Shown here piece after piece: positions 1 to 10,651 of a DNA stretch of 10,651 nucleotides. How positions within the stretch are numbered: the first letter of the stretch is position 1; every line of letters starts with the position of its first letter. Source of the DNA: a virus. Its lineage: Duplodnaviria; Heunggongvirae; Uroviricota; Caudoviricetes. The notes beneath the pieces are model-generated. The model worked only from the letters and a program-made list of their open reading frames with translations. It ran no database searches and was not told the origin of the DNA. Where the stretch lies: the IMG/VR virus record IMGVR_UViG_2698536677_000015. The stretch is one strand, 5' to 3'. The position numbers were made by a program, and so were the translations under genes.

Positions 1-1
1 A

Positions 2-1387
2 CAGGCCACTCTGGATGATAAACAGCAGAGTGCCCTGACAAAAACAGAGCGTGAGCTGGCCCTGTCCAGACTGAAAGGGGAAGAAAAAGAGCGTGCCCGG
101 CTGGGGTATGCGGCGGATGACCTTGGTTTTGTGGGGGATTCGTATCAGGAGGCGAGACAGCGTTATATCAGTAATGCTCTGGAAGCCTGGCGTAATAACG
201 AGGCGAACAAACCTAAATCCCGGGGTGGAAAATCAGAGACGGAAAAAGCGGAAGACAGTTTTTCCCGGCTACTGAAGCAGCAGAAAGAGCAACTGGCACT
301 GGCGGGTCAGAATACAGAGCTGGCGAAGCTGAAGTACCAGACTGCGCAGGGCGAACTGAAAACCCTGACGGAGATGCAGAAGCAGGAACTGCTGCGTAAC
401 GCGGCCCTGATTGACCAGCAAAAAATCCGGGAACAGTTGCGATCCCGGGAAGAGACCCTGAAGAATGATAATGTGGCTGCGCGTGCATCAAATGAAGCCG
501 AACTGCTGGGATACGGGCAGGGAGAACGAGCCAGGGAACGCATGCGGGAGTTGCAGCAGATCCGCGACAGCTTCCGCCAGAAGGATGCGGACCTTCAGTC
601 TCAGTATCAGACCGGGGATATCAGTGAGGATTTTTACAGACAGGCACGGGCACAGAACGCGCAGTATCTGAGCGAACGCCTTAAGGACCAGGCAGCCTTT
701 TATGCCGAATCGGATGCGCAGCGTGCGGACTGGCAGAAAGGCTTGCAGGAGGGGCTCAGTAACTGGTTGGATAATGCGTCCGATTACGCCTCACAGGCAG
801 CACAGCTTGCGACGGAGGGTATCTCAGGGATGGTGAATAACATCACGGAGATGCTGAACGGAAATAAAGTGGAATGGCGCAGCTGGGCCTCATCAGTGCT
901 GCAGGAAATATCAAAAGTTCTTATGAATGCCGCGATTGTCAACGGAATTAAGACGGCGGCAAACGGTATGTCCGGTGCGGGAGGATTTCTCGGCAGCATT
1001 GGTGACTGGCTGGGCGGGGCGGTGGCCAATGCAAAAGGCGGCGTGTATACCTCGGCAAACCTGAGTGCGTACAGCAACAGTATTGTGGATACGCCCACGT
1101 ACTTTGCCTTTGCAAAAGGGGCCGGGCTGATGGGGGAGGCCGGACCTGAAGCCATTATGCCCCTGACGCGGGCGGCGGATGGCTCGCTGGGTGTGCGCGC
1201 GGTGGGTAGTATGTACGGCAGTGCGGGCCTGGTGTATTCCCCGGTCTACCATATCGCCATTCAGAATGACGGGACTAATGGCCAGATAGGGCCGGAGGCG
1301 GCAGGCAGTCTTGTGCAGCTGATTGACCAGCGGGTGCAGGCGGTGATGCTGTCCATGCGACGTGACGGAGGAATGCTGAGTGGCTGA
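2..1387 (+). CDS. H: Tail tape measure protein, C-terminal portion (lambda gpH family); the 5' end lies upstream of the window
   Basis: The frame is open from position 2 with no upstream stop (the ORF track lists only the GTG-initiated part 131..1387). Gln/Glu/Arg-rich coiled-coil-like sequence is followed by a Gly-rich C-terminus (e.g. PLTRAADGSLGVRAVGS), typical of lambdoid tape measure proteins. Position immediately upstream of M-L-K-I matches lambda gene order. Stop TGA at 1385..1387. Confidence 0.85.
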   Translation, partial: QATLDDKQQSALTKTERELALSRLKGEEKERARLGYAADDLGFVGDSYQEARQRYISNALEAWRNNEANKPKSRGGKSETEKAEDSFSRLLKQQKEQLALAGQNTELAKLKYQTAQGELKTLTEMQKQELLRNAALIDQQKIREQLRSREETLKNDNVAARASNEAELLGYGQGERARERMRELQQIRDSFRQKDADLQSQYQTGDISEDFYRQARAQNAQYLSERLKDQAAFYAESDAQRADWQKGLQEGLSNWLDNASDYASQAAQLATEGISGMVNNITEMLNGNKVEWRSWASSVLQEISKVLMNAAIVNGIKTAANGMSGAGGFLGSIGDWLGGAVANAKGGVYTSANLSAYSNSIVDTPTYFAFAKGAGLMGEAGPEAIMPLTRAADGSLGVRAVGSMYGSAGLVYSPVYHIAIQNDGTNGQIGPEAAGSLVQLIDQRVQAVMLSMRRDGGMLSG

Positions 1388-1721
1388 GATAAAAACGCTG
1401 CATCTGGTCCCGCGTGAAGGGATGCAGGTGAGTGAGAAGCCGTCGGTGGTGAGGGTGCGGTTTGGTGACGGTTATGAACAGCGCCGCCCCACAGGGCTGA
1501 ATCCTCAACTGAAGACGTTTCAGGCGGTGTTCCGGGTGACGGATGAGTCAACCCGGCGCTGGCTGGAAGAGTTTTTATCGTGGCATGGTGGTTACCGTGC
1601 CTTTTTGTGGCGACCGCCGAAACATAACCGGACGGTGAGGGTTGTGTGCCGTGAGTGGAGTGTCACGGATAATGCCCGGTACAGTGATTTCAGTTGCACG
1701 ATAGAGCAGGTGGTGAACTGA
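1380..1721 (+). CDS. M: Minor tail protein M (lambda gpM family)
   Basis: 113-aa ORF with the motifs VRFGDGYEQR and a C-terminal EQVVN, recognisable as lambda gpM. GTG start at 1380 overlaps the H stop by 8 nt, with GGAGGA 7 nt upstream. Stop TGA 1719..1721 overlaps the L start (ATGA). Confidence 0.85.
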   Translation: MAEIKTLHLVPREGMQVSEKPSVVRVRFGDGYEQRRPTGLNPQLKTFQAVFRVTDESTRRWLEEFLSWHGGYRAFLWRPPKHNRTVRVVCREWSVTDNARYSDFSCTIEQVVN

Positions 1722-2419
1722 TGCAGGATATTCACGAAGAAAGCCTGAACGAGTCGGTTAAGTCAGAGCAGTCACCGCGTGTGGTACTCTGGGAAATCGA
1801 CCTGACGGTGCAGGGCGGTGAGCGCTATTTTTTCTGCAATGAACTGAATGAAAAAGGGGAGCCGGTCACCTGGCAGGGGCGTGAATATCAGGCGTACCCG
1901 ATTGACGGCAGCGGCTTTGAGATGAACGGGAAGGGCAGCAGTGCCAGACCGTCGCTGACGGTGTCCAATCTGTTTGGCCTTGTCACCGGAATGGCGGAGG
2001 ACCTGCAGAGCCTGGTGGGGGCCACGGTGGTCCGCCGCCGGGTGTATGCCCGTTTTCTGGATGCGGTGAATTTTGTGGCGGGCAATCCGGAAGCGGACCC
2101 GGAGCAGGAGCTGAGCGACCGCTGGGTGGTGGAGCAGATGTCAGAGCTGACGGCCATGACAGCCTCGTTTGTGCTGGCAACACCGACGGAGACGGACGGA
2201 GCGCTGTTTCCCGGTCGCATTATGCTGGCGAATACCTGTATGTGGGATTACCGGGGAGATGAATGCGGGTATAACGGTCCTGCGGTGGCGGATGAGTTCG
2301 ACAACCCCACCACGGATATCCGTAAGGACAGATGCAGCAAGTGCATGCGTGGGTGTGAACTGCGCAGGAATGTCGGCAATTTTGGCGGTTTCCTTTCCAT
2401 TAATAAACTTTCGCAGTAA
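1721..2419 (+). CDS. L: Minor tail protein L (lambda gpL family), with a Cys-rich C-terminal domain
   Basis: ATG at 1721 (MQDIHEESLNE...). Strong similarity to lambda gpL throughout (VVLWEIDL, GERYFFCNE, GEPVTWQGREYQ). C-terminal CxnC...CxxCxxxC cysteine cluster and terminal GNFGGFLSINKLSQ. The track ORF 1694..2419 begins at an upstream in-frame Met; 1721 is preferred because of the ATGA coupling with M and the lambda-like N-terminus. Confidence 0.85.
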   Translation: MQDIHEESLNESVKSEQSPRVVLWEIDLTVQGGERYFFCNELNEKGEPVTWQGREYQAYPIDGSGFEMNGKGSSARPSLTVSNLFGLVTGMAEDLQSLVGATVVRRRVYARFLDAVNFVAGNPEADPEQELSDRWVVEQMSELTAMTASFVLATPTETDGALFPGRIMLANTCMWDYRGDECGYNGPAVADEFDNPTTDIRKDRCSKCMRGCELRRNVGNFGGFLSINKLSQ

Positions 2420-2429
2420 ATCCCGGTTT

Positions 2430-3173
2430 ATGACACAGACTGAATCAGCGATTCTGGCACATGCCCGGCGGTGTGCGCCTGCGGAGTCGTGCGGCTTCGT
2501 GATAAGCACGCCGGAGGGGGAGCGGTATATCCCTTGTGTGAATATTTCCGCAGAGCCGGAGGCGTATTTTCGTATCGCACCGGAAGACTGGCTGCGGGCA
2601 GAGATGCAGGGGGAGATTGTGGCACTGGTCCACAGTCATCCCGGTGGGCTGCCCTGGCTGAGCGAGGCTGACCGGCGGCTGCAGATAAAAAGCGCACTGC
2701 CCTGGTGGCTGGTCTGCCGGGGTGACATTCACAAATTCCGCTGTGTGCCACATCTGACAGGACGGCGCTTTGAGCACGGGGTGACGGACTGTTACACGCT
2801 GTTCCGGGATGCCTACCATCTGGCGGGAATTGATATGCCGGATTTTGAGCGTGAGGATGACTGGTGGCGTAACGGTCAGAACCTTTACCTGGACAATATG
2901 GCGGTCACCGGCTTTTACCGGGTGCCCCTGTCCTCTGCACAGGCGGGCGATATCCTGCTGTGCTGCTTTGGCGCATCGGTGGCCAATCATGCCGCCATAT
3001 ACTGCGGCAACGGTGAGCTGCTTCACCATCTGCCTGAACAACTGAGTAAACGGGAGAGGTATTCCGAAAAATGGCAACGACGAACGCATTCAGCCTGGCG
3101 TCACCGCCACTGGCACGCATCTGCCTTCACGGGGATTTGCAACGATTTGGCCGCCGCCTCAGCCTGTATGTGA
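2430..3173 (+). CDS. K: Tail assembly protein K, copy 1 (N-terminal JAB/MPN-type metalloprotease motif plus C-terminal NlpC/P60-like domain)
   Basis: 247-aa product (MTQTESAILAHARRC...). JAMM-like motif E19-SCGF ... H68-S-H70-x7-S78-x2-D81 (EIVALVHSHPGGLPWLSEAD). C-terminal Cys/His region (GVTDCY ... NHAAIYCG) typical of NlpC/P60. The track ORF 2169..3173 is the same frame extended back into L; ATG 2430 lies 10 nt after the L stop. Confidence 0.85.
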   Translation: MTQTESAILAHARRCAPAESCGFVISTPEGERYIPCVNISAEPEAYFRIAPEDWLRAEMQGEIVALVHSHPGGLPWLSEADRRLQIKSALPWWLVCRGDIHKFRCVPHLTGRRFEHGVTDCYTLFRDAYHLAGIDMPDFEREDDWWRNGQNLYLDNMAVTGFYRVPLSSAQAGDILLCCFGASVANHAAIYCGNGELLHHLPEQLSKRERYSEKWQRRTHSAWRHRHWHASAFTGICNDLAAASACM

Positions 3174-3751
3174 ACACGGCAGCGGAAGCCATTCGCGCCC
3201 TGTCGATGCAGATGCCGGGCTTTCGCCGTCAGATGAACGAAGGCTGGTACCAGATACGTATTCGCGGTGAGGACACGGCACCGGAGGCGGTGTACGCCCG
3301 TCTTCACGAACAGCTGGGTGAGGGGGCGGTCATCCATATTGTGCCGCGACTGGCCGGGGCCGGAAAGGGTGGACTGCAGATTGTGCTGGGGGCGGCAGCC
3401 ATCGTGGGCTCTTTCTTCACTGCCGGGGCATCAATGGCGTTATGGGGTTCAGCCCTGGCAGCCGGTGGTTTTTCTGCCACCACGATGCTGTTTTCACTGG
3501 GGGCCAGCATGATACTGGGTGGTGTGGCACAGATGCTTGCCCCGAAGCCAAAAACACCGGAATACAGGGCAACGGATAACGGCAGACAGAACACGTACTT
3601 TTCCTCGCTGGATAACATGATTGCCCAGGGGAACCCGATGCCGGTGCCTTACGGTGAAATGCTGGTTGGCTCCCGGCGAATCTCCCAGGACATCAGTACC
3701 CGTGATGAAGGCGGTGACGGGAAGATGGTGGTTATCGGGCGGCAGGCATAA
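3071..3751 (+). CDS. I: Tail assembly protein I, copy 1 (lambda gpI family)
   Basis: 226-aa ORF (MATTNAFSLASPPLARICLHGDLQRFGRR...) with a hydrophobic Gly/Ala-rich central segment and DNGRQNTYFSSLDNM. Start is embedded in the 3' end of K in another frame (103-nt overlap), as in lambda. GGAGAGG lies upstream of the ATG. Confidence 0.85.
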   Translation: MATTNAFSLASPPLARICLHGDLQRFGRRLSLYVNTAAEAIRALSMQMPGFRRQMNEGWYQIRIRGEDTAPEAVYARLHEQLGEGAVIHIVPRLAGAGKGGLQIVLGAAAIVGSFFTAGASMALWGSALAAGGFSATTMLFSLGASMILGGVAQMLAPKPKTPEYRATDNGRQNTYFSSLDNMIAQGNPMPVPYGEMLVGSRRISQDISTRDEGGDGKMVVIGRQA

Positions 3752-3773
3752 AAGCGAAAAAATCCCGCAGTGA

Positions 3774-3988
3774 TGTTTCCCGGTCGCATCATGCTGGCGA
3801 ACACCTGTATGTGGGATTACCGGGGAGATGAATGCGGGTATAACGGTCCTGCGGTGGCGGATGAGTTCGATAAACCCACCACCGATATCCGTAAGGACAG
3901 ATGCAGCAAGTGCATGCGCGGGTGTGAGATGCGCGGCATGGTGGCTAATTTTGGCGGTTTCCTTTCCATTAACAAACTTTCGCAGTAA
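3774..3988 (+). pseudogene. Detached 3' fragment of gene L (last ~70 codons, complete Cys-cluster domain) heading repeat unit 2
   Basis: Sequence from about 3774 matches L from about 2203 onward (FPGRIMLANTCMWDYRGDECGYNGPAVADEF...INKLSQ) at roughly 95% identity. It is joined abruptly to the I-downstream sequence at 3773/3774. An in-frame GTG-ATG at 3770..3775 gives a possible 72-aa ORF. Confidence 0.7.
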
Positions 3989-3993
3989 ATCCA

Positions 3994-4737
3994 ATGACAC
4001 AGACAGAATCAGCGATTCTGGCGCATGCCCGGCGGTGTGTGCCTGCGGAGTCGTGCGGCTTCGTGGTGAGAACGCCGGAGGGGGAGCGGTATATCCCTTG
4101 TGTGAATATCTCTGCAGAGCCGGAGGCGTATTTTCGTATTGCACCGGAAGACTGGCTGCGGGCAGAGATGCAGGGGGAGATTGTGGCACTGGTCCACAGT
4201 CATCCCGGTGGTCTGCCCTGGCTGAGCGAGGCCGACCGGCGGCTGCAGATAAAAAGTGCACTGTCCTGGTGGCTGGTCTGCCGGGGGGAAATTCATAAAT
4301 TCCGCTGTGTGCCACATCTGACAGGACGGCGCTTTGAGCACGGGGTGACGGACTGTTACACGCTGTTCCGGGATGCCTGCCATCTGGCGGGAATTGATAT
4401 GCCGGATTTTGAGCGTGAGGATGACTGGTGGCGCAACGGTCAGAACCTTTACCTGGACAATATGGCGGTCACCGGCTTTTACCGGGTGCCCCTGTCCTCT
4501 GCACAGGCGGGCGATATCCTGCTGTGCTGCTTTGGTGCTTCGGTACCGAACCATGCCGCCATTTACTGCGGCAACGGTGAACTGCTTCACCATCTGCCTG
4601 AACAACTGAGTAAACGGGAGAGGTATTCCGAAAAATGGCAACGACGAACGCATTCTGTCTGGCGTCACCGCCACTGGCACGCATCTGCCTTCACGGGGAT
4701 TTGCAACGATTTGGCCGCCGCCTCAGCCTGTACGTGA
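3994..4737 (+). CDS. K: Tail assembly protein K, copy 2 (allele B)
   Basis: 247-aa ORF, about 95% identical to copy 1 with scattered substitutions (CVPAESCGFVVRT, ALSWW, RGEIH, RDACH, SVPNH, ...SACT). The L-stop to K-start spacer is 5 nt here against 10 nt in copy 1. Confidence 0.8.
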   Translation: MTQTESAILAHARRCVPAESCGFVVRTPEGERYIPCVNISAEPEAYFRIAPEDWLRAEMQGEIVALVHSHPGGLPWLSEADRRLQIKSALSWWLVCRGEIHKFRCVPHLTGRRFEHGVTDCYTLFRDACHLAGIDMPDFEREDDWWRNGQNLYLDNMAVTGFYRVPLSSAQAGDILLCCFGASVPNHAAIYCGNGELLHHLPEQLSKRERYSEKWQRRTHSVWRHRHWHASAFTGICNDLAAASACT

Positions 4738-5315
4738 ACACGGCAGCGGAAGCCATCCGTGCCCTGTCGCTGCAGGTGCCGGGATTCCGCCGCCAGATGA
4801 ACGAAGGCTGGTACCAGATACGTATTGCTGGTGAGGACACGGCACCGGAGGCGGTGTATGCCCGCCTTCACGAACAACTGGGTGAGGGGGCGGTCATCCA
4901 TATTGTGCCGCGACTGGCCGGTGCAGGGAAAGGCGGACTGCAGATTGTGCTGGGGGCGGCAGCCATCGTGGGCTCTTTCTTCACGGCCGGAGCATCGATG
5001 GCAGCCTGGGGGGCAGCGCTGAGTGCCGGCGGTTTTTCTGCCACCACGATGCTGTTTTCACTGGGTGCCAGCATGATACTGGGTGGTGTGGCACAGATGC
5101 TGGCCCCGAAGCCAAAAACACCGGAATACAGGGCAACGGATAACGGTAAACAGAACACGTACTTTTCGTCGCTGGATAACATGATTGCCCAGGGGAACCC
5201 GATGCCGGTGCCTTACGGTGAAATGCTGGTTGGCTCCCGGCGAATCTCCCAGGACATCAGCACCCGTGATGAAGGCGGGGGCGGAACGGTCGTGGTTATC
5301 GGGCGACAGGGATAA
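4635..5315 (+). CDS. I: Tail assembly protein I, copy 2 (allele B)
   Basis: 226-aa ORF, near-identical to copy 1 with substitutions across the length (FCLASP, SLQVPGF, IRIAGED, AAWGAALSAGG, ...GGGGTVVVIGRQG). Confidence 0.8.
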   Translation: MATTNAFCLASPPLARICLHGDLQRFGRRLSLYVNTAAEAIRALSLQVPGFRRQMNEGWYQIRIAGEDTAPEAVYARLHEQLGEGAVIHIVPRLAGAGKGGLQIVLGAAAIVGSFFTAGASMAAWGAALSAGGFSATTMLFSLGASMILGGVAQMLAPKPKTPEYRATDNGKQNTYFSSLDNMIAQGNPMPVPYGEMLVGSRRISQDISTRDEGGGGTVVVIGRQG

Positions 5316-5320
5316 AACAT

Positions 5321-5354
5321 AAAAAAATCCCGCAGTGATCGCGGAGCTGCGGGG
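5321..5354 (-). terminator. Candidate intrinsic terminator for leftward transcription (hairpin with a T-tract on the minus strand)
   Basis: Plus strand reads AAAAAAA-TCCCGCAG-(11-nt loop)-CTGCGGGG. On the minus strand this is a GC-rich stem-loop followed by TTTTTTT. No convincing minus-strand gene lies upstream of it in this copy. Confidence 0.4.
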
Positions 5355-5538
5355 ACAGACAAATGAAGATCAATGTTAAGGAGTTGTTTTTGTTACTCGG
5401 GCAAAAAAACACTAACGCAGCGAAATTATAAGCGCCACAGTCAGTGTGTGAAAATGTGAAGATATTCAGAATTTTTATGCCATTACCGGTTTTAACCAAC
5501 AGGATTATCGGTGGGCATGAAAGAAAACCCCGGTATCA

Positions 5539-5673
5539 GTGGCGGATGAGTTCGATAAACCCACCACCGATATCCGTAAGGACAGATGCAGCAAGTGCAT
5601 GCGCGGGTGTGAGATGCGCGGCATGGTGGCTAATTTTGGCGGTTTCCTTTCCATTAACAAACTTTCGCAGTAA
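5539..5673 (+). pseudogene. Shorter detached 3' fragment of gene L (last ~44 codons) heading repeat unit 3
   Basis: From 5539 the sequence matches the L 3' end (VADEFDKPTTDIRKDRCSKCMRGC...INKLSQ). The first two cysteines of the cluster are missing. It is joined to spacer sequence at 5537..5539. Confidence 0.65.
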
Positions 5674-5678
5674 ATCCA

Positions 5679-6422
5679 ATGACACAGACAGAATCAGCGA
5701 TTCTGGCGCATGCCCGGCGGTGTGTGCCTGCGGAGTCGTGCGGCTTCGTGGTGAGAACGCCGGAGGGGGAGCGGTATATCCCTTGTGTGAATATCTCTGC
5801 AGAGCCGGAGGCGTATTTTCGTATTGCACCGGAAGACTGGCTGCGGGCAGAGATGCAGGGGGAGATTGTGGCACTGGTCCACAGTCATCCCGGTGGTCTG
5901 CCCTGGCTGAGCGAGGCCGACCGGCGGCTGCAGATAAAAAGTGCACTGTCCTGGTGGCTGGTCTGCCGGGGGGAAATTCATAAATTCCGCTGTGTGCCAC
6001 ATCTGACAGGACGGCGCTTTGAGCACGGGGTGACGGACTGTTACACGCTGTTCCGGGATGCCTACCATCTGGCGGGAATTGATATGCCGGATTTTGAGCG
6101 TGAGGATGACTGGTGGCGCAACGGTCAGAACCTGTACCTGGACAATATGGAGGCGACTGGTTTTTACAGGATTTCCCTGCCTTCCGCACAGCCTGGCGAT
6201 ATCCTGCTGTGCTGCTTTGGCGCATCGGTGGCCAATCATGCCGCCATATACTGCGGCAACGGTGAGCTGCTTCACCATCTGCCTGAACAACTGAGTAAAC
6301 GGGAGAGGTATTCCGAAAAATGGCAACGACGAACGCATTCAGCCTGGCGTCACCGCCACTGGCACGTATCTGCCTTCACGGGGATTTACAACGATTTGGC
6401 CGCCGCCTCAGCCTGTATGTGA
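5679..6422 (+). CDS. K: Tail assembly protein K, copy 3 (mosaic allele)
   Basis: 247-aa ORF. The 5' part is identical to copy 2, the middle carries copy-1-like residues (RDAYH, SVANH, HSAW), and a divergent patch of about 60 nt (around 6134..6190) encodes DNMEATGFYRISLPSAQPGD, present in neither other copy. Confidence 0.8.
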   Translation: MTQTESAILAHARRCVPAESCGFVVRTPEGERYIPCVNISAEPEAYFRIAPEDWLRAEMQGEIVALVHSHPGGLPWLSEADRRLQIKSALSWWLVCRGEIHKFRCVPHLTGRRFEHGVTDCYTLFRDAYHLAGIDMPDFEREDDWWRNGQNLYLDNMEATGFYRISLPSAQPGDILLCCFGASVANHAAIYCGNGELLHHLPEQLSKRERYSEKWQRRTHSAWRHRHWHVSAFTGIYNDLAAASACM

Positions 6423-7321
6423 ACACGGCAGCGGAAGCCATCCGTGCCCTGTCGATGCAGATGCCGGGATTCCGCCGTCAGATGAACGAAGGCTGGTACC
6501 AGATACGTATTCGCGGTGAGGACACGGCACCGGAGGCGGTGTACGCCCGTCTTCACGAACAGCTGGGTGAGGGAACGGTCATCCACATTGTGCCGCGACT
6601 GGCCGGGGCCGGAAAGGGTGGACTGCAGATTGTGCTGGGGGCGGCAGCCATCGTGGGCTCTTTCTTCACTGCCGGGGCATCAATGGCGTTATGGGGTTCA
6701 GCCCTGGCAGCCGGTGGTTTTTCTGCCACCACGATGCTGTTTTCTCTGGGGGCCAGCATGATTCTGGGTGGTGTGGCTCAGATGCTGGCCCCGAAGGCTA
6801 AAGTACCGGAGTACAAAAGCACGGATAACGGCAGACAGAACACGTATTTTTCGTCACTGGACAACATGATTGCCCAGGGAAAATTCCGCTGTGTGCCACA
6901 TCTGACAGGACGGCGCTTTGAGCACGGGGTGACGGACTGTTACACGCTGTTCCGGGATGCCTGCCATCTGGCGGGAATTGATATGCCGGATTTTGAGCGT
7001 GAGGATGACTGGTGGCGCAACGGTCAGAACCTTTACCTGGACAATATGGCGGTCACCGGCTTTTACCGGGTGCCCCTGTCCTCTGCACAGGCGGGCGATA
7101 TCCTGCTGTGCTGCTTTGGTGCTTCGGTACCGAACCATGCCGCCATTTACTGCGGCAACGGTGAACTGCTTCACCATCTGCCTGAACAACTGAGTAAACG
7201 GGAGAGGTATTCCGAAAAATGGCAACGACGAACGCATTCTGTCTGGCGTCACCGCCACTGGCACGCATCTGCCTTCACGGGGATTTGCAACGATTTGGCC
7301 GCCGCCTCAGCCTGTACGTGA
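6320..7321 (+). CDS. In-frame I-K fusion ORF: I residues 1-187 joined to K residues 102-247 (NlpC/P60-like half only)
   Basis: 333-aa ORF. The N-terminal part is I sequence up to ...SLDNMIAQG (codon 187 ends at 6880). It then continues directly as K from KFRCVPHLTGRRFEHG... in the copy-2 (allele B) version through to the K stop. Junction is at about 6879..6883. Confidence 0.7.
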   Translation: MATTNAFSLASPPLARICLHGDLQRFGRRLSLYVNTAAEAIRALSMQMPGFRRQMNEGWYQIRIRGEDTAPEAVYARLHEQLGEGTVIHIVPRLAGAGKGGLQIVLGAAAIVGSFFTAGASMALWGSALAAGGFSATTMLFSLGASMILGGVAQMLAPKAKVPEYKSTDNGRQNTYFSSLDNMIAQGKFRCVPHLTGRRFEHGVTDCYTLFRDACHLAGIDMPDFEREDDWWRNGQNLYLDNMAVTGFYRVPLSSAQAGDILLCCFGASVPNHAAIYCGNGELLHHLPEQLSKRERYSEKWQRRTHSVWRHRHWHASAFTGICNDLAAASACT

Positions 7322-7899
7322 ACACGGCAGCGGAAGCCATCCGTGCCCTGTCGCTGCAGGTGCCGGGATTCCGCCGCCAGATGAACGAAGGCTGGTACCA
7401 GATACGTATTGCTGGTGAGGACACGGCACCGGAGGCGGTGTATGCCCGCCTTCACGAACAACTGGGTGAGGGGGCGGTCATCCATATTGTGCCGCGACTG
7501 GCCGGTGCAGGGAAAGGCGGACTGCAGATTGTGCTGGGGGCGGCAGCCATCGTGGGCTCTTTCTTCACGGCCGGAGCATCGATGGCAGCCTGGGGGGCAG
7601 CGCTGAGTGCCGGCGGTTTTTCTGCCACCACGATGCTGTTTTCACTGGGTGCCAGCATGATACTGGGTGGTGTGGCACAGATGCTGGCCCCGAAGCCAAA
7701 AACACCGGAATACAGGGCAACGGATAACGGTAAACAGAACACGTACTTTTCGTCGCTGGATAACATGATTGCCCAGGGGAACCCGATGCCGGTGCCTTAC
7801 GGTGAAATGCTGGTTGGCTCCCGGCGAATCTCCCAGGACATCAGCACCCGTGATGAAGGCGGGGGCGGAACGGTCGTGGTTATCGGGCGACAGGGATAA
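7219..7899 (+). CDS. I: Tail assembly protein I, copy 4 (identical in protein sequence to copy 2)
   Basis: 226-aa ORF with the same translation as 4635..5315. It starts inside the K-derived part of the fusion ORF in the usual K/I overlap arrangement. Confidence 0.8.
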   Translation: MATTNAFCLASPPLARICLHGDLQRFGRRLSLYVNTAAEAIRALSLQVPGFRRQMNEGWYQIRIAGEDTAPEAVYARLHEQLGEGAVIHIVPRLAGAGKGGLQIVLGAAAIVGSFFTAGASMAAWGAALSAGGFSATTMLFSLGASMILGGVAQMLAPKPKTPEYRATDNGKQNTYFSSLDNMIAQGNPMPVPYGEMLVGSRRISQDISTRDEGGGGTVVVIGRQG

Positions 7900-7904
7900 A
7901 ACAT

Positions 7905-7938
7905 AAAAAAATCCCGCAGTGATCGCGGAGCTGCGGGG
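7905..7938 (-). terminator. Second copy of the candidate minus-strand hairpin/T-tract terminator
   Basis: Same sequence as 5321..5354, at an offset of 2584 bp. Confidence 0.4.
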
Positions 7939-8103
7939 ACAGACAAATGAAGATCAATGTTAAGGAGTTGTTTTTGTTACTCGGGCAAAAAAACACTAAC
8001 GCAGCGAAATTATAAGCGCCACAGTCAGTGTGTGAAAATGTGAAGATATTCAGAATTTTTATGCCATTACCGGTTTTAACCAACAGGATTATCGGTGGGC
8101 ATG

Positions 8104-8144
8104 AAAGAAAACCCCGGTATCTGCTGATACCGGGGGTTCTCTTT
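8104..8144. terminator. Perfect 10-bp inverted repeat hairpin with T/A-rich flanks; candidate bidirectional terminator
   Basis: CCCCGGTATC-TGCT-GATACCGGGG at 8112..8135, followed by GTTCTCTTT on the plus strand and preceded by AAAGAAAA (a T-rich run on the minus strand). Confidence 0.45.
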
Positions 8145-8241
8145 AGCATGGCAGAAATGTGTTTCATGCTTTTCGGGCGAAGGATATCCGACTTCTGTAC
8201 GGAATGGCAAGTGGCGGTTAATTTATTCAGGGGAAGGCTGT

Positions 8242-8263
8242 ATGGGAAAAGGTGGCGGTAAGA
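8242..8263 (+). other. 22-bp remnant of a J-gene start (ATGGGAAAAGGTGGCGGTAAGA, encoding MGKGGGK) with its own upstream purine-rich RBS-like sequence
   Basis: Closely matches the true J start at 10317 (ATGGGCAAAGGTGGCGGC..., MGKGGGR). It is preceded by AGGGGAAGG and joined at 8263/8264 to internal K sequence. The ATG is out of frame with the K fragment and would give only about 49 codons. Confidence 0.5.
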
Positions 8264-8887
8264 GCAGAGCCGGAGGCGTATTTTCGTATCGCACCGGAAG
8301 ACTGGCTGCGGGCAGAGATGCAGGGGGAGATTGTGGCACTGGTCCACAGTCATCCCGGTGGGCTGCCCTGGCTGAGCGAGGCTGACCGGCGGCTGCAGAT
8401 AAAAAGCGCACTGCCCTGGTGGCTGGTCTGCCGGGGTGACATTCACAAATTCCGCTGTGTGCCACATCTGACAGGACGGCGCTTTGAGCACGGGGTGACG
8501 GACTGTTACACGCTGTTCCGGGATGCCTACCATCTGGCGGGAATTGATATGCCGGATTTTGAGCGTGAGGATGACTGGTGGCGTAACGGTCAGAACCTTT
8601 ACCTGGACAATATGGCGGTCACCGGCTTTTACCGGGTGCCCCTGTCCTCTGCACAGGCGGGCGATATCCTGCTGTGCTGCTTTGGCGCATCGGTGGCCAA
8701 TCATGCCGCCATATACTGCGGCAACGGTGAGCTGCTTCACCATCTGCCTGAACAACTGAGTAAACGGGAGAGGTATTCCGAAAAATGGCAACGACGAACG
8801 CATTCAGCCTGGCGTCACCGCCACTGGCACGCATCTGCCTTCACGGGGATTTGCAACGATTTGGCCGCCGCCTCAGCCTGTATGTGA
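8264..8887 (+). pseudogene. 5'-truncated K gene (codons 1-40 missing), copy-1 allele
   Basis: From 8264 the sequence aligns with K copy 1 from nt 121 onward, and the translation from AEPEAYFRIAPEDWL... is identical to copy 1. The region containing the conserved ESCGF glutamate is absent. An in-frame GTG at 8252 could initiate a 211-aa truncated product (track ORF 8252..8887). Confidence 0.7.
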
Positions 8888-9465
8888 ACACGGCAGCGGA
8901 AGCCATTCGCGCCCTGTCGATGCAGATGCCGGGCTTTCGCCGTCAGATGAACGAAGGCTGGTACCAGATACGTATTCGCGGTGAGGACACGGCACCGGAG
9001 GCGGTGTACGCCCGTCTTCACGAACAGCTGGGTGAGGGGGCGGTCATCCATATTGTGCCGCGACTGGCCGGGGCCGGAAAGGGTGGACTGCAGATTGTGC
9101 TGGGGGCGGCAGCCATCGTGGGCTCTTTCTTCACTGCCGGGGCATCAATGGCGTTATGGGGTTCAGCCCTGGCAGCCGGTGGTTTTTCTGCCACCACGAT
9201 GCTGTTTTCTCTGGGGGCCAGCATGATTCTGGGTGGTGTGGCTCAGATGCTGGCCCCGAAGGCTAAAGTACCGGAGTACAAAAGCACGGATAACGGCAGA
9301 CAGAACACGTATTTTTCGTCACTGGACAACATGATTGCCCAGGGTAACCCGATGCCGGTGCCTTACGGGGAAATGCTGGTTGGCTCCCGCCGTATATCCC
9401 AGGACATCAGTACCCGTGATGAAGGCGGGGGCGGAAAGGTCGTGGTTATCGGGCGGCAGGCATAA
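8785..9465 (+). CDS. I: Tail assembly protein I, copy 5 (allele C)
   Basis: 226-aa ORF. Mostly like copy 1, but with APKAKVPEYKST in place of APKPKTPEYRAT and GGGGKVVVIGRQA at the C-terminus. The same KAKVPEYKST variant is found in the I part of the fusion ORF. Confidence 0.8.
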   Translation: MATTNAFSLASPPLARICLHGDLQRFGRRLSLYVNTAAEAIRALSMQMPGFRRQMNEGWYQIRIRGEDTAPEAVYARLHEQLGEGAVIHIVPRLAGAGKGGLQIVLGAAAIVGSFFTAGASMALWGSALAAGGFSATTMLFSLGASMILGGVAQMLAPKAKVPEYKSTDNGRQNTYFSSLDNMIAQGNPMPVPYGEMLVGSRRISQDISTRDEGGGGKVVVIGRQA

Positions 9466-9470
9466 AAGCG

Positions 9471-9507
9471 AAAAAATCCCGCAGTGCTCACGGACAGGAA
9501 CTGCGGG
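9471..9507 (-). terminator. Candidate minus-strand hairpin/T-tract terminator downstream of I copy 5
   Basis: AAAAAA-CCCGCAG-(16-nt loop)-CTGCGGG on the plus strand. The stem arms are the same as in the 5321 and 7905 copies but the loop differs, and the loop is long, so this is a weak call. Confidence 0.3.
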
Positions 9508-9620
9508 AGCGTTACGAAGATTGAGTGTAAGGAATTATTCTTATGTCACGACAAAAACATTAACTCAGAGAGGGAGGATGTGCCGTTCTTTTCAGGGAGA
9601 AAGGATTTATCGTCCTGAGG

Positions 9621-9649
9621 AATAAAGGTAAGGGGCCCGCCCCTTACCT
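9621..9649 (-). terminator. Candidate intrinsic terminator of sodC
   Basis: Perfect 10-bp stem AGGTAAGGGG / CCCCTTACCT with a 4-nt loop at 9626..9649, six nt beyond the sodC stop, followed on the minus strand by TTTATT. No T-tract follows on the plus strand, so it is probably unidirectional. Confidence 0.5.
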
Positions 9650-9655
9650 GACTGA

Positions 9656-10183
9656 TTATTGAATGATGCCGCAGGCCATTCTCGCACCACCACCGCCCAG
9701 GGGCTCCGGATGGTCATGATGGTTATCACCGCCAGCATGAAGCATGAGAGAACGCCCTTTAATCTCTTTTAATGAGTTCAGTCTCGGGGCCAGGACCGGG
9801 TAGTTCGCTTTTCCGTCATGCGTCACGAACAGCGCAGGGAGGTCGCCCAGGTGTCCATCCGGAGACCAGGGGCCAAGATGTTTGCCGGTGTTTTTCGGGT
9901 CAAAGTGACCGCCAGCCGATAATGCTGCGACCGGTTTTCCGTCTTTCAGTGCCGGGGCGCAATTTCCTTTTTCGTGCACATGAAAACCATGAATGCCTTC
10001 AGACAGAGAGTGAAGGGCTGGTGTGAACAGCAGACCGTAGGGGGTCTCCTGAATGGTTATTTTTCCAATGCTGACTTCTTTTCCGTCAGCACTGACAAGG
10101 TTCATTGGGACTTCCTGTTCTGCTGCGTATCCGCATGATGCTGCTGTCAGCATGGCAATGGCAGCAATGATTTTACATTTCAT
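9656..10183 (-). CDS. sodC: Periplasmic Cu/Zn superoxide dismutase (SodC family), a prophage cargo (moron) gene
   Basis: 175-aa product with an N-terminal signal peptide ([20 protein letters not shown]). Hallmark Cu/Zn-SOD motifs are present: [70 protein letters not shown] sits 5-6 nt upstream of the ATG at 10183..10181. The track ORF 9656..10642 is the same frame extended upstream antisense to J. Confidence 0.85.
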
Positions 10184-10316
10184 AAAACCCTCATTAATTC
10201 CGTTAACAGACTGAGCTTGCTGGTTACAGGGTAACAAACAGCGTTCTGATGATATCGCGCAATAGCTGTGCAATATCCTATCACTGCGATTAATAATACC
10301 AATTGAGAGGAACATT
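10184..10316. promoter_or_regulatory. Divergent intergenic region between sodC (leftward) and J (rightward); presumed site of the sodC promoter and the J ribosome-binding site
   Basis: 133 bp of AT-rich noncoding sequence between two divergently oriented start codons. GAGAGGA lies 7 nt upstream of the J ATG. No -35/-10 pair could be assigned with confidence by eye. Confidence 0.3.
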
Positions 10317-10651
10317 ATGGGCAAAGGTGGCGGCAGGGCGCACACGCCTCGAGAGGCGAAGGATAATCTCAAATCCACGCAGATGATGAGTGTGATTGAT
10401 GCGATTGGTGAGGGACCGATAGAAGGCCCGGTGAAGGGGCTGCAGAGTATCCTGGTGAACAAAACCCCGCTGACGGACACGGACGGCAATCCTGTGATAC
10501 ACGGTGTGACCGCGGTCTGGCGCGCCGGGGAGCAGGAGCAGACACCACCGGAAGGCTTTGAGTCCTCCGGAGCTGAAACCGGACTGGGCGTGGAAGTGAC
10601 GAAGGCAAAGCCGGTAACGCGCACCATTACATCCGCGAACATTGACCGCCT
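10317..10651 (+). CDS. J: Tail tip / host-specificity protein J, N-terminal 111 codons (continues beyond the window)
   Basis: Open frame from ATG 10317 to the window end ([39 protein letters not shown]...[17 protein letters not shown]...[12 protein letters not shown]). This is a very close match to the lambda gpJ N-terminus. It is absent from the ORF track because no stop is reached. Confidence 0.85.

What the first reader, a model, noticed from the sequence alone, without database searches (positions are those of the whole stretch)
2430..3751. K-I pair has the architecture of a protease plus small-partner module, and the array multiplies and scrambles it
K combines a JAB/MPN-type metalloprotease motif (HSHx7Sx2D with an upstream ESCGF glutamate) and an NlpC/P60-type Cys/His region. 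Comparative-genomics work, as I recall it, has proposed that gpI has a ubiquitin-like beta-grasp domain that partners with such a protease. In this window the pair occurs in variants that could test that idea: K with both domains (three alleles), K lacking the N-terminal segment that holds the presumed catalytic glutamate, and I fused directly to the K NlpC/P60-like half. Whether any of these are functional or merely tolerated is unknown.
Basis: partly seen in the sequence, partly recalled or inferred. Interest (0 to 1): 0.5.

Follow-up and report, generated by a model that had tools for sequence, protein, structure and literature searches.

The report
Ordinary K-I genes; array is scaffolding artefact
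The K and I genes are the ordinary, already-described lambda-type tail-tip assembly pair (a two-domain peptidase next to a protein with a ubiquitin-like domain), and the "array" of scrambled extra copies is five separate assembly contigs stitched together across unsequenced gaps, so it is not a real genomic structure.

Summary
The window is the whole of draft contig CYFX01000082.1 (E. coli, GCA_001285605.1). The deposited record has exactly four N bases, at 3773, 5538, 6880 and 8263. The window differs from the record only there (N shown as A), and these are the four "joints" of the array. The array is therefore five contigs chained by a scaffolder. Each contig is 99-100% identical to ordinary single-copy H-M-L-K-I-(sodC)-J prophage loci elsewhere. 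None of the four joints occurs in 5,426 complete E. coli genomes. The "I::K fusion" is an ORF read across the N at 6880 and is a singleton among about 15 billion proteins. The "N-truncated K" is a contig-start fragment placed after seven codons of J.

The real part, K1-I1 (2430-3751), is confirmed. K has Prok-JAB plus NlpC/P60 domains with intact motifs. I is about 75% identical to lambda gpI, and its N-terminal domain models as a ThiS/MoaD-like beta-grasp. This architecture, and the idea that K processes I, was published in 2006 (PMC1779556). The window offers no natural variants to test it. Low interest.

The parts
1..3772 (+). Contig unit U1: 3' part of tape-measure gene H (1-1387), M (1380-1721), L (1721-2419), K1 (2430-3173), I1 (3071-3751) and 21 nt downstream
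   Evidence: 100% identical over 3,772 bp to the natural single-copy locus L029. Five natural matches all stop at 3772 and then continue CTCACGG.... Pfam assignments.
2430..3173 (+). K1: tail-tip assembly protein K, with an N-terminal JAB/MPN metallopeptidase domain (residues 3-105) and a C-terminal NlpC/P60 cysteine peptidase domain (111-224)
   Evidence: Pfam PF14464 E 4.3e-16 and PF00877 E 3.3e-13. Motifs E19, H68-x-H70-x7-S78-x2-D81, C121 and H187. The His aligns with the His of a solved cell-wall hydrolase, 9ubf.
3071..3751 (+). I1: tail-tip assembly protein I (226 aa). It starts 103 nt inside K in another frame. It has a ubiquitin-like beta-grasp (about 12-94), a Gly-rich hydrophobic linker, and the C-terminal plug domain found in virions.
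   Evidence: Lambda gpI in PDB 8iyk, E 2.7e-94, aligned from residue 1. PF06805. AF2 model with pLDDT about 70-77 for residues 12-94. All top 50 Foldseek hits are CysO, SAMP1, MoaD, ThiS or ubiquitin.
3773..3773 (.). Scaffold gap 1 (N in the record, A in the window)
3774..5537 (+). Contig unit U2: L 3' fragment (to 3988), K2 (3994-4737), I2 (4635-5315), and an I-J spacer that ends after the left arm of a terminator-like hairpin
   Evidence: 100% identical over 1,764 bp to six natural single-copy loci (L003, L015, L017-L020), all arranged H-M-L-K-I-J.
5538..5538 (.). Scaffold gap 2 (N in the record)
5539..6879 (+). Contig unit U3: L 3' fragment (to 5673), K3 (5679-6422), and the first 186 codons plus 2 nt of an I gene (6320-6879)
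   Evidence: 100% identical over 1,341 bp to canonical L-K-I loci in three complete genomes, H61-H63. Its first 525 nt equal U2 and its last 293 nt equal U5.
6880..6880 (.). Scaffold gap 3 (N in the record). It lies in codon 187 of the apparent I::K fusion ORF 6320-7321.
   Evidence: The fusion product CTZ81428.1 is a singleton cluster on this one contig.
6881..8262 (+). Contig unit U4: K 3' fragment (NlpC/P60 half, to 7321), I4 (7219-7899, identical to I2), the full I-J spacer (7900-8241) and the first 7 codons of J (8242-8262)
   Evidence: Matches natural loci L003, L004 and others without mismatch up to 8262. 6881-8121 is an exact copy of 4297-5537. Sister draft assemblies carry this same piece as separate 1.3-3.8 kb contigs that start at window-equivalent positions 4282-4305.
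8263..8263 (.). Scaffold gap 4 (N in the record)
8264..10651 (+). Contig unit U5: K fragment from inside the JAB domain (to 8887), I5 (8785-9465), sodC on the minus strand (9656-10183), and the start of J (10317-10651)
   Evidence: 99.0% identical to the canonical K-I-sodC-J locus H69. Its first 946 nt equal U1 positions 2550-3495. Sod_Cu Pfam hit. Canonical order shown in L001.

Best explanation
There are two separate things here.

(1) K1-I1 (2430-3751) is an ordinary lambda-type tail-tip assembly gene pair in a lambdoid prophage of E. coli. K is a non-structural two-domain peptidase (JAB/MPN metallopeptidase plus NlpC/P60 cysteine peptidase). I has an N-terminal ThiS/MoaD-like ubiquitin-fold domain that ends in a conserved Gly-rich stretch (PRLAGAGKGG, residues 92-101). 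This is followed by a hydrophobic linker and a C-terminal domain that forms the trimeric plug inside the gpJ/gpL cone of the finished tail. The most likely mechanism is inferred and not shown: K handles or cleaves I at or after the conserved glycines during tip assembly. The ubiquitin-like domain would then act as a removable assembly or solubility module, and only the C-terminal part would stay in the virion.

(2) The 'array' after I1 is not a genomic structure. The window is a scaffold of five short-read contigs (1-3772, 3774-5537, 5539-6879, 6881-8262, 8264-10651). They derive from the near-identical tail-gene regions of at least four lambdoid prophages of one strain. A scaffolder chained them with single-N gaps, most likely because read pairs in repeats are ambiguous. 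In the window the Ns were rendered as A. This made an in-frame 'I::K fusion' and an 'N-truncated K' appear.
For: Artefact:
- The window equals contig CYFX01000082.1 over its whole length.
- The only four differences from the record are N to A at 3773, 5538, 6880 and 8263, which are exactly the four joints.
- At each joint both flanks stop matching their natural counterparts at the N.
- Each unit is 99-100% identical to canonical single-copy loci.
- No joint, and no such adjacency within about 630 bp, occurs in 5,426 complete E. coli genomes. No complete genome or phage holds the array.
- The fusion protein is a singleton among about 15 billion proteins, whereas K1, K2, K3 and the I alleles occur on 13 to 978 contigs.
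- Unit ends lie in sequence shared exactly with other units, over 45, 82, 293, 525 and 946 nt, as expected at assembly-graph branch points.
- Sister assemblies break contigs at the same places.

K-I module:
- Pfam domains and catalytic motifs.
- Full-length match to lambda gpI in solved tails.
- Beta-grasp model and fold matches, with invariant G96 and nearly invariant G101.
- The published model in PMC1779556.
- Virion structures resolve only gpI residues 134/135-223 and do not detect gpK by mass spectrometry (PMC10721106 and PMC12617516).
Against: A single N does not prove that two contigs are far apart. In principle a short real gap could hide a real novel joint. I could not inspect the reads or identify the assembly pipeline. 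For the K-I mechanism, no cleavage of gpI by gpK has been shown in any paper I could read. The missing N-terminal part of gpI in cryo-EM maps could be disordered and not removed. The gpI model is only moderately confident (pLDDT about 70-77 in the domain, mean 47.9 overall), and the Foldseek E-values are marginal (about 1e-3).
Confidence: 0.93

Rival explanations
1. The array is real. This strain carries a tandem, scrambled multiplication of L'-K-I cassettes, built by illegitimate recombination among prophages. The four Ns are tiny unsequenced gaps inside true joints.
For: The scaffolder must have had some read-pair support to order the five pieces. All pieces have the same orientation and a plausible gene order.
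Against: All four joints coincide with Ns. All four would have to be different illegitimate joints. No such adjacency exists in 5,426 complete genomes. The units are identical to alleles from separate prophages and do not look like diverged duplicates. There is an exact 1,241-bp re-use of the same sequence. The unit ends lie in exact repeats. Read pairs in 92-100% identical repeats are unreliable (established knowledge about short-read scaffolding).
Confidence: 0.04
2. The K-I pairing is not a protease-substrate module. The NlpC/P60 domain of K is a peptidoglycan endopeptidase used for cell-wall penetration, and adjacency to I merely reflects the order of tail genes.
For: NlpC/P60 proteins are typically cell-wall hydrolases. 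The only solved relative of the C-terminal half is a Tn916-like cell-wall hydrolase. RefSeq names K a 'C40 family peptidase'. PMC11101478 states that the peptidoglycan-cleaving enzyme of lambda is still unidentified.
Against: gpK was not detected in lambda virions by mass spectrometry and was not resolved in any tail map, so it is unlikely to act at entry. The JAB domain is conserved next to a ubiquitin-fold protein with a C-terminal glycine across lambdoid and T1-like phages.
Confidence: 0.15
3. The Ns mark larger real gaps, and the contig order reflects a true cluster of decayed prophage tail fragments at one chromosomal site.
For: Decayed variants do exist elsewhere: a truncated L with K-I deleted in strain E2, and an L::I fusion lacking K.
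Against: Every unit here is 99-100% identical to intact, functional-looking loci, and the K and I genes are intact except at unit ends. Fragments begin and end exactly at Ns. No comparable cluster was found in complete genomes.
Confidence: 0.03

Closest known systems
Bacteriophage lambda gpK / gpI tail-tip assembly proteins (TAPK / TAPI of Iyer, Burroughs and Aravind 2006, PMC1779556)
   Same: Same gene order (L-K-I-J). The I start overlaps K. K has JAB plus NlpC/P60. I has a Ub-like N-domain, a Gly-rich linker and a C-terminal plug domain, and aligns full-length with lambda gpI at E 2.7e-94.
   Different: Nothing substantive. These are allelic variants (K alleles 95-96% identical, I alleles 94-97% identical to one another) in E. 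coli prophages, with a sodC moron between I and J in some of them.
ThiS / MoaD / CysO / SAMP sulfur-carrier and ubiquitin-like beta-grasp proteins paired with JAB peptidases (for example CysO with the JAB peptidase Mec+, or Rpn11 with ubiquitin)
   Same: The predicted fold of I residues 12-94 matches CysO, SAMP1, MoaD and ThiS (target TM 0.66-0.74). Conserved glycines follow the last strand, and the neighbouring protein has a JAB domain with the full E...HxHx7Sx2D motif.
   Different: There is no E1-like adenylating enzyme in the tail operon. The Ub-like domain is the N-terminal part of a larger structural protein and is not a free modifier. No conjugation or sulfur transfer is implied. Cleavage is unproven.
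Mis-scaffolded repeat contigs in short-read draft assemblies (single-N joins between contigs with no measurable gap)
   Same: The window has five units from near-identical prophage regions. There is a single N at each junction. Unit ends lie in exact repeats, the same sequence is used twice, and ORFs are called through an N.
   Different: I could not identify the software used or see the read evidence. The N-to-A conversion happened downstream of the public record.

Membership tests
JAB/MPN (JAMM) metallopeptidase | Profile match to the prokaryotic JAB domain above the curated threshold | tested here: met
   PF14464 scores of 59.2, 56.5 and 56.6 bits against a cut-off of 25 for K1, K2 and K3. 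Weak sequence match to the solved JAB-like protein 2kks (E 7e-5).
JAB/MPN (JAMM) metallopeptidase | Catalytic motif E...HxHx7Sx2D | tested here: met
   E19 (AESCGF) and H68-S-H70-PGGLPWL-S78-EA-D81 are present in K1, K2 and K3.
JAB/MPN (JAMM) metallopeptidase | Zn-dependent (iso)peptidase activity | not testable with these tools
   This needs biochemistry. No report of it was found in the papers read.
NlpC/P60 (C40) papain-like peptidase | Profile match over the whole domain, with the catalytic Cys and His | tested here: met
   PF00877 positions 1-105 of 105, 46-50 bits against a cut-off of 23. C121 lies in DCYTL. H187 lies in NHAAIY and aligns with THVGIY of the solved hydrolase 9ubf.
Lambda tail assembly protein I (PF06805 / gpI) | Full-length homology to lambda gpI, including the C-terminal plug domain seen in virions | tested here: met
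   8iyk_I at E 2.7e-94, aligning residues 1-224 with 1-223. 9e7m C-terminal 90 residues at E 5e-37. PF06805.
Ubiquitin-like beta-grasp (ThiS/MoaD-like) | Beta-grasp fold of the N-terminal domain | tested here: met
   The AF2 model has strands and helices in the order E15-19, E29-32, H37-47, E59-64, E86-93 at pLDDT 67-77. All top 50 PDB matches are Ub-like proteins: CysO, SAMP1, MoaD and ThiS with probability 1.00 and target TM 0.66-0.74. The confidence is moderate and not high.
Ubiquitin-like beta-grasp (ThiS/MoaD-like) | Conserved glycine(s) at the C-terminal end of the domain | tested here: met
   G96 is invariant, and A97 and G101 are nearly invariant, in 25 homologues of 63-95% identity. 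The sampled diversity is limited.
Ubiquitin-like beta-grasp (ThiS/MoaD-like) | Release or processing at that glycine by the partner JAB peptidase | not testable with these tools
   Only indirect support: virion maps show gpI from residue 134/135 onward and no gpK.
Genuine tandem gene array | Contiguous sequenced DNA across the joints between units | tested here: not met
   All four joints are N in the deposited record.
Genuine tandem gene array | The same joints or adjacency found in independent genomes or assemblies | tested here: not met
   Zero of 5,426 complete genomes have any of the four adjacencies. The fusion protein is a singleton. Every other context of K1, K2, I1 and I2 is single copy.

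The most novel reading that the evidence does not exclude
The scaffolder's ordering is correct, and this isolate really carries several K-I cassettes from different prophage lineages packed head-to-tail at one site, with the true recombination joints hidden in the four gaps. In that case naturally truncated and fused K/I variants might exist there.
Probability: 0.03. Interest if true: 0.45.

Novelty: already known. Interest (0 to 1): 0.06.

Why it matters
It matters mainly as a caution. Single-N scaffold joins that are silently converted to a base create convincing-looking gene fusions, truncations and 'arrays' in repeat-rich prophage regions. One such product (CTZ81428.1, a 300-aa 'tail assembly protein') is already in public protein databases. 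The underlying biological question is whether gpK's JAB/NlpC-P60 peptidases process the ubiquitin-like domain of gpI during lambda tail-tip assembly. That question is real and still open (gpK's role is called unknown in the 2023-2026 structural papers), but this window adds nothing new towards testing it.

Tried and rejected
1. H41 (strain E2) seemed to span joint J1. On inspection it is a different, non-colinear event: L is truncated and K-I are deleted.
2. H51 covered 93% of the J3 query, but as two pieces 865 bp apart at 89% identity. That is the normal K-then-I order and not the joint.
3. P0079 looked like an I::L fusion that could indicate real L-K-I tandem repeats. It is an L::I fusion with K deleted, in the normal H-M-[L::I]-sodC-J order.
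4. Before seeing the record, I read the orphan 'A' at each joint as a possible one-base filler from illegitimate recombination. The record shows these bases are Ns.
5. I tried to identify the source project and assembly pipeline from the literature. A Sanger aEPEC data set assembled with Velvet is a plausible source (PMC5343136), but I could not link the accession to it, so I make no claim.
6. Exact look-ups of the 333-aa fusion ORF, the 211-aa truncated K, the 72-aa L fragment and the minus-strand ORF across J4 found nothing in the protein collection.
7. The sequence search of K against solved structures found no gpK structure, only weak JAB-like and NlpC/P60 relatives.

Full report
**What the window is.** ORF listing and Pfam scans show a lambdoid tail-gene block. 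It contains the 3' part of tape-measure gene H, then M, L, K (Prok-JAB plus NLPC_P60) and I (Lambda_tail_I). Further L fragments, K copies and I copies follow, and the block ends with sodC on the minus strand and the start of J. In complete E. coli genomes and in Stx and other lambdoid phages, the same DNA spans only about 5 kb in the order H-M-L-K-I-sodC-J, with a single K-I pair. An exact protein look-up showed that the window is the entire 10,651-bp contig CYFX01000082.1 of the draft assembly GCA_001285605.1.

**Anatomy of the 'array'.** Self-comparison resolves five units with four different joints, plus an exact 1,241-bp re-use of sequence (4297-5537 = 6881-8121). Each unit matches ordinary single-copy prophage loci:
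- U1 (1-3772) is 100% identical to L029.
- U2 (3774-5537) is 100% identical to six loci arranged H-M-L-K-I-J.
- U3 (5539-6879) is 100% identical to L-K-I in three complete genomes.
- U4 (6881-8262) matches natural K-I-spacer-J loci without mismatch.
- U5 (8264-10651) is 99.0% identical to a K-I-sodC-J locus.

At each joint the natural sequences stop matching exactly at one base.

**The decisive result.** In the deposited record that base is N at all four joints (3773, 5538, 6880, 8263). These four N-to-A changes are the only differences between the record and the window. The window is therefore a scaffold of five contigs joined by single-N gaps, and it is not contiguous sequence.

Supporting observations:
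- None of the four adjacencies occurs, even within about 630 bp, in 5,426 complete E. coli genomes.
- The 'I::K fusion' (CTZ81428.1) is an ORF called through the N at 6880 (codon 187). It is a singleton among about 15 billion proteins, while the intact K and I alleles are found on 13 to 978 contigs.
- The 'N-truncated K' begins one base after the N at 8263. It sits behind the first seven codons of J (MGKGGGK), which are in a different frame.
- Unit ends lie in stretches shared exactly with other units, over 45 to 946 nt, as expected at repeat-induced contig breaks.
- Sister draft assemblies carry the U4-type piece as separate 1.3-3.8 kb contigs that begin at equivalent positions.

The units represent at least four K-I alleles, which implies at least four lambdoid prophages in the strain. 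That is common in E. coli, where up to 12-21 matching places per genome were seen.

**The real K-I pair.** K1, K2 and K3 carry E19 and HSHx7Sx2D (residues 68-81), plus the NlpC/P60 Cys (DCYTL) and His (NHAAIY). The His aligns with that of a solved cell-wall hydrolase. I (226 aa, starting 103 nt inside K) aligns end-to-end with lambda gpI from solved tail structures at E 2.7e-94.

An AlphaFold2 model built on 25 homologues gives a moderately confident N-terminal domain (residues 12-94, pLDDT about 70-77). The rest of the model is unconfident. All top 50 PDB fold matches are ubiquitin-like beta-grasp proteins. CysO, SAMP1, MoaD and ThiS lead with target TM 0.66-0.74, although the E-values are only about 1e-3. 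Glycines after the last strand are conserved: G96 is invariant and G101 nearly so.

**Comparison with what is known.** All of this was published in 2006. Iyer, Burroughs and Aravind described the Ub-like domain of TAPI with its C-terminal glycine and the JAB plus NlpC/P60 domains of the neighbouring TAPK. They proposed that K processes I, and they noted occasional fused or JAB-less variants in prophages, which they suspected to be degenerate (PMC1779556).

Recent lambda structures resolve only gpI residues 134/135-223, as a trimeric plug. They do not find gpK in virions and call its role unknown (PMC10721106, PMC12617516, PMC13455828). This is compatible with the processing model but does not prove it. 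One paper even speculates about a wall-degrading role for the N-terminus of gpI (PMC11101478).

**Verdict.** The domain observation on K and I is correct but already known. The array and its 'variants', which were the reason for interest, are scaffolding artefacts made invisible by N-to-A conversion. I put about 0.93 on this reading. The residual alternative is that real joints hide inside the gaps, and only reads or a closed genome could exclude it. Interest is low.

Noticed in passing
window 3773, 5538, 6880, 8263: The window shows A where the public record has N. Ambiguous bases seem to have been replaced by A before the first-stage read. This can create false ORFs and joints in any scaffolded sequence.
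   Followed up: yes
window 6419-7321 (CTZ81428.1): A 300-aa 'putative tail assembly protein' called through a scaffold N is deposited in NCBI nr and MetaClust as a real protein. It is a singleton cluster.
   Followed up: yes
window 3071-3173, also L001 9170-9751: RefSeq/PGAP and the collection's gene caller start I after the K stop codon, giving 193 aa. Lambda gpI in PDB 8iyk (223 aa) aligns from residue 1 of the 226-aa ORF that starts 103 nt inside K. The short call would remove about 33 residues, including the first strands of the ubiquitin-like domain.
   Followed up: partly
L013 4517-5356 (E. coli E2, NZ_CP104509.1): A complete genome carries a prophage in which L is truncated and K and I are deleted. 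L' is followed directly by the I 3' end, sodC and J. This is a natural decay variant of the same locus.
   Followed up: partly
L038 8001-9185 (JAULDE010000314.1): A 394-aa L::I fusion (P0079) with K missing, in the order H-M-[L::I]-sodC-J. It is either a real K deletion or another assembly problem.
   Followed up: no
proteins P0083, P0092, P0164, P0178: Singleton proteins of 291-374 aa with NlpC/P60 followed by Lambda_tail_I, three of them on Mb-size contigs. They are probably frameshifts within the K/I overlap that fuse K to I. This may be what earlier surveys recorded as 'TAPI fused to TAPK'.
   Followed up: no
window 8110-8137 (and the half copy ending at 5537): A terminator-like hairpin, AACCCCGGTATC-TGCT-GATACCGGGGTT, sits in the I-J spacer of allele B. 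Contig U2 ends exactly after its left arm, which suggests the assembler or the reads broke at the hairpin.
   Followed up: partly
window 9656-10183 (minus strand): A Cu/Zn superoxide dismutase gene (sodC) is inserted as a moron between I and J on the opposite strand, as in many Stx and other lambdoid prophages. The 328-aa ORF listed at 9656-10642 is an over-extension of the 175-aa gene.
   Followed up: partly

Follow-up and report, generated by a model that had tools for sequence, protein, structure and literature searches.

The spacer between tail genes I and J of a lambda-like Escherichia coli prophage carries the small RNA gene pasB

PasB and other prophage-encoded small RNAs

PasB was described in 2021 by Pearl Mizrahi et al. 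among the Pas sRNAs of the EPEC O127:H6 strain E2348/69 (PMC8550237), in which it is encoded on the minus strand of prophage PP6 (identifier E2348CN_0006) as an 83-nt RNA at NC_011601 1466343->1466261, its ends having been set from RNA coverage and the approximate northern size, and its northern probe being AATCCCGCAGTGATCGCGGAGCT (Table S6, PMC8550237). Northern blotting in E2348/69 revealed a band of the expected size, the stability of PasB depends on Hfq, and its expression is higher in the non-activating growth condition (PMC8550237). RIL-seq on Hfq recovered 37 PasB partners in the same strain, mostly coding sequences and 5'UTRs (rank 15; Tables S5 and S6, PMC8550237), and PasB acts as the sRNA member of its chimeras (PMC8550237). 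More recently, PasB and PasB-2 were reported to be one nucleotide apart, at position 27, the E2348/69 sequence was found not to be the most prevalent PasB variant, and a seed located just upstream of the terminator was proposed from conservation only (Zhu, Shabalina and Storz, 2026; bioRxiv 10.64898/2026.05.13.724894).

The anti-sRNAs AgvB and AsxR of EHEC prophages are 51-60 nt long and encoded at the PR' moron site downstream of Q (PMC4104026). Like PasB, they are short, prophage-encoded, Hfq-binding RNAs; each is transcribed from a promoter of its own, combines a conserved 3' terminator module with a 5' pairing region that varies, contains ARN motifs and occupies an insertion-tolerant site. 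They differ from PasB in location, since pasB is part of the I-J interval within the tail operon. Here, we show that the AT-rich spacer downstream of gene I in a rearranged prophage tail region contains pasB, and we compare this locus with that of E2348/69 and with those of other phages.

The I-J spacer and its duplication

The DNA analyzed here, a stretch of 10,651 nucleotides to which we refer as the window, is a tail region of a lambda-like E. coli prophage in which the tape-measure gene is followed by M, L, K, I and J and which holds, in addition, partial reiterations of L'-K-I and a minus-strand sodC gene before the true J. L'-K-I is reiterated five times within 2200-9500; the junctions are abrupt and non-homologous, segments of two sequence types are interleaved, and some of the repeats are 100% identical over more than 1.2 kb. 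Relative to the single-copy reference locus of E. coli strain 4/1-1 (L001), the window re-enters L-K-I four times, with breakpoints at 3774, 5537/5538, 6881/6882 and 8262/8264. No colinear match to this scrambled architecture was found in complete E. coli genomes, the best match collapsing 3151 query bases onto about 1.83 kb, and the junction 5537/5538 had no match in GTDB representative genomes. Either the region has undergone a very unusual rearrangement, or the arrangement is artefactual (assembly or chimera).

The spacer is the intergenic region that separates I from J in a lambda-like E. coli prophage. Its first copy starts directly after the second copy of the tail assembly gene I (4734..5315, plus strand; Pfam Lambda_tail_I, E = 1.4e-9), whose length and position are those of the annotated I genes of L001 and of a second reference locus, L002. 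An earlier note, made from the letters of the window, had described an AT-rich spacer of about 220 bp that is present twice, and both features hold: 5316-5537 and 7900-8121 are 100% identical in a copy-versus-copy comparison, and the G+C content of the spacer is 41.4% compared to 56.8% for the whole window. Both copies are enclosed in a perfectly identical block of 1241 bp (4297-5537 = 6881-8121), which is the only reason why the spacer occurs twice. The ancestral position between I and J that the note had proposed is borne out by natural loci, including that of E2348/69, in which the order is I-pasB-J. In the window, the second copy is the complete I-J spacer, because it is followed by the first 21 nt of gene J (8242..8262, plus strand, from comparison with natural loci) before a junction into mid-K. 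The first copy of gene I is followed by a remnant comprising the first 23 nt of the spacer and half of the pasB terminator stem (3752..3774, minus strand), with a junction at 3774 back into gene L.

The J-proximal part of the spacer is variable. In the first copy it is represented by a truncated segment (5482..5537) that ends at the rearrangement junction 5537/5538, and the perfect palindrome that had been noted at the distal end is therefore reduced to its left arm (5528-5537). In the second copy the palindrome is complete (8112..8135; 10-bp arms and a 4-nt loop) and resembles a bidirectional terminator. The common natural I-J spacer, as found in L001, has this palindrome, and the spacer of the E2348/69 type lacks it. 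In the interval between the pasB promoter and J (8112-8241) the palindrome appears terminator-like on both strands, and a weak minus-strand promoter-like site at 8210-8181 (9/12 consensus positions) is predicted, which could yield a second transcript of ~70 nt ending at the palindrome; E2348/69-type spacers have, in place of the palindrome, a different hairpin followed by a plus-strand T-run.

The pasB gene in the window

The published PasB probe matches the plus strand of the window exactly at 5326-5348 and at 7910-7932, which puts the RNA on the minus strand, and it matched none of 200 shuffles (0/200). In E2348/69 the PasB coordinates fall between I (which ends at 1466255) and J (which starts at 1466496), in antisense orientation, and alignment of PasB together with its promoter revealed a single difference between the window and E2348/69, located by counting on the alignments at RNA position 27, with A in the window and C in E2348/69. 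Based on the probe match, the I-J location and the alignment, we assign the window PasB to 5403->5321 and 7987->7905. The first copy (5321..5403, minus strand), to which the published 83-nt coordinates were transferred, is 82/83 identical to NC_011601 1466343->1466261, and the second (7905..7987, minus strand) is identical to the first, as indicated by the copy comparison and the probe match. We conclude that the spacer carries pasB, a known sRNA gene that has been left out of genome annotations, and that the element itself is already known. The spacer had been taken to have no assigned function, a statement that no longer holds since it encodes a published sRNA (PMC8550237; bioRxiv 10.64898/2026.05.13.724894), and of the options offered for it in the earlier note the small RNA is the one that applies, the hairpin after I being the Rho-independent terminator of the minus-strand gene pasB.

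The window and E2348/69 loci thus have in common the 82/83 identity, the promoter (whose sequence is identical in the two), the terminator and a location between I and J in antisense orientation. They differ in three respects: the window carries the widespread A27 allele, whereas E2348/69 has C; the J-proximal half belongs to a 342-nt spacer with the 8112-8135 palindrome in the window and to a 240-nt spacer with a different hairpin in E2348/69; and pasB is present twice in the window through local rearrangement, unlike in E2348/69. The published evidence for expression pertains to the C27 allele of E2348/69.

The terminator (5321..5353, minus strand) was recovered by a terminator scan, by the minimum free energy fold and by alignment of homologues. 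It consists of the stem CCCGCAG/CUGCGGG followed by U7, with the DNA arms CCCGCAG at 5329-5335 and CTGCGGG at 5347-5353 and the T-run at 5328-5321; as had been stated from the letters, a minus-strand hairpin with a T-run follows the I stop codon, beginning 6 nt past it. Upstream of the RNA, a consensus scan identified a near-consensus sigma-70 promoter (5425..5452, minus strand) matching 11/12 consensus positions, with the -35 element TTCACA at 5452-5447, a 16-nt spacer and the -10 element TATAAT at 5430-5425, and the same promoter in the second copy at 8009..8036 (minus strand). The -10 box, ending at 5425, predicts a start near 5418, which lies 15 nt upstream of 5403, the equivalent of the published 5' end, such that 5404..5418 (minus strand) may be a 5' extension of the primary transcript and the predicted RNA is about 83-98 nt long (~98 nt from ~5418, 83 nt from 5403). 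Between the -35 element and 5481 lies an AT-rich stretch (5453..5481, minus strand), and conservation with homologues from other phages stops near 5481, as phage matches to the spacer query span only query positions 1-186, corresponding to 5296-5481. The first pasB copy follows I and is cut off on its distal side at 5537/5538; the second lies between I and the start of J and is convergent with I. We conclude that the conserved half of the spacer is a self-contained pasB gene and that the remainder is variable filler with a terminator-like palindrome.

An (ARN)5 run, AGUAACAAAAACAAC, is found in the body of PasB, as are two conserved motifs, UCCUU and AUCUUC, which precede the terminator. The 83-nt RNA folds no better than its shuffles (z = -0.81), so the description of the spacer as structured comes down to two hairpins, that of the terminator being common to the homologues. 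No Rfam 15 family matched the whole window at gathering thresholds, and at E values up to 10 the region 5250-5600 gave chance matches only, driven by the terminator. Pairing of the PasB body with the translation starts of J, J', sodC, K, I, L and M in the window did not beat shuffled controls for any of these genes.

Homologues, related RNAs and distribution

The promoter and the terminator of pasB are conserved in six divergent phage and prophage homologues, with variation in the first position of the -10 box (TATAAT, GATAAT or AATAAT). No helix other than that of the terminator is kept in all seven homologues, and because its stem is invariant there is no covariation to support it. In Stx-converting and related phages (Stx2c_JNE082796, JLK-2012, PhiR5_1 and 1720a-02), the I-J site and the terminator are as in pasB, and the PasB-like RNAs share with pasB a promoter of the form TTCACA, 16 nt, nATAAT and the UCCUU and AUCUUC motifs. 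The RNA body of this type differs from that of PasB, and with the cassette only about 75-82% identical the set of targets may differ as well. The records of PhiR12_1 (L003, 671-769) and 1720a-02 (L005, 574-726) carry plus-strand CDSs for a 'hypothetical protein' across pasB, which are probably spurious, as neither frame nor start codon is conserved among the homologues.

The window contains a third copy of the cassette, at 9471..9567 (minus strand) downstream of sodC, the Cu/Zn superoxide dismutase gene that precedes the true J (9656-10183, minus strand). It has a divergent PasB-like body of the Stx-phage type and the conserved terminator, and the body departs from that of the Stx-phage homologues only by a single substitution and by having one T less close to the 5' end. 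The match to the pasB promoter ends 3 nt after the -10 position, where the sodC insertion begins, so that this copy is without a promoter of its own, and promoter prediction there returned none. The hairpin directly after sodC (9649-9626) has a poor T-run, which makes read-through into the 9471-9567 RNA conceivable. From these sequence comparisons one may picture the I/J junction of lambdoid prophages as a modular sRNA cassette in which a constant promoter and terminator flank exchangeable bodies, at least the PasB and Stx-phage types, and of which the window would show a third state, the promoter having given way to the sodC insertion 3 nt downstream of the -10 box, such that the Stx-type RNA would arise only as a 3'UTR-derived product of sodC read-through; the perfectly complementary late transcript of lytic growth would in addition sponge PasB. 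We regard this scheme as speculative and would sooner expect it to fail than to hold.

Two other identities were considered and rejected. AgvB or another anti-GcvB RNA was contemplated first because of a CA-rich stretch, and was discarded on the grounds of its site at PR', its length of 51-60 nt and the CACAACA GcvB-target motif, which is missing from PasB. The AgvB/AsxR families RF02702 and RF02703, which describe a conserved 3' region of ~42 nt, were absent from the window at gathering score and also absent among the weak matches up to E = 10. EcOnc53 was considered as an earlier EHEC name for PasB; it is located in Sp5, after lom, and thus outside the I-J interval. In the Sakai strain, prophage Sp12 has an identical pasB core that is convergent with I, and a search for this locus in the CRAC table of Tree et al., by coordinates beginning 22174-22177 and assuming the numbering of NC_002695.2, gave no entry.

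A 166-nt pasB cassette was detected in 1813/5426 complete E. coli genomes, with 5544 occurrences in all and a maximum of 11 in a single genome, and no annotated feature lay under the cassette match (0/40 sampled rows). The best match was at least 99% identical to the cassette of the window in 865/1822 matching records, while an O127:H6 genome matches it at 98.2%; these counts for the A27 cassette are consistent with the preprint, according to which the PasB variant of E2348/69 is not the most prevalent. A search with the 342-nt spacer type in full length gave 1445 genomes with more than 80% coverage. Scanning 185,579 species representatives with a family pattern returned only Escherichia albertii and two short contigs, both of which consist of tail DNA from E. 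coli prophages that has been assigned to other taxa. This agrees with a published statement that the Pas sRNAs are confined to Escherichia and Shigella. Two contigs of ~3.4 kb, from Streptomyces flavalbus CGMCC 4.7400 (L009) and a Clostridiales MAG (L010), are 93-98% identical to the tail region and probably reflect contamination or mis-binning.

Function of the spacer

The explanation that we consider best, and hold with high confidence, is that the conserved half of the spacer is pasB, a minus-strand gene convergent with I that gives rise to an Hfq-binding, trans-acting sRNA. Transcription of pasB would start near 5418 from the near-consensus sigma-70 promoter at 5452-5425 and would end at the hairpin and U7 tract at 5353-5321. 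PasB would be made in the lysogen from its own promoter, independently of the silent late operon, would bind Hfq through its 3' U-tail and the (ARN)5 stretch, and would pair in trans with mRNAs through its unstructured body, with the UCCUU and AUCUUC motifs as candidate contacts.

PasB might instead serve mainly in cis, either as an antisense RNA to the I-J late mRNA or through hairpins that insulate or terminate between I and J, in which case its trans contacts would be incidental. PasB is indeed the perfect complement of any late transcript in its I-J intercistronic part, and in both common spacer types another terminator-like hairpin separates the pasB promoter from J. However, the RIL-seq data assign PasB 37 trans partners on Hfq and the role of sRNA partner in its chimeras, and PasB was detected in lysogens, in which the late operon is silent. 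We therefore consider a mainly cis-acting function unlikely, and a cis role could coexist with the trans role.

A second alternative, raised in the earlier note, is that a plus-strand promoter or operator in the spacer drives or regulates the tail gene J. The spacer is AT-rich and lies directly upstream of J in its natural context, yet consensus scans revealed no plus-strand sigma-70-like promoter in either copy, the near-consensus minus-strand promoter being the only one found. The part conserved across phages is, moreover, the unit from pasB promoter to pasB terminator, whereas the J-proximal part differs between spacer types. In lambda, I and J belong to one late operon that is read from PR' under Q antitermination, which also counts against a promoter for J. 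Altogether, this reading is highly improbable.

Hardly more credible, and in our estimate slightly less so, is the idea that the spacer encodes a small protein. Two reading frames do exist in the window according to the ORF list, a plus-strand ORF of 22 amino acids (MKINVKELFLLLGQKNTNAAKL, 5363-5431) and a minus-strand ORF of 67 amino acids (5499-5296), and in the GenBank records of PhiR12_1 and 1720a-02 this part of the spacer is labelled as coding for hypothetical proteins. Neither ORF matched Pfam in a scan of both, however; the ATG of the 22-aa ORF is ACG in the Stx-type homologues, and the 67-aa ORF has a TTG start and extends, in antisense, into gene I. Indels of 2, 3 and 5 nt distinguish the homologous spacers, such that no frame is kept, and the earlier judgement that there is no convincing ORF on either strand therefore stands. 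Finally, the spacer could be no more than neutral intergenic sequence or what is left of a decayed moron, its hairpins having arisen by chance, as the insignificant fold energy and the lack of covariation would allow. This reading has almost nothing left to recommend it given the exact match to an experimentally detected sRNA and the conservation of promoter and terminator across phages whose RNA bodies are 75-82% identical.

Overall, the earlier observation is partly confirmed and its interpretation partly supported, with the spacer resolved into an sRNA gene and a variable remainder. Identification of pasB at this site has value for annotation, the cassette being present in about one third of complete E. 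coli genomes and without an Rfam family, and recognizing it prevents calls of 'orphan structured spacers' in prophage tail regions. For the lysogen, the prophage supplies an Hfq-dependent regulator from inside a silent structural operon, a point already made in 2021 and 2026.

Follow-up and report, generated by a model that had tools for sequence, protein, structure and literature searches.

Background

The genomes of lambdoid prophages are mosaic by homologous recombination, and many near-identical lambdoid prophages are harboured by the genomes of EHEC strains. In phage lambda, the product of gene K (gpK) is needed for assembly of the tail; mass spectrometry of virions did not detect it, and where it is located has not been established (PMC12617516, PMC10721106). 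It has further been established that the greedy scaffolding and gap closing of short-read assemblies with SSPACE and GapFiller makes false joins (PMC5320598).

Here we analysed a stretch of 10,651 nt of viral DNA, referred to throughout as the window, in which an initial annotation had identified three copies of a K gene. The third of these, K3, was described as a mosaic with a short divergent patch, and gene conversion or recombination among at least three K alleles was proposed as its origin.

Identity and domains of the K3 protein

The product of K3 is, as judged from its sequence, a member of the lambda gpK family that combines a JAB/MPN with an NlpC/P60 domain and is a predicted peptidase. 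Pfam searches matched aa 3-105 to Prok-JAB (PF14464, E 2.9e-15) and aa 111-224 to NlpC/P60 (PF00877, E 3.5e-13), the motifs HSHP, SEAD, DCY (with Cys121) and NHAAIY (with His187) were all present, and the gene shared 84.3% nucleotide identity with lambda K (NC_001416, 14133-14875) over 744 nt. Lambda gpK is of equal length (247 aa), contains both domains and occupies the same place between L and I; it is annotated as a C40 family peptidase. K3 is an EHEC/Stx-type lambdoid allele and not that of lambda itself. The L-K-I-J gene order is present in lambda and in B19374, the natural parent of the K3 unit, and is disturbed in the window by the joins described below. A sequence search of the PDB returned no structure of gpK, with only a distant JAB-domain structure (2kks) being matched.

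The divergent patch of K3 is located inside the predicted NlpC/P60 domain, between the putative catalytic residues Cys121 and His187. Its initial placement in a 'surface-exposed C-terminal domain' is unsupported, given this position and the absence of gpK from the proteins detected in virions (PMC10721106, PMC12617516).

Gene I, which overlaps the end of K, is annotated in two ways in public records (e.g. 3071-3751 and 3170-3751, and likewise in the other units). In one version, which is that of lambda, translation starts at an ATG so as to give 226 aa and a 103-nt overlap with K; in the other, produced by PGAP, the start is a GTG overlapping the stop codon of K and the product has 193 aa.

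Block structure of K3

An ungapped three-way comparison of K1 (2430-3173), K2 (3994-4737) and K3 (5679-6422) revealed 46 variable sites, which divide K3 into the blocks listed in Table 1. K3 had the K2 state at all 16 informative sites between nt 12 and nt 303 and remained identical to K2 through nt 385, which bears out the first ~380 nt of identity originally noticed. At nt 386 (window position 6064) the K1 state was encountered, encoding Tyr129 in place of Cys, and from this site onward K3 carried K1 states at 12 of 13 informative sites, the exception being nt 441 (6119), at which it agreed with K2. The recorded switch to K1-like residues was likewise recovered, with 11 of 11 informative sites in the K1 state from nt 543 to nt 740, including those for Ala185, Ala222 and Met247.

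The dense patch of about 60 nt, noted as belonging to neither K1 nor K2, was found to comprise 15 private substitutions. Six residues are changed as a result (A158E, V159A, V165I, P166S, S168P and A172P, thus aa 158-172), and the protein motif of the patch is EATGFYRISLPSAQPGD. Outside the patch, private sites were restricted to nt 689 (A230V) and nt 710 (C237Y). These terminal changes had been called unique, which holds only within the window: a majority of 15 in 19 aligned alleles, with that of lambda among them, has A at nt 710 (Tyr in GIYND), and T at nt 689 is shared with CP-1639, Stx2a_JNE110649, phage 2851 and CFSAN004176. The 17 K3-private substitutions consisted of 10 transitions and 7 transversions, none of which had A as the K1/K2 starting base, in agreement with the earlier statement that they are not adenine-specific.

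Permutation tests were applied to both classes of site. The 29 informative sites formed four runs, and as few were obtained in none of 200,000 permutations (P<5e-6); the concentration of 15 of the 17 private sites in one 61-nt window was also reached in none of 200,000 permutations (P<5e-6, with an analytic bound of ~4e-12). The three-way alignment hence resolved a genuine block structure, and evenly spread point mutations were ruled out.

Age and nature of the patch

Relative to K1, codons 152-172 had a dS of 0.89 and a dN of 0.15 (dN/dS 0.17), whilst K outside the patch had a dS of 0.12-0.17 and a dN/dS of 0.14-0.17, such that synonymous divergence in the patch was ~7x that of the remainder of the gene. 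Because the patch is several times older at silent sites and its dN/dS is unchanged, it is better regarded as an imported tract than as a product of hypermutation or positive selection. These values fit an old segment that was imported from a distant K lineage and has been under purifying selection.

The patch differed from lambda K at 21 of 61 nt, and the nearest other patch haplotype, that of PhiR12_2*, differed at 13 of 61 nt. Carriers varied at the left edge of the tract, with either G or T at nt 456. A BLAST search with 6120-6200 (81 nt, including the patch) had been suggested as a means of identifying the donor lineage; it retrieved ~294 E. coli records at >=99% identity, and a donor lineage did not emerge from it. 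No donor containing the patch inside similarly diverged flanks was found, all of the carriers found having E. coli lambdoid flanks, so the origin of the patch is inferred from dS and not observed. Within the K gene pool, codons 152-172 exist as two deep haplotypes (dS 0.89) that recombine freely; balancing selection may maintain both, the segment then being a swappable determinant of specificity in the peptidase domain of gpK.

Distribution of K3 and of the patch

Copies of the K3 gene without a single difference over its 744 nt were present in at least 21 complete genomes of E. coli among the matches listed, with sources that included human, pig, poultry (chicken among them), seawater and giant panda, and 341 records in all matched it at >=99% identity. 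This identity extended beyond the gene, in that the unit 5539-6879 (1341 nt) was 100% identical to the complete genomes B19374 and 22-245. Individual E. coli genomes encoded up to 15 copies of K, located in different prophages.

In IMG/VR, the exact 47-nt core of the patch was present in 65 contigs. The 58 complete K genes with the exact patch represented 48 distinct alleles, four of the 58 being identical to K3. The 5' flanks of these 58 carriers were K2-like, K1-like or mixed, and their 3' flanks were K1-like, K2-like or lambda-like. At two IMG/VR loci (L037:5827-6570 and L054:371-1114) the patch was kept and the 5' part of K was replaced by unrelated sequence; the K genes in question are either genuinely truncated or fused, or they result from additional misassemblies.

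An alignment of 12 phage alleles with lambda and the E. coli prophage alleles of CFSAN004176 and Z1323HEC0108 gave a similar picture. K3, CP-1639 and Stx2_EH1846 have the patch in common, adjoined in Stx2_EH1846 by a K2-type 3' flank, and Stx2a_JNE110649 has K3-type flanks without the patch. The clustering of the differences, together with blocks that assort independently elsewhere, is best explained by a recombinant (mosaic) K allele. Since an identical K3 allele is found in unrelated complete genomes and the patch occurs with varied flanks, the mosaic is older than the sequence analysed here. The lambdoid gene pool thus contains K3 as a standing allele, of which public data already include many copies. 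The initial proposal of recombination among three or more K lineages is accordingly upheld for the allele, but exchange among tandem copies at this locus is not, the same allele being present in unrelated genomes.

Organization of the window

The window proved to be the entire contig CYFX01000082.1 (10,651 bp) of the draft assembly GCA_001285605.1, both ends of which lie within repeated prophage genes, H and J. From ORFs and Pfam matches, its genes are those for the tape-measure C-terminus, M, L, K, I, a minus-strand sodC and the start of J. The normal locus, by comparison with 5,426 complete genomes of E. coli and 50,697 records of phages, is a single H-M-L-K-I-(sodC)-J of ~4.9 kb. Self-comparison of the window instead yielded five K-I units in the same orientation, hence five K copies and not the three initially counted. 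K4 (from 6881) was 100% identical to K2, and K5 (from 8264) was 100% identical to K1 over the shared part.

These units are distributed over five segments of three types, A, B and C (Table 1). A length of 1241 nt of segment 4 (6881-8121) repeats segment 2 (4297-5537) at 100% identity, and 946 nt of segment 1 is repeated at 100% in segment 5. Segment 5 also contains an in-register switch, with type A sequence extending to 9209 and type C beginning at 9052, the 158 nt at 9052-9209 being common to both.

Table 1. Coordinates of K3 and its blocks, the five segments of the window, and the joins between segments
Feature	Position	Strand	Description
K3 gene	5679..6422	+	lambda gpK-type tail tip assembly protein, 247 aa (ORF, Pfam, lambda K homology)
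K3, K2-identical block (K nt 1-385)	5679..6063	+	16 differences relative to K1
K3, transition zone	6064..6133	+	K1 state at 6064, K2 state at 6119; no other variation among K1, K2 and K3
K3, divergent patch (K nt 456-516)	6134..6194	+	15 substitutions in 61 nt relative to K1=K2; third, deep haplotype
K3, K1-like block	6195..6422	+	K1 state at 11/11 informative sites; two further differences, at 6367 and 6388
Segment 1, type A	1..3772	+	tape-measure C-terminus, M, L, K1, I1, first arm of terminator hairpin
Segment 2, type B	3774..5537	+	L 3' fragment, K2, I2, AT-rich I-J spacer to hairpin loop
Segment 3, type C	5539..6879	+	L 3' fragment, K3, first 461 nt of I3
Segment 4, type B again	6881..8262	+	K from nt 304, I4, I-J spacer, first 8 J codons
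Segment 5, types A then C	8264..10651	+	K from nt 121, I5, sodC, J start (10317-)
Natural continuation of K3 unit	9052..10651	+	0 mismatches to B19374
Join J1	3773		single A; left parent continues with C, right parent preceded by C
Join J2	5538		single A; left parent continues with T, right parent preceded by G
Join J3	6880		single A; B19374 and the segment 5 unit continue with T, right parents preceded by T or C
Join J4	8263		single A; left parent continues with G, right parents preceded by C or T

At the sequence level, type B is essentially identical to the sodC-less prophage of strain Z1323HEC0108, and type C is identical to the sodC-bearing prophage of strain B19374. Segment 2 matched the Z1323HEC0108 prophage at 99.7% over 3766-5537, with three of the five mismatches falling at the join itself, before 3774, and segment 4 matched it with 0 mismatches. 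In B19374, 5539-6879 and 9345-10651 are contiguous and 100% identical to the window; as the former passes directly into the latter there, 6880-9344 interrupts what is elsewhere a continuous prophage sequence. For segment 1 the best match in a complete genome was 98.0%, and type A is either a rare prophage or an in-register chimera.

The sodC gene (Cu/Zn superoxide dismutase; 9656-10183, minus strand) is a moron situated between I and J and typical of a subset of EHEC/Stx-type lambdoid prophages. The type-B I-J spacer (5316-5537 and 7900-8232) is ~340 nt with ~41% GC and is found where other prophages have the sodC moron; the strong hairpin with a 10-bp stem at 8112-8135 lies inside it. The spacer contained no annotated gene in Z1323HEC0108 and had no Rfam match, and no Rfam family was found in the window as a whole.

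The four joins

Each join consists of one segment, one A and the next segment, the A matching neither parent at any of the four positions. J1 and J2 each cut a hairpin just past its 5' arm, and intact versions of both hairpins are found at other positions of the window; the intact hairpin at 9477-9508 has a predicted energy of -10.1 kcal/mol, and that at 8112-8135 has a 10-bp stem and -13.7 kcal/mol (z = -7.1). Allele-variable positions adjoin J1 on its left (the base at which divergence begins after CAGTG), J3 on either side (6880 and K nt 303) and J4 on its right (K nt 120). Two observations count against an artefactual reading of the joins: the right-hand starts at J1 and J2 showed no polymorphism among the parents compared, and four identical spacer bases would be expected by chance at ~1/64, so that their agreement is only moderately improbable when taken alone.

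Searches for the joins in other sequences were negative. The exact 30-mer of J3 had no match in GTDB species genomes, IMG/VR or JGI metagenomes, nor did that of J1 in GTDB species genomes, that of J2 in JGI metagenomes or that of J4 in IMG/VR. BLAST searches of 5,426 complete E. coli genomes retrieved no match that spanned J1, J2 or J4, and searches of a plasmid collection none that spanned J2, J3 or J4, with only single-unit loci being found in both cases; in the J4 region the E. coli matches ended at the join. No colinear K-I array was present among the best whole-window matches in either E. coli genomes or phages.

J3 creates an in-frame I::K fusion ORF (6419-7321, plus strand) of 300 aa from a GTG, with Lambda_tail_I and NlpC/P60 domains. 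This GTG-start version is on record in databases, whilst no record was found for a 333-aa ATG-start version of the fusion or for the 211-aa ORF of the truncated K5. An antisense gene call of 286 aa (7880-8740, minus strand) also exists through the joins only.

A de Bruijn k-mer origin of the segment ends was considered and rejected, as the start of segment 4 fits k=83 and the start of segment 5 needs k=27. Greedy extension that stops where reads disagree fits the segment ends better.

Origin of K3 and of the K-I array

We consider it highly probable that K3 is a pre-existing mosaic lambdoid allele, and that the K-I array is a draft contig chained from at least three co-resident prophages. The five-copy array is most likely a draft-assembly artefact, and the most likely status of K1, K2 and K3 is that of alleles from different lambdoid prophages residing together, not of paralogues in a row. 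K3 would be the intact K gene of one lambdoid prophage in the sequenced E. coli strain. Its mosaic would have been generated by earlier homologous recombination, probably as short conversion tracts, between related phages or prophages, which would have combined a K2-type 5' part, a K1-type 3' part and a 61-nt insert whose source was a far more diverged lineage of K, the insert being carried under the same purifying selection as the remaining gene. During assembly, the extension of contig ends may have halted at inverted repeats or where the reads of several prophages disagreed; pieces of types A, B and C would then have been chained head to tail by read pairs, presumably in scaffolding and gap closing, and each residual one-base gap would have been filled with an A. 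K3 would stand beside K1 and K2 because the window is a short-read draft contig of chained prophage pieces. A paper search for CYFX01 or GCA_001285605 found no publication naming either, and the assembly method is hence one that we infer.

Were the five K-I units instead a genuine tandem array in one prophage, K3 could have been built in place by gene conversion. The units do share an orientation, the reading frames of K and I are intact in all of them, J3 joins its segments in frame, and the copies are similar enough for conversion; yet single-copy loci of complete, unrelated genomes match the K3 unit at 100% identity, so no event is needed at this locus, and the patch is in no other copy in the window, which leaves no donor inside the array. 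Such an array would moreover have to accommodate four differing joins that lack shared homology and each have one non-templated A, the failure of the searched joins to match in any collection scanned, a source contig made wholly of repeat sequence, and the splitting by 6880-9344 of sequence that is contiguous in B19374. We therefore regard a tandem array with conversion in place as unlikely. A physically real array produced by serial template switches between co-resident prophages, at hairpins or microhomologies, and serving as a store of K/I cassettes, appears quite unlikely as well.

Explanations that concern K3 alone fare less well still. Local targeted hypermutation of the type driven by diversity-generating retroelements (DGRs), or strong diversifying selection on an exposed loop, would account for six amino acid changes packed into 15 residues (aa 158-172), but none of the 17 private changes is from A, both transitions and transversions are present, and dS is ~7x that of the rest of the gene with dN/dS still at 0.17. 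Neither a reverse transcriptase nor a template repeat is among the genes of the window, those called being without exception tail genes, sodC or artefactual ORFs, and the repeats found are whole K-I units only. Furthermore, hundreds of genomes carry one fixed haplotype, without a cloud of variants, and gpK was not detected in virions (PMC10721106); an origin of the patch by either process is very improbable. The possibility that the assembly produced K3 itself as an in-register chimera of reads of the K1 and K2 types derives some plausibility from the 385 nt shared by K2 and K3 and the long identities between K1 and K3, which short reads could not phase, and from the switch of this kind in segment 5. 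Against this, the same 744-nt allele and the surrounding 1341 nt exist in complete genomes of unrelated sources, and four IMG/VR contigs have the identical allele, making a chimeric K3 extremely improbable.

Significance

The mosaic itself is of small scientific weight, because mosaic alleles are to be expected in lambdoid tail genes. A minor point of interest is the presence of a short, very old and freely recombining alternative segment between the NlpC/P60 catalytic Cys and His. The practical value of the analysis is as a warning about a public draft contig with four probable false joins and an illusory tandem 'gene family'. Scans for gene amplification, paralogue conversion or new domain fusions would be misled by CYFX01000082.1, and the 300-aa I::K 'fusion' and the 286-aa antisense ORF are probably spurious join products that are now in protein databases.

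Comparison with known systems

The window resembles the false joins attributed to SSPACE and GapFiller (PMC5320598) in being a contig of repeats only, with joins at hairpins or allele-variable sites, a single putative filler base at each join and sequence that is used twice.

In the variable regions of DGRs, substitutions are likewise packed densely into a short stretch near the C-terminus of a gene from the phage tail region. The K3 patch differs from them in having no adenine specificity, reverse transcriptase or template repeat, and in being a fixed haplotype with high dS.

K3 also resembles the established mosaicism of lambdoid prophages, in that the K alleles are likewise patchworks whose segments assort independently across phages. 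No notable departure from this mosaicism was seen; the tract in K3 is short (~61-87 nt) and unusually deep (dS 0.89).

Follow-up and report, generated by a model that had tools for sequence, protein, structure and literature searches.

Whether sodC, a gene for a Cu/Zn superoxide dismutase, entered the interval between the tail genes I and J of a lambdoid prophage as a discrete moron is the question raised by positions 9466..10316 of the window (the whole stretch of viral DNA analyzed here, 10,651 nucleotides). The initial annotation had placed a sodC with a signal peptide there, antisense between the last I gene and J, and had taken a second, sodC-free I–J spacer in the same window as support for a discrete insertion. 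Our reading, with a probability of approximately 0.9, is that this sodC is the published prophage-borne SodC-F1/F2 gene of E. coli O157:H7, an accessory (moron) cassette in a variable I–J slot, antisense to the late operon.

The sodC gene between I and J

The window covers a lambdoid tail-tip region, which begins within the 3′ part of H, continues through M, L, K, and I, and closes with the 5′ end of J. The features around sodC are as follows.

8785..9465, plus strand: last copy of the tail assembly gene I as the longest open reading frame (Pfam Lambda_tail_I, PF06805, E = 3.3e-16)
9626..9649, minus strand: sodC terminator, a 10-bp G+C-rich hairpin followed by UUUAUU
9656..10183, minus strand: sodC, 175 amino acids (Pfam PF00080), product identical to WP_000649829.1
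10184..10316, minus strand: 5′ region of sodC, AT-rich (39.8% GC), the divergent sodC–J intergenic region of 133 nt
10317..10651, plus strand: 5′ end of J, the tail tip/host-specificity gene, which runs off the window

The stop codon of I is at 9465 and the ATG of J is at 10317, so the I–J interval is exactly 9466..10316. The RefSeq form of the last I is 582 nt (8884..9465) and is annotated as "tail assembly protein" in identical genomes. The J fragment is 100% identical to the annotated gpJ of AMSHJX01 and 382634_2f. In lambda, the end of I (15444) and the start of J (15505) leave a gap of 60 nt, in agreement with the short I–J gap described for lambda in the initial annotation.

The position, strand and identity of sodC given there are exact. 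In the Pfam search, the product matches Sod_Cu (PF00080) with 111.9 bits and an E value of 3.9e-32 (curated cut-off, 28.9 bits), and the match covers positions 3–133 of the 133 profile positions. In the alignment with the solved structures 1z9n, 2wwn, and 1eqw, the residues in HGFHVH, GGHFDP, HLGDLP, LHAGGDN, GNC, and MACG are identical, and the residues that bind copper and zinc, together with the cysteines of the disulfide, are retained as in solved bacterial SodC structures. The N-terminal 21 residues consist of a charged n-region and a hydrophobic core, and the N-terminus is predicted from these features to be a signal peptide. The solved mature chains start aligning at residues 22–25 of the window SodC. 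The protein carries the lipobox AASC with Cys17 and a signal peptidase I site at 20/21, as in the published LipoP analysis of SodC-F (PMC2569942).

The comparison with the O157:H7 enzymes should be noted, since it identifies the gene. Over all 175 amino acids, the window SodC is 100% identical to the protein that sodC encodes in O157:H7 strain OK1; the same identity is seen in AMSHJX01 and many other strains, in the same I–sodC–J context. SodC-F1 and SodC-F2, encoded on the O157:H7 prophages CP-933R and CP-933V (D'Orazio et al. 2008, PMC2569942), differ from each other only by Leu versus Pro, at nucleotide 335; the window protein has Leu112 and is thus the SodC-F1 form, with no difference from it. 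The lipobox, the signal peptidase I site, and the I–sodC–J position in the O157:H7 genome are also the same. The gene and its immediate flanks do not differ from SodC-F, and only the surrounding duplicated K–I fragments are abnormal. Both the prophage sodC gene and its layout are therefore already known. Since the protein matches a characterized enzyme and the layout is found in approximately 10% of complete E. coli genomes, the window copy adds nothing new in itself. All E. coli sodC copies are more than 95% identical, so their conservation says little about selection.

The base composition of sodC is foreign to the tail genes. Its GC content is 52.8% and its GC3 is 50.6%, in contrast to 57–60% and 64–69%, respectively, in H, M, L, K, I, and J. 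This is the comparison that had been suggested as a check, and it comes out in favor of an accessory gene.

Alternative occupants of the I–J slot

The initial annotation had also described a sodC-free spacer (spacer B) that reaches a J start. We compared it with the sodC-bearing version (spacer A), and the following features are needed for the comparison.

5321..5403: second, truncated copy of the pasB locus
7900..8241: spacer B, the sodC-free version of the I–J slot, 342 nt
7905..7987, minus strand: pasB, 83 nt by homology with E2348/69, terminator stem at 7913..7929
8009..8036, minus strand: sigma-70-type promoter of pasB, TTCACA-16-TATAAT (11/12)
8242..8263, plus strand: stub of J, the ATG and six codons, fused to mid-K
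9472..9562, minus strand: PasB-like body with an intrinsic terminator in spacer A (stem at 9478..9494, then U6)
9563..10316, minus strand: A-specific sodC cassette, 754 nt, with a GC content of 50.4% against approximately 60% in the flanking genes

Spacer B runs into ATGGGAAAAGGTGGCGGTAAG at 8242, which is the J start in natural spacer-B prophages. In the prophage of strain Z1323HEC0108, the spacer-B alignment carries on into J, and the description of spacer B as reaching J in the absence of sodC therefore holds. In the window, J of the sodC-free copy extends for only 21–22 nt (7 codons) before the sequence jumps into mid-K at 8263/8264.

According to the terminator scan, both spacers open 5–6 nt past the I stop codon with an intrinsic terminator on the minus strand, composed of a hairpin and a U6–U7 run. 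In spacer B, this terminator belongs to a small gene that we assign to pasB. The sequence AATCCCGCAGTGATCGCGGAGCT, published as the Northern probe against PasB, is present without mismatch at 7910..7932 and 5326..5348. In EPEC E2348/69, PasB has been validated as an Hfq-dependent sRNA (Pearl Mizrahi et al. 2021, PMC8550237), and its locus (NC_011601, 1466261..1466343, minus strand, 83 nt) lies directly after gene I of prophage PP6. The spacer-B gene is near-identical to this locus in the alignment and shares its position (5 nt past the I stop codon), strand, promoter, and terminator; the promoter is conserved in both E2348/69 and PhiR5_1. The probe match, the E2348/69 locus, the 11/12 promoter, and the terminator together indicate, at the sequence level, that the minus-strand gene in spacer B is pasB. 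This sRNA gene is absent from the initial annotation. A search with Rfam gave no family at the gathering score anywhere in the window. The permissive matches to STnc400 (E = 0.19), Hrs1, and STnc310 are far under the threshold and were rejected as look-alikes of terminator hairpins. AgvB/AsxR and PasA/C/D were likewise rejected as candidates for the small RNA next to I, since they sit at the PR′/Q-lysis moron site and not between I and J.

Spacer A keeps only a diverged PasB-type body and its terminator, and the sodC cassette replaces the promoter. The body aligns with PasB of E2348/69 and more closely with the body in PhiR5_1: the terminator and the 3′ part are conserved with respect to PasB, whereas the 5′ part, which holds the seed, differs from it and corresponds to the PhiR5_1 type. 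PhiR5_1 has the same body variant with an intact promoter. The homology of spacer A to the others ends at approximately 9562, a few bases from their transcription start/−10 box, and in the alignments nothing in spacer B, E2348/69, or PhiR5_1 corresponds to 9563..10316.

The part common to spacers A and B is thus confined to the first ~97 nt after I, comprising the PasB-type body and terminator, and the region of the J start codon. Between these parts, 754 A-specific nucleotides (9563..10316) stand in place of 238 B-specific nucleotides (8004..8241) that include the pasB promoter. In a third version, the 240-nt spacer of the E2348/69 type, approximately 135 nt are found at the position of the sodC cassette. 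As judged from these alignments, removal of sodC from spacer A would not yield spacer B. The sodC cassette would take the place of everything from the PasB-type body next to I to the J start codon. The sequences indicate a cassette exchange, moron-like in behavior, in which sodC arose, or now exists, as a replacement. The I–J slot may accordingly be viewed as a small exchange site with a left module (the PasB alleles) and alternative right modules, sodC being one of the latter.

All three versions occur in natural genomes. The full I–sodC–J interval is present in 546 of the 5,426 complete E. coli genomes, spacer B (counted at coverage of at least 80%) in 1,444, always between I and J, and the 240-nt spacer in 126. 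Among 151 phage records matching the flanks, only two carry sodC, both of them Stx2a phages, and most of the others have an I–J spacer of about 240 nt. Thus, comparison of both intervals with related prophages, as had been proposed, shows that sodC is variably present. The sodC gene is thus not a universal part of the interval and very probably not an ancestral one, in contrast to the outcome that the initial annotation had named as speaking against its reading.

The polymorphic presence, the slots occupied in the Salmonella prophages Fels-1 and Gifsy-2, and the GC3 difference together show that sodC is an accessory (moron) cassette. SodCIII of Fels-1 (STM0924) is encoded in the same I–J slot and in the same antisense orientation as the window sodC. 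SodCI of Gifsy-2 (STM1044), a virulence-associated dimeric periplasmic Cu/Zn superoxide dismutase, is also prophage-borne, antisense, and located in the tail cluster (PMC2569942), but its slot runs from M/lom-like genes to L, and the protein is 58.8% identical to the window SodC. Among the 80 best loci for SodC relatives in species-representative genomes, the identity to the window SodC reaches 69%, and no lambdoid I, J, or K lies near any of them. The loci, from Serratia, Pragia, Leminorella, Pseudomonas, and other genera, are chromosomal sodC genes and do not point to a donor.

The term moron needs some qualification. Patchy presence between conserved neighbors, a terminator of its own, and a deviant composition are all seen for sodC, and with its own ribosome-binding site they sustain the earlier proposal of a separate accessory unit. 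A clean addition to an intact junction is not seen, since the A, B, and 240-nt spacers differ throughout their right part, and the insertion proposed earlier has to be replaced by an exchange. Like the established lambdoid morons (lom and bor of lambda; Juhala et al. 2000; Cumby et al. 2012, PMC3594210), sodC is an additional gene among conserved late genes, carries a terminator of its own, deviates in composition, and is expressed from the prophage. It departs from them in running antisense to the late operon and in taking the place of an sRNA promoter and spacer, themselves accessory, instead of enlarging a minimal junction.

Origin of the two versions in the window

The presence of both I–J versions in one window is explained by the structure of the window itself. 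The following features are abnormal.

3775..8263, plus strand: extra, non-canonical L′–K–I–spacer material in three head-to-tail fragments with blunt junctions
3774/3775, 5538/5539, 6880/6881, and 8263/8264: junctions J1, J2, J3, and J4, respectively

Matching complete E. coli genomes all hold the window content only once, in approximately 4.93 kb corresponding to 1..3751 plus 9466..10651. The other ~5.7 kb of the window are head-to-tail repeats of parts of the L–K–I–spacer region. Self-comparison divides the window into five co-linear fragments (1..3774, 3775..5538, 5539..6880, 6881..8263, and 8264..10651). The four joins between them are out of register, connecting a spacer with the tail of L (twice), mid-I with mid-K, and J codon 7 with mid-K, and the microhomology at J1–J4 is 0–2 nt.

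The fragments have different closest relatives. The fragment 5539..6880 is 100% identical to the prophage of strain 382634_2f, the sequence of which resumes at 9345..10651, again with 100% identity. The fragments 3775..5538 and 6881..8263 show 99.9% identity to the Z1323HEC0108 prophage and are mutually 100% identical in their overlap. The stretch 8264..9051 is identical to the first copy (from 2550), and the sequence from 9210 onward is identical to 382634_2f; the switch between them is in register and lies inside a 158-nt stretch (9052..9209) that is identical in both alleles. By these identities, the window mixes at least three prophage alleles.

This patchwork is probably an artefact of assembly or of a chimeric molecule. 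A de Bruijn-graph mis-join is unlikely for the four out-of-register junctions, where only 0–2 nt are shared, and is possible for the in-register switch in 9052..9209. Since the window is structurally abnormal, the local context upstream of 8264 should not be taken as natural, and inferences from the internal duplications call for caution. The sodC-free junction in the window belongs to a different prophage allele that was probably joined by the patchwork and not by a natural event. The co-occurrence of the two versions, to which the initial annotation had appealed, therefore provides no independent natural evidence for insertion.

Two other histories have to be weighed against the reading of an accessory cassette in an artificially joined window. 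The two I–J versions and the L′–K–I repeats could reflect a real rearrangement in one genome, for example by serial template switching among resident lambdoid prophages. The five fragments are co-linear, have the same orientation, and derive from one homologous region of ~3 kb, which argues against random ligation; one switch is in register (9052..9209), and up to 12 such prophage regions are present per E. coli genome. However, such a rearrangement would require four different out-of-register junctions with hardly any microhomology within 4.5 kb, and would ruin the stoichiometry of K and I and part I from J. J3 and J4 are found in 0 of the 5,426 complete E. coli genomes, none of which has the 10.6-kb layout, all the matching ones showing the single-copy layout. 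Searches of viral, species-representative, and metagenome sequences (viral_contigs, genome_contigs, and metagenome_contigs, respectively) likewise do not find the exact J4, and the protein of the in-frame I–K fusion (open reading frame 6320..7321) is not on record. Moreover, 382634_2f and Z1323HEC0108, in whose prophages the fragments find their matches, are unrelated strains. A real rearrangement is therefore very unlikely.

It is equally improbable, to a high degree, that sodC is the ancestral occupant of the I–J interval, from which spacer B and the 240-nt spacer were derived by deletion or replacement. The antisense sodCIII in the I–J slot of Fels-1 would fit such a history, as would the PasB-like body beside sodC, which is nearer to that of PhiR5_1 than to the B allele and thus indicates that the alleles have been reshuffled. 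On the other hand, SodCIII and the window SodC are only 60.5% identical, and Fels-1 aligns with the E. coli interval only in the coding sequence and J. The non-coding flanks of the two genes do not align, and sodCIII lies 53 nt from I with no PasB-like body between them. In composition, sodC is unlike the tail genes. Nor can the sodC-free spacers be read as spacer A cut short, since they have 135–238 nt of their own including a working-looking promoter. They are also approximately three times as common as the sodC-bearing version, and lambda itself has only its 60-nt gap.

Expression of sodC and the PasB-like body downstream

The GAGGG ribosome-binding site of sodC is located at 10188..10192, with the ATG 4 nt further, as expected from the RBS attributed to the gene at the outset. 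The ribosome-binding site of J is on the plus strand at the far end of the sodC–J intergenic region (10184..10316). The terminator hairpin at 9626..9649 is of similar stability on the two strands (−17.9 and −18.5 kcal/mol in the folding), and its U-rich tail is present on the minus strand only; the terminator scan also lists only the minus strand. The terminator thus looks unidirectional, as had been stated, though its U-tract is weak and interrupted (UUUAUU).

In the consensus scan, no sigma-70 site with at least 9/12 matches is found upstream of sodC. The 299 bp upstream of the O157 sodC are reported to have promoter activity in a lacZ fusion, and the result on RpoS for this fusion is given as "data not shown" (PMC2569942). 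We infer that the promoter lies within the AT-rich 133-nt sodC–J intergenic region or just inside J.

The behavior of the protein is known from the same study of O157:H7 (PMC2569942). The prophage SodC is dimeric, with activity and stability above those of the chromosomal SodC, and SodC-F is partly membrane-associated via lipidation. The enzyme can be detected in log-phase as well as anaerobic cultures, and its expression is RpoS-independent. SodC-F is expressed in uninduced lysogens, independently of prophage induction, and resistance to hydrogen peroxide is lower in sodC deletion strains. Thus, the expression in uninduced lysogens that was to be checked is already published for the same gene, and the proposed link to oxidative stress is published for this very protein.

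From these results and the identity of the genes, the following course may be proposed. In the lysogen, sodC would be transcribed leftward from the AT-rich sodC–J region without induction or RpoS, and transcription would stop at the hairpin and U-tract, which would act only on their own strand. Late transcription from I to J would presumably be left unblocked, as the terminators are on the minus strand only. The SodC precursor would be exported by its signal peptide and either processed by signal peptidase I at 20/21 or given a lipid anchor at Cys17, as published. The mature dimeric Cu/Zn enzyme would then clear periplasmic superoxide, and the host would be protected from exogenous oxidative stress, as also published. 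Prophage-borne sodC genes contribute to resistance to oxidative stress and, in Salmonella, also to virulence.

The position of the PasB-like body (9472..9562) relative to sodC should be noted. It shares the strand of sodC and follows it downstream, and the scan finds no promoter for the body itself. The sodC cassette may have recombined within a few bases of the transcription start of a PasB-family gene, so that an independent, Hfq-dependent sRNA gene became a mere extension of the sodC transcript with no promoter. If this extension is released by read-through and processing, a single promoter would serve both an antioxidant enzyme of the periplasm and a trans-acting sRNA regulated along with it, though we regard this reading as a whole as distinctly unlikely. 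Such co-delivery of sodC and PasB is absent from the papers on PasB. The preprint on the Pas sRNAs describes PasB as embedded in a structural-gene operon, and "sodC" and "superoxide" do not appear in its main text (Zhu, Shabalina and Storz 2026).

A related proposal is that the body yields a 3′-derived Hfq-binding sRNA from the sodC transcript by read-through or processing, so that enzyme and regulator are produced together. This is unlikely, if somewhat less so than the reading just described. The shared strand, the intact hairpin and U6 terminator, the stable fold (−21.4 kcal/mol, z = −2.0), and the weak U-tract of the sodC terminator are all consistent with it. In addition, the same type of body has its own promoter in PhiR5_1, and PasB itself is validated and Hfq-dependent. 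Against it, the promoter scan of the body is empty, and the copies are too alike for a test of selection. Retention of the body may have a simple explanation in a recombination breakpoint upstream of it.

Fragments and alleles in the window

The region covering L, K, I and the spacer is present as five co-linear fragments arranged head to tail (window 3775..8263 plus flanks), and these fragments derive from at least three prophage alleles. Their junctions, all of which are blunt and out of register, are as follows.

3774/3775, junction J1
5538/5539, junction J2
6880/6881, junction J3
8263/8264, junction J4

The layout of the window was found in none of the complete E. coli genomes searched (0 genomes), and J3 and J4 are likewise absent from them. 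Junction J3 yields an in-frame ORF of 333 aa (6320..7321), in which the N-terminal three quarters of I are fused to the C-terminal NlpC/P60 half of K. The public assemblies collection has no record of a gene for this fusion product. The patchwork probably arose as an artefact, either of assembly or of a chimeric molecule.

An in-register allele switch is found in the last I gene, which is identical to the first-copy allele through 9051 and to the allele of strain 382634_2f from 9210 on. The switch point falls in 9052..9209, a stretch of 158 nt common to both alleles without any difference.

pasB in the I-J spacers

Spacer B, the sodC-free interval between I and J (7900..8241), carries a gene for PasB, a validated Hfq-dependent sRNA, immediately 3' of gene I. 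The published PasB Northern probe matches this copy exactly. The features of this spacer and the related loci are listed below.

7905..8036, minus strand, pasB with promoter and terminator
5321..5452, second copy of the pasB locus, truncated
8112..8135, hairpin scoring as a terminator on both strands, in the B-specific part of the spacer
8210..8181, minus strand, weak promoter-like site, in the B-specific part of the spacer
E2348/69 locus, 1757..1996, 240-nt spacer
PhiR5_1 locus, 1667..1906, 240-nt spacer

An Rfam search of 8037..8241 gave STnc310 alone, at a chance-level E value of 4.8. The 240-nt spacer type consists of either PasB allele joined to a short right-hand module, in which a putative hairpin followed by a T-run is seen by eye on the plus strand, just 5' of J.

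Positions of sodC

A PasB-type sequence also lies beside the sodC cassette.

9472..9562, minus strand (that of sodC), PasB-type body downstream of sodC

This body is diverged and lacks a promoter, with its terminator intact, and the edge of the cassette lies no more than a few bases from the expected transcription start of a PasB-type sRNA.

The sodC genes of two Salmonella prophages are located as follows (locus coordinates).

Gifsy-2, 3501..4034, antisense, sodCI, in the tail-tip slot from M/lom-like genes to L
Fels-1, 3495..4019, antisense, sodCIII, in the tail-tip slot from I to J

As the two genes sit in two different tail-tip slots, each in antisense orientation, their positions suggest that sodCI and sodCIII were captured separately.
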